64,000 nucleotides of DNA from Flectonema sp. DT1601. Lineage: Eukaryota. The stretch spans positions 372,001-436,000 of the forward strand of contig OZ025799.1 of NCBI GenBank assembly GCA_964019425.1, read 5' to 3'. Shown piece by piece: positions 1-64,000 of this stretch. The notes beneath the pieces are model-generated. The model saw only the letters and a program-made list of their open reading frames with translations. It did not search any database and was not told where the DNA came from. The translations under genes were made by a program, and so were the position numbers. Within the stretch, counting starts at the first letter, position 1. Each line of letters begins with the position of its first letter.

Positions 1-569
1 TCTACTTCAGCGACAGATTCAGTTGGAGCGACTGGTTCTACTTGTGGTTCCTCATCCTCTTGGTCATCATCGTCATCACCTGCTCCTGTGATGAATCCGT
101 CAGGGAACATTTTATTAAAAGTTGATGATTTTGAATTAAATTCCTTGCTCTTCGACGTGAATACTTTCTTCTCCGAATCTGACAGTGCAGGATGTATTGC
201 TCCTTCTGTAGGAGTGTCCTCAACCATGAATGATAAAAGTCCTTTTAAGATTGTTGAAACTGACCAAGCAGGATTCCAAGTCTCCGGATGAAAATTCGAC
301 ATAGAAAGACACAGAGCTGTGTTCGTCTTAAATCGACCATTCGGAGTGAATATAACAATCTCAGGTGGTGCTAGTGGATAGTTTGATGGAAAACGAATCC
401 TTCCATGATACTCACCTCCCTCATAAGGAGTCTCCTCTGGTCCTTGTAATAAGTAATCCCATTCCAGGATATTTTTCTCGTTTATAGCAACGCATATCAG
501 TGGAGGAGGATCTTTATAAAAATTAAGGAGTTCCTTTCGAAGGCGAGTTGTCGCTGCTTTTTTTGCCAT
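1..569 (-). CDS. UBC6: Ubiquitin-conjugating enzyme E2, UBC6/UBE2J-like (3' end runs off the window)
   Basis: Absent from the ORF track because it is truncated. Manual translation from ATG 569 gives MAKKAATTRLRKELLNFYKDPPP...NILEWDYLLQGPEETPYEGGEYHG...PPEI...TPNGRF...LCLSMSNFHPETWNPAWSVSTILKGLLSFM. The CLSMS.FHP..WNPAW motif is typical of J-class E2s. Confidence 0.92.
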   Translation of the reverse strand, partial: MAKKAATTRLRKELLNFYKDPPPLICVAINEKNILEWDYLLQGPEETPYEGGEYHGRIRFPSNYPLAPPEIVIFTPNGRFKTNTALCLSMSNFHPETWNPAWSVSTILKGLLSFMVEDTPTEGAIHPALSDSEKKVFTSKSKEFNSKSSTFNKMFPDGFITGAGDDDDDQEDEEPQVEPVAPTESVAEV

Positions 570-2447
570 TTTTAATTCAAGGTGACTATGTGAATGTGAT
601 AACAGAAGCTAACTCTTCAGAACGTAACAAAACAACAATCGCTTTCATTAAATTATGAAAATGAAATTTTTTGCGGATCAATGAAAATAGATAGACGGCG
701 ATTCGCTACGGATGATCAAATAAAACGCAACAAAAATATATAATTGAAAGATGAATCACGATTGAGACGAAAACGGGGAAGAGAACTGATAAAACATGGT
801 CTACCTACGCGTGTATATTTTTTTTCTCAAGAAGCAGCCATTCACCAAAAGACATTATTCTGATTTCCCTAATACGTGAATGCGAGAAGTCATAAACAGA
901 CTCCCCGAACACAATAAGGAAAACACACGTTTAAAAAGACAATAAATTATAAAGGCTTACGTTCAGCTCTCTTAATTTTCACACTCTCGAATGGGATTCT
1001 CCTGCGCAGATTTATATAAATCGAAATTCATATCACACGTCCTAGCTGTGCGAATTCAAAAATAATGATTGTCCTTTAGAACAACTCATCAACAAATAAA
1101 ACTATTCACAGAAGGTGAAACGGAGTTTCTTCTCAGACTCGATGATCATCGATGTAACAAAAAAAATGATAACCAAATAAACAGAACGGAAGAAGTAACC
1201 AAGTTCCTGCGTTAAGAAACTAAGTTGTCATTCTAGTGCTGAGGCATTCATTTTCAAAGCAAATGGCTTGGGTTCGTACTGCCACGAACGATACATTACA
1301 CGCGAACAATAGCAAGCCGATGAATAGGTTAGATAGGAAGAAAGGTATAGAAAGAAGGAAAACACATGCATGCAATACCTTTTTGTTAATTATTAACAAC
1401 AGTATTAATGGTTATCAGTCAATTACAAAAATTTCAATCAAATGCAAAAAAATTCGTAGGACAATAAACAAATAATGGTTGGTTTCGGGGCAATCTTTCA
1501 TTTTTTTTAATTAAAAAATCTTTCTTCGCGGAGCCCTATAGTTAGTCGCGAGCCCGGCATGCTGTCGAGCACCAGTTAAATAGAACTTCACGAGAATAAT
1601 CACCATCACTGTAAAAGTGATCGGATAATTTCAGCCAACTACATAAAATTGTGAAAAAAGATATCGTGATGTTATCTTCCCAAAACAAGTACCGAACTAA
1701 CTGAGGACGTGTGATCAACATTATTTTACACAAATAAAAACAAAAAAAATAAAACAAACTCGACATATCAAGTGCCGATGCGTCCTCTTCTTTTAAAGAG
1801 AGAGACAGTAAGATGTGACGTCGATGTCACATAATTCTCATATATAAAAAACCCACACAGCATATAACAAAAAGAGTGGGGAGCTTGGAGAAATAAATCA
1901 TGGTTAACATGCAACAACATTAGATATGAATCAGCATTACTGGATTCTGTCCACATAAAATTGCATGCTTCGAATTAACCATCAGAGAGGAAAAAAAATG
2001 CTGTCAAGTCAAATTGACCCGGGGACCACGGACTACAGGTTGGACATCCCATGCCCTGCAGGTCTTTACAGCTTGAAAATATTAACGGGAAACTTAATAA
2101 AATTATCTGAATCGGGGGTAGTAAAGGGGTAATTCGCAACCCACATAGCATACAACAAAGAGAGTAGGGAAGTTAGGAAATCGGATGAAACAGCTGACAG
2201 CCACGGCGAGTTGAGCAGGAAGTATAGTTATTGTAAGAAAGAACTATTTCTGAACAACAAAACATTAACAACTTCTAATCTTATCATATTTTGACAATTT
2301 GAGCAAGTAATGTCAGACAAAAACCGTGACGAATATTTACCCAACAGATAGGGTCTTCAAGATTTTAATGAGTCAATCAAATCTCTTAACCAAGTTACTC
2401 ATCTGCTTCAATGAAATTAACAAGAGACTCATTGATTAGCAGAGATG

Positions 2448-3269
2448 TTAATTTATACCACTGCGGGTTTGGAACACGTCGTTGTTTAGAGCTCGTTGTT
2501 GTTCTAAAGCACACCTGTCGGCGTAACTTTTATTCTCGTTTTCAATGATTTCTACTACCGAGTTCGCAAAGTGCTTACAATTACTCGAAGTTAGGGAATA
2601 AGGTTTATTAAGAAAAGTGTACACACTGCGAACAACTGATGAGAATGGCAACAAGAAGTTAAGAGTTACTTCTTTAACAATTCTGGGATTATTTCGTGTG
2701 TTTCCATTATTACGGCGACCAAGTAAAATGGCCAGCGGCTCGTCTTTACGAACGAGTATTCCTCGAGGTACCTTTTCCAGTGACATGAAGACCTGTTTCT
2801 TACCATTGTGACACAGAAAGATTATAAAATCGTGAGTAACAATTCCTCCTGTTAACACAATGTCACTAGAACAACGATAGAATTCAAGGACTGCTAGTTT
2901 TTCATAAGCATTGCTTTCTTCATCTGCCCATCGCTTATCTTTTTCGTAATTTATTTTGGCAGTGAAGACGTCCTGGTCTGCAGTTTCGCAGTAGTACCGA
3001 GATTCATCTGCAGTCATGCCAGGGCAATCTTTCATTAGGCTTTTTATGTTCTCTCTTTCTCTCGCATCAGCCCCCTTGTGTGGTATTTTTAAGGTCATCC
3101 CATCTAAATCCATAACTCTATGAAGTAATCCATTGTGTCTGGCAATCTCTGACTCCCTGACATCAAATTTCAAAGCCAACATTGTCAATGTGTCATAACT
3201 ATTACAAACATGGGTTACGAATTCCTCAGCACTACTGTTGCTGTGATTGCTTTCTGATTCTATCATCAT
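2448..3269 (-). CDS. LysM-domain protein with C-terminal permuted papain-like (PPPDE/LRAT-type) domain
   Basis: N-terminal HVCNSYDTLTMLALKFDVRESEIARHNGL...LKIP fits LysM. C-terminal THDFIIF and YSLTSSNCKHFA fit the His and NC.HF catalytic motifs of permuted NlpC/P60 enzymes. Confidence 0.7.
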   Translation of the reverse strand: MMIESESNHSNSSAEEFVTHVCNSYDTLTMLALKFDVRESEIARHNGLLHRVMDLDGMTLKIPHKGADARERENIKSLMKDCPGMTADESRYYCETADQDVFTAKINYEKDKRWADEESNAYEKLAVLEFYRCSSDIVLTGGIVTHDFIIFLCHNGKKQVFMSLEKVPRGILVRKDEPLAILLGRRNNGNTRNNPRIVKEVTLNFLLPFSSVVRSVYTFLNKPYSLTSSNCKHFANSVVEIIENENKSYADRCALEQQRALNNDVFQTRSGIN

Positions 3270-3817
3270 TTTGTTACAAGTGTTTTTGGATAATGTTTGT
3301 TAACTTATTACTTCATAGTATGGGCTGATTGGGAAAAAATAATTTTTTTTTTTAGTTAATAATCACATCCCCTCCGACATCACTGTCATAGCATCTAAAC
3401 TGAAAGGGAAGTAATCGGAGTAAAAAAAAAAAAATTACCAGAACAAAGTTATCCAATAGGCTAGGTTCGGATCCTCTCAGACAGACTCCAAGAAGTGTTA
3501 GAAACGAATAAAGAAAAAAAAACAGAAAAAAAAAAGTATGCTAGGTATAAGTCAAACAAGGAGTAAAGACAAGACGTCGAAATATGACACATTACAAATA
3601 TGGTGAGTGTGTGTTTTTTTCATTCCTCCAACTTTTAAAAAAAAGTGTAAAGGAAGCTACGAATAAAGTTTTTAGTCACCTAACAGTGAACATAACGATG
3701 ATGAGCGAATACATAATATAAATTAAAAAAAAAACCCCTGCTGATATAACCTCAATCAAAGTAAGACTTTGTTGCTAATAGGTAAATATTACATGCGCGG
3801 GCTGTTAATCAGAAATT

Positions 3818-5764
3818 TTATTTTAATGAGTCTTTTGCGTCAACATCAGTTAATTGATCTTCATCTGAAGAATAAGTATTAGTAGATCCGATCCCAACAA
3901 CAACAGATGTCAATAAGTTAGAATCAATAGCTATCTCAGATGATACAGAAAGAGGATCATGTCCCCATGTCAGAAGAAATGTAGTTACAAACAATTGAAC
4001 TCTATGAGGCTCTTTAACTGCATCGAACGTACTTGATGCTTTTGTTAATACTCCAGCTACAGTTCTAATGGCTTTAGCAGCGCCAGATACCCAACTAGAT
4101 AGTAAGGTTTTCCTTTCAAAGAGAGGTATATTATGATTAACACCAGTCTGGTTGAACAGCTCTGCTAATTTTCTCAATATTTCAGTACTCTCATCGTTTA
4201 GTACTAGAGTCACGCGTTTGTCTGGACCAAGTTGAGGAAATTTCATAACGTGCGTATCAAAGCAACGCTCATAATCAACCCTCGTGATAGGTGGTCTTGG
4301 ATTAGAATTATTAATTAGATAACAGACTCCTGATATATTCTTCAGCGGCTGAAACGTAACTAAGACGTTGTTGAAATATTCGTGAAATGTGACAGGCGTT
4401 GCTTTCCTCCTTAGCAAGTCATCTTCCACTGAATTTTCACCCCAAAGCTGCTCCCATCTTCGAGCACCAGCGTAAAACTCCGAACACGGTGATGCAGTTT
4501 GATACACTCCAGTTGCTTCTCCCAAACGAAATTTTTTCATAGCAGCGTTGCCATCTGTTCTCATATTGTACACAAGGTTTTCATCGTAGTGATATTTTTG
4601 CATCGACTGTCTTTCCGAAGCTTCTTTTAAACACATAAAGTAAGGATACAAATAGTCTCTCGGTACCTTTTCCCCTTTAGAATTTCTAAATAGTTGTTTG
4701 TCGATGCTTGAGTTTCCGACAGCTGATTGGCTTCCAAATGATGTGTTTTGACTTGTTATAGAAAGAGTTCTGGGTTTGTAATTTGCTTTTGAAAATTCCA
4801 TTAGATTGCTTGAGACGAATGTCGCTGCTCCGAACGGAGGATGACAAAAGACGTCATGACTAAGAATTAAGACACAATAAACTGCACCGACTACCGACAG
4901 TGAAAGGTCGTCGTAATCTGAATCACCTCTATTTACTAATGTGATGAATTGATTATTAATCCAGTTCCTATTTACCTGACATGCCGTGTAGTAGAAATAT
5001 CCCATCGCACAAAATCCAATTTTCTTTAACAACGTTGGGACTCGATCACTCGGATGAAAAAACGAATGCAAACACGAACTCACACCCTTTTCCTCACAGA
5101 ACTTAACAAGAGTTTGACTCGCAAAGTACGGTGCTCCAAACGATAAAGCATGGAGATAGTCTTGTGGTATTTCTGATGAATTACATAGCAGCTCAATAAC
5201 CTTTATAAAAGCAATACATCCGCCAAGTGAATGTCCACACAGAACTGTTTTCTTTGAAGATCTAGCAGCAGTCAATACCCGACTTGCTATGAATTCTGTG
5301 TCATATTTCTGGGCTCTTGAATAAAATCCGCTGTGTAACTCACAACCTTGAGGAGCACCTTTTAATTGTTTATTTGTAACTTTAACATCAGACAACCAGT
5401 CATTGATGTGACGAGATCCTCTAAACGCAATGTATTGCGTATCTTCGTCTTCTGCAATCACCATTGGTGGTATCGAAGCATTTGTAGCAATAATTTCAAC
5501 TGATCCCTTTATCTGTACCAAATCATTCCAATGAGATGCGGCTTGTCGAAGTCTTCTCACAGCTCGTTGTGTAGTGTACATCTTGTCAGTTATTTTATAA
5601 CAGTGTTCGCTTAGGACTGCTGATGTTGTGATTCGTCTTCTCCATGTCATGGATTGAAGCATTTCACATTTATCATTTACAACATTGTAAGACTCAGCTA
5701 CACCAGCATCAATCTCTTCCCAGTCTTGTATCGCTGAGTCGTTTTCATTTTCACTGTCGTCCAT
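3818..5764 (-). CDS. Class-3 lipase (alpha/beta hydrolase) with uncharacterised C-terminal region
   Basis: IAFRGS, HSGF, GHSLGG nucleophile elbow, SFGAP and DRVP motifs. Pyrimidine-rich AG immediately upstream of the ATG. Confidence 0.85.
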   Translation of the reverse strand: MDDSENENDSAIQDWEEIDAGVAESYNVVNDKCEMLQSMTWRRRITTSAVLSEHCYKITDKMYTTQRAVRRLRQAASHWNDLVQIKGSVEIIATNASIPPMVIAEDEDTQYIAFRGSRHINDWLSDVKVTNKQLKGAPQGCELHSGFYSRAQKYDTEFIASRVLTAARSSKKTVLCGHSLGGCIAFIKVIELLCNSSEIPQDYLHALSFGAPYFASQTLVKFCEEKGVSSCLHSFFHPSDRVPTLLKKIGFCAMGYFYYTACQVNRNWINNQFITLVNRGDSDYDDLSLSVVGAVYCVLILSHDVFCHPPFGAATFVSSNLMEFSKANYKPRTLSITSQNTSFGSQSAVGNSSIDKQLFRNSKGEKVPRDYLYPYFMCLKEASERQSMQKYHYDENLVYNMRTDGNAAMKKFRLGEATGVYQTASPCSEFYAGARRWEQLWGENSVEDDLLRRKATPVTFHEYFNNVLVTFQPLKNISGVCYLINNSNPRPPITRVDYERCFDTHVMKFPQLGPDKRVTLVLNDESTEILRKLAELFNQTGVNHNIPLFERKTLLSSWVSGAAKAIRTVAGVLTKASSTFDAVKEPHRVQLFVTTFLLTWGHDPLSVSSEIAIDSNLLTSVVVGIGSTNTYSSDEDQLTDVDAKDSLK

Positions 5765-6093
5765 CGTCTGAAAAGTTTGAAAAAAATAGAAAATAATTTT
5801 AAAAAAAAAGAAAAACTAAATCAAGCACACCCTGCTTTTTTTTTTTTTTTTTTTTTTTATCAAAAAAAATAATCGTCCCCACAACAGTGGGGGTAGAAAG
5901 CCAATAAGACTTAACGTCATTCAAATAATTTTGGTTGGTTTTCTTTTAAATCCATAAACCACCATAGGTAATGTGCATCATTGAGTCAAAGATCACAATT
6001 ATACTCCGCGAGGCGATTGCAGTGATGAGGTTAGCAGGACAAACATCAGTCTTTCAACAGGTCAGATATGATCATTAACATTCACAACATGAA

Positions 6094-6519
6094 TTACGCA
6101 ACATTATCGATGCTGTAATCGAGATGCAGGTGTGCGATTTTTGCATACGCTGTAGTACATTTTTGAAATCCTTCCATCTCCTTATCGCAAACAGCGTTAT
6201 CAGTCGATTGCTTACAACGCATGTATGCGACCAACGGTAGAGGACAGTAGCAAGATGCTAACCAGGTCATGTGATTATGTGCGTGTGGTAAACAATGCTC
6301 TTGAAGAGCCTTTTGATCACCCGCATGTTTTTGAGAGCATCTTATATATTCTCTCTCATAGCCTCTGGCGATTGCGGAGGCTTTCTCAACCCGTTTTTCT
6401 TCATTCTTTACTAGTTCTTCCTTTGCAGTATTCCACCTTGAATTATTTTCCATTTCCTCCATCAAAGTCGTCAACGGGTGTTCTGTCGGAGGGAATTCAT
6501 GCGTGGAATCGACACTCAT
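6094..6519 (-). CDS. Twin CX9C (CHCH) protein, probably mitochondrial intermembrane space
   Basis: CPLPLVAYMRC and CDKEMEGFQKC are both CX9C motifs in a 141-aa ORF. Confidence 0.6.
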   Translation of the reverse strand: MSVDSTHEFPPTEHPLTTLMEEMENNSRWNTAKEELVKNEEKRVEKASAIARGYEREYIRCSQKHAGDQKALQEHCLPHAHNHMTWLASCYCPLPLVAYMRCKQSTDNAVCDKEMEGFQKCTTAYAKIAHLHLDYSIDNVA

Positions 6520-6745
6520 TGTGGTAGTTAAAATATGACTGTTGTGAAAAGATATTTAAGGGGAAGGGGAAAAAAAAGGAAAAGAAATATCTAGAAACAA
6601 CCTCAAGAGGGTAAAAAAACCACGACCTTTTATCCTCATTAAAGAATTATTTAATATGATTTGCAGTACAAGTGACAGCTAAAAAAGCCGACTTGAAAGT
6701 CGTGGTGATTATAAGAAGGTTTACTACACGATACCAATTACATGA

Positions 6746-9700
6746 CTAGGGGATGCTGACTCCAAAATATTGAGATAAGATTGCTGGGGTCAGGATAGAC
6801 ACGTTGCTTCCAGATTTTGAACCAGAGCGAGCATCATGAAGAACAGTTTCAATTGAGTTTTGAACAATAAATCGATGACAGACAACTTGCTTTGTTTGAG
6901 TAATTCGTTGACAACGACCAATCGCTTGTAATTCAAGCGAAGGATTCAAACATGGTTCCATTAAGAATACATGATTCGCTGTTGTTAAATTTAATCCACA
7001 AGAACCAGTACGAATTGTCAATAAGAAGGCAATACAACTTGATTTGATAGAGAAGTTAGTGAGGGCATTGCTACGTTGTTTCTGAGACATAGATCCAATA
7101 ATCTTCTCACTTTCAAAACCTATTTTTGATATCTCTCTCTCAATCGCTTTGATGGTCGCCTCAAACTGTGTGAAAATAACAAATTTGCAAGTCGGATCTT
7201 TCTTGCGAAGCTCAGTTATTCTTTTGATCATCGCATTCATTTTTGAGCTAATCGACTTTCTCTTTAACCATTTAAATAGCGTTTCAGCATCAGCATCAGC
7301 AGCAGGTTCCTCATCAAGATCAACATTAGCATCCTCAAGTGAGGGAACTGGCTCAGGTTCTGGTTCTGGTTCCGGTTCCTGTTCGGCGGCATCGACAAGA
7401 GTTAGACACTTCTGATCAACTTTTGCTCTGCAAAGAGGACATTCTCCACGGATATCAACAGTTGGGATGATACAAGGACCGCAGAATAAATGACCGCATT
7501 TAGTCAATCCAAGAACAGTTGATGACTCAAAACAGATTGGACACTCATAGTCACTTGGGTTTTGAAGTGTTTCAGTAACCTCAGTAATACGATTTGATGG
7601 TATTAAAGTTGGTAGCTTTTCAATTACTATCTTTGATGATTGTTGTGCACCTTCAGAAGGTTCGACTCTTGCATTCCAACCATAACTTCCTGATGCTCTA
7701 ACTCCATGGGCTGCTACTGTTGTTACTGTTGTTGCTGGAATGACATATTCCAAGCTAAACGGATTTCTAACCGTATTTGTGACATGCGATGTAAGTTGTC
7801 GAAGTCGCATTGCCGCGACAGTCCATTGTGCCCACCATCTGGGTGATCTTGGTGTCAGATACTTCAATTCGTCTGATAATTTCTGCTGTGCAGTATTATA
7901 AACCAATCGTTCTCTCTCAGATAATACAACATTAACAACCACATCAGAATGTTGTGATAGCTCTTCTAGAAATTTAGTTCCAGTGTCAGCATAGACTTGT
8001 CCAAATGTGTGACGAAGAGTTGTACTTTGCAGCCATCGGTTTAATTGTGTTTGTAGAACTAAAGACATATTATCGTTTGGTTTTATTCCATAGAGAGTTC
8101 TCGCAAGTCCCGATATTTTTGTATAATTAGTTTGTAATGGAGTACCTGATAACATCCATCTATTAGTACCTTTTAAGTTTACAGTTAGTCGAGATTGTGA
8201 TGAATCACTGTTAGTGAAATGACATTCATCAAATACAATTCGATTCCACCAAATATTTGTTATTGTTGATCGTGAGTCTGGTTCACATGATTTCTGTAAA
8301 CTGATAATATCATAATTAGTAACTACGAAATCCGCATCTTGCAACGGAAGACTATTTCTAGTAGCTACGGGAATACCAGAGTGATAATCAAAAATTAAAT
8401 ATTTGTGAGCATTTGGGAGTTTTGACCGAAGCTCATCACTCCATTGTCCTCTCAAACTGGCCTTCGTAATTATGAGAGTGCCACCAGTAAGCATTCCATG
8501 TCTGACTGATCTCCCATCATTGTTAATTTCTTGCACAGGTTCTTCAGTTTTTATTCTTTTGATATTTCCTTGGCTTTTGGGAGGATCTTTTCTTTTTATT
8601 CTTGATTCAGAATTTTTTAATTTCCTCCTCATTGATTTCTTCTGATATGTGAATAAAGGTGCCATTCGTTTCTCCGTATCTGAATCATCATCGCTGACAG
8701 TTGATATGTGTTTTTTTGATTGCGCTGCTTTTCCTTTTAGAGCACTTTTTGCAGCTAAAAAAAATCCTTTTTTTCTCAACTTACTGGGAACGTAGTCACC
8801 ATGAGCTCTAGGGCCGTTATGGTGTGATAAAGAAAGTATCATGATCGTCTTTCCCATTCCCATCTCGCTAGCTAGAATCCCACCTTTAATAGAGAAGGGT
8901 TTATCAGTGAAATCTCCATAGACGTCGCTGAAATAGTAAGTATCTGAGTCATCTGCAAATCGGATAGGACTGTACGATACAAGTGCTTTACTTTTATGAG
9001 TTTCTCTTTTGATCATCCAGTCAATAGCATGTTCTTGATAAGGTCTGAGGTTACAGTTATTCATACCAATATCATACTTCGACTTGTAATCTGAATTCAC
9101 GACAGCCACTGCTAAGTTAAGTGATAAATTATGATCTCTCTTAACTCCTTCCTCACGTTGACTGTCATGGTAGTACACCTTCTTAACAATTCTATCACGT
9201 TCAGGATGATTACGCAGTAAAGGATCTCTCCAATGTTGATTTCTAATAAGATGCTGTGTATTGCATGTTGTACACTCATGAGTTTTATTACCCAGATATC
9301 GAGCAGGAAGTTCACTATAACTAACAAATGGATGATTTTGATGATCTTTTGGCCTAACAGTCACCTTTCGACTTGGTGCAGTATGATCTTCAATATGAAC
9401 TCCACAGAGAGCACAATTCTCTACATTAGCACGAACATATTGATTAGATTGAGCACCACAAGCTCTATGTGATACTTGAGGCAATCCACAAGTAATACAA
9501 GGTCTGAGATACAAGGTCTCATTAGCAGTTTCTGCATTCAAAAAGTCGGATATGAAAGGTTCATATTTATGATACACTCCCATACTTGGATGGGGAGAGA
9601 GCTCGTTATAAACCAAACCGTACAGTTTACCTAAAACAATATTCATAAGCTGCCTAGCTCCTAAGTCGCTACTGTTATAAAGCCTGCTGGGATCATAAAA

Positions 9701-11893
9701 TCTGTTTGAGACGTCAGCGTAGATTTGAAGACATCGAACATCCCATGTTAAATTCTCAACAGGACCATTTGCATAAACCGTGTTATTAATATCTGGACAG
9801 CTTATCTTGAGTTCTGGTAATGTTCTTATGTATGAGATAAACTCTTTTCTATTATCAAGGAACAATGCTTTGTATAAATGAGGACTGGTTTTTGGATCTT
9901 TTTCAATCAAGGGTGGATCCCATTTCAGTAGCATCTCACAGTCACCAAAACTAATATCGACGTGGTCGGGATAAGTCTTGTTCATTCTTAAAAATGATTG
10001 GCCTATCAGTCCTTTCATTGATAGTAAGTCAAGAGTCCACGAGTCTACCTCACTATAATTAGACGGTCTCTTAGTTGTGATGGTAGTCATTTTTATACTG
10101 ATCCTACCAGATGAAATCATAGACACGACCGGTAAGAATTCAGAAAAAATATCACTAAACCTTCTATCTGTGACACACTTTTCAATTAATTGTAAATTCT
10201 CTAATTTCATAACCTCATCGGTCAACGCATTAAACTCCCTCGCAGTAAAGGAACATAGAGGTTTCATATTACAACTATTATCTGGAGTAACAGGAATGCC
10301 TTTGGGAGTTAACGTAAACTGATCAACTCTTTTTGGACGCCATATTTTCTGTGTTAGTGTTGCCTTCATGTTTAAACTGCTAGGGACGTTTTTAAACACG
10401 TTTAGTGACACTTTTTCAATAGAGCTCCAAACCTCTTCTGATTCTCTCATATGACGTGTTCTGATCGTAAAGTATGAAACTGCTTGGAAAGATGTAGTGA
10501 CCGAACAAACATAAGCATGGGTTGCTCCTTTTCTTATAAACGGAGACATACATTGTGTGAAACCCAAACTTTTGATATCTTCGGTTGATTTCAGTTCCAT
10601 TCTCATTATATTTGCTTCCCTGAGAGTAGCAGATCGCAATTTTAAAGGTGAGATGGAATCAATTCTGAAGGTTGTTACTGAATCCCTGACATCAGCAACA
10701 GCAACACGAATCTCACACGCAGCATGAGATACGTTTAATTTTACAGAACCATAATGTGTTACTATGCCGTATTTACCACTATCTTTTATTTGAACGCAAT
10801 CTTGTGGACGAAATGGACAACTGAATGGTTTAAGTCTATTTAGTGGATAGATAATACCCTCGGGATCTTCACGAGATGTTACACAGCAGTGGAAGGCATC
10901 GACTACGTTATAAACTCGACAAAGTAAACCATCATTTGTTACGACTATAGAACCTTTTCTAAAACCTAACGGAACAGTTAAATTCTTAAAGTCTCTTATC
11001 GTAACGATGTCTTTACGATAAACATATGTACAAGTTGATAGTAATTGAACACATCCATGCATCCTGTCAATGGCGTCTGGGAAATACGTAATAATCCTAC
11101 CTCTCGGCAGTTGGTGCTCTACAGGTATTCTTGTTTTTCTTTCTGAGTCTTCACAATAAAATGGATGCATACTATTTATAACTACCCCAAAGCATTGTTT
11201 GTATTGTTGTCTTTCACTTGTTTCTGGATCCTGTGATTTGCAAAGACGTTCCCACAATATGTCGTGACCTTCAGTAATGATAGGTCTGTCGAATTTGAGA
11301 ATTGTTTCCGCAGGAGTGAAAAGACAATCAGGTAATTGCGGCATTGTAACTTCTGGTAAATATTCCTCTTCACTGTCGGAACTAAGTGGATCTTCTTCTT
11401 GTTCTTGTTCTTGTTCATTAGTCATGGATGCATCTTGTGGATTATTTGAAACTACAGTTTTAGGTATCTCGATATGAGTCGGTTGTTTGATATCAACTGT
11501 TTCTGCTACTGTGAGGTCGGAGTCAGTTGAATCGCTGCATATTGACTTGACGGATGCCCCTCTTAGAGTAGTAGAGGAGTCGTCAAAAAACGAAAGACTG
11601 CCATCCTGAGATGGTACTTCTTCATCTGCTCTCACCCCTTCACATAAAAACATTTCCCCAGCAATAGCAACATTCCCATTAGCTTTTGAAAGTAGGGAAG
11701 CTGCTTTTCCCAAATCTTTTTTTATTGTAGGATTCATTTTTGTCTTCGTATTTAAATTCTTTCCAGTCATTATCTCATACAATTGAATAATCTGTGATGT
11801 CAGTAAAACCGGATTATGTCCTTCAGCAATGAGAATGTTTATCCCAACAGCATCCTCAGAAGGGAGTGAATTTCTTATCCACGAACCAGTCAT
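6746..11893 (-). CDS. SNF2-family helicase with embedded C3HC4 RING (Rad5/Rad16/HLTF-like)
   Basis: LRPYQ, GGILASEMGMGKT, IVFDECH, LSGTP, RING CPIC..CGH.FC..C..CPLC, KFVIFTQF, GLNLTTAN and QAIGRCQRI motifs in a 1715-aa uninterrupted ORF. Confidence 0.93.
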   Translation of the reverse strand: MTGSWIRNSLPSEDAVGINILIAEGHNPVLLTSQIIQLYEIMTGKNLNTKTKMNPTIKKDLGKAASLLSKANGNVAIAGEMFLCEGVRADEEVPSQDGSLSFFDDSSTTLRGASVKSICSDSTDSDLTVAETVDIKQPTHIEIPKTVVSNNPQDASMTNEQEQEQEEDPLSSDSEEEYLPEVTMPQLPDCLFTPAETILKFDRPIITEGHDILWERLCKSQDPETSERQQYKQCFGVVINSMHPFYCEDSERKTRIPVEHQLPRGRIITYFPDAIDRMHGCVQLLSTCTYVYRKDIVTIRDFKNLTVPLGFRKGSIVVTNDGLLCRVYNVVDAFHCCVTSREDPEGIIYPLNRLKPFSCPFRPQDCVQIKDSGKYGIVTHYGSVKLNVSHAACEIRVAVADVRDSVTTFRIDSISPLKLRSATLREANIMRMELKSTEDIKSLGFTQCMSPFIRKGATHAYVCSVTTSFQAVSYFTIRTRHMRESEEVWSSIEKVSLNVFKNVPSSLNMKATLTQKIWRPKRVDQFTLTPKGIPVTPDNSCNMKPLCSFTAREFNALTDEVMKLENLQLIEKCVTDRRFSDIFSEFLPVVSMISSGRISIKMTTITTKRPSNYSEVDSWTLDLLSMKGLIGQSFLRMNKTYPDHVDISFGDCEMLLKWDPPLIEKDPKTSPHLYKALFLDNRKEFISYIRTLPELKISCPDINNTVYANGPVENLTWDVRCLQIYADVSNRFYDPSRLYNSSDLGARQLMNIVLGKLYGLVYNELSPHPSMGVYHKYEPFISDFLNAETANETLYLRPCITCGLPQVSHRACGAQSNQYVRANVENCALCGVHIEDHTAPSRKVTVRPKDHQNHPFVSYSELPARYLGNKTHECTTCNTQHLIRNQHWRDPLLRNHPERDRIVKKVYYHDSQREEGVKRDHNLSLNLAVAVVNSDYKSKYDIGMNNCNLRPYQEHAIDWMIKRETHKSKALVSYSPIRFADDSDTYYFSDVYGDFTDKPFSIKGGILASEMGMGKTIMILSLSHHNGPRAHGDYVPSKLRKKGFFLAAKSALKGKAAQSKKHISTVSDDDSDTEKRMAPLFTYQKKSMRRKLKNSESRIKRKDPPKSQGNIKRIKTEEPVQEINNDGRSVRHGMLTGGTLIITKASLRGQWSDELRSKLPNAHKYLIFDYHSGIPVATRNSLPLQDADFVVTNYDIISLQKSCEPDSRSTITNIWWNRIVFDECHFTNSDSSQSRLTVNLKGTNRWMLSGTPLQTNYTKISGLARTLYGIKPNDNMSLVLQTQLNRWLQSTTLRHTFGQVYADTGTKFLEELSQHSDVVVNVVLSERERLVYNTAQQKLSDELKYLTPRSPRWWAQWTVAAMRLRQLTSHVTNTVRNPFSLEYVIPATTVTTVAAHGVRASGSYGWNARVEPSEGAQQSSKIVIEKLPTLIPSNRITEVTETLQNPSDYECPICFESSTVLGLTKCGHLFCGPCIIPTVDIRGECPLCRAKVDQKCLTLVDAAEQEPEPEPEPEPVPSLEDANVDLDEEPAADADAETLFKWLKRKSISSKMNAMIKRITELRKKDPTCKFVIFTQFEATIKAIEREISKIGFESEKIIGSMSQKQRSNALTNFSIKSSCIAFLLTIRTGSCGLNLTTANHVFLMEPCLNPSLELQAIGRCQRITQTKQVVCHRFIVQNSIETVLHDARSGSKSGSNVSILTPAILSQYFGVSIP

Positions 11894-13540
11894 ATTCTGA
11901 TAGGGGAAACAAATTGATAATACGAACCCAGGAGGGAGAAACTACCACGAAATCGATGCATTTTCATAAAAACAACTGGAATAAAACAGTGTGCATTTGA
12001 TAACTTTATGTTATTTTAACTGTTTTCAAATATTGTATTAGAAAAAGAAAAGAAAAAAAATAACAGAAATAACAAATAAAATAAAAATAAATAAAAAAAC
12101 AGGGGCCAGCAGTCAATTATTATTATTATTATTATTTTTTTTTTTTTTTTGAGAAAATCTCATATTTTGAATCCGAGTGCACTTATTTGCTATTATACCT
12201 TTTTTTTTTTAAATTTCTTTGAACTGCTTTTCGGATTGTCCCTAAGTATTCATCACAAGGGGTCACTTCTGTATAAATGCTCACAGAGCAAACAGTTGCT
12301 TGCAGGCACGATTCATTTACAACTTTGAAAAAAACAACCCAACAGTGGTTAATAAAATGCATGTGTGATTGTCAAAATAAACGACGTGTAGTGCAAGGGG
12401 AAAAAAATATATATATAAATAAAAATCATTACCGATATGAACCTCTCTCTTTATGTATTTTAGCTGAAAAGAAGAAGAAGAGGCCAACAAGTGAAACAAG
12501 ATAAGTACATTAAAGAAACAGGGGTCAGAATCGGTATTGCACCCAAACCCTTATTCAAGACAAAGCCTTATATTTTGTTGATCGCAAACAGTAATACCGG
12601 GGGCACTTTGAACATAATAACGGCTTTTAATATGAATAATTTCTCCGACTTTTTTTTGTTGGTGCAAGAAAACAAAGAAAACAAAATAATAAGAATGAAG
12701 TGAACAGTAGCTCTCGCAAAGGTGATACGCACATTTCACGTCATAGTATGGTTCAACCGTTCTTATCAGTGAGTGAAAAAAACAAAATCAATACAAACAC
12801 AAAGGCCCTAACGAATACAAGAAGTGAATAATAATAAATTTAACACAAAAAATGGGAAGACCCCCCCCCTCCCAACAAATATGGAACAGATTATTAAGGT
12901 TAAAGAACCAACACAAAACAATACATTACAATATTGCTCAAGAGTGCCATGCATTATTCATACAAGAGACACCGTGATCAGATTTTTTTTAAAAAAAAAA
13001 AAAGCCATTTATTAACAACAGAACCGTTTCTTACTGACAATATGTTCATGAAAGAAGTCTGAATCCGTGTTTTAGAGACCTCTCAAATACATAAAGTAAT
13101 TCGTGCAAACTATTAATGCAAAGGAAGTACTTGCGTACATCAAAGAAAGAAAAAAAAGGAAAGGAAAGGAAAGGAAAGGGGAAAAAAAAAAAATTACAAC
13201 TTACGAAACAGCTACTAAGGGAATGAATATATGACAAACCCAACGAAGAAAAAGAATTGGCCAACTTTTTTTACTTTTTTTTTACTCACATGTTTGTTTT
13301 GTTTGTGCGCAACCGGTATAAAATCCTAATAAAGGAAAAGGCTAGTTACGCTGCCACAATTCTCTTTCTACTGAACAACGGGTTTGTAGGTTCAAAAAAA
13401 AAAAAATATGCGCAAGCATCGGTCATTATTATCGAGTTAAATACAATAAGTTTGCAATACAAAAAAAAAAAAAAAAAAGGTAAAAATATCAACTATGAAT
13501 CGAAAAATTGACCTTTTTTTTTTTTTTAATTTTTTTTTTT

Positions 13541-14834
13541 TTATGCTGTTGGAGGCTCAAATGTAAATGGTGAAATATTTTCTCTGACAACATCACAGTT
13601 GTCAGATTCTTGTTCGTCTGTTTGCACGCCAATCGGAGGAGTAAAACAAAATCCTACCAGGTTACTCCCCACTCCAATATTAGTCTTTCTCGGAGGTGAT
13701 GATTTAAAGTAAAATCCAACCTTATTTTTTCTCTCAGACACATGATCATTTCCAATACCAGAGGAGCTAAACACACTTGGAGTGAATACCATACAACCTG
13801 AGTCATCGGCATCGGTAAAACTACTATTTGCGCTTCCCATTGTAGCTGCACAATTTCCTGGGGTACTATACGGTGGACTCATACGACTGTCATCTTGACC
13901 GAATTGCAATGTTTCACTAAAAGCTAACGGACTTGTTAGCCGACCGGGTTCATATGCTCCGAATGAATTTCTCTGTTTTTGGTTGTTTTTTTTCACGAGT
14001 TTGCCGATCCTGAGATCAATAAAAAAAACAAGAATTTTCAAATAATTGTACCCATACCAAACTAGCCAACCCAACAGGTGTACTTAAAGGTACCGGAGAC
14101 TGTGGTGAGTTGATGCCGCCGCCTGGGTAGTCTTCTTGAGCGGAATCCTGTGAAAGTGGACTTTTAAACTGCTTAAGTCCCAGTGCCGCTTGATGATTTC
14201 CATTGAGAAGTGGTGATGAAAGAGAAATCGGGTATCCTTTTTCATCATCGTCTACGGGTTTGTGATATTTAAATGAACTGCAAAATAGTTTTCCCTCTTC
14301 GATCTCGTGTTGTCGAACTTTTTCAGCGTAAAAATGAGGACCTCGTTTTGCAATGTGAGCAGACGGAGTGTCGTTAACTTCCATTAATTCATATTGCTGT
14401 TGTGGGTCTTCAGAGTCTGCATGGTGATCATCTACTTCTTCAAGAACAACAACAGAACGAGGTGTTGTCGGAGGAACAGTATTTCCCAAATCATCGGATT
14501 TCGGATGTAAACACGTTTGAACTTCCATTATATTTGCCTCATCAAACATCACTGGGTCCGAAGAGGCACATCTAGCAAAGCGAACCTTGCTTCCTACTTG
14601 TGTTTTCTTTAATATGGATTTACTTCGTGTTATAGCAGCTGGACTATTTCCTCTTGTTGCTTCTCTCCCTCGGATATTCTCACTACTACTACCAGTCAGG
14701 GTTATAGATCCAATTGAGGAGCAGATCATAGTAAGAGCGCTTTCTCTTCTTCTTTTAGCAACTCTTCCTCCCCCATAGACTCGGTCATGAGCTAACGACA
14801 TATCAACAGTGTCGTTGGTGCTGTCGATGTCCAT
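13541..14834 (-). CDS. Hypothetical Ser/Pro-rich protein, 2 exons (14834-14058, 13972-13541)
   Basis: Two overlapping ORFs join in phase 0 through an intron at 14057-13973 (GTATGG...AAAAACAG). Many SP/TP sites. Confidence 0.6.
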
Positions 14835-15229
14835 TTTATGTGCACAGCGAGCTACGCATCTGTCAAAAACAATTACTAAAATTCCTTTATAAGGATGTAT
14901 ACAAACATATACGTATCGTAAAGGTACACTTGAAAGGATATATTTTTTTTAATTTCATTTTTTTTTTTTTTTTTTTTTTCATGTCTTTTTGTTTCTTTTC
15001 TTCCACTTCAGAATAAAAAGACGTCGTCGATAAATCTGATAAATTTGAAGGCAGGCGGCCGCAATCAATCTTATGAAGCAGTTTGCTAAGTGCGAAGTGC
15101 TACCTATCACAGACGACTGTTGGAATTATAATCGACTTCAGAACAGCCAAATTGCTGCAGCATAAATCCATTTGATCGATGCACAGATGTGTTAACAACT
15201 TCAAGAACGCCTTCACCGAAAGTGAGTCA

Positions 15230-18200
15230 CTATTTCTGATTCTTTTCTTTGAGACGCTTCTTCGATTGTAATCTCTGCCAAGATTCAATACGCTTCTTAA
15301 GAAGGGGATTGTTGTATGGATTTCTGTACCGAATTTCTTTGTCTTCTGCTGTTCTCCAACCTTCACCCTTCTTTTCCCAGGCAGTCTCTTTAACAACGCT
15401 CCTTCTGAAGATATTTTGGACACGGTAAACTGCATCACTTGAATTTTTGACCTCATCACTCTTCTTTGTTCCTTCAAACTGTTGTATTTTGTTGGTTTAA
15501 TTATTCCTCGTTGCGAGATGGCCTAACTCTACAGTAAAGTAAAAATAGTAAACAAAAAAATAAACAAACCTTCTCACCATCGATGAATTTAAAGTATCTA
15601 CTATCCCTGAGAGGGTATCCTGGAAATAATGTGACTTCTTCTCCTGCAGGTGGTTCACGTTTTCCTTCATGACCAGGACCATTTTTGTGGTAGTACGTGT
15701 ATTCCCAAATTCCGAACTTATCAGGTGTGATAAGACCCATTCTAGCCTCAGAAGTGTTTGCTGTATTAGACAAGAAGTCGTCCCAGTATTCTTGCTTTTT
15801 AAGAAGAGAAGTTTCAATAGGTGAACGGTACTCCGGTTCAGAGACTTGACGCTCTTTAATAGGAGGTATTTCATTAATTTCTGAAGGAGGTTTTTCGAGG
15901 TTTGTCCATTCTCTCGGACTATCAGGATGAGCACGCATCCTTTCTGCAAGACTTTCTGTCATGTAACCTCTCATCTTCTCATTCGCATAGACATCGCGAA
16001 TAAGCTCCTCAGGTGGTAAGTTACCTTCTCCAATAACTGGGAATCTCCATGGAGTCTTTTCTTTTGCGATAGCTTCGTGATCGCGCCAACGTGTTGTGAC
16101 ACTTCCTCCGTTTGCTTCTATGGCCTCAATTGCTTTAGGATCTACACTCTCAACGTCGATATCGATTTTACCTTTAAACCATTTACAGTTATTAAATGTT
16201 ATCTTAATACCTGGCCAATGATAATCTCCAACACAACGAGACTCAACTAATGTGTTGGGTGTAATGACCTCGTTAGTATTAAGCATTCCTGTATCTATCC
16301 ACCATTGAATTTGATCAAGACCTACTTTTGTGTATAGTTCTTCAACAACAACATGTCCTTCTTTGGTACCCCATCCTGTGTATCCAAGCATGGGAATAAA
16401 TTTCCAATAACTGTAATGCGGTTGAGTGCTTTTCCTCCAGTAGTCTGCACCATGAACTTGTTCATTTGACAACATACTTTGAACCCAGTACGGGTTAGCT
16501 CCTTGAAATTTTCGCAATTTGTTATGTTTCCATGCGTGAGGTCTTCTTTCACCCGCAAATTTACGAGATTTCTCTCTCTGGTTTTGCGTCGCATGTCCCC
16601 AAAACTTGTATGCACTTTTTTTAAAAGACAATCTCCTGTTAAGGTACGCACCCGGATTACTATATTCCTTCCAAACATTGTGATCTTCACCTTCGGTCAC
16701 AATTTCTTCTGGCTTTGTTGCATATGATAATGGTCGTTGCATTGGAATATTTTTATGCCACCAAAATAATTGAGGAATTGGATGTTTCACCGGATCGTAT
16801 GATATTGGTTCAACTACTTGTTCCGTAAACCATTTTGGTTTTATTTTACCAGGTTCGCATTCTTCAAAAACTAATCTCAAGTCAAGCAAGTCATATGGAA
16901 TCATCCTTGATACCATTCCATTAATATTACCTGAACATGGTACCGCGTCTTCTCCATTTACATTCTTAACACCACCTGCGAAAGCTCCAGGAACATATGT
17001 CTCACCTTCTTTCATTTCTGATATTTTAATTTGATCATCAATAGTCTTGCTTGTTGATCTACTCCAGAACTGTTAGTGTGGTGTTGGTGTTATAATATTA
17101 TTATTAAACAGAGTAAGAGAAACTATTGTGTTCACGTGGTGAGAGAAACATTCCAATCAGCCGATGCTGTCTCATAATATTTTGTGATCTCAGCCTCCGT
17201 AGAGTCATCTAACCGCAATATTTTTGTCATCACGCAGGAAAGATGAGTAGTAGTTCGCAAAGAACACAAGGAACCAGACAGAGACAAGAGAAACATTCCA
17301 ATCAGCCGATGCTGTCTCATAATATTTTGTGATCTCAGCCTCCGTAGAGTCATCTAACCGCAATATTTTTATCATCACGCAGGAAAGATGAGAAGTAGTT
17401 CGCAAAGAACACAAGGAACCAGACAGAGACAAGAGAAACATTCCAATCAGCCGATGCTGTCTCATAATATTTTGTGATCTCAGCCTCCGTAGAGTCATCT
17501 AACCGCAATATTTTTGTCATCACGCAGGAAAGATGAGTAGTAGTTCGCAAAGAACACAAGGAACCAGACAGAGACAAGAGAAACATTCCAATCAGCCGAT
17601 GCTGTCTCATAATATTTTGTGATCTCAGCCTCCGTAGAGTCATCTAACCGCAATATTTTTATCATCACGCAGGAAAGATGAGAAGTAGTTCGCAAAGAAC
17701 ACAAGGAACCAGACAGAGACAAGAGAAACATTCCAATCAGCCGATGCTGTCTCATAATATTTTGTGATCTCAGCCTCCGTAGAGTCATCTAACCGCAATA
17801 TTTTTGTCATCACGCAGGAAAGATGAGAAGTAGTTCGCAAACAACACAAGGAACCAGACAGAGACAAGAGAAACATTCCAATCAGCCGATGCTGTCTCAT
17901 AATATTTTGTGATCTCAGCCTCCGTAGAGTCATCTAACCGCAATATTTTTGTCATCACGCAGGAAAGATGAGAAGTAGTTCGCAAAGAACACAAGGAACC
18001 AGACAGAGACAAGAGAAACATTCCAATCAGCCGATGCTGTCTCATAATATTTTGTGATCTCAGCCTCCGTAGAGTCATCTAACCGCAATATTTTTGTCAT
18101 CACGCAGGAAAGATGAGAAGTAGTTCGCAAAGAACACAAGGAACCAGACAGAGACAAGAGAAACATTCCAATCAGCCGATGCTGTCTCATAATATTTTGT

Positions 18201-19548
18201 GATCTCAGCCTCCGTAGAGTCATCTAACCGCAATATTTTTATCATCACGCAGGAAAGATGAGTAGTAGTTCGCAAAGAACACAAGGAACCAGACAGAGAC
18301 AAGAGAAACATTCCAATCAGCCGATGCTGTCTCATAATATTTTGTGATCTCAGCCTCCGTAGAGTCATCTAACCGCAATATTTTTGTCATCACGCAGGAA
18401 AGATGAGAAGTAGTTCGAAAAGAACACAAGGAACCGGACAGAGACAAGAGAAACATTCCAATCAGCCGATGCTGTCTCATAATATTTTGTGATCTCAGCC
18501 TCCGTAGAGTCATCTAACCGCAATATTTTTATCATCACGCAGGAAAGATGAGTAGTAGTTCGCAAAGAACACAAGGAACCAGACAGAGACAAGAGAAACA
18601 TTCCAATCAGCCGATGCTGTCTCATAATATTTTGTGATCTCAGCCTCCGTAGAGTCATCTAACCGCAATATTTTTATCATCACGCAGGAAAGATGAGTAG
18701 TAGTTCGCAAAGAACACAAGGAACCAGACAGAGACAAGAGAAACATTCCAATCAGCCGATGCTGTCTCATAATATTTTGTGATCTCAGCCTCCGTAGAGT
18801 CATCTAACCGCAATATTTTTGTCATCACGCAGGAAAGATGAGAAGTAGTTCGCAAAGAACACAAGGAACCAGACAGAGACAAGAGAAACATTCCAATCAG
18901 CCGATGCTGTCTCATAACATTTTGTGATCTCAGCCTCCGTAGAGTCATCTAACCGCAATATTTTTGTCATCACGCAGGAAAGATGAGAAGTAGTTCGCAA
19001 AGAACACAAGGAACCAGACAGAGACAAGAGAAACATTCCAATCAGCCGATGCTGTCTCATAATATTTTGTGATCTCAGCCTCCGTAGAGTCATCTAACCG
19101 CAATATTTTTATCATCACGCAGGAAAGATGAGTAGTAGTTCGCAAAGAACACAAGGAACCAGAAAGAGACACATTCCAATTAACTGATTTGCCATCACGC
19201 AGGGAGTTCATCAACTGCGCGTCTTTAACCGAAATAAAAATGTCTTTCAGTCAAATTTAAAAGAGTCATTTTCGCAAGCGAGTCAGTCGTTAACCGCAAA
19301 GTTGTTTTATCATCATTTAGTTATAGCATTCTAAGAAGAAACTTCTAAAACTTTCCACAGTCAAATCAGTATGAGAGGCAGGCGAATAGAACGTACGACA
19401 CGGATTTAGGGGCGAATTTAAGCATACAGATACAGTATCAAATAAAAGAATAGTAACATACTGTAGAGTAAGTTCCTCCAACACCGTGGGGACCCATCTG
19501 AGCGGCATTTGCTCCACTCACAAGCAAGGAGGTGTTCCTCCGCAACAT
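15230..19548 (-). CDS. MRPL15: Mitochondrial ribosomal protein uL15m, extended form, 3 exons (19548-19462, 17069-15570, 15478-15230), about 611 aa
   Basis: uL15m-like core LDQIQWWIDTGML..NEVITP..L...IDIDV....KAIEAIEANGGSVTT. Exon 1 encodes MLRRNTSLLVSGANAAQMGPHGVGGTYST followed by a GTATGT donor. The acceptor CACTAACAG at 17070 joins in phase 0. Intron 2 (15569-15479) is also phase 0. Confidence 0.8.
17141..19170 (-). repeat. Tandem array of 14 near-identical 145-bp units plus a degenerate 15th fragment (about 19171-19206)
   Basis: Exact 145-bp periodicity: the CTGA D box lies at 17157-17160 in the first unit and 19042-19045 in the last. Only a few recurring SNPs. Confidence 0.98.
17151..19125 (-). 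ncRNA. 14 copies of a box C/D snoRNA (about 77-90 nt each; first copy 17240-17151)
   Basis: Each unit on the minus strand reads TTCC-TGC-GTGATGA (C box)-YAAAAATATTGCGGTTAG-ATGA (D')-CTCTACGGAG hairpin-GCTGAGA (C'-like)-...TATTATGAGACAGCATCGG-CTGA (D)-TT-GGAA. The terminal TTCC/GGAA stem closes it, and C to D spans 77 nt. Confidence 0.8.
19243..19320 (-). ncRNA. Second, distinct box C/D snoRNA (single copy)
   Basis: ATGATGA C box (19316-19310), guide ACTTTGCGGTTAACGA, D' CTGA (19286-19283), TCGC-TT-GCGA hairpin, C'-like ATGACT, guide CTTTTAAATTTGA and D CTGA (19250-19247). C to D spans 70 nt. Confidence 0.72.
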
Positions 19549-19809
19549 GTTGAAGGTACACCTGAGGTAAATAAAAATTATTCTATGCAATAATTACTTG
19601 TTAACCCTTATTAAGACATTTCTATAAACGTCATTGTTTCCGTACTTGCTGTGGGGGAATAAATAGTTGACAGTTGCGTTTCGTTGGTTTTGTGTGCAGA
19701 AATATTTTTCTTTTTTTTTTTTTTTTGAGTTTTTTTTTTTTTTTTTCTGTTTATTTTTGAAAAACATTAAAAGAAAAGAGGCAATGATAACTCTTCAAGA
19801 ATCGTACTC

Positions 19810-21386
19810 TTACTTCTTCTTGGTGGCGGCAACCTTCTCGGTGGTCTTGGTAACCTTTCCAAGCATGACAACACCGTTACCTTCCATGATAGCGACACGG
19901 GAAAGACCCTCGCAGTTCTTGAAGGAGTCCACAACAAGTGGCTGTTGTGGGGTGAAGACGACCTCAGCCATCTCGTTAGCCTTCAGGCAGTGGGGTTCCT
20001 CGGCCTTCTTTCCTCCGGTTTCTTTACCCATCTTCCACACCAACTGAGTCATTCTCACGGCGGATCTTCCGGTACGCACGAAGCATACTGGAGTGTATCC
20101 AACCTTCAACTCACCAGGGTGGTCAAGGATCTGAACCTGAGCAGTGAAGGTTCCGGCCTCCTTCAAGGATCCGTCCTTCTTGTACACCATCACGTCTCCG
20201 GTACGAGGCATGTTGTCCTTGTTAAGTCCCTTGACGTTAAGACCAACGTTGTCTCCGGCCTTGGCCTCGTCAGTTCTCTTGTGGTGCATTTCACAGGTGA
20301 AAACCTTTCCAGTGCACGCGTTGGCGGCAGTGTGGGTTGGAAGGAAGAGAACTTCCTCACCAGGCTTGACAATTCCCTGCTCAACACGTCCAGTGATGAC
20401 ATCACCAACTCCCTTAATCTGTTTTTGGTGTTTGTTTGTTTGAATGAGCAGCAGCAGCAGCAGCAGAGCTCACAGAAAACGTGACACAAAAGATAACCAA
20501 AGAAAAGATTCCCACGGATCGATGCTGTGTAAAAAAAGGGACAGCTGACCCTGTTAAACAATTTAAAAGATTACCATACCTTGTAGACTCCTGAGACAGG
20601 CATTCTCATTGGGGCGTCGTTCTTACGCTCAGGCATACGAACCATGTCGTTCAAGGCATCTCTGAGGGTGTTGATGTGAAGCTTCTCATCAGCTCCGATG
20701 AGGACTTCCTGTCCCTTCCACCAGTCCATCTTCACAGACTTCTTCAACAAGTTGTCTCCGATCCATCCTGAGATTGGGATGACTGGAACAGACTTCTCAA
20801 CGAAGTCCTTCTTCCATCCAGTCTTGATAAGCATACTCTTCATCTCTTCCTTGATCTCAGTGAATCTCTCCTCCTTGTACTTGGCGACATCACAGTCCAT
20901 CTTGTTGATTCCGACGATCAACTGCTTTACTCCCAACAAGTTGATAAGACGAGCGTGCTGACGGGTCTGTCCCTGGATCTCTCCGGCCTTGTGGTTTCCA
21001 CGGGCGATGGCACTGACGAAGTTACCGTCAGCTGGAACCATCAGAAGAGCAACATCGGCCTGGGAGGCTCCAGTGATCATGTTCTTGATGAAATCTCTGT
21101 GTCCTGGGGCGTCGATGACGGTGTAGTGCCACTTGTCTGTGAAGAACTCCTTGGTGGTACAGGCGATGGTCACACCTCTCTCACGCTCTTCCTTCTGACG
21201 GTCCATGTAGAACGCGAAGGCGAACGACTGCTTTCCAAGACGCTCAGCCTCGGCCTTCAACTTCTCCATCTCACGCTCTGGGATTCCACCCAACTCGAAG
21301 AGAAGACGTCCGGTGGTGGTCGACTTTCCACTGTCAACGTGACCGCAGATCACGATGGACAAATGGTCCTTTCCGTCAGTTGCCAT
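19810..21386 (-). CDS. EFL: Elongation factor-like GTPase EFL, copy A, 2 exons (21386-20580, 20418-19810), 471 aa
   Basis: GHVDSGKSTTTGRLLFELGGIPERE, DAPGH and NKMD motifs plus the EFL-type segment ARGNHKAGEIQGQTRQHARL. Phase-0 GTATGG...AAAACAG intron of 161 nt. GC-biased codon usage. Confidence 0.93.
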
Positions 21387-21838
21387 TTTGATAAGAGTTT
21401 GAAAGCTTAGCTGTTGGGGTAGAGAACCAATTTACAAAGATACTTCTTACCAAATACCTTACAATGGTATCGACGACGCAAAGACTCTTCCAAGTGAAGA
21501 GGGGTTAGAATAAGCAAACCGCGACGAATACCTCAGAAATAATAGAAAATAAGACACAGATTAAGACTACCTAAACACATCTATAGTTGTGTAATTTATC
21601 AATTATACAACTACCTACAATAAGATAATGTTTTGTTTTGGTTTTGATTTGTTATTTATCAGAAGAAGGTTTCTAGTTAGTAAGAGAGACCCACCACGAT
21701 CGAAATTAGAAAATATAAAAACCCCCATTTATCATATTGACGGATGGTTAGTTGCAAAGATACCGATACCAATGCCAGTTTATATTAAAGTGAAACGGTT
21801 ACTTAACAAGACAGGTAAATGGTATATCAGTTAGATAG

Positions 21839-22483
21839 TTAAGTCCGTGGTAAGTTCTGTGGATCTTGTTCTCCCTCAGTGGTAGCTTCGGCAGCAGTTC
21901 TCTCCGCTTGGGTTTGTTCCGCCCAAGACACAACAGATATCCACACTTGCCTCACTGATACTAAAAGGAATGTCATCGGATCAGCAAACAATGATGCAAT
22001 CACCAAAATAACAATCTCAGCCAACACAGAACGACAATTCAAAGTGGGAGGAGTATTCGCTGATATAAATAAAGCACACCTGGATACACAATAAATAGCG
22101 AATATCCTCAACACCAACGACACCACTACGTAAGGTAAAGTGTTTACAATCATCCAAAGTATTGAAAAGAAACTGAAACCACTGAATACAAGATTAGTAA
22201 ACTCAAGTAGCATATTACTACTATTAGACGCGTTTAATAAAATCTGTTCCTCAGCAGCAGAAATACTAAAAGGACTCCATTCCAATCTCTCTGGTGTTAC
22301 TGAGGGAGGACGTCCATGGGATCTAACCACCCGATGTATACGTTCAGGAGATTGACTTCGTACTATTTCACTTCTTCTCCAATCAGTAATTTCTTCATCA
22401 TTATTATCATCTTCCAGATTACATATCACCTGTTCTGTTCCGATATTAAATGGAGGCCGAAAACGTACAACTGAAAAGTTCAT
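21839..22483 (-). CDS. Hypothetical membrane protein (3-4 hydrophobic segments)
   Basis: 214-aa ORF on the gene-bearing strand with hydrophobic helices. The true start is uncertain. Confidence 0.55.
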   Translation of the reverse strand: MNFSVVRFRPPFNIGTEQVICNLEDDNNDEEITDWRRSEIVRSQSPERIHRVVRSHGRPPSVTPERLEWSPFSISAAEEQILLNASNSSNMLLEFTNLVFSGFSFFSILWMIVNTLPYVVVSLVLRIFAIYCVSRCALFISANTPPTLNCRSVLAEIVILVIASLFADPMTFLLVSVRQVWISVVSWAEQTQAERTAAEATTEGEQDPQNLPRT

Positions 22484-23043
22484 TTCCTCTTGATCCTATA
22501 AAAAGAATTGGTTGCTTGATTTTCCACGTAATGAGTACATTAAAACCGTAAAGCCTGTCTGAACCTAACTGAAAAGCTAAATTATGGTTTGCGTGCTGCC
22601 CAACATTCCATTTTTGCTTTCTGAAACCATCCCTTTAGACTAAAAAATGAAATATCAGATCATTTAGTTACGTTATCTTTTAACAAGCAGTACCCGTTTC
22701 TTCTTCTTTTTTTTTTTTTTTTTTTTTCTCTTTGTTTTCTCAAATGCCGTTCTCTCTCCGTACGCACTGAGAGCACATGCTCTGCAGCAACTGATGACTC
22801 GAGCCATAGATCATAAAGTTAAAAAGGGACGAAAAGAAGGGAAGCAAAATAAAAGGTAAAGCGGGGGTAGAAAAGGAGAAGGGGGAAAATGAGTAAAATG
22901 AAGGAAAAAAAAGGAGAGACCAACGAAGCCAAATCGGATGTTTGTTACTATGATCTGCAGCTAATAAGGGAGTACTGCAGTGGCATTATTTGGTTCGTTG
23001 ATCCCCCAAACGAAATAAAATTGTTAAAAAGCTGTTGTGCTAC

Positions 23044-24634
23044 CTACTTCTTCTTGGTGGCGGCAACCTTCTCGGTGGTCTTGGTAACCTTTCCAAGCAT
23101 GACAACACCGTTACCTTCCATGATAGCGACACGGGAAAGACCCTCGCAGTTCTTGAAGGAGTCCACAACAAGTGGCTGTTGTGGGGTGAACACGACCTCA
23201 GCCATCTCGTTAGCCTTCAGGCAGTGGGGTTCCTCGGCCTTCTTTCCTCCGGTTTCTTTACCCATCTTCCACACCAACTGAGTCATTCTCACGGCGGATC
23301 TTCCGGTACGCACGAAGCATACTGGAGTGTATCCAACCTTCAACTCACCAGGGTGGTCAAGGATCTGAACCTGGGCAGTGAAGGTTCCGGCCTCCTTCAA
23401 GGATCCGTCCTTCTTGTACACCATCACGTCTCCGGTACGAGGCATGTTGTCCTTGTTAAGTCCCTTGACGTTAAGACCAACGTTGTCTCCGGCCTTGGCC
23501 TCGTCAGTTCTCTTGTGGTGCATTTCACAGGTGAAAACCTTTCCAGTGCACGCGTTGGCGGCAGTGTGGGTTGGAAGGAAGAGAACTTCCTCACCAGGCT
23601 TGACAATTCCCTGCTCAACACGTCCAGTGATGACATCACCAACTCCCTTAATCTGTTTTCGGTGTTTGTTTGTTTGTTTGAATGAGCAGCAGCAGCAGCA
23701 GCAGCAGCAGCAGAGTTCACAGAAAACGTGACACAAAAGATAACCAAAGAAAAGATTCCCACGGATCGATGCTGTTTAAAAAAAAGGGACAGCTAACCCT
23801 GTTAAACAATTCAAAAGATTACCATACCTTGTAGACTCCTGAGACAGGCATTCTCATTGGGGCGTCGTTCTTACGCTCAGGCATACGAACCATGTCGTTC
23901 AAGGCATCTCTGAGGGTGTTGATGTGAAGCTTCTCATCAGCTCCGATGAGGACTTCCTGTCCCTTCCACCAGTCCATCTTCACAGACTTCTTCAACAAGT
24001 TGTCTCCGATCCATCCTGAGATTGGGATGACTGGAACAGACTTCTCAACGAAGTCCTTCTTCCATCCAGTCTTGATAAGCATACTCTTCATCTCTTCCTT
24101 GATCTCAGTGAATCTCTCCTCCTTGTACTTGGCGACATCACAGTCCATCTTGTTGATTCCGACGATCAACTGCTTTACTCCCAACAAGTTGATAAGACGA
24201 GCGTGCTGACGGGTCTGTCCCTGGATCTCTCCGGCCTTGTGGTTTCCACGGGCGATGGCACTGACGAAGTTACCGTCAGCTGGAACCATCAGAAGAGCAA
24301 CATCGGCCTGGGAGGCTCCAGTGATCATGTTCTTGATGAAATCTCTGTGTCCTGGGGCGTCGATGACGGTGTAGTGCCACTTGTCTGTGAAGAACTCCTT
24401 GGTGGTACAGGCGATGGTCACACCTCTCTCACGCTCTTCCTTCTGACGGTCCATGTAGAACGCGAAGGCGAACGACTGCTTTCCGAGACGCTCAGCCTCG
24501 GCCTTCAACTTCTCCATCTCACGCTCTGGGATTCCACCCAACTCGAAGAGAAGACGTCCGGTGGTGGTCGACTTTCCACTGTCAACGTGACCGCAGATCA
24601 CGATGGACAAATGGTCCTTTCCGTCAGTTGCCAT
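23044..24634 (-). CDS. EFL: Elongation factor-like GTPase EFL, copy B, 2 exons (24634-23828, 23652-23044), 471 aa
   Basis: Protein matches copy A in the translated ORFs. Same intron position, 175 nt long. Confidence 0.93.
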
Positions 24635-24829
24635 TTTGATAAGAGTTTGAAAGTTATTCTGTCAGAGGAAAAGACTAAATATAAACTTGAAAAGAAAAAG
24701 AAAAAGAAACAAACAACCACAAGGTGTAAATGGTATCAACAAGAACAAAACAGCAGACTAAATACGTCAGTCGATCATAGATTGAAAAATCAAGACAACC
24801 GTCATCTAATATAATCAGAGGTTGATAAA

Positions 24830-25801
24830 TTAATATTCACAACTATCAACAACAGTAAGTGATATCATTGGATAAACAGCACTTACCGTTGCAGCTAAAT
24901 CAACACCTTCTGAGATGAGCCCCACGCTGTAGGTCGCAGCTTCTCGATATTTCAGCAAAGCATCAGAAGCGGAGCACTCTGGAAGTCGATAAGCAGCTAA
25001 AACCGTATTCACAAATGATATGAAGCCTCCATAACGAATCCTACAGATGGATTGCTTATCCCAAAGTGAAACAATTAAATTAATAATTGATTCATTTAAT
25101 TCTATTTCTGGGTTTGTAAAAGCAACTGACACCTTTGGCCAAGTCATCTCATCAAATTTCAAGAGGGATAAGATTATTGATTTTATGACACCATTCGGCA
25201 TCAGGTATCCCACGCCTTGAAGTTCTTTTATAAATGTATTTTTTACTGCTGCAGGGATTGTTCCTCCGTCTTCGTGTTTTTGAAATATCGTTTTTGCTTG
25301 ATCTAATAATTGTCCTTTTGCGGCTTTTCTTTTTAATAGTTTTTCCTTTCTCAACGGAGATAATCTACCAGATGTTAAAACTTTATTTGGTAATTTATTT
25401 AGAGAGAGGCAAAAGGCATCTTCACGTTTTGACATCCAATCTTGTAAGTGACGATGATGATACCTAAGTTTGTTTAAAGAGGTTACAGGAGTAGTGTAGG
25501 GAAGATGGTGAGGAGTAGACTGACGAGGATGTTTTATTTTTTTTGATGATCTACGTTCTTTTGATGTATTCACTTGGTTGTGTTCAATAAAAAGTAGTTC
25601 TGATTTCTCAAGAATCGATTCGATCCGTAGCTCACTATCACTAAGTGGTCGTCTTACTTTCCGTCCTTTCGGAGGTGGAGATCCCACACGAGGCCATCTT
25701 GGCCACTGCACTGTCTCCGCTACAGATCGCAATGACCTCACATCAGTCATACTATCCTCACTAGATAAACACACCAACGCTGTCTCGCTTTTCAGTTTCA
25801 T
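24830..25801 (-). CDS. Hypothetical basic protein
   Basis: 323-aa ORF on the gene-bearing strand with no motif I recognise. Confidence 0.55.
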   Translation of the reverse strand: MKLKSETALVCLSSEDSMTDVRSLRSVAETVQWPRWPRVGSPPPKGRKVRRPLSDSELRIESILEKSELLFIEHNQVNTSKERRSSKKIKHPRQSTPHHLPYTTPVTSLNKLRYHHRHLQDWMSKREDAFCLSLNKLPNKVLTSGRLSPLRKEKLLKRKAAKGQLLDQAKTIFQKHEDGGTIPAAVKNTFIKELQGVGYLMPNGVIKSIILSLLKFDEMTWPKVSVAFTNPEIELNESIINLIVSLWDKQSICRIRYGGFISFVNTVLAAYRLPECSASDALLKYREAATYSVGLISEGVDLAATVSAVYPMISLTVVDSCEY

Positions 25802-26093
25802 TTTTTTTTTTTTTGATTATATCGAATCAGACATGGTTTCTTATATCTCACTGAATTAAGAAAATAACTTTTTGTAGCCTACTACTACGTTGATTACAGT
25901 GTTTTTTCCTAATACCTTTTTAAGTAACTGTAATAATCTATTTCCAGAACAAAAAATAAATAATAATTTTTTATATAAAATCTAAAATGTGATTTGTGAA
26001 AGAAGTTATTACGAAATGTAAAAACAACAACAACGAGTTAGAAAACAGAGATTGTGAATGCTAGTCGTATTTAACGATTATGTGTACAGGACC

Positions 26094-29000
26094 TTAGTCG
26101 TCGTCAGAGTCGTCGAAAGTGTGAACAGCAGTTTTTAATTTTGGTTTACGAAGTGAACTTTCAGAGGAGTCATCGTCAGATGACGGGGGCGACAATTTTG
26201 CTTTCGCTGGTTTTTTTGCAACAGCAGTTGTTGGTACAGAAGGTTTGCTCACAGGCTGTTCCTCATCGTCTGAATCATCAAAAGCGTGTCGGTGAGCATG
26301 TTCAGCTGACGGTGGCAGAGGTTCACTTTTACGATTCTTTTTCTCATCAACCTGCTTGCCTTTCTTCTTCCTTGGAGGAGGTGATTCAGTAGTGGAAGAG
26401 CACGTAGAAGTCGATTCTTGTTCTTCATCAGATTCCTCATAGCTGCTTTCCTTTTCTTCATTTTCATCCTTTTGCTGTTCTTGAACCTCAGCAATCCCAT
26501 CGCGCTCCCTTATAAGAGAAGTTGGTGTCTTGAAGTTATCCTTTCCTATAGCAGCTCTCTTTCTAGCTATTGTTATAATTACTCTGCCTTCAGTTGGGAG
26601 GGACTCAACGAATGATGAATGGCTTTTTACTAACACTCCGTCAACGGCACAGATTATCATACCGGGTGATATTCCAAGATAGTCTTTCTCTAAGGAACCA
26701 GACACTCGATCGATGACGTTCCAAATGTCAGCACCGTATTGCTGTTTTGGTTTTTTGTTTTGATCTCTTAAGTTATTCCTACTAGGGATGTGAAATTTGT
26801 TACAAAAGAAACAGCAGACTTGCTCCATAATCTGATTTATCACTAATTCTGAATAAAGGACATACCATTTTGAGGTTTTTCAGTTTCTGTATTTCGATAT
26901 TTATGTCGCGGAGGTCGTTCATCCATTCAGTCACGCTAGTAGCTCTGCTTTCAACAGGGAGGTCAACCTGTTCTCGAATTTGTAATTTTGGTGGGAAAAT
27001 AACCCTGGCCATGCTACAAGCAGCACCACCAAATGATAAAATAATATTCTGACGCTGTACAGAGTCTAACTGTTTTGTTATCTGAGGTGTTGGTGTTTCA
27101 CTGACTAGCACACTTAGAGATTCCTCCTCAACAGTAGCAGGTTGTACAGGCTGCATAGGCTGCACAGGTTGCATTGGTTCCATCGGTTCCATTGCCTTAG
27201 CTGGAGGCTTCTTTCCGTAGTCACAATTACCTTTTGGGGCAGCTGTCTTTGGAGGTGAGCTGCCAGTAGGTGATTTTGCGGGTACCACTTGTGGTCGTGC
27301 GGCCATCTCTTTTTTCGCCACTACAACATCCGGTTTCTTTGCCGTTTCCGAAGACGACGTTGCCAGTGCGGATGCTGGTGCTGGCGCTGATGCCTTTGCC
27401 GGTGCAGGTGCTGGTGCTGGTGCCGACACTGGTACTGCTGGTGGAGGTGGCAGTGGTGGTACTGTTTGTAGAGGTGGCAGTGGTGTCGCTGCTACTGGTA
27501 CTATCTTTTCTACTATCTTAACCTCAGGTACAGACGGCATGAAGAACACCTCAGTAGTTTGTCGAAGTGCAATCTTCGGTTGTTCATCAGTCTGAGACGC
27601 ACCCTCTTGAGAATAAAACAATCTCCAATCCCCGCAGTCAGTACTGGTTGAAGACATGAGAGGCTTTTTGTGTGCCTGATCAAGAGCATCTTGAAGTTGT
27701 AGAAGTTCCTTACGAAGCTCTGCAGTGTTACCATCTTCGTAGCTGTCATGAATGGCTGTTTTTCGTGCCGATGCCCATTCGGCTTTCGCCTGGGCTCGTG
27801 CGACTTTATGAATCATCATACCCTTCTCTTCTCTGAGATGACTGTTTTGATCTGATAAAACGTCTCTCTCATCTTCTAAGTACTGAACCTTTCCTCTTAA
27901 TGATTCCTCGGCTTCAGATAAGCGTTTTTTGAGGGCCGTGTTCATGCGATCGCGAGACTCCGAATGCTTTGCCATAATTTGAAGATCGACATCTGATTTT
28001 ACTAATCTCTCTTCGAGAGCATCTCTCTCTGAAAGGATGGATGTAACTCGAAGTTCAGCAGTATAGCGAGATCGGAATTGTTTTTCTTGCGTCAAGATGA
28101 CATCACGTTGACAACATTCCATCTCACGAACCCACTCAGAACTCTGCAACGAACCTACTCGCAGACTGACCAATTCATTTTGTTGATCAGAGAGACGGTT
28201 AGAATAAGTAGACTGCGTTGAGGCTATTTCTGCCTTCAACATTTTAGTCTCAGTTTGGCAAGATTGTAATTCCGTGAGTAGCTCATCATTTTTATGTTGC
28301 AAATCTGATGTAGCTCGTTGTATGGATAAGTCGATGTTGGATTGTAGTAACCCCGCTTCTGCTTTATTCTGACTCGCCTGAACTGAAATATCAGCGACTT
28401 TACTACGCAGTTCAGCAGTTGATAATGAAAGAAAGGCTTTCTGATACAAAACGTTTATACTGTATCGTGATAAGGTTTCTGTGGCTAAAATTCCATTTCG
28501 GATACTAAGAGATTCGCTGGTCAGACCTCTCGCCTGTTCAAGGTAGAGCTTTCCTATTATTGTTTTTGTGATACCATTTTCGACAGATAAGCGGACTTGC
28601 TGTTCTCTGGTTTTGAAGTTAGCTCTTAATTCCAACAACTCACCTTCGTGAGATACTTGTAGAGATTGAAACTGTCCCTGCAATACTTGAAGTTGACTTT
28701 TAAGAAGCTCACCTTCCTTGGCAGCTTCATACTTTGCCACTCCTATTTCATAATTAGTTACCAATTCCTGAGCCTGGTCGTGTAGATCCCTTTCATACTG
28801 CAGGTCTTGTAGAGATGTTTCTTTTATTGCTGCGGGACTCCTTGCTGGGGTCTCAAGTAGACTGAAGCTGACATGTTTTGAAGGCTTGGCATCTGAACGG
28901 TGTTGTGACATGACATTAAGTTGTAATTGTGATGTCAGTAAATATCTCATCTGTCTCTCAGACTCACAAACAGTTTGTCTTTCATACTGTTGTTGTTGTT

Positions 29001-29568
29001 GGACAAACATAAAGGCGAGAAGGTCTTCTCTGTGTCTGGTGTCCAGGTATAATTTTTTATATTTCGCTGACTCGTCTTCCCTTTTCATTAACAGACCACG
29101 AAGTTCTTGAACAAATGTTAAGGAGCTTTCTTTTGTCTGTTTTCGATTTTGTTTTGTTTGTAAATGTAAGTGAGAGAGAGCATCATTTCTATGAGCCGTA
29201 GTCACAGCTAAAAGCATAAGTTGGAACTCGCTGGACCGTTCATGCTCAAGAGAGTGTCTGCTGAGGACTTCCTGAGATTCCAATAACTGAACTTGTATTG
29301 ATAACTTCGGCAAACCCGCCAACGACGCAACGCTTCCATTATTATAAGGTGTTCCCGTATTAGTATTTCGCAGCGTTTCTTCAAAAGATAATTCCCTCTT
29401 AGTTATTGTCCCAGGAGGAGATGAAGCAAAACGTATTCTCTTTCCAGTAGATGATAACACACGGCTAAGCCTTTTTACAATTGCGACATCACCTGTTGGA
29501 TCGTAATGGATGCTTCCATTATTATTATTATTATTATCATTAAAGGGTTCATTATATCGGGTAGTCAT
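26094..29568 (-). CDS. Large coiled-coil protein with Pro/Ala linker and C-terminal PDZ-like domain (intron 26865-26742)
   Basis: Long heptad-rich region and PAPA/MQPV repeats. A phase-0 GTATGT...AAAACAG intron joins it to GSL..YLGISPGMIICAVDGVLV (PDZ-like). The start codon and any further introns are uncertain. Confidence 0.65.
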
Positions 29569-29889
29569 TGAGACGTATTCATCGATTGGGAAATGGACTG
29601 ATGTGATAATTAGGTTTATCAAAAAAAAAACGGGGGAAAAAAAACATCCCAAAAGCAACAACTTAGCCCAACTCCTTAACAAAACTGAATCGTGTATTCT
29701 GTGAAGGGTGAAATAATGTTTTTTATAAACGTATCTACATTTACTTACCAAAAGGTTTACACCTGTCGATCGCAACCTGTCGGTGTTAGTCGGCATGTAG
29801 CCAGACCGGTGGCATGAAGCCCAGAAGGCGGAAAATGAGAGGGAATAAAGGATAAATAAAAACGCATAGTGTAGAAGACCTCATCATGT

Positions 29890-32411
29890 TCACAAGTCTT
29901 GTAATAACTTTTGATACTTTCCCAAAGCCCACACAGGTAGAATCACCTGGTAGTAAGGATAATGAATACCGCAGGTTCCATTGAAGATACCTGCCACTGT
30001 TTTTTGACTCCAAGTGCCTCCAATCTGAGACGAAATGAGAAACTCTGCTGCCCTACGTATGGCGCTTAAATGAGTATTATTTGTTTGCTTGCGAGGGTAG
30101 GAAACTACAAGCGCCATTAGCGACAAAGCTGTTTGAACCGGTTGAGAACCCTCAGGTGCTTCAGTATATTGTCGAGAAGCACACGACTGAACGTGTTCTG
30201 ACCAACCGCCATCAGGTCTCTGTTTTGAGAGTAGAAATTGAACTCCTCTAACCACTCGATTGTCATTAACTGAAACACCAGCTGCTATCAACCCTTCAAT
30301 TCCGAATAGAGTTCCGTATGTGAAGCAAACACCCCACGATCCGTACCAGCTGCCATCAGTGTTTTGTAATTTAGTTATAACAGATAAACCACACTTGATA
30401 GCATCACTAATTTCACTGTGTCGATACCCCTGATAATAACTACTGTCTCTAAACGTACATAACGTCTGAATACAAGCACTAGTACACTCTGTGTATGTAT
30501 ACTCTACCATTATTCTACTGAAGACATCTGCTGGGTTGAGTAGTTCCATGTAAGAAGGTGAACGGCGAGATTCGTATGAACACCACGCTCCGTCATCAGA
30601 ATTTCTCAGAAGAAGAATTTGATCGACTCCAAGTAAGATACGATCTCTGTTAAGACTTTTATATAAAATAGCACATCGTAATCCTTCAGATGTGCAGTCA
30701 GAAACTGACCAATTTTGTTCAGCAGTTGAGAAGTTCCACGCTCCCAAAGGAGAGTCACGACAGTATTTCGATACATTTGGTGGGCATGTTAATACCTGAG
30801 CTGTGTCAATGTACTGTAATCCCAATTCAATACATTGTTGTTGTTGTTTTGAGGATTCTTCGTCAACAACACGGACTCCTTTTAAAGCCTGAAGGGTGAA
30901 TGAAGTATCCCAAAGCTGTGATCCATTGTAGCCGTTCATTTTCAAACCATCCTCACCAAGCCAAATATAATCAAACAGTCTCTTCTCTGATAGCTTTAGA
31001 TGATCACTTCTTCCTTCCGCACAGTAAATCGCAAGTAAGTTAAAAACTTTATTGACAGGACCGAGACAAATGAAATTTGTCGTAACGTCGTCATATTTCA
31101 CGTGGTTGATACAAACCTCTAATGATTTATTACGTAGGTATTTAATAGGATTCTTTTCATACAGGCTGAGGAAGAAGAATGCTACCTTCGCAATCAAATG
31201 AGTAGGATAATGAACATCTATTGGTGAGACTAAGTTCATAGTCGTTTTCCAATTCCTAACTTTTCGAGGGAAGAGTTCAGAACGAATTTCTTTAATAAGA
31301 TCTGTTTCCGGTGCGCAAAATCGTTTTCCGTACAAATATCCTAACGGTATATATACCATTCTGGTGTGACACCACATGCGACCTGTTTTTTTTTTTTTTT
31401 TTTAGTTTTATGCAGTCAATAAGTTTGCTAAGTATTTTATCATACCCGGATGAAATGGAAGCCACTTCGGCAACAGCCAAAGCTCTGGTGTCACTGGACG
31501 AATTCCATCCCAACTAAACAAGTTTAATATCGCCAGCCATGCTTTCCCCCAAGTTGGAATCATTTCTGTTGCATTGTGAAGAGGAGTATCACACTTTCTT
31601 AAGAATTGCAGCGCTGAGTCAGTGTAGCTATTTGAGTTATTTAACAGCAGTCTCATCGTTACATAAATCAAAGCAGTTCCAAATACTGTTGAGGGTCCTC
31701 GATCATGTAACCCAAACCCACCATCAGAATTCTGAACGTTATAAAGATACCTGAGAAACTCTAATCTGTTTTGGTTACTTGTTTTGGGATCGGTTGCAGA
31801 GGGGGGGTAGTCTGTTTTTTGAAAAAAAGTACATACCTGTGGGCTGCTGTAAAAATCTTATTCGGATCACAATCATTTATAATATAAACTGTTATTACTA
31901 AACCAGGAAGAAGAAATAACGGACCTCCATAATCGTTTGACCAGTGACCGTCGTCAGATTGTAATTTACTAATATGTTTGATAGCATGCTGTAGAGCTTC
32001 TTCAACATTAGTAGCGCGTGTAGTACAGTTGTTACTTCCGTGCGTGTGAACTCTTTCGATATAAGTTTGAGTTTGTTTGTTGGGATCATGTGTCCAGACT
32101 TGTCTTCCATTATGACAGTGAAGCGTCCACTTTTTAATTGAGTCATCATGTTGGTGTCTGATGATATCATTTCTAATTGGAGTGTATACTTCTTTATCAG
32201 ATTCTCTACTCCATGCTGCTACTTCTCTTCTCTTAGCAATTGAAATCAATAAGTACTTCAGAGGATACAACATGACTCCCATCATATATAATATTATTTG
32301 TGTGATAACAGATGGATTCAAGTCATTAGGTTGTTGTTGTTCCTCATGAAGTAATTTTTTTATATATTCCGCCTCTTCCGGGGTTTGAACTGCCGGAGAT
32401 TGAATTGCCAT
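29890..32411 (-). CDS. LSS: Oxidosqualene cyclase, lanosterol-synthase-type residues, 3 exons (32411-31837, 31765-31446, 31382-29890)
   Basis: GRQVW, LQSDDGHW..DYGGPLFLLPG, QNSDGGFGLH, HPGRMWCH, GYNGSQLWD, DCTSE and QW repeats (QNTDGSWYGSWG, QRPDGGW). Both introns restore the frame. Confidence 0.92.
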
Positions 32412-32703
32412 ATTGACTTAACTGTGAGAGGGTAAATAAACTCTGAAAATAGTTGATAAGCAGGAATGAAGCAAAGGTGGAAATTAGACAGTCAAGATGC
32501 TAGAAGTGAACCGTCATAACTGTAATGGATTACTCCAAAGAAAAGGGTGTTTTTTGTTTCTAATTACACCCCTTGGTGTAACCGTGTTCTTTATTTTGTT
32601 TTTTTGTTTTATTTCCATACTTTTTTTTTTATTTTTCGTTAAACGACTCATTCTGAATATTACTTTTATCATCTGGAGCGTACCTTGTTGTTCGGTAAAT
32701 TTA

Positions 32704-33807
32704 TTAATCTTTCCAAACTAGATCTGCAGCAATAGCAAAGTGATCAGACGGATACGAAGCGCAGGGAAGGAGAGTCGAGTCGTCTAATTGACTTCTAGGA
32801 ATCGATAATATCGTTTTTGTTTCAAACAGCTGACCCATCCATATATAATCAATAACATGTTCGGCACATCCTGTGGAACGAATCTTCGCAGTCGTTGGAA
32901 GAGCCGATTCTCCCAAAGGATAAGAACTACTGAAGTCAAGAGATCGAACGAATGGAATAACAGTTGCGGGAATACCTTTCTTCTCTTCATGAGGAGCTGT
33001 ATTGAAATCACCCAATAAGATCACATTGGAATTAGTATCAGATAACAGATTATTAGAATCGCTGAGGATGTGTTTTATTTGTGAAAGTCGAATGTTTTCC
33101 TCCTCGATTCCCATTTTCGCTTTTAAATGTGTTCCGATCACAATAATCTCTCGACTGTTTTCCAAACAACTCAATTTAACAGCAACTGCACAACAGTTTT
33201 TCCGATTTCCATTGTCTGGATTAATAAAATTATTTGTTAGGAACGGTTTTGATTTCAACTCAAACTTTGATTCCTTCCAAAAGATAGCAACACCATCACT
33301 GTAGTACCCAAACCTTGTACAAGGTGAGTCAGCTTTAGGTTGGAAGGCACCAGTGTAGCCAAATGACTTCATCGCTGGTACAAAAAAATCAATCCGATCA
33401 ATCTCTTCTAAAGAAACAACGTCAGGATCAGTTCGTATTATTTCTTCAAGAAGATAATAACAACGACGTTCAAAGTTGAAAATATTACTTTTATTTGGAA
33501 CAGCTATGAATCCTCCGTAATCTGATTCAGTGATCGAATCAAACGGAGGAGTGCGTTCACCAGAAGACAATCCCTCGGCCAGCAGATTAAATTGCATAAC
33601 TCTTAGAGAGTGTTTTGATTGGCTTTCTGGGTTTAATGTATTCCACTCTCTGTTTAATAATTTGCTGTTATCTTCTTGACGAAGTTGGTTTATCTTTTGT
33701 TTTAATTGTTCCTTTGAATGTATTTCAGTAGTTACTGGTGGAATTTTCACAATGCTGTCAGGTGGAGAACTTCCCACGATAAGCGTTTCAATCGGGTGTT
33801 TATTCAT
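32704..33807 (-). CDS. Nocturnin-like CCR4/EEP-family phosphatase
   Basis: RVMQFNLLA, LEEI...PDVVSLEEID, DGVAIF, THLKAK, GDFN, IDYI and YPSDH motifs. The start could be 33807 or 33867. Confidence 0.85.
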   Translation of the reverse strand: MNKHPIETLIVGSSPPDSIVKIPPVTTEIHSKEQLKQKINQLRQEDNSKLLNREWNTLNPESQSKHSLRVMQFNLLAEGLSSGERTPPFDSITESDYGGFIAVPNKSNIFNFERRCYYLLEEIIRTDPDVVSLEEIDRIDFFVPAMKSFGYTGAFQPKADSPCTRFGYYSDGVAIFWKESKFELKSKPFLTNNFINPDNGNRKNCCAVAVKLSCLENSREIIVIGTHLKAKMGIEEENIRLSQIKHILSDSNNLLSDTNSNVILLGDFNTAPHEEKKGIPATVIPFVRSLDFSSSYPLGESALPTTAKIRSTGCAEHVIDYIWMGQLFETKTILSIPRSQLDDSTLLPCASYPSDHFAIAADLVWKD

Positions 33808-34528
33808 TTGTTGTTGAAAAAAAGAAATAAGCGTGTCTTGAGAGATGAAAGTATTGTTGATTATCATCGGGGTTAATATTAATATTATTCACACATCGAA
33901 AAATACAAAACAGAACAAAGAACACAAGGCCTAGGAAGAAGGGTAAACAGAGCGCCTTATACAACGTGGTTAAGCTCTAAGCACCACTTCAGCACACAAG
34001 AAACTTTTAGTTTTTTTTATTAAAAAAGAAAATTATAATAGTACATAAAATAGTGGTACGTTTTTTTTTTTTTTTTTATCTCTTTTATGTTTTGTATGTG
34101 TGTCCGCACAAGAGGGGAATGCATATTCGTACTCATAAACCATATAGATGCACACTGTTACTACAAGTGTACACATCTTTTTTTTTTTTTTTTTTTTTTC
34201 CATCTCCAACCTAAATAGGTTTTTAGTTAACATAGACACCAGTAGTTAAATAACAACAAAGTTACAATAGTATTTAAAAATAAAAAATAAAAAATTAAGA
34301 AGTGATTGTGCTCATTAAAAAAAAAAAAGAGAAGAGAGTAAACAATCGTCTATGTATTCTAGTAGAAAAAAAGAAGAAAAAAAAAAGGAAAATTTAGATA
34401 ACAAAAAAATCGCTGAATTTGATGGCGTGCATCACAGACGATATCCTACATGAGATAAAACAGTAGTCAACAGTAAGAAATAACGCTCGCGCTGTCATAA
34501 GAAACTCCGAGTTAATAATAAAAGTTTG

Positions 34529-35766
34529 CTAACGGTGTTGCCGTCCTCTTGGACTCGGTTGTCGGATACTTTGCTGTTGTTTGTTTATTTATTTATTTTT
34601 CAATTCTATAAACTAAAAAATAAATTAAAGATAAATAAATTACATACTTCACACACTTTAAACCCACGTTCCAACGCAGCTACCCTTCTCTCAAGATCAG
34701 AATCACCTGTGCTAGTACTAACAGGTACAGGAGTTATACTAACAGGAGAGTAACTAGCTGTTGCCGATAACGGTGTCGCATATGTCGGTGAATAAGAAGT
34801 ATAACGAGGAGAAGCTGTCACATAACCAGGGCTATGACTTTGAGTATAAGACCCTAGTTGATACGGAGTAGGAGAGAATTGTTGTACCGGTGTTGGAGAG
34901 AACTTCGGTACTGGTGTTGGAGAATACTGAGATGATGTACTTCCCTGTTGACCTGGAGTGTAGTACGTTGATCTCGGACTACCAACTCCTGCTGGTGACC
35001 CAGATATAAGAACACCTGGAGAAGTAGAAAAACGATTAGGAGACGCTGAATATTGACTTACCTTACCACTTGTCATCTCGCGATGACGTGCTTTTGCCCG
35101 TCTTAACTTTTCTTCGAGATCTGCCTTTCCCTCTTGAGTTTTATAAGAATCTTGTCTAGAAGATGAATACACAAACAGATCTGATGGGATTCCTTGAGGA
35201 GACATATTACCATAATCATCACTTTGATGATGGGTGTTGGGTTGATCTACAAATAAATTATCAACTCCTTCACTAGCATATGTCTCTTGTTGAAAGTTAT
35301 TATTATTATTATTATTATTATTAGGTTGTTGTTCATAATATTCTTCATGTTGATATCCAGGTTGTGAGTAGTTGTTATCGATAGGCTGCTGATATTCATC
35401 ACGATTCTCTCTAGCCTTGACATCGAAATCACGATGTTCCCTACCAGCTCCTTCATTTTCCAACCAAAAGTCAACAGATCCTCTGTATTTAGTATCACCA
35501 TTTGCAAAATCTTGTTCGCATACGACGTGGGGGTTTTTCCTCTCCCAACCAGATACGAATTCCTTCAAAAACAACTGATTTATTAAAATACCTTCTCTTA
35601 TATTAGGACAATCAACGTGATAATGCGGTGCCCTCATCGCTCCTGGATACACTCTAGAAGCCTCCAACAACTCTTTCCACAGCTTACTATCTGCTGGGAA
35701 TGAGTATAGCTTTGATAAAGGATCATTAGGATCAGCGGGTACTTCTTTCTTTGCTTTGTTGTTCAT
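34529..35766 (-). CDS. Hypothetical low-complexity protein with (Y/F)SPT repeats, 2 exons (35766-34648, 34573-34529)
   Basis: 386-aa ORF, with a phase-0 GTATGT...CAACAG intron leading to a short terminal exon QSIRQPSPRGRQHR*. Confidence 0.6.
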
Positions 35767-38700
35767 ATTAATATCAGAGTGATCTCTACTTGTACAACCC
35801 TGTGAGTAATTGAAAAGATATATAAATAACTATGTTTATGACTTCCAAGTGTGGTCAGAAGCACTCTCACAACTCGCGACATTTGTCTTCGTTGGTTGAA
35901 AGAATAATTAAGAAACGCTTCACACAAAAATACAAATATACTTCACCCACTGAAGAGACTCATAAAAAAAAAGGGATTTGGGAAAGGGGTGATTTGGGTA
36001 GGGAAAGTAGTAAGAAATACGAGATGCACACTTGGGTGCCTCTCTCTGTTCACTTGGGGTGAAGTTCCTTGAAAAGGTGGATTTTCGTTGCGTTATTTTT
36101 TTGCTTGCTAACACTTCTAAAAGATGTATTTGAAAAAGAGAATTCTTCGATTGATAACAATCCTTTTCAATGACACACACACACCTGTGACTTTAGAACG
36201 ACGATAAGTTTTGTCAAGAGAGTGTACTCAACACTTAGGAGCTATAACATTAAGTGCCGAGTTATCTTTCTAGTTGGCAGGGGTTGTTACATTCCAAGAT
36301 TCTCAACGAAAGCAACAACAACAACAAGACAGTACAAGTCCTATTTAGTTATTAAAATTAATAATAAGTACAGCAAGGCCAAAATGATAGAGATATATAC
36401 GAAATCATCTCTCGAAAACGATCGATATAAACAAAAACCAGACCACGAAGTCAAGCTCTGGGAAGAGACTCGGGCGATGCAATGAAGCATCGAACATAGA
36501 CGCAATGGGAATGGGTCACAGAATGTAATTGTTTACTATATAACAGATACAACCAGCAAGAGGGATTGGGTGGGAGGAATGTAAAAATCTACGCCCAACA
36601 AAAAACCTCTTTTGGTTGGTGTCTTAAAGTAGGTGCTGATGTATCACTGATGTATACAGAAATCATAGAATAGTAGTCACTTGGGAAGGTACCTTCCAAT
36701 AGTGTACTACGAAAAAAAAAAAAGAAAGGGGGAAAAAAAAAAAGGAAAGGCATAATTGTAAAGACCGCTATCAAAGGTTTCGCAACACCAACAACAACAC
36801 CAACAACAGTGAGAGAGATAACGACCGACCGTGAGAACATCTACAGCACGGAATCCCCCTTGATAGCTAAGCGTCTTTGTAGTAGTTTCCTATGTCCACC
36901 TGACTATTAGGTTAACCACTTCTTCATTCTGCTTTTAAAAATAATTCATGGAAGCAATTGATAAAAATTGCATTTAAAGGAAACGGAAAAAGATAGAAAA
37001 AGTGTTTGCGCAAACTACATGGATGATGCTACTGCTATTGTAATCAACATCTCAACAGATTAAAAGAGACTAAGATTTCAATCAGAACAAGCGACAAGCA
37101 AAAACAGTTTCCAATTTTTCTTATTACCAAAACCTTCAGGGAAAAAAAAAAAAAAAAGAAAGAAAAAAAAAGAAAATCAACTCTTTCGAGGTGAGTATTA
37201 GATTAATGGGGGAATTCAGTATGTTCTTTTGTTCAGAAAACACTTTACTAATAATGTAAGAAATACTTCTTTTATCTTTAAGCGACGTGTGGAGTAGGAT
37301 GGGAAAAAGAAAAGAAACCGAACTCATTCCAAGAAATGGTGATGTTTGTTTAGTTTGAGAGAATATCAAAAATGATGCAGTAGTTTTGTTATTCAATGCA
37401 ATCCATTGCTTGTTGGATTTTTCAACAAAAAAAAAAAAAAAAAAAAAAAAATGAAAAATAACTTTCTCAACGAAGAGAGTTTTTTTCTTTTTTTTTTTTT
37501 TTTAAAAATCCCTTTAACACATTTCCCCATCTTCGGAATGGGTCCTGAAAATAATTAGTGAAAAGAAAAAAAAAAACGATACTTTAAAAAAAAGAAAAAG
37601 GTTCTGATGAAAAAAGAAACTTTTATTAATTCCCTTTCACCAACCTCACCGTTAAATTACGTGCGACCATGTTAGCCAGATCTGTTCATATGGTGCACTA
37701 ACAGTTTTTATACACGCTGTAACACGAAAGTTCAGATCATCGTTGTGTCTGTATTGTGTATATTCGCTATTGTGTAACAGCGCAATCTAGTTACCAGACT
37801 CTGCCAACGACTAAACTTAATTGTGATTAACAACATAAAGTTAAGGGGGCTGCGAATGTCTTAGCCAAGCCTTTTTTTTTTTTTTTATATTATTATATTC
37901 TTATAAAATCCGGTATACCTCTTCAGAAAACCGATTATAACCAAACGACTGCCTTGTTAGTAGCAACGCAGCAATAAAAGTCAACTAAAGGGACAGAAAG
38001 TGACTCGGGGAAGAAACTGGGGATTCAGCGCAACGGATAACGCACTTTCTCGCATGTAAGTTCCTATTTTTTTTATTTATGGTCTGTCTGATTTATTAAA
38101 AGGATTAAAGGAAGCAAGAATAATGAAAGGACAGCTGATTGATATTAAATATATAGCTAAAACTGATTGTCTTGTGCGTGTAGAGAACGGATCTCACAGA
38201 CAATTTCCTTATTTCCAATCGATTTTTTCCGTATCAATTATCAAATGAGAAGAAGAAAGGTTGACAGGTTCAACAGAATAATTAAATCAATCGCGATGAC
38301 GAAATAAATAAAAAAAGAAAGGAAAAAGAAAAAAATAAAAGAACGAAAGAAACAAACAAAAGTCAGTGTCTTTTTCCATCCGAAACAAAAAACTAATCTG
38401 CACCGAAGGCAGATCGCTTTGGTTCAGTTTGACACGTCCTGAGAATATAGCCACAGGTCACTTAGCCTGTTCAAGGAAATTATGATGAAATTCAACGAGA
38501 CACTGCCTTGTCCCTAGTTTAGGGATTGCCTGTTCAGTGTCTCTCGGTCATCAAGTCTGATTAAAAAGAATTTGACATAATAACGTAACGATCACAGAAT
38601 TAAATAGAAATAAGAATAAGATACAACAACCATCTCAAAATCGTACCCTTCGTTAGCTAAATCATCCCTTTTGCTAAACTTCTCAGCAAAGGGATGGACG

Positions 38701-41700
38701 GAGTGAACGTGCCTTCCACGCAGTGTTTTTTCTTTTTACAAAGAGAACAACACAGATCTGAAGAGTACTCCTCCTTGCACGTTGCTAAAGCTCTCTACAA
38801 AGGAAAGAATGACGGTATGATATCAGTTTCTTCTTTCTGGAGAAAACTAATGAACGAATTTTCCAGTTCTTGTTTTTTTTTTCATTTACAGAGAAATGCT
38901 TTTACCTTTTTAATGTTCTCAAAGGGTTTGTCGGTTCGAGAATAAGAATTTTCAAAATATAAAAAAAAAAATGGAGTCCGGTGTACGCAGCTCGTACAAG
39001 AAGGGGGATGATCATACTGACAAACACGATAAAACGCTACAACACAACACACTTGAATATTGTTAATAATCAGAGGATTCTCTGTTATTTCAATCCGAGC
39101 CTGCAAACGGAAAAAACTACCAAAAATATAAGTTTTTGGATTTCGTAAGCACTGCTCTCACACGCTAAAATATGATTTTTTTTTTTTATAAACTAAGCGA
39201 GTCACTAGGCTCATGACCTCTGTTTCCTCAAGCAATGCTGCTTTTTACACCGGACGCAGAAAAAGTAAGAATCAAGAAAAAGAACGGGGAATAGGGAATA
39301 AAAACCTTGTCATTAGCAAGCAGAACAATCCATAAGCAAGCAATCGTTTTTTTTTTTTTTGAAAAGCTAGGAGAGCAATAAGAGATTGCTCTCCCAGCTT
39401 TGATTGCGAACAGCAACACAGCCAGAGATACATGACTCAGTTTTTGATGAAGGGAACTAAGTAAGGCCAAGAAAGAGAGTTGGGGGGAGAGCAGGGGTTT
39501 TTAAACTGTTAGCTGACATTGACAAAAAGAAAATTAAAAAAGAAAATGTGGGGAAAGTCGACGCTCCGAAAAAATTAATTTTCTAAAACACCATTCACAA
39601 TGGAGGAGAATAATAATAAGAAATAAAAACAAAAAAAAAAGGGGAAATAGGGAAACCACTGTTCTCACACAGTGATTATAATAATAAAAAAAGAAAAAGA
39701 AAAAGAGTATGTATAAAAGATAATAATTTGTTTTGTTTTGTTTTGCTTTGTTTGTTTTTTTTGTTTTTTTGTTTTTTTTTTAACAAGGAAAAAGACTTTT
39801 AATAAGGTTCTTTATTACTTATGGGTCAGCTATTCATTCCAACGTTAGGGAGTTCCAACACACTCGAGGAGAACCGGGTTTTTCTTCGAGGATTCCCAAT
39901 GCGTTGTTTGCATTATATGAGTATTTGAGTAAAAAATGACCACCAATTACAATTATTCTAAAGTCAATAAATACCTTGCAAAAAAAAAAAAAAAAAAAAA
40001 AAAAAGTATAACATAACAGAATTTGAAAAAAAACGTATAGAAAGGCTTACTCAAAACAGACTTATTCATTATTATTATTATTATTTCTTTTTTAATCATT
40101 TTTTTAAACACGTTGGACAATTCGATTCGGTTGAACAGCTGTCACAAGTTACCAACGTATAATTTATAATCAAAAAGGTTAACCACAGCTAATATTCATA
40201 GCGTGTGAAAAATAACTTTTAAGTAGAAAGATAAGGATGGAACAAAAAGTGCCTTTATGATTGAGCAAATAATAGCCTTTTAAACGATAATGAGGATTCT
40301 CACATAATAGAATTTATCTAATTTGTTACTGTGAAGAGTTGAAATGGACGGAAACAAAAGAGATCAAAGGAAAAAAAAAGAAAGAAAAAAAAAACTAAAA
40401 ATCTTTTTTCTAAAGGCAAGCAACACTGATAACGAAGGTTCTGATATTTATATAGTAGCGAAGCTTGAAAAAAAAATTCTGCTTTTTTTTTATTTTTTAT
40501 TTTTTTTAATACAACTTTTTTTAAACAGATAGTACTCCTACTACCACTAGCCTAAAAAAAAACTTACCTACTAGGTTAGTTTTTTTTTTTTTTTTTTTTT
40601 TGTTCTTTTTTTTTTTTTTTTTTTTTTTTTCCGTCGTTTATTTTACCGGACAGATTCCCAAAAAATATTTTATACATCGTGGGAATGATCCTTGTGGACA
40701 AGAGAGGAAGTATTCAGGTACCAGTAAGCTTGAAACTAACTATCTCATAACCGCATGAGAAAAGAAAAGAAAAAAATCCAAGCAATAAAAAAATAATAGA
40801 GAGGTAGTATATGAGTTTGTTTGTTTGTTTTTTTTTGTTCAGGAATACAAATTTATACGTAAAAAAAAAAAAAAAAAAAAAAAAAAGAAGGAAAAAATAT
40901 AGATTTAATATGAAAAAACAAAAATGGAGGGGAGAGAAAGAAAAAACGGCCACTAAAGCTAGTATCATTAATTAAAGCTAGTTAGTTGGTAAGGCCTTAT
41001 AAACAGATAAGAATAAAGGGGGAAAAAAAAAAAGGAAATTAACTTTTGCTATTTAAGTCATTTTTTTTTTTTCTCTCAATCTAGTTTGCTTCTGAACTAG
41101 TTGAGTAGTAGCTCAAACAAAACCGGGTAGCTCTTCAAGGAGACAAAACCCATTCGCAGTCAAAGACGGAGGTAACCGCGCTATATGAAAAAAAACTTGC
41201 TATAAAGTAAAGCAGTACAGGGAAAGAAACATGTAAGTATTTATACAAAACATCTATGAGAGGAGACTCTATGCCTTACAGCGGGTTCGCTGTTTTTTTT
41301 AAAAAGGCTTTTGATTCCCCGTCTCGAAAGTCGGTTTATGCAGAAAAGGACGTTGCAGGCTCAAATAATAATTAAATTAGGTAAGCGTCGCCTTGCAAAA
41401 AAAAAGGTTGTGTAACAATATTAAAAAAAAAGAGAGAAATTATATACAATTTGCTACTACATACTGTTACTGGGGGAACACCACTGTTATGAAATGTTCA
41501 GATTATGTTTTGACAGCGGGTTGCTTTGTCTGATCCATAGCCCCTTCTCTTCTATTCACGTCATACTACCAAAGAGTAAAGCATAGGTTAGTTCGGTTGG
41601 TTAGATTGACCGCAAACGGTCGATTATCCGATTCGTTCTTTTTTTTTTTTTCTTTTATTTATTTTTTTTTTTTTTTTCTCCCAAACAACTACAACAACGT

Positions 41701-41757
41701 TTTTCACATCTAAATTACAACACACTATAATAACCTTAATTTTTTTGTACGAAAACT

Positions 41758-42105
41758 AAAGTAGTTTGCAGGTTTCATCGATACACTAAAAAAAAATATA
41801 ATTTTATGACATGGCTAGTTAGTTAGTTAGTTAGTTAGTTATTTAATCCAACGTTACTGTATATTATGAGTGCTAGGTAACTCACAGTAACAGAGGACCC
41901 AATCCGTAGCCATATCCGAAGATTTCGCATGGATTGTTGAAGTAGCATCGACTGAAAGATTAATAAATACCAATCTCCAGCTTTCCGCCTCGCCTAGCTT
42001 ATTAAACTATCGAACTAAAATAAAATAAAAGTAGTTTGCAGGTTTTATCGATACACTAAAAAAAAATATAATTTTATGACATGGCTAGTTATTTAATCCA
42101 ACGTT
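41758..42105. repeat. Local duplication of about 80 bp (41758-41854 and 42028-42105)
   Basis: aaagtagtttgcaggtttYatcgatacactaaaaaaaaatataattttatgacatggctagtt...atttaatccaacgtt occurs twice. The first copy carries a (TAGT)n expansion. Confidence 0.9.
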
Positions 42106-43411
42106 GCCGTATAATAAGTATACCAATCTGAGGCTAGGCTATTGTATAAAAAAGATTAAAAAAGAAACGTCAACGCGTAGCAGGAGTACCACAAAAAAAA
42201 AAAAAAAAAAGAAATATTTCATCTTTCAGTAGTGTCATTTGCTAACAAATTATGAAGCTGGATTCAACTGAAGAAGTAGAAAAAAAAAGTTTAAAAACGT
42301 ATATTTTAAAAGAGAATTCTAAAAAAATAAAAAAAGAACAGATCATGTCATCTGCAATCAAGGAGAGACATGCTATTCATGGAAAGAAATTCAAGCCCCC
42401 TGAAGGTGTAGTTTGTCACGTAAGCTTTAAATCAGCTTTGATCAATAAAAATAGTGACAAGGTGACGAATTAAGAATAATAATAAAAGGAATGAGTTAAT
42501 CGGCGAATACAAAATGTGTATAATAAAACAATGCAGCCGATTCAAAAAAAAAGAATGTAAAAAAAAAGTCTCTCAAGCGGCGTATTCTTTTAGGAAACAG
42601 TTATCAACTTCATTGATTTCAAACTGCCAACTGCTTGCAAGAGATAGTACAGGGTTGGAGGTAGGGTGGGACTGCAGTTTGCTATTTAATAAAATTCGTG
42701 TCATTGTAGCAGCAAATTCATCCCGAAAGTAGCTGCCTGTCCCTCAAAACAGAGACGATCCCGGCACAGTCAATCCGTGCTTGTCGACCGCAATGGTAGA
42801 ACACCCGCGGCGAAGGTGGCAGCTTCGGTGAAGGGACGTATTGTCCTCTGCAATCTAGTTTACAGTGATGATTCCGTCGCAAATCTGAAGTGAAGCATGT
42901 CGCCTGCCTTCAAAGGAGGAAAAGATTAACGTGCCGCAAACTAGTTTCGATTGGACTGTCGCTGTGTTCGCATTGCCAGAAGTCGCAAAATGGCGGCAAT
43001 CTTACGAGAAGCGATCAGTACCACTTGTAAACCAATTGCTAGTCAACGTATTAACCAAATCCTCGTGAAGCACGTGACGTGAACTTGTTTTCTTAAAGAA
43101 CCGACGTGTCAACCGCAAATTGCGGTGAAAATAGCGGTCTTTTTTTATCCTTGAACAGTATGGATGTTTAAAATGGCATAAAAATTCGCAAAAGCACTTC
43201 AACAACAGTGCTCGACTCGCGCTGCCGGTCAACCGTAAGAAGCCGACGGTGACGGTGGCAGATTCGGGACAACGCCCAAACAAAGGAAAGCTGATATCGT
43301 GTAAAAAGAAGAAAAAATTAATTAGAGGTGTGGGGGGGGTAAATTGACACTGTATGTATTAACAAGCTCAAGGGGGAATCAACTTTGTCCGCCACAACAT
43401 TTGAATCACTC

Positions 43412-43442
<31 letters not shown>

Positions 43443-45640
43443 TTTTTTTACCCCCTCCCTTATCAGTTCGGTAATCAACCAAACGAAAAGGGAAAATACA
43501 TTATAAATACTTAAAACTCTAGGGGAAATAAATTATTCCAACTGCGAGGGGAAAAAAAAAAAAAAAAAAAAAAAAAAAGGCGGAAAAAGACACTACGTTA
43601 TGATAATAGTATAACGTAGCGGAATAAAATTATTTAGAGAGAAAGAAACAAAAAGAGCTGTTGTCATTACTTTAAGAAACTTCTTCTTATAAGATATGAA
43701 TTTATGTCAAGCGATTTAAGAAATAAAAAAAAAAGAACACCATTGAAGAGTACAGCTGCCGGTTATGATTTCTTAGGAAACTTCTTCCTTGTTAGTAAGA
43801 ATAAATTAAAAACGAAATAATAAAAATAAAAATAATAAAAAAAAAACCGATATTGCAGTGTAACAAAAAAATGATGCTCCGAATAGGCTTAGTTATTATA
43901 AGAAAAAAATAAAGAAAAAAGGGAATAAAAAAAAGGTCAAGGATAACAAGTGAAAAATTGAAAGGGGGGAGGAAAAAAAAAAAGGGGGAAAAAATAATGA
44001 AAAAAAAAAAAAAAAAAAACATTCCACTTTAAGGGAATACGCTTTTTTTTTTTTTTTTTTTTTTTTTTCTTCACTTTTTTTGGAGCACGGTGGTACCAGA
44101 AGAAACGGAGAAATGAATAGCGTAAACGACTAAATTATTTCAATCTTTTTTGTCAGTCAACTAAAGTACTGGGTGGGGGAATGGGGAGGGGAACGATTTT
44201 TTAACCAAAAACCCCCTCATGAAGTAGCCACGAAGGTATTCACTCCATGTCGTAAGGCTAAAAGTTCTCTGATTGGTGTTTTCGATAATTATTTTTCTCT
44301 GATTCTTTTATTTCAAGGTGGGCAATTCTATCTTCGTTATTTTTTTTTTTTCTGTTTTCGGTAAAATGAAGAAAACAAAAACAAAAAAAAAAAATTAAAA
44401 AATTAAAAAAAACGAAGAAGATCATCTGGTTAGTACACCACACAATTCCAAAACCTACCTCGAAACGGTAGATCGAATTGCTTGAGAAGGAAGAAGAAAA
44501 AAAAAATGAGAAATAAAAATACGAACAAAATTATCTTTTTTTTTCGTTGTTTTTGTAAAGTAGATTTCAAGTGTGGTCCTTCTTTACTAAATTAAGAATA
44601 TTAGAAAAGAAGGGTTTTTTTGTATCAATTTTTTTTTTCTTTTTTTAGAACCAAACGCTAAAGAATGGCCAGCTCCGAAAGAAGGCAAAAAAAAAAAAAA
44701 CAAAAAAAAAAAAAATAACAAACTGAAAATCCCTTTGAAAAAGCATTTCACGGGGCTTGAGCGACTGTCAGGGTAGACACAAGGCGATTCAGGTCCTACC
44801 CAGTCACTTTACCCAGTTATATAAATTAACCTGAGACAGCATTCAGACAGCAGGCATCTTCGGCATTTCCAGGGAACTAAAGAGCAAGGAATCTTACTGT
44901 GGCATATCAATAAAGACACGACGTTGAGCAGTAATTATCCTTTTTTTTTTTTTTTTTTTTTTTTAAGACAGAAAAAAGTTGGTCAAATATTCTAACAAGA
45001 GGAGAATATCAATTTCCATTCAAGATAGAATAGCTATAGTAAAGAGGGGATAAGGATAAAGGAAGGTTCTCTTTTTTTTTTTTTTTTTTTTTTATATTTC
45101 GTTTTTACACCTCTCTGACTAATCAGCAGGCTCCGAGAACAATTCAAAAAAAAAAAAGAAAGTAACTTGACAAGCCGCAGATCGGTTGCTTGTTATTACG
45201 CGTCCCTTTTTTTTTTTTTTTCTGCTATAGAGGAGTCCTCACAACGGATAATCACCGTTGCTGACTACAACAACAAAGCTCATCAATAAATTTATTCGTT
45301 TATTTTTTTTATTATTATTAATATTTCTCTTTTTTTTTTTTTTTTTTTTTTTTCTTCACTTCTTTTTCTTTTTTTTGTTTTTTTTTTTTTCTTGTTCCAG
45401 AGAAGGAGCAAAAAACGTGGAGGAAAAAAAGGCATCTGGTCGTGCAGAAACAAGAACGGACAAGGAAAAATTAACGAGCATTCAGCTTCACCAAAAAAAC
45501 CAATTAAAAAAAAGGAATTGGGTGGTTATGCCTGCTCTATAATTTCATCGGAAAAAAAATAAAAAATAAATATCATAATTTCAATAACAAAAAATAAATT
45601 AAATTTAACGCTAACAGAACAGAATCAAAGTTGCTTGTAC

Positions 45641-46156
45641 CTAATGCTGAAGGGAATTCTTCCACATACGGTGTTGACGAAATTGCTTGAAGTACTTCTG
45701 GTAGGTAGAAGTTTCGATATGTGTGTTCCATTCTAAGTCATTTAGGCAGCTTCTCTCTAAATGGTTCAATTCTGAATGAGCTACACCACCAACAGTTGCA
45801 TAATGACTGTTAGCGTGTACCCTGTCATGTCTCCACTTAGTGGCCAATACCAAACATGATAATAATAACCTGTGAGCGTTAGTTTTTGTTATTGCCATTT
45901 TCTTTCCTGTACAAAGCCTATCGATGTATATTACAGCCATTATAACTACTTCTGAGTCACAGCCTGAGTACTGAACCCATCTCTCAAGGTATCCCTTAAG
46001 GCTTACGTTTGGAGCTTTTACACCGTCGTATGCTGTTTTTACTTTACCGCTTTCAGATCCTTTTCTAACGACATCCTCCAATATACAAGAAACAACATCG
46101 ATCATAGGGGATCCTCTGACCACAGTTGATGTTGATGATGAAATACCCTTACACAT
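45641..46156 (-). CDS. PHO80/U-type cyclin
   Basis: PNVSLKGYLERW..Y, AVIYIDRL, NAHRLLL..LVLATK..D, N..YA.VGGV...ELN.LE motifs of the cyclin box. Confidence 0.9.
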   Translation of the reverse strand: MCKGISSSTSTVVRGSPMIDVVSCILEDVVRKGSESGKVKTAYDGVKAPNVSLKGYLERWVQYSGCDSEVVIMAVIYIDRLCTGKKMAITKTNAHRLLLSCLVLATKWRHDRVHANSHYATVGGVAHSELNHLERSCLNDLEWNTHIETSTYQKYFKQFRQHRMWKNSLQH

Positions 46157-46254
46157 TTTGTTAAAGTTTGTGTTTTTTTTTTTGTTTTTTTAAAACTTGT
46201 TCACTGATAAGAGCAAAAAAGAAATGATGAAGTACAATAATAATTAAAACGTCA

Positions 46255-46556
46255 GAAGGTTCTGCTGTCTTAACCATCTGTCTTTAACCTGCTAAGAAAC
46301 TATTAATAATAAAGAATCTGAACACCATGATAGAATACAATAAATGAAATAGGAACCCATCAACTAATTGAATCGATAAGCTGACTGTTTCCAATCCTCA
46401 GTTCAGTTAGTCAGGTTACTGTGATACTCTTTCAATTGAACTATCAAGAGTGTTAGTGATAAGAGTTAATAAAATAACTTACGTCACAACTGAAGTATGT
46501 GTTTAGAAGGACAACCAACGAAAACAACAGCACAGGTCCTATTCATATCGGCAAGG
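46255..46556 (-). repeat. 300-bp block downstream of GPx copy 1, duplicated at 48043-48345
   Basis: Near-identical to 48043-48345 with only scattered substitutions. Confidence 0.92.
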
Positions 46557-46856
46557 CGTAATAAGAAATCGAAAGAATAAATCAAATTGTTTTTTCATTT
46601 TCTACGATGTGTAATAATAAAGCTTGTGTCGCTATTATGTCAACGTGGTCTAACAATTAAATATCTCGTTCGTGTGTGTTTTTTTTTTTTTTTTTAAAAA
46701 CAAAACTCCCTCTTCCTCGCTTTTGTATACAATCTGTTCGTTGATTGCTTTTTTATTTGTTTTAACATTTTATAATTTGCAGGTCATTGACGTAGTGAAA
46801 TGTGATTTGCTAAAGTTGTCATGCCTCATGTTTTTTTTGATACGATGTTGTTATTA

Positions 46857-47360
46857 TTAGTTTCCTCCCTTTACAGCTTCTTTAAGCTCTGCTACCATCG
46901 ACGAAACCGAGGCTTTTGGTTCGTAACGTTGAATGAGTTTTCCATCTGGTCCTACCAGAAACTTTGCGAAGTTCCACTTAATTGGTTTAGATTCTTCAGC
47001 ACCAGAAATCGTGTTCTGCATGTACGTCCATGCTGGGTGAGCCTTGTCACCATTAACGTCAACCTTTTCAGTGATGACACCCGGAAAGTTGTATTTCTCA
47101 ACAGCAAAAGCTTTGATTTCAGCTGCTGTACCTGGCTCCTGACCTCCAAACTGGTTACATGGAAAAGCAATAATTTCAAACTTACCTGTCAAAGATGAGT
47201 CTTCATACAACGACTTGTACCCCTTGTACATGTCGTCTGTCAAGCCTCATTTAGATGCGACATTGGTGAGGATGAGAGCCTTGCCAGCGTACTTCGACAG
47301 ACTGTGAGTCTCCCCATCAATGGTAGTGATGCTGAATGCGTGCATGTTCTGTGTTGTCAT
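46857..47360 (-). CDS. GPX: Glutathione peroxidase, selenoprotein (copy 1), Sec TGA at 47249-47247
   Basis: Reading through the TGA gives MTTQNMHAFSITTIDGETHSLSKYAGKALILTNVASK-U-GLT...FPCNQFGGQEP...KWNFAKFL. The TGA is exactly at the peroxidatic position. Confidence 0.9.
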
Positions 47361-48042
47361 CTCTTTTGCTGTGTTCCTTTTTATTTATATTCCTTTTTTT
47401 TCTTGTCAAAAAAAAAGAGGAAATCCCCATTCGACCCCAAAAGAATGTTTACTCGTTCAGCTGACAAGCTACTTGTTCTGAATTTCATATTATCTGTTCT
47501 TGCTGACCTTTCTCTTTGTACCTATTCAGGTATGTCACAGTCGGGAACAATGTGGGTCATTTTTGAGACCTCTTGCGGATAAATGCAAGAAAGGAATCGG
47601 GAAATATTTACCCAAGAAGTTCCATTGACGAGGTAAACCAGACAAGGCACGCTGCAGACCAACTGTCTCTTACCATGTACAGAGGCCTTGACATGGCCTC
47701 ACCACAGCAGATTTCACTGTCTGGTGGGTAATAGTTTCGAGCTGCAGCTTGAAACGCCGTGGTACTTCGGCTCTGTCACTATTGCCTGTGCCAGCTGAGC
47801 GGCCAACAACACCAATCCTTTTCAGGCACATCGATAGTAGATAAATAAAATTAACCCCTCGGGGAGATTGATAATTAGACACAATAAGTATCCACTTCAC
47901 AAGAGTTTTTCTTCTGAATTTGTCAGAGCAAAAAAAGAAAGAAAAAAAAATTTAAATAATTTGAAGCGCAGTAATCAGAAGCTAAACACCGCAACAGAAA
48001 ATCAAAGAAATAGAATCCTATTACTTTCTACAGACAGCTTCT

Positions 48043-48345
48043 GAAGGTTCTGCTGTCTTAACCATCTGTCTTTAACCTGTTAAGAAACATATTAATAATA
48101 AAGAATCTGAACACCATGATAGAATACAATAAATGAAATAGGAACCCATCAACTAATTGAATCGATAAGATGACTGTTTCCAATCCTCAGTTCAGTTAGT
48201 CAGGTTACTGTGATACTCCTTCAATGGAACTATCAAGAGTGTTAGTGATAAGAGTTAATAAAATAACTTACGTCACAACTGAAGTATGTGTTTGGAAGGA
48301 CAACTAACGAAAACAACAGCACAGGTCCTATTCATATCGGCAAGG
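48043..48345 (-). repeat. 300-bp block downstream of GPx copy 2
   Basis: Duplicate of 46255-46556. Confidence 0.92.
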
Positions 48346-48516
48346 TTCTATAGTATTTAGTCAGTAACCATTTAAACAAGTAGAATAAGCGGGTTAGTTT
48401 TTTTTTTTTTTTTTTTTTTTTTCCCCCAACAATGTGATATAATCCTTGTGTCGTTATTATTGTCACATCTTAAGAAACCTCCTTCCGCATTTTCTCGCAA
48501 TCTATTCGCTGGATTG

Positions 48517-48554
<38 letters not shown>

Positions 48555-48862
48555 ATTAATCATTATAGTTATCTGCGGCAAACATCATTGTTAGTTGTAA
48601 TTACAAAAGAAAGTAGAAAAAAAAAGAGCACATGTTTCACTCATATCAACTTATAGTACTTAATTATTAGAAATACAGAAACCAGTCAGAGAAGTGTCTT
48701 ATGGTTTTGTTCATTCAAGAGTCAGGTGTTGATGTGTTTGTTGCTTTGCATTTTCGTGTTCCTTTCCGTGGTAATAACAATAAAAGGTTTGCTAAAAGTT
48801 GTAAATTAGTTTAGCATAGGTTTCTACTTTCATGTTTTCTTTTTGATACGATGTTGTTATTA

Positions 48863-49651
48863 TTAGTTTCCTCCCTTTACAGCTTCTTTTAGCTCTGCTA
48901 CCATCGACGAAACCGAGTCTTTTGGTCCGTAACGCTGAATGAGTTTTCCATCTGGTCCTACCAGGAACTTTGAGAAATTCCATTTAATTGATTTAGTACC
49001 TAAGATCCCAGGGATCTTGTTCTGCATGTACGTCCATGCTGGGTGAGCCTTGTCACCATTAACGTTAACCTTTTCAGTGATGACACCCGGAAAGTTGTAC
49101 TTCTCAACAGCAAAAGCTTTGATTTCAGCTGCTGTACCTGGCTCCTGACCTCCAAACTGGTTACATGGAAAAGCAATAATTTCAAACTTACCTGTCAAAG
49201 ATGAGTCTTCATACAACGACTTGTACCCCTTGTACATGTCGTCTGTCAAGCCTCATTTAGATGCGACATTGGTGAGGATGAGAGCCTTGCCAGCGTACTT
49301 CGACAGACTTTGAGTCTCCCCATCAATGGTAGTGATGCTGAATTCATGCATGTTCTGTGTTGTCATTTGTTTTTACTGTTCTCTTTTGTTTATTTAATTA
49401 AGTTTTTTCGTTCTCTTGTTATTTTAAAAGAAAAAAAGGGGATGTGAAATAGAATTTTTAATTTTCAAAAAAAAAAAGACAACCAAGAAGGGATATAGAA
49501 ATTTTCTTAAAGAAAGAACAAAAAAAAAACAGAAAAATAAAATTGTTAAAACCTTAGTCATCAGATCCTCTGATTGATTTGTAAAAACAAGCCCCCCAAC
49601 TGCAGCAAATGCAACGCCTGCAGCAGCAAGCAGTTTGGCCTTGTAAGTCAT
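48863..49651 (-). CDS. GPX: Glutathione peroxidase, selenoprotein (copy 2), Sec TGA at 49255-49253, with probable hydrophobic first exon 49651-49553
   Basis: NVASK-U-GLT, FPCNQFGGQEP and KWNFSKFL motifs. Upstream exon MTYKAKLLAAAGVAFAAVGGLVF...MTK joins in phase 0 at ACAACACAG (49355). Confidence 0.85.
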
Positions 49652-50358
49652 ACTCGTTATTAGCTGAAGAGTTAAATGAGAATATTTCATCGAATTCTCA
49701 CTTTTCCAAAAAAGAATAAGGTCTTGCCGAAGGTCTACTAAAACATTAAGTTGCAGTAATTCAGAGTAGTTTTTTTTTTTCCAGTCATCAAACGAGAGTT
49801 TTTAAAAAAAAAGAAAGCCACAAACATGTGTTGCCAACGCCATATAGCGAACACCCCATCTTGCAGTGCGTAGCATCTGAGTTAGCAACCTGCCTGAGGG
49901 AAAATATTCATTCCTCCTTGTCAAGAAAACCCATGGGATAAGAGATAATTGAAGGAGGTGATAGTTTGACAATACAGAAACAGTAATAAATTAAACTAAA
50001 CTTGGAACAGGTGTGTAATAACGTACCTTTTCAATCTCTTTCGCGTGGCACGATTTGTTTCCCATTTTGTGTAGGTCTGGTTGAATAAAAAAGACCTTAA
50101 AGAAAACAACAAATACCGCATTCCAAAGAAGGCTGACATCACGTAAGCCTACGAAGGTAAAGCAAGTTGAACCGCGTAGCGTAATATAACACGCTGCTTT
50201 CAAAGATTTCTTCCAACCACCACCTAAACCCAATAATAAATCACTATACTAACGTGAGTGTGTACAATGCCATTGTGTGACTTATTACAAGGCTGACACA
50301 TAAAAGAGACTTTGAGGTACCGTACCTCTAAATGTAAAACTATCGTCGCTGGAGTTGA

Positions 50359-51081
50359 TTAGAATATTGAGTCGTCAGCTGGGAAATCGAAACCAAGAGA
50401 AGGATCGATTCCGTTTAGTAAAGTGTCGAGGTCAGACATTGGTTCTGGTTCTGGTTGTGGCTCTGCTGTTGGTGACGGGATCGCCATCTCTGGAGAGAGT
50501 TCACGCTCTGGGGAGAGTCTCTGTACCGGAGAAAGCCTCTGTGCCGGAGGGGAAAGTTGCCGCACTGGCGATTTAACATCAGCTGTCGGACGTTGCATAC
50601 TGCGGGCCACATCATGTGATGTCACGGGTTCTGTTGGAAGAATCTTTTTGACTGGCGAAGACAGAAACGATGGTTCCTCCTTAACAGGTTTATTATTTAC
50701 TTTCGACGCCGTAGTATATTCAAAGATTGGGTTCTCACTTTTAGTCTTAACGACTGATTGCATTTTGAGATGTTTTTCTAGTCTGATTTCCTCCGCATCT
50801 TCTTCGTCATCGTCCAGCTGTTGGAGGTAATGAAGCCGTTTACGTATGTTGTCCAACATGTAGTCACCGAATCCTGCGTGTTCTCGAACGACGTCTCGCA
50901 AGACTAGAAGTTGTTTTCTATCTTTATGAGCTCTTAAATGTCTTCGATATAATTTACAGAGTTGTGGTCTGTTTAATTCACAACTATCTTCCCAATCCCA
51001 TCTTCCTGTTACTCGATTCAGTCGAAATGCGTTGTGGTTTCTTATATTACGACAAAACTCTGTCTCTCTCTCTGGAGGCAT
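50359..51081 (-). CDS. Hypothetical protein with short (Q/R)LSP tandem repeats
   Basis: 240-aa ORF containing RQLSPPAQRLSPVQRLSPERELSPE. Confidence 0.6.
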   Translation of the reverse strand: MPPERETEFCRNIRNHNAFRLNRVTGRWDWEDSCELNRPQLCKLYRRHLRAHKDRKQLLVLRDVVREHAGFGDYMLDNIRKRLHYLQQLDDDEEDAEEIRLEKHLKMQSVVKTKSENPIFEYTTASKVNNKPVKEEPSFLSSPVKKILPTEPVTSHDVARSMQRPTADVKSPVRQLSPPAQRLSPVQRLSPERELSPEMAIPSPTAEPQPEPEPMSDLDTLLNGIDPSLGFDFPADDSIF

Positions 51082-51350
51082 ATTTTATTATTGTTGATGG
51101 GGGGAAATTGCTGTGTTCGAATGTTTTATTAAGTGATACGGATTTGTTTGTTTATTTTATTGTAGTAGTTGTAAATAAAAAACACAAAATATAGTAGTCG
51201 CTGACCACAGAAGTAGCCACAGCTCCAAAACAGTGTAGAGATGAGTGTGATGAGTGTTTTTAATATTAGCACTCAAGGAGGCTGGTTAGAAATCAAAAGA
51301 AAAACAACAGCAATACAAGTCCAAGAGAACTTTTTTTTTGGCTTTTCAAC

Positions 51351-54330
51351 TTACAGCAGCATCCGCTGTCGGGGTTTCTTTATCAAGGTTCTTTTCTTTT
51401 TTGAAATGAGCTGGCATTTTCGCATTAATTTAAGAAGTGTTCCGGGAGGCAGGTCGCTAGCTGTTCCTGAAGGCATTGGTATCGGTTTATAATCGATTGG
51501 AGGAGGTCGACGTTTAATCATTACAGGACCCATTGAGAAGCAGAGTGTTAACTCTCTGTGACCTTCCATAAGTTGTTCTGCGTGACTGACTGAAGTAGTA
51601 ACGATATGATTAACGTGAGTTAGTTTCCATTTTGATAATTTCGATAGTCCAGCTCTACTACTCGGCGAAGCAGGAATAACAGATTGAAGTAATAATTCTT
51701 TACTAAAAGCCAACCCGAGGGGAACATCTTCAGAACTTCTCCGAACGATAACTTCAACAGAACGAGGATCTGAATCATACTGCTGTCTATTAGATGGAAT
51801 AGGAGGTGGTGATATTCGATCAATTTGATCGTTTCTTTCCATATTTTCTGTTGTTGGATGACTCTCTTGAAAGCATTCATCCTCAATAACTCTCTTAACC
51901 CTCCTCACGGGTACTTGTCCTCGAGTATTCCCACCTCTGGATAAGAACCCACAAGTTGCACTCGCCACACTCCAATTGGCTACTCGAGGAATAGAAGTAG
52001 TCGTCTTGCAGCTATGCGTGTTTTCAATTCGAGGTGGTGGTACCGTTCTGCCTTTGGAATCAACGTACACAGGGTTTGTGAATTCTTCAATTGTTATCCC
52101 GCCAGTTGCTGTTCGTGAGAATACTTTTGATTTATTCTGTTGAATTGGTGGCGGCGCAGGTTCGATTCTCCATCGTCTTCCTTTTAAGCTTCCTGTTATT
52201 AGTGTTGTTTGCTGTTGTTGTTTTTTACTTAAATAATGATAAATTTAAAAAAAAAAAAACACGATAAAACACATACGGGAAACAGCCTTATCAACCGCAT
52301 CTCGAGTAGATTGGTACGTTGCTGAGACTGTCGGTGTTTTTTGTAGTTTGTGTCGACTTGATATCGAAACAACATTCTTTTTCATTCCTCTGAGACTTTT
52401 CAGACATTCACGTTCTTCTTTTAATGCTTGCTTACAAGGGATACACGAATTATCATGGTCATCTATTATGATTACAACACTCGAAATAGATGATAAAACC
52501 CTCCTTTTGAATTGTGTTACCGAAGGGAAACGTGTGTTAAACAACGCTAAAAACCTCCTTAACAAATCAGTAGAATAGTAAAAAGTATGTCTAAGGGGTG
52601 ACGAATGCCAAGTACACTTATCTTTTGTGTGTTGGGAAGTTGAGGTTGTTGTTGAGTGCTTTAGACGTCTGCAAAGGACTTCGAATCGACGCTGCAAAGC
52701 AACTGACTGAAGCTCACCTTTTGAGTAGTGTTTGCTTTTACGACCAACAAACATAGCAGCTAGTGATAAAGCAGCGTTCGTACTCATTTCATTGTCATCA
52801 ATGTCCATATCATGCGATGAAGTACTTCGCGGTGGTAATGTTCCAGATTGACCTTCTCTGTCATTTATTTTAACATCAGAAATACCCATCTCTTCAGGAA
52901 GTCCTAACGGAAGCCAAATATGTTCCGCGAACTCACGCAGTGTCATCTCCTTATTGTCATCAACTCGTTCACATAAAAGGTTCCAAGTGACGGGATTTAC
53001 TTGAGTAACACCACCAACTTCTATTAATGTTCGAAGGGCTGCTAATAATTGTTTAGTTCTAACTGTGCTGTGAGGGTTTTCTGGTGAACCTCCTGCTAGT
53101 CTGAAGGTATCTATCGCCCCTGTTGCTGCACTTTGAAGTAAAGTGTTAAATTCACAGTAGTCTACAATACCGTTGCTGTCTTTGTCAAGGTCCTGTTGTT
53201 TTTTTTGTTGTGTAAAAAAATGTTGCTGAAGTTCAGTTCAAATTGTTAAAATAATTTCATTCACAAACCTGAAGCATCGCATTATCAAGCTTCAATTGAA
53301 ATCCTTCTGCAGCATCTTGAAGGAATTCTATCGTTATGTTTCCTGTCTGATCTCGATTACCTCCCATGGCTACGAATGCATCAAGCATATCAGCGTCAGT
53401 ACTGTATTCACTTATAGTCTTGTTCCTTGCTTTTAAGACGTCACAAACTGCAAAAAATTCCATCAGCGTGAGAGATTTTTGAAGTTCCTCAAGAGATTTT
53501 GATTTTTCCATATCAGAGTATGTTTCATTATCGTAATTTATATGTTGTGCGTTACCTTTATTAACCAATACAACAGCTTTACGTACCGCATCAGCTAGTT
53601 GTGGGAGGTCAGCAGATCCCAACATCCCAAGCCGTTGTAATGCTGAGCGTAGCAGTTCTAGGTTGTTATTAATTGCGAGCCTTGAAGCTCCTTCATCATA
53701 GGCACGCTTTAGCCATTTTAATTCTTTTCTCGTGAGGTATGATTTATTGTCATAACGGTATGGGTAGTCAACTTGAAAATCATCGACTGGCAGTCTAACG
53801 ACAGCAGCATTGGTAGCAGTGGCTGGTTGGGTGTTTATGTGAGCTGAATGGATGTTTTGATTTACTTGTTTTCTTTTCTTATCTTGGCTATCTGATGATG
53901 TGAGGGTAGTCTCTTCACAATCTGGTACATGAAATTCAATTTCAGTACAAGGAATCCAAACCCTGCCATCACCATAACACCAATCCTTTATTTGTTGAGG
54001 AGGTTGACCGTTGTGACGAGCTTGAGAAGTTACAATGCTGTTCGTCGAAATGTCAGTCAGCCCTCGTCTTTGAGTAACGATACTCCATCCTTCATCAGAG
54101 TCACTGCAGAGGAACATTGAGGCTTTTTGATTTATCCAAACTGGAAGACCATTTGCTGTTTCTCGACTCATTACGTACTTCCCACAACAATGAGAGATAA
54201 CATGTGGTCCTGACAAGATACAAACCTGCGGCATGTTTCCTTCACCAGCAGCCTTTGCCGCCAATCGCTTTGACGGGTTTCCACCAGTCGAGAGCTCCGC
54301 GCTCCGAGTCGCTAGTGGAACCAACGGCAT
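51351..54330 (-). CDS. EF-hand and PDZ-domain protein, 3 exons (54330-53269, 53192-52277, 52192-51351)
   Basis: Splicing completes an EF-hand pair (DAFVAMGGNRDQTGNI; DLDKDSNGIVDYCEF). The last exon has a PDZ (PLGLAF...VIPASPSSRAGL...LTHVN). Both GT-AG introns are phase-consistent. Confidence 0.72.
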
Positions 54331-54539
54331 GTTATTACATAATAAACCCTGTCATGAGATTATTGTTTTTAATGAATTTAAAAGAGAATACCAAATCCAA
54401 CTACGATGATCAATCTATTATAAGTGATACCTGACAATAAGAATGAAGCATTATAAAAGTTATGGTAAAGTAACAATGTGTGGTTTTTAGTTCTAATTAT
54501 CTATGAGATTTTATCTAAATAACAAAAGTGTTGAAATAA

Positions 54540-57500
54540 TTACATCGACTGATCCGCGTCGTCAAAGACGTTCACCATGACGTCCAGTAATTCATTTACG
54601 ACAAAAGTACCAGTTCCTTGAGAAGCTACGCCTCCTCCTCTCTTCTCTTCAAGTTCTACAAGTTTATCACAAGAGTGACATTGAACAGTAGTCGCGTGAG
54701 TAGTATGGCTCAAATTACCAACCGTGTCACCAGTCTGTAAAGGAACAATCGGTGATGCCGAACGAACAGCACCTTCCTCACCACGAGCAGGTTGCGGCGT
54801 CCAACAAAACGAAAGAGGAAAAAGAGAAAACGCGTTAAATTCACTACAAGTCACATCATGAATCTGAGCTGCTGGCTGCGACAGGAAAAAGTTTTGAATC
54901 CAAGACTTGTGATGACGCTTACCCAATCCCCAGGTACATAAATGGAATGGATGTGCGAAAGGACGATCACTCATAAAGGAATTACCAACAGCTTTAATAC
55001 CATGTTGGGCTTCAGTCCATAATGCTTCCATTAACTCACAACGTGCTTCTCTAGAATAGTCTAAAAGATGAGTACCATAAGTCATAGTAGTCCATGTTAA
55101 GGATTGTGCGTAGTTCTTACAATGTTGAGCTCCACATCTTTCAACTAACTCGTGGATACCACCAGGACCTAATTCATCAGGTAAAGTTCCCCAATAAAAG
55201 TGAGTAGCACCCAAACGACTGATATCTGCCAGGCCAGCAGCAACAGTCGGATCAGAGAGAGGAATATTACGTTGAGCGCTGTTGTGTGGAACGGGTGATA
55301 TTCCAAACTGGATTTTTAGTCTTCGCTTGCGAAGTCGGAGTCGCATAATGTTAAGTCTCCTTTTCAACAATGAACAAATAGTCGAAAATAATGTTCCCTC
55401 CTTGTGATAAGCATTATGAAGTGCTGCTGTTGGAAGACCTTGAAGAATTGATTCACTCGATACCATGGATTGAACTTTTGAGAACTCTGCGAACATTGTT
55501 AGAGAACCAACTTCACATTCTCCAATTTCACCAGTTAAGAAATATTGACAATAGTCAGCCCTATCTTGACAATGCCGCAGGTTAGCAGCAAGGAACCCGA
55601 TGTCTTGCTTTGAGTGTCCAGTTCTCCATTTTCGTAGTGACACCTGTCTCTCAATAGACTCGGCACCCGACCATATTTGAATTATTATCTTAGCTTCATA
55701 TGGCAACGTCTGAGAAGAAGTTCCACTACAGACTCTCAGACAGGCTCTTCTAAAGGCTGCTTCTGTTTCATTTGACCATCCACTGCTAACCCAGACTTGT
55801 AGAATAGAATCAAGTGATGCCTTAGTATCATCACCTTGAAGCATTTCAAGTAGAACAACACTCTTAGCAATGCTGTATGTACTGGATTCGTAGCCGAATA
55901 TCTCTAAGACAGATGCGCTGTCAGCGTAGACCATTGTCGACATCGCCTCTACTAATAAATCACAAAACTGAAATAAAACTATTCTCACCGTGTGATGAAT
56001 TTGTAAAGTTAATTTCATCGGAGGTATAAATGTGAATGAACGATTCGTTATAGCTAACATTCCTGTTTTTGGTTTTTGTATAGTTTTCGTGTGATTATTT
56101 TTTTTATCATATTTTTTTTCAGTCATTCTCAAAATTACCGACCACGAATGGCTCATTTTACCCCAGCTGGAAGAGTTTTTTTCCCTAACCCGCCTTCCAA
56201 TGGGGCATGTTTGTGCTCCAGAGATTATGAATACCATTGCAGCAGTTGTTGCTGGTGACGCTTTGTTTGTAAAGGAGGAATTTGCTGAGAAAAATGTTGA
56301 AATCCATTAGTGGATCGACAACATCAGAATTTCTTGGCTCAAAAGAAAACGTGAAGAGTGCTGGTTCACCCAGAAGTATCTTCGTAGGGTAACTAATTAT
56401 CTGAACAAAGGCACATTACAAGTTCAAGTCTTCGAAAATACCTCATTGTGTAAAGAGGGAGCGGCAAGTAAGATGCTAAAATTGGAAACTAAGCGAGAAT
56501 ATGGTAGATCTCGAACTGAAGACAGCTAACTACATACCTGCATGAGACTCTATTTTTACATCCCGAACGCTACCCAATCTTGGTGATCCTTTAAACCATT
56601 TCATTCCCTCTTCAGAACAACCAACACGGTGCCATAAAGCTTCTTCCTCATTGTTCCAATCATACGTCTCCAAAGAGAATAAGTGGAGCTTTATATTGCG
56701 AGCTTGAAGGTAAGAATCGTATAGAAGTTTAATACCTGTGTCTAACGTGTCTTGGGTTGATTCTGTTTTATGTTTCTGATAACGAAACCATTCTTCATGA
56801 AATGGGGGAACATCTTCAGGTCGACAGCTGATTTGACCTAAACTTGGATCATCATTAAGTTGAAGTAAGTCAGTCAGAGTTGTGTCAAAAGGATCATCCA
56901 GTGGTTGTTGTCTGCTTCTAACTTCAGTTAATTTTCTAATTATTTCATGTGAATTTGGATCATATGACAATCCTTCTTCAAGCGAGTCAACAGCAGCTTC
57001 TAAGTCGAGAGAGGTTCCCAACATTGATAACGCAGTTCCTTTACGTAACCAGCCCTTTGACCACCAAGGGTTATAAAAGACAGCTAATTCTCCATCACGG
57101 AGTGCTTCTCTGTAGTTCCCCTGACGAAAATTAGAGCTCGAACGACATGAGTAGCATATCGCCATTTGTTGCGCCAGTTCTATTTCTGATAATTTATTTT
57201 CAGAGCGGAGGATTTCTATTGCGTGATCACACCATCTAATCGCAAACTCATAATGACCCTGTTCATAACAATTATTAGAAACTGCTTTATAGGCTTCTCT
57301 AAGTGTTCTTTTTACTTCTGGGTTACTTGGACTCAGCTGCAGTGCAGTTTCTAAGTGTTCTGCAGCTTCCATCGGTTCATTAATTGAGAGGAGGATTGCA
57401 CCTTTTCGTAAATATCCCTTAAACCATCCTTTATTTAATTGAATCGCATTCTCGGCGTCTGCAGATGCGGCAGCGTATTCACGTTGTTGTAACTGAATAG

Positions 57501-57705
57501 CGGCTCTCAGGGTTAGCAACGATGCTAATTCAGCTTGTAATGCCTTCACACACTTTGTTGTGTAGCCTGTTGCATCTGAGTAGTCTCCCTTAGCGAAAGC
57601 TTTCTGTCCCATGCGTTCTAATTTTCTGACAGACTCCAGTGGTAGTCTCCCGCCACGAGGTGACTCCGGTGGCCTCATCATCGAGTCACTTTCTGACATC
57701 GGCAT
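54540..57705 (-). CDS. TPR-repeat protein with uncharacterised C-terminal domain, at least 2 exons (57705-56538, 56062-54540)
   Basis: Two TPR triplets (W.KGYLRKG, WSKGWLRKG). A phase-1 GTATGT...AAAACAG intron of 475 nt joins the two ORFs. Confidence 0.72.
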
Positions 57706-58416
57706 TTCTTCTGTTGGAATAGAATTATTTATAATCTAAATGTAGAAAATGTGGTTCCTTGACAATCATCGTTTACTACTGACGAGTATAAAATAAGTTC
57801 ATTTATAAAAAACAAGAAACAGAATAACCAAGGCACTACAAGGATTTTCTAAATAATCAAATGTGTGAAACAAAATTTTTTTTTCAAGAGACAGAGAAAG
57901 TTCGGCAACTTTAAAAATGTATCTTGAGAAGTAGAACCAATTTACTTAAAAAGTGGTCGTGCAATCTGTGAAGCGAGGACGTGGTTACAGTAGTGTATTG
58001 CCTTGTTACGAATTCGTTCCAGGTAGTAGTTATCAGACTCGTCTGAGCTACACACATGCCAATGTATTCTGGAAGGACACGATGGTGAAAACCACCACAA
58101 GTTCTGACTCAAAACCAACTTTACAATTAAATTGCAGTCGGTCTTACTGAAATAATAATATTTTAAAAAATAAAGACGGCAATGAACACACTAAAGTATC
58201 CTACCCTACTGTAGTAACAAAAAGAATAACATAAACGAAATTGAAATCTATTCGACAATAATATTTCTAACGCTGTTTAGAACTACTAACCAACAACTAA
58301 TGGAATTAGGATAGAGTTTTCCATTAGTTTTATGTTGTCAGGGATTCGCTCGTTTTTTTTCGTATTATCGAAAATGAAAAAAAGTTCAGGACAACAAGGT
58401 TATCTTGCTAAATTCA

Positions 58417-61400
58417 CTAACGAGATCCAAAACGAGGAGGAGGGGTTGCCATAATCGGAGATTGCGCCAGTTGTATATTGTCGTGGATGCGAGAGTGTTG
58501 CTCAAGTTCCTGGACGGCAATCATCTTCTCACGATCAGCGAATTGATTCTGACCGCGTGCATAAACCATGTCTGAGTTTCTCTTCCGCTCTGTTTCCGCC
58601 CTGCTTTGCTCAACCTGAGCAGCAAATGCAGCTTGAGTTAGAGCTTGAGATCCTTGTCTTCTGGTCATGTAGTCGACTGTTTCTTCAATCTTTTGCTGTC
58701 GCATTACAAAAGCAGTGTTTTCAATTTCTTTTACACCTCTTCTCTTATCAATGTTTGCGACCAGTCGTTCATCGCGTTGTCGTTCCTCGTGACCCATTCT
58801 TGCACTCCGCCTTCGGTGAGCCTCTGAGAGTGCGTATTCAGTTATTAATTCTTCTTCTTTGTGTTGAGATTGGTATTTCTCCATTCTGTTTTCGGATTAT
58901 AAAATATATTTAATCAGAGTAGGGGGGTGACTCTTTTCGTATTTCTGAAGTAATAATTTTTTTCCAACCTGAACAATAGAAATAGCAAACTGGACATACT
59001 TTCTGGCTTCAACAGCGCGAACTTGAGCCTGTCTCTTTGCTTCTTGTTCTCTCCAGTAGGCATCACGCTGTGTTTTGTATTTGTTGTATTTAGATGACGG
59101 AATGAGTTTTTGTGTTTTGTTTCAATTATGGGATGAGTACATACGTCGTCGGCAATAGCTTTGGTTCTACAAGCTGCGAGGTAATCAGATTCCATTTTAA
59201 CTCTGTTTGAATCTATAGTAGTCATGAGCATGTGTTGACGGAACATGTTCGCATCCAAATCAAATTCTAGTTGAGAGCGAGCTCGTTCTGTTAGCTCGCG
59301 AAGGATTTCTTCTCGGGCATACCAGCCTCTGAATGTAGATTGGATGAGTATCGCAGCACCATCGACTCGGTTTTTTTCTGCTGTTTCGCGTTGAAGACGC
59401 TCTTGAATTTCTCGTTCTTCACGTTCAATGATCTCTTCTTTAATTAGAATACTCTCGTCCTGAAATATTTCAAACATATTATCCCACTCTCTCTGTTCTT
59501 GATCAATAATTGCCTGATGTGATGAATTCGCGTCATTTCCAATATTAGCTAGCCCTTCAGCAATCGATTCCAAGGCTTCTCTCTCCGCCTCCGCCTGCGC
59601 TTTCGCTGCTTCCGCTGCAGCCTTTTGCTCTGCTAAGATCTGCGCGTGTTTTTCTTTTAGGTCTTGTTTTACTTGTTCTCGTATCCCATCAACAATTGCT
59701 TTATTCTTTTCTAATACGAGTCCCTGTTTTTTTGATGTTGAATTAGACCTCAGTCAATAGTGTCTTTGGAATGAAAAAAAAGATAACAACACAAACCTTA
59801 ATCTGCATAATCGCAAGGTATGCTCTACAGTGTGCGAGTACTACGGCGTTGTAGATCTCTAGTTTGACTTTGCGAAGCTTTTCAAGAGCGACGTATGCTT
59901 CTGACTTCAGAAAGACTCGACTAGTACCGACCTGTTATTGTTATTTTAGGTGACTCTCAACAAATGTTAAGCTCACTGAGATGACGTGCATACCTGAGCA
60001 TCTTTTGTTTCAAGACCAGCTTCCTTTAAGATTGAAGCAGAGTCAGCTGCGTTCGGCGATATGATTGCGTACCTCTGAATAAAACGATCAAATTTAATTC
60101 TGACTGGATATCCAGCTTTTCTAATCTTAACCGTTCCCAATACACCAGATGAAGAAAGTTGTTTTAGCGTATGAACTCCTTCGAAATTGAGTCGTCCACC
60201 TTGTGGATGAGCCTTAATACATCGAATCCAATGGGGATTAGTACTTTCAATCAGGTCCATGAGATCTGCAACTTGTGATTTGAAATATCCACCGACAGTC
60301 ATCTTTTTAGAATCATCTTCATCAGGAGATGGCAGCAGCATTGCAACGAATGGATCGTTTGAATCTCTCATAAGTCTTTTCATTTCAGGTCGAAGGGTGT
60401 CTTTATTCTTTTCTAAGAATCCCTCAACTTCATACGAAACATCCGCAGCATAATGATGAATAGTGAACGATGTTCTATCCAGAGGCCTTCTTGTAAAGAA
60501 TTCTTTAAACGGACCTTGACATAAGTCAGTCGCACTCGTAAGGAAATCATCATCAGTACTATTCCCAAGAGAACAAGCAGAATCAAGCTCTGTTAATATA
60601 CTTTGTGTTATCATTCGGCAACATGGTGCGTTGTCAGGAAATTCAACATTTGATACGTCGATATCTGTTTTTTTTTTATTTTATTAGTGTTGTTCTTTAT
60701 TTGTTTTTTCGTTGTTTTTAATGTACATACTTTCTGCTTTACATTCCATTTGATCCCTTTCAAAGATGTATTTATTGTAGTGAAGTTGAAGAGTCTCGTT
60801 AGCCAGATTGATACACAATTGCTCGAAGGAGTTTAGTTGAAAATTTTCAAATCCAAAAATATCAAGTAACCCAATCCAGTTACCATCGCTATCAACGTCT
60901 AATGTCTTATTGCATGTGTCAATAATCCAGGAGAACTCGTTGTCGTAGATCGCCTTTGACAAAGCTGACCTAGCATCTCTTGCTTGATAAGGGTTAAGTG
61001 GTACAATGCTTACTTCTTTATTAACTTCTAATTTTTTTGTTACCATTTCTTTCTTTAAGACTTCAGGGTCTTTGATGCTCCATGATTGCATGCATTTATC
61101 AAGCCATTGAGTTGTCGATGCTGTGTTTTTTTTGATAATTTTTGTTTGTGGTACAAAATCCTAATAAAGGAATAGGGTTAGTTACGCTGTCTACTACTGA
61201 ACAATGGGATTTTTGTAGGTACAATAAAAAAAACAGTTTTTTTGTAATTAAAAAACACACCGGAAACAACAGAACCTTCACCACCATCAGAATCAAAAAC
61301 TACATTCTCAATGTTCATAACTCCAGCTACAACCTTCCAAACTGAATCAACTGTCTCTTGAGGTACGTCTAACTCAATCAAACTACTGGAGACGTCATCA

Positions 61401-62413
61401 AAGGCTTGTGAGGTGTTAAATTCTCCAATCGATTCATCAATTTGTCCGTCTTTTGTTTTATTTGTATGAAACCTTCCACCTACTTTAGTGTTGCTGTATT
61501 CTTTTTCAGAACCAATTCCGAAGTTTGCCTTTGTAGTTGCCTTTGCAAGAACATAAAATGCGTGGTATACGCGTTCGTCGGGTGCTGCGGTGACAATTCT
61601 ACTTTTCTCAAGAAGATATTTTGTTATTTGTGCTCCAACTAGGAAACCGTCAGAACTAAATTTGACGCACATCCATTTTCCAAAACGAGATGAGTTCGGG
61701 TTTCGGACTGTACTGGCATTACCAAAACACTCCAAAGGGTTACTCGAAGTGTTGATTTTACTCCCTACAGATAGAGCTGCTTGCTTTTGAGTATCAGTAC
61801 CTGATTTACAAGATAAGGCTGCGAGGTATTTCATAACAATTTTTGCTGCTTCCGTCTTTCCGGCACCAGACTCTCCAGAGACAAGCACACACTGATCTGG
61901 TTTGTCACTAGCACCGGTTCGCATTTCCCAGTAGGTATTGTGCGCGACAGCCCAGGAATGTGGAAGGTTTGCTTCGATTCGCTCACCTTCACTTAAATAT
62001 TTAGGCATCTGATCTTCTTTATACCAAGCAATATCATAAGTAAATGGATTAAGAGCAACAGTAATAGCCCCTACATTGGTATAAACGTAATTGGATATAA
62101 ATCTTTTTCTAAGAACATGAAGAAGTGTTGAATCATGAAGTACTGTCAAGTTCAGTAAATCATGAACATCTTCATCCAAAACTTCAGCATTCGTCACACA
62201 ATAAACTTCTTCTGCTTTCAGTTTTTCGTACAATCTTCCTGTTTCCCATTTGGCAACTGGATTACTGTTTTCTTTTGCTTTGCATGTTGCTAGTTTTCCA
62301 TCCCATGTTTGCACAGTTCCCTGAGTCCAACCGTGTTTTTCATCATCACCGTTGATGTAAAAAAGACACGGAGACCCTACGTCAGGTTCAAGAAATTCTT
62401 CCTTCGGAGGCAT
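58417..62413 (-). CDS. Myosin heavy chain, 7 exons (62413-61261, 61120-60731, 60664-59994, 59931-59797, 59723-59145, 59067-59000, 58885-58417)
   Basis: GESGAGKT P-loop, NSSRFGK, LLDIFGFE, FEQLCIN, HYA..V.Y, WIRCIK and VGTSRVFLK motifs, an IQ motif (IQSTFRGWYAR) and a coiled-coil tail. Six GT-AG introns keep the frame. Confidence 0.92.
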
Positions 62414-64000
62414 TCCTACATCGACATCTGTTCAGACTGTGATGAGAAACAATAAATAAAAATAATAAAGAGACGGTCACATCTTATTCAGAGTGAGAAG
62501 ATTCCTTCAAAAAATATTTGATATTACTTTTTTGATTGCAAAAATCTCACTTGTCAAGCAGACCATAATAATAACAGTTATTTTATTTTCGTTTTTTCGT
62601 TTTTTTTTTAAGTTCATTTTTATTTCTTTTTTTTCGAAACGAAGAATCCAATATATCCACAGCCTAGCAGCTGAACGTTTGACAAATTAATTGAAGGATG
62701 AGACTAACTTGTTCAAAGCCGCTTTCTTAGAACTCCAAAAAATGTTAGTAAAAATGTACAAAACACAAAACAAACTCATAGTTAACAACCGTGGATAAAA
62801 ATAAAATAAACAATCAAATCAATCAATGAATTGTTATGACAAAAACTGACATCGGATTTGGGTCGCAGATATGCAACACTAACAAACTGATGAAAGAAAA
62901 AAATTCTTTTTTTGTCGGAGGACCCAATCAGTAGCGTTCCTAAGACTCCGTATGGAGGTTTTTTTTTTTTTTTTTTTTTTCGGACTTCGCCAGTACAAAA
63001 AAAAATATATAAGCAAGAATAAGAAGAAAGAAATGGGAAAGTTGCCAGTTGACAGTGTAGGAATATTTCCTGAACTCGGAAAGCCAAGGTGTGGCAGAGA
63101 GAGATCCCTCTTAATAGGTACAGGCAGCACCATAAGCAAGCACACAAATAGTTATGCTATTTTAACAAAAAAGAATAACTAGAACAAAATAATAATTGGG
63201 CAAAGAAACTTTGCATAGCTTTTTAGCTTTTTCTTAAAATAAGAAAGAAAAAAAAAGGAAAGGAATCGGACCACCCTTTTCTGTTTTTTTTTTTTTTTTT
63301 TCCCACCCCCCCTTTTTGTATGAGTACGAAATATTCACTTACAGTCACCGGAGATTAATTGGGCTAACAAACAATAAGTAAAGCAATATTTACACAAATC
63401 TACTAAAGAAAACAGCAAACCCACTTTTGTTGTCAAAAGTTGGTATCTGTCTATCCTATTCTACTTACAGTATTTTATTGTGACTGCATCACACTAGGAG
63501 GGAAGAAAAGAAGGGAGGGGTGAAAAAGAAATTGAAAAACCAACGGGTGCCATTGTGAGGTAACTTTAGAATATTATTTAGAAAACACTTTCTGATACAT
63601 CAGGGAAGTTTTTCCAAAAAAACAATAATAAAAAAAATAAAAAAAAAAAAAAAACAAGATCTGCATCAGCAAAGCTGAAAGAACAACAACTTATTTTTTG
63701 TAAAGACAGACAAATGAGAAGATAAAAACCCTAATTGGATCCATCCAATTCCATTAAAATAGTTTCCGAAATCGTCAACTCATCGCAAAAGAAAATCAGG
63801 CATCAGAACCACAAACAGAAAAAAGTCCAATGGACTAACTGTCGAATATTAAACACCCGTACACTAAGGTTTCCCTTTCCCTTTGAACTATGAGTCACTC
63901 AGAAGGAAAAGCCAGACTCCAGGAAAGGCTCACAGTCAGGTGACTTTTCTTCTTATTCTCTGAGTGGTTCAGGCGTGTTAATTACAAGTAACTTTCCACA

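Follow-up and report, generated by a model that had tools for sequence, protein, structure and literature searches.

A fourteen-copy tandem array of candidate box C/D snoRNA genes in the predicted first intron of a uL15m gene

The uL15m gene and its predicted first intron

The window analyzed here is the whole stretch of 64,000 nucleotides of DNA, with positions counted from its first letter. The DNA around the array described below is nuclear and most likely comes from a diplonemid, a marine protist. The minus strand of the window carries a gene for uL15m, a protein of the mitochondrial ribosome, in three exons, and the first of its two introns contains the array and two related elements. The features are as follows.

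19462-19548, minus strand: uL15m exon 1, 87 nt encoding 29 aa, with a presequence-like N-terminus
17070-19461, minus strand: uL15m intron 1, 2,392 nt, GTATGT...CAG, phase 0, predicted from homology
19247-19316, minus strand: diverged box C/D snoRNA candidate, 70 nt from C box ATGATGA to D box CTGA
about 19126-19205, minus strand: decayed copy of the array unit with an internal deletion, with C box GTGATGG and TTAA at the D box position
17142-19171, minus strand: whole tandem array (TRF: period 145, 14.0 copies, 98% matches)
19036-19125, minus strand: array copy 1, its snoRNA part and terminal stem, 77 nt from C box at 19118 to D box at 19042
17151-17240, minus strand: array copy 14, its D box ending 87 nt before the 3' splice site
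15570-17069, minus strand: uL15m exon 2, 500 aa, PF00828 (E 6.7e-12)
15479-15569, minus strand: uL15m intron 2, 91 nt
15229-15478, minus strand: uL15m exon 3, following intron 2

The original prediction named uL15m as the host, and the protein evidence agrees: in addition to the PF00828 match, the closest solved structures to exon 2 include trypanosome uL15m chains (E ~1e-18), and a set of 3,287 candidates contains eight homologues of the host protein at 44-53% identity, all with E values no worse than 5e-115. One of these eight is named Diplonema papillatum, and one is labelled Hpha, which we take to be Hemistasia. When the three exons are joined in frame, they encode a protein of 611 aa with one terminal stop. 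The alignment of this model with D. papillatum P0005 spans residues 1-604, and among five homologues the alignment starts at residue 1 for three and at residue 48 for two.

Exon 1, which translates as MLRRNTS...GGTYST, was sought with an HMM made from the N-terminal 35 aa of five full-length homologues and run against the six frames of the window. It was the single significant match (E 1.2e-4), the runner-up having an E value of 0.9. Intron 1 begins with the donor GTATGT at 19461 and ends at the acceptor ...CACTAACAG, the last base of which is 17070. The last bases before this acceptor have a C/A fraction of 0.70, as compared with 0.73-0.78 for three other cis acceptors (one of them taken one base off) and 0.32-0.49 for three presumed trans-splice acceptors. 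Given the HMM match, the in-frame join of 611 aa and the cis-like acceptor, a cis intron of 2,392 nt is well supported by homology. The gene model likewise bears out the proposed placement of the array between an 87-nt exon beginning MLRR, with its donor at 19461, and an in-frame acceptor at 17070. Trans-splicing at 17070 alone is unlikely because the conserved N-terminus would be lost and because the acceptor resembles the C/A-rich cis acceptors. A CTAAC motif ahead of this acceptor may not be a branch point, since the other cis acceptors examined are C/A-rich and have no CTAAC.

Composition and box C/D anatomy of the array

TRF reports the array at the copy number and 145-bp period first proposed for it. 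It is made up of 13 complete units plus a 14th in which the spacer gives way to unique sequence. Each unit consists of an snoRNA part of about 88 nt and a spacer of 57 nt that is 74% pyrimidine and contains no AG. The units differ at six positions, two of them recurring polymorphisms and four of them private changes, and none of these falls in a box or a guide. Unit position 15, for example, is C in eight copies and T in six, and copy 2 has a private G at position 63. The 90-nt snoRNA part occurs as three variants in the 14 copies, with a mean of 0.67 differences. Boxes and guides are unchanged in all 14 copies; the invariance of the guides is weak evidence, since there are six variable sites in all. 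The 13 full units fall into seven distinct haplotypes that include the two recurring polymorphic sites, which argues against a simple copy-paste error. At every unit junction there is a 101-nt AG-free stretch, a property matched by 92 of 5,000 shuffles in a post hoc test. Such stretches would curb cryptic acceptors behind the pyrimidine-rich spacer.

On the minus strand of unit 1 we located every element that had been predicted on the gene strand: a C box (GTGATGA, 19118-19112), a D' box (ATGA, 19093-19090), a C'-like box (AGGCTGA, 19081-19075), a D box (CTGA, 19045-19042) and a terminal stem (TTCCTG/TTGGAA). The order within the unit is C, a guide ending TTGCGGTTAG, D' ATGA, a hairpin CTC-TACG-GAG, C' AGGCTGA, a guide ending GACAGCATCGG, and D CTGA. 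The D' and C' boxes of the unit and of the diverged copy were assigned by eye, and in the unit both the D' box (AUGA) and the C' box are degenerate. When compared with the box C/D consensus given in PMC8162545, with RUGAUGA close to the 5' end and CUGA close to the 3' end, the C and D boxes are perfect in all 14 array copies and in the diverged copy. At the sequence level, the unit fits a kink-turn, which has a 3-nt bulge and tandem G-A pairs, and its terminal stem (stem I) forms five of six pairs in kink-turn register.

How often such an arrangement arises by chance was estimated with 20,000 dinucleotide shuffles of the unit, in a test designed after the unit had been seen. A C box, a D box and at least five of six stem pairs in register were obtained in 52 shuffles, and the C and D boxes alone in 923 (4.6%). 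Of the 21 C...D pairings listed for the window, a list that leaves out array copies 2-14, the unit alone reaches five of six pairs and the other 20 have three or fewer. A search of Rfam at the gathering score returned no matches to any family. The best sub-threshold matches of the unit have E values of 0.063 and 0.49, and it scores 17.7 bits against a gathering threshold of 55 for snR79 and 18.5 bits against 40 for SNORD44. The weak matches are to C/D families on the host strand in three of three cases for the unit and in 11 of 16 for the diverged copy. A shorter snoRNA of 44 nt, with its end at the first CTGA, was considered and rejected: by eye it has no in-register stem, and its guide performs at chance level (87 of 200 shuffles).

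We regard a head-to-tail array of box C/D snoRNA genes as the best reading of this repeat and, judging from its sequence features, a probable one. It is very probable that a C/D gene was the source of the unit in the first place.

Neighboring copies and possible guide targets

The diverged copy, 200 nt upstream, keeps both the boxes and the D'-hairpin-C' spacing of the unit but is divergent in other respects. It has a perfect D' box CTGA, a hairpin with a CTTG loop placed as in the unit, and a C' box AAAATGA; its terminal stem forms three of six pairs in register. Immediately before D', the diverged copy and the array unit have the 9-mer TTGCGGTTA in common, and their D guides differ. This 9-mer occurs 15 times in the window, each time within these snoRNA candidates. 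Among the 1,081 pairs formed by the 47 C-box sites examined, a 9-mer is common only to the diverged copy and the unit and to one chance pair, a count that sets aside four overlapping or duplicated-gene pairs. The array, the diverged copy and the relic are all on the host strand. A sequence-only model run over the whole window found no further paralogues (next match E 0.35), and no tRNA genes were found in the window. The pattern in intron 1 fits a history of snoRNA gene birth, divergence, amplification and decay, in which a local duplication would likely have given rise to the gene and unequal exchange would later have expanded it.

Methylation guides carry, ahead of box D or D', an antisense stretch of some 10-21 nt that pairs with the target RNA, and they follow a fifth-nucleotide rule. 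We compared five guide assignments with six proxy rDNA sets drawn from eukaryotic rDNA that contaminates prokaryote assemblies (29 loci, not classified and not diplonemid). The D guide of the diverged copy forms 12 bp, including one G-U pair, in canonical register with the 5' region of the LSU near position 113 in three of the six sets; the site differs in the remaining three. This 12-bp match is equalled by four of 2,000 shuffles and, within the window, by one of 579 other CTGA sites, and as the best of five guides it stands at roughly 1% after five tries. This D guide is the sole one of the five to go beyond chance on this non-diplonemid proxy. The D guide of the unit (85 of 200 shuffles) and the D' guide of the diverged copy (178 of 200) are at chance level, and the D' guide of the unit is marginal (77 of 2,000). 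The amplified unit has no convincing target on the non-diplonemid proxy rDNA.

Three leads were noted for the shared D' guide. It pairs over 8-9 bp with a conserved LSU TAACCGCA site, a match that is circular because the proxy loci were retrieved by that motif. In one proxy locus (L025) it also pairs with an SSU site through a duplex that includes two G-U pairs. A third lead is a CCGCAA core in the 5' SSU of Leishmania major, counted by eye, a six-letter match that is within chance. In the L. major SSU, as described in PMC13487219, this core adjoins a mapped methylation at position 115 to which no snoRNA is assigned. A motif search of the Leishmania and T. brucei snoRNA table in supplement 11 of that paper gave no matching guide. 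Pairing of the two unit guides with adjacent 18S sites was also considered and is rejected within the metagenome collection scanned, where none of the 28 matches aligned to rDNA; the collection may lack the rRNA of this lineage. A scan of viral contigs for rDNA gave no loci, a second scan gave seven loci in one common context that are not rRNA-like, and a primer search gave no matches. No guide complement longer than 12 nt was found elsewhere in the window.

Processing, alternatives and known systems

In the full processing model, which we consider likely from the sequence features, each of the 14 copies in intron 1 would be cut out as an snoRNA of about 85 nt that guides 2'-O-methylation, with cytosolic rRNA as the most likely target. 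The intron would be transcribed within a polycistronic unit and then cis-spliced, and Snu13, Nop56/58 and fibrillarin would assemble on each C/D motif. An endonuclease would cut the pyrimidine-rich 57-nt spacers and exonucleases would trim the products to about 85 nt, as proposed for trypanosome clusters, after which the D' and D guides would direct methylation. D. papillatum is reported to encode fibrillarin (PMC10161547). It is reasonable to expect that an endonuclease would release about 15 RNAs. The original prediction of about 15 snoRNAs stands for the 14 array copies; the 15th is the older, diverged gene at 19316-19247, which has a different D guide and is not an array copy.

The main alternative keeps the same gene identity and differs from the full processing model in yield only. 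A real snoRNA gene would have undergone neutral local tandem amplification, and just one or two copies would mature by ordinary exonucleolytic trimming, with the rest as passengers; the maturing copies would be the diverged first gene or the array copy closest to the 3' splice site. The D. papillatum genome paper describes dozens of genes whose 5' end or first intron carries tandem repeats, in one case 12 degenerate copies (PMC10161547), and other recent tandem duplicates are present in the window (98.6% over 1,613 nt and 93.7% over 572 nt). The decayed relic adjoining the array and the distance of 87 nt from the last D box to the acceptor also favor this reading. However, none of the 14 copies has lost a box or a guide, and polycistronic snoRNA precursors are known to be processed in euglenozoan relatives (PMC3273796). 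We consider passenger copies unlikely.

These same genomic features bear on copy number. Diplonemid genes are probably transcribed together, in groups that may number as many as 100 (PMC10161547). Given such long co-transcribed groups and the common 5' tandem amplification reported in the same paper, the suggestion that the array couples guide dose to uL15m is unsupported. Since co-transcription groups are long and dozens of D. papillatum genes have 5' or first-intron repeats, the 14-fold number may be mutational.

More speculatively, the excised intron could be a 2.2-kb multivalent snoRNP scaffold with 15 C/D modules, or an amplified guide with no rRNA target could act on a diplonemid-specific RNA; we hold this to be improbable. 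In that case, the stretches of 101 nt that are rich in pyrimidine and lack AG would reveal by what means a trans-splicing organism shields a cis intron from cryptic acceptors. It is quite improbable that the unit is a non-functional minisatellite with chance boxes or that the copy number is an assembly artefact. The absence of Rfam matches at threshold and of a unit target on the proxy rDNA, together with the 4.6% of shuffles that have both C and D boxes, would fit such a reading, but the in-register stem, the D'-hairpin-C' core and the guide common to the diverged neighbor argue against it, as do the seven haplotypes with two recurring polymorphic sites among the 13 full units. Least probable is an intron trimmed at its ends and uncut inside, yielding a stable RNA of about 2.2 kb with up to 15 C/D motifs as a multivalent sno-lncRNA, a class of stable intron remnant with an snoRNP cap at each end: human introns with two snoRNAs are reported to yield sno-lncRNAs (PMC11028025), multi-snoRNA precursors accumulate in Ostreococcus (PMC7671301) and any cleavage signal in the array spacer is putative, but in trypanosomes an endonuclease excises individual snoRNAs from clusters whose spacers are pyrimidine/GU-rich (PMC3273796).

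Returning to the reading of the array as box C/D snoRNA genes, its layout is itself known, and what is new is the 14-fold array of a single gene. A reading of the combination of intron hosting with a polycistronic cluster as a new mode is not supported, since such layouts are published. Chen et al. reportedly described intronic snoRNA gene clusters in Chlamydomonas in 2008. Rice and Drosophila are likewise described as having snoRNA gene clusters within introns (PMC2780460), and two intronic clusters in Ostreococcus are said to combine the intronic and polycistronic modes (PMC7671301). In the clusters of rice, Drosophila, Ostreococcus tauri (clusters 3 and 5) and Chlamydomonas, as in the array described here, several snoRNA genes lie in one host intron and polycistronic release is needed. 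On the homology-based gene model, the uL15m intron holds at least two snoRNA candidates in one intron on the host strand, as an intronic cluster does. In contrast to those examples, the array consists of a single gene in 14 copies that are about 99% identical and recur at a constant 145 nt, and it is found in Euglenozoa.

Repeated polycistronic snoRNA clusters are described in T. brucei and Leishmania, where the releasing endonuclease has not been identified (PMC3273796), and reiterated snoRNA clusters in Euglena gracilis are attributed to Moore and Russell 2012, as cited in PMC7671301 and PMC2784804. Like these clusters, the array is tandemly reiterated, has short spacers rich in pyrimidine/GU and a standard C/D anatomy, and would be released by an endonuclease. 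Trypanosome clusters, however, are described as mostly intergenic, with C/D and H/ACA genes mixed and with precursors that are trans-spliced and polyadenylated (PMC3273796), whereas the array lies in a predicted cis intron and, as far as found, holds C/D candidates alone. Two coding exons flank it in place of a trypanosomatid-type intergenic or UTR location. As to the single-hairpin AGA-box genes that are interspersed with C/D genes in trypanosomatid-type clusters, the observation here covers the spacer, which has no AG. If expressed, the array would show that Euglenozoa, a group known for reiterated clusters between genes, can carry such arrays within cis introns as well. The locus would also offer a natural test of the euglenozoan snoRNA-releasing endonuclease, with 14 identical substrates that carry marker polymorphisms.

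A search of titles and abstracts, with most subscription journals outside its range, found no paper on diplonemid snoRNAs or on Euglena intronic snoRNAs. The term snoRNA is absent from the main text and seven supplements of the D. papillatum genome paper (PMC10161547), a scope that excludes its structural-RNA supplement. If expressed, the genes described here would be the first diplonemid snoRNA candidates within the literature searched.

Local tandem C/D amplification with homogenized copies and decayed edges is also described for the mammalian SNORD113-116 and Bsr loci (PMC11028025). There the snoRNAs lie in repeated introns of non-coding imprinted hosts, whereas here all lie in one intron of a protein gene in which no exon repeats were seen, so that the locus does not resemble a SNORD115/116-type host. 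The repeat-bounded genes of D. papillatum resemble the array in that a gene has a short segment tandemly amplified, either at its 5' end or within its first intron. The repeats described there are degenerate pieces of UTR or exon (PMC10161547), whereas the repeat in the uL15m intron is an intact RNA gene candidate.

Splice acceptors and the AG-free stretch of the array

The 3' ends of the cis introns (17070, 15479, 20419 and about 23653, all on the minus strand) are C/A-rich rather than pyrimidine-rich, and the presumed trans-splice acceptors are more T-rich than these ends. This difference in composition could provide the cell with a means of distinguishing cis from trans-splice acceptors. 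Within the candidate box C/D snoRNA array in uL15m intron 1, AG is absent over 101 nt (19052-18951, minus strand), an absence that recurs in every repeat and that was matched by 92 of 5,000 shuffles in a post hoc test. In each unit, this AG-free stretch takes in the pyrimidine-rich spacer.

Database records for uL15m, guide and rRNA

The N-terminal part is missing from the database gene calls for uL15m of the window (P0001) and of two relatives (P0006 and P0009), with the P0001 call lacking exons 1 and 3. An early intron may also be present in the two relatives.

In the Trypanosoma brucei cluster TB10Cs1, we observed an 11-letter match to the D' guide region of the unit, located in the spacer past TB10Cs1C4 and beyond the bounds of the annotated RNA (PMC3273796, supplement file 2). 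This match is probably due to chance. A eukaryotic LSU rRNA motif occurs in at least 29 stretches of prokaryote genome records (L001-L029); all eight of the loci checked match eukaryotic rRNA families, with group I introns in three.

Neighboring genes

Upstream of uL15m lies a pair of elongation-factor genes, presumably EFL:

19811-21409, minus strand, copy 1, Pfam GTP_EFTU / eEF1A domains
21839-22495, unrelated ORF between both copies
23045-24656, minus strand, copy 2, Pfam GTP_EFTU / eEF1A domains

The two copies share 98.6% identity across 1,613 nt, and each carries a CTG repeat inside an intron. The closer copy is on the same strand as uL15m and ends about 260 nt upstream of it.

Other genes in the window are:

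29890-32417, minus strand, squalene/oxidosqualene cyclase gene (PF13243), split by one or more introns
46826-47391 and 48830-49399, second tandem gene duplicate, 93.7% identity across 572 nt

By motif, we take the latter pair to resemble glutathione peroxidase.

Follow-up and report, generated by a model that had tools for sequence, protein, structure and literature searches.

The eukaryotic SECIS is defined by a UGAN/KGAW core (PMC3753652), and atypical type II elements have been described from protists, both in Trypanosoma SelT (PMC1557815) and, with long mini-stems, in Ostreococcus and Dictyostelium (PMC2375036). AG is named as a permitted apical pair and the Leishmania SECIS is placed 800-1100 nt from the UGA (PMC1557815). 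Two accounts, in the parts that list them, limit the selenoproteins of kinetoplastids to SelK, SelT and SelTryp (PMC12153298, PMC1557815). Our search of the literature, in which subscription journals were mostly outside scope, found no report of a diplonemid Sec-GPx, selenoprotein or SECIS. Short non-autonomous retroposons known as SIDERs are present in kinetoplastid 3' UTRs. For trypanosomes, repair through microhomology of 5-20 bp, with templated insertion, and gene conversion have been reported (PMC7407515).

The locus described here lies in a window of 64 kb (the whole stretch of DNA that was analysed) from the diplonemid Flectonema sp. DT1601, in which the real genes apparently all lie on the minus strand. 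The window encodes EFL, and its introns have GTATG donors and A-rich acceptors. Two of its genes, GPx1 and GPx2, are like Sec-GPx (PF00255) in their GSHPx domain and in a TGA at the catalytic Cys position, and behind each lies a copy of the same 300-bp block. The explanation that we favour, with moderate confidence, is that the block is distal 3' UTR of GPx1 with an atypical SECIS hairpin, recently copied into the neighbouring GPx2 3' region. If this is true, a selenoprotein family would be added to the Euglenozoa beyond the three kinetoplastid ones, there would be a defined atypical SECIS candidate which standard patterns overlook, and a recoding signal would have moved between paralogs through local copying. 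Should the hairpin have no function, the locus would come down to an ordinary duplication downstream of a Sec-GPx that is probably new. Diplonema papillatum is transfectable (PMC12621601) and the hairpin is therefore open to direct testing.

Two peroxidase genes with an in-frame TGA

The coding features are as follows.

46857..47360, minus strand: GPx1 coding region, with a TGA (predicted Sec) at 47249-47247; Pfam GSHPx E 3e-30
48863..49366, minus strand: GPx2 coding region, with a TGA (predicted Sec) at 49255-49253
49651-49553, minus strand: likely upstream exon of GPx2, proposed from GT..CAG and frame
49212..49246, minus strand: coding-region hairpin of GPx2, about 10 nt past the UGA, identical in GPx1 (47206-47240)

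The first-pass annotation had called both genes Sec-GPx, and our analysis agrees: a TGA stands at the catalytic Cys position of each, and GPx1, on which the Pfam scan was run, has the GSHPx domain. The two coding regions differ at 9 of 109 synonymous sites, with zero differences in codons 20-88. The top relatives are proteins of Flectonema neradi (72%) and Diplonema papillatum, and in a tree of 31 hand-picked rows the window genes join Flectonema with support of 100/99. A search with the Flectonema protein gave six further relatives of 117-125 residues, four from named diplonemids and two from genome contigs, and the 7 relatives form one clade with the two window proteins (support 98/94). The predictions for all seven of these closest relatives begin at a Met 2-6 residues past the catalytic site, the pattern expected of a conserved UGA as far as protein predictions, rather than codons, can tell. 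Since every one of these orthologous predictions starts just past the catalytic site, Sec-GPx looks like a feature common to all Diplonemidae, a reading taken from predicted protein starts. A SECIS is needed because of these starts and of the TGA at the catalytic Cys of both window genes. A conserved Sec codon would make the recoding signal old, so that no recent mobile element is needed to supply one. Three Cys-type homologs have a Cys in the second helix, which we take to be the resolving Cys of such proteins; it is absent from all 8 clade rows that were aligned.

The hairpin that follows the UGA has a z of -3.15 over 52 nt and is equalled in folding by 2.7% of 894 GC-matched coding windows; as modelled, it is possible that it aids recoding. 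The residues M-Y-K/T-G-Y right after the predicted Sec are kept in 6 of the 7 clade relatives (P0003, P0125-P0129) and not in Cys-type homologs, and their codons are those that form this hairpin in GPx1 and GPx2. As a separate observation, the upstream exon at 49651-49553 would give GPx2 a 33-residue hydrophobic leader in frame, and GPx1 is without a leader, so the two paralogs may be sent to different compartments.

The shared block and its candidate hairpin

The block and the hairpin that we discuss within it are placed as follows.

46255..46556, minus strand: block copy 1, putatively the donor and the native far end of the GPx1 3' UTR
48043..48345, minus strand: block copy 2, putative recent insertion in the GPx2 3' region, with 298 bp added (48044-48341)
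46354..46419, minus strand: SECIS-like hairpin of copy 1, 5' core UGAC at 46413-46410, 3' core UGAU at 46362-46359
48143..48208, minus strand: SECIS-like hairpin of copy 2, 5' core at 48202-48199, 3' core at 48151-48148

The near-identity of the two copies, noticed at first pass, was reproduced by blastn (97.4% over 306 nt); their alignment has 303 columns with 6 substitutions and 1 indel, and its ends are sharp. The regions downstream of the genes had also been said to diverge soon after the stops. Similarity of the coding regions does stop at 46826 and 48830, 31-33 nt past the stops, but the outer regions keep patches of similarity. The block is more alike than synonymous coding sites are (6 of 302 against 9 of 109 differences; Fisher p 0.0055). 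Recent copying would account for this identity as well as selection does, and because codons 20-88 are also free of any difference the identity of the block is no proof of selection. A shared 3' island is unusual in this genome because the tandem EFL copies, which are 98.6% identical across coding sequence and intron, have unrelated UTRs on both sides: their similarity ends within ~20 nt of the start codon and exactly at the stop codon. With the EFL pair as example, tandem copies in this genome share only constrained sequence. The EFL genes lie at 19810-21405 and 23044-24653, and their intron holds a CTG run that differs in length.

Beyond these two copies the block was not recovered. In the rest of the 64-kb window the best nhmmer hit for a third copy had an E of 0.16. 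Exact block patterns had no match in metagenome, viral or prokaryote contigs, and blastn of the block gave only 6 phage matches, short and weak (E 0.08-0.3), and none in plasmids. A metagenome scan with the GPx protein gave 80 loci at 40-55% identity, none close and none matching the block. A mitochondrial coding insert was considered and set aside, since translation in all six frames with TGA=W yielded nothing credible in Pfam (best E 0.078). SRP, U3, RNase MRP and telomerase RNA as identities of the block are without Rfam support.

A nested fold of the whole 300 nt had been proposed. All of its stems can be drawn and 44 of 44 pairs are standard in both copies, but structure of the block beyond chance was not borne out: its folding z is +0.96 for copy 1 and +0.44 for copy 2, and 87/100 and 66/100 shuffles respectively fold as well. 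Six sub-domains of each copy gave z from -1.4 to +2.0, the best long-range duplex was equalled by 69 of 200 shuffles, and the ACUCUU stem has a pair probability of 0.01-0.02 in copy 2. The sole locally notable stem is the GUGA..UCAC hairpin (z -2.3, 4/200 shuffles), one of nine stretches folded. Between the copies, none of the 44 pairs has changed on both sides. The 7 differences break no pair of the model, a comparison of little power because just one of them falls in a pair. The 300-nt nested fold thus has no thermodynamic or covariation support.

No canonical SECIS had been seen at first pass, and this was confirmed. We re-implemented the four SECISearch1 patterns given in the supplement of PMC3753652; the strict, default and loose ones match neither 3' region, and no Rfam model matches. 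The loosest pattern has weak matches at 46446 and 48235, one per block copy, and a further match at 48363; it matches 96 cores on the minus strand of the 64 kb. In a freer scan the candidate hairpin ranked first by folding among the UGA...GA hairpins of either 3' region; behind GPx2 a CAGA-led, non-UGA candidate at 48042 folds better.

The candidate hairpin is like type II protist SECIS in lying downstream of a UGA gene, in its UGAN/KGAW core (UGAC/UGAU in both copies, with tandem G.A pairs possible), and in having an apical mini-stem, here capped by GAAA. Helix II has 11 of 13 pairs. By hand the hairpin passes the SECISearch3 filter, which asks for 7-15 pairs in helix II, bending of at most 2 and an energy below -4 (PMC3753652): its apical part is ~21 nt, its helix 13, its bending 2 and its energy -9.6 kcal/mol. 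At 836 (GPx1) and 1053 nt (GPx2) from the UGA its distance is similar to that in Leishmania. It differs from type II elements in its AG where AA is usual, in a 2-nt bulge that adjoins the core, in basal pairing with no clear internal loop, and in a C in place of a purine before the UGA, which is found in both copies and also in the putative older GPx2 hairpin described below; it fails all four re-implemented patterns with their helix I and internal loop, the loosest included, and by hand would be of grade C. An unpaired AA, AG or CC is looked for 11-13 nt above the core of a SECIS; the candidate has AG at +12, partly paired in the MFE fold, and AAA becomes available only if a second register, whose loop is 4 nt, is drawn. 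The two copies differ at one site of the hairpin, located in a 2-nt bulge. Its z is -1.2 and -1.1 in the two copies, it is equalled in folding by 7% of 174 GC-matched non-coding windows, and ~30 distinct and equally stable hairpins on the minus strand of the 64 kb fit the loose definition. The idea that recoding relies on an atypical element thus survives in a narrower form, with the ~60-nt hairpin inside the block as likeliest element and not the whole 300-nt fold. The block probably holds an atypical SECIS hairpin, and this one is our best candidate for it rather than a proven element.

The failure of the published patterns leaves some room for a reading that we consider unlikely, in which the block was indeed copied or converted between the paralogs and the recoding signal lies elsewhere than in the candidate hairpin. 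The signal might be the second register of the same hairpin, whose core at 46405/48194 offers UGA-N12-AAA with canonical spacing; the loop of 4 nt would fall within the 3-17 nt allowed for trypanosome SECIS (PMC1557815), but it is below the 8-nt loop minimum of PMC3753652 and the register is less stable than the first (-7.0 against -9.6 kcal/mol). The weak 46446/48235 match could also serve, but one of the 6 substitutions breaks a pair there. The hairpin past the UGA, with its z of -3.15, and an element formed only after splicing are further options. Speaking against this reading as a whole, the older GPx2 hairpin begins like the first register.

Less probable again is that the block is a separate small RNA cut from a polycistronic transcript, for example a box C/D RNA. 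The block contains CUGA and then UUGAUGG, which we take to resemble a D'/C' kink-turn; this motif pair closes the hairpin, and the 5' internal loop of a SECIS is absent. Against it stand the lack of an Rfam match and, by eye, of a good terminal box C or of a box D common to both copies, and the position of the block behind both Sec genes would then be coincidence. A hammerhead-like CUGAGGA..GAAAC in the block, judged against what we assume to be the hammerhead consensus, has by eye no stem II and no adjacent stem I, and was set aside. A second short hairpin of the block, at 46451-46426 on the minus strand, could likewise form tandem G.A pairs, with a U.U pair in a 6-bp stem, in both copies; it was found by eye and its energy is weak.

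The candidate SECIS hairpin lies 444 nt past the stop of GPx1 and 661 nt past that of GPx2, and the median 3' UTR of D. papillatum is given as ~800 nt (PMC10161547). Pyrimidine tracts followed by AG stand 30-50 nt past copy 1 and 85-130 nt past copy 2. In T. brucei the poly(A) site is placed ~100 nt upstream of the pyrimidine tract (PMC6597758); if this spacing holds here, it would put cleavage inside the final third of copy 1 and, for copy 2, close to the end or slightly beyond it, in both cases below the hairpin. Possible 3' UTR introns were noted at 46843-46734 and 48849-48502 on the minus strand. Identity stops just past a GTATC common to both genes and the ends are A-rich and acceptor-like (...AG); as a donor GTATC is weaker than the GTATG used elsewhere in the window.

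Origin of the second block copy

The features around copy 2 are as follows.

48342..48349, minus strand: upstream 8-bp direct repeat of copy 2, the last 4 bases of which also begin copy 1
48044..48051, minus strand: downstream 8-bp direct repeat of copy 2, the same 8 bases ending copy 1 (46256-46263)
48350..48364, minus strand: 5' half of a putative older GPx2 SECIS-like hairpin; its first 8 bases are also those of the block hairpin
47977..48042, minus strand: 3' half of the putative older GPx2 hairpin, with GGAU at 48018-48015

The direct repeats reported to flank copy 2 are real and 8 bp long. Copy 1 carries this 8-mer at one end only and 4 of its bases at the other, so that a target-site duplication would measure 8 bp for copy 2 and 4 bp for copy 1. 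Where 3.7 occurrences of the 8-mer would be expected there are 10, but 3 of them belong to the blocks. The site of copy 2 and its donor match at the junctions over 4 and 9 bases; four additional matching bases ahead of CCTT were found at 8 of 286 sites.

Such repeats had been taken as a sign that the block might be a small mobile element, a view which our results weaken and which we now regard as improbable. On this view a short non-autonomous element that prefers a certain target would have gone in behind each of the two genes, or a single time ahead of their duplication, and the sharp ends, the 97% identity, the 8-bp repeat at copy 2 and the 4 bases common to both ends of both copies would agree with this, as would the richness of diplonemid genomes in repeats (PMC10161547). 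The block is like SIDERs and MITEs in being short, non-coding, placed in a 3' region and flanked by one pair of direct repeats. It differs from them in being without terminal inverted repeats or A-tail, in having no further copy in the 64 kb and in its relation to the host flanks; it also has no tRNA head, and copy 1 lacks the repeat pair. The flanks of copy 2, moreover, resemble the block itself: on their account we prefer copying from the paralog to an unrelated transposon.

This resemblance has two parts. Downstream of copy 2, positions 48021-47977 are a diverged copy of block nt 197-244 with 34 of 45 aligned bases alike, a match reached by 1-8 of 300 shuffles and found in one of six regions tried. 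Upstream, the 8-mer that starts the block hairpin has three sites on the minus strand, namely the upstream flank of copy 2 and the two blocks; a shared 8-mer alone is ordinary, some 8-mer in common with the block being present in 52 of 190 control windows. When both flanks were scored jointly and in order, 1, 10 and 0 of 646 control junctions (three scorings) came as high as copy 2, and 113, 61 and 50 as high as copy 1; a smaller control set gave 0/133 for copy 2 and 30/133 for copy 1. The test was designed only after the similarity between flank and block had been noticed.

When the 298 added bases are removed in silico, the flanks join into a weak older hairpin that likewise starts with CUGACUAA, and at the core homologous to that of the block the insert-free site fits the loosest of the SECISearch1 patterns. 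In a hand-picked register the helix of the older hairpin carries three double changes relative to the block hairpin, has mismatches in similar places, and is free of a bulge next to the core. The rejoined hairpin is weak, at -1.0 to -5.7 kcal/mol with z from -0.7 to +0.7. Alignments of the whole sites were borderline (3-49 of 500 shuffles as high), and the two sites emptied of the block gave no alignment across the junctions.

We infer the direction of copying, the mechanism and the functional take-over as follows. The loop of the SECIS-like hairpin that GPx2 had before would have suffered a break, and in its repair a stretch of 290 bases would have been copied from GPx1 between the short matches at the junctions, with 8 bases duplicated. 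The older hairpin would thereby have been split and the copied hairpin would have taken over its function, the working recoding element being the ~60-nt hairpin with tandem G.A pairs. Such an event would be like the microhomology-templated insertion and gene conversion of trypanosomes (PMC7407515) in its 4- and 9-base junction matches and short duplication, with a donor that here lies 1.8 kb away; it would differ in that the insert is ~300 bp, that it would replace a cis-acting RNA element and that the host is a diplonemid. An error of assembly that pasted a repeat or a second haplotype into the GPx2 flank would also leave an insert between short repeats, which is typical of a misjoin; with copies that differ at 7 places and a contig of ~1 Mb we find this very hard to credit. 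Copying of the GPx1 tail into the older GPx2 hairpin is the simplest account. More tentatively, and as a possibility that we would not yet call probable, the whole may amount to a diplonemid Sec-GPx that has gone unreported and is decoded by a SECIS whose shape is new, with a CUGA core, an AG at the apex, a bulge at the core and no internal loop, at a locus where one SECIS was split and then replaced from the neighbouring paralog.

Other features of the window

Between block copy 2 and GPx1, positions 47830-47500 of the minus strand are GC-richer and hold a 52-codon ORF without Pfam match; this stretch may be a long 5' UTR, a small gene or a relic. Some 9.5 kb at 36000-45600 have no convincing long ORF and abound in runs of A and T; a 74-bp repeat lies inside, at 41752-41825 and 42022-42095. 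This stretch may be a UTR of great length or mark a boundary of transcription. At 17142-19171, directly upstream of a gene of the ribosomal L15/L27A family, a 145-bp unit stands in 14 tandem copies that are 98% alike; in D. papillatum repeats are described as adjoining the 5' ends of genes (PMC10161547).
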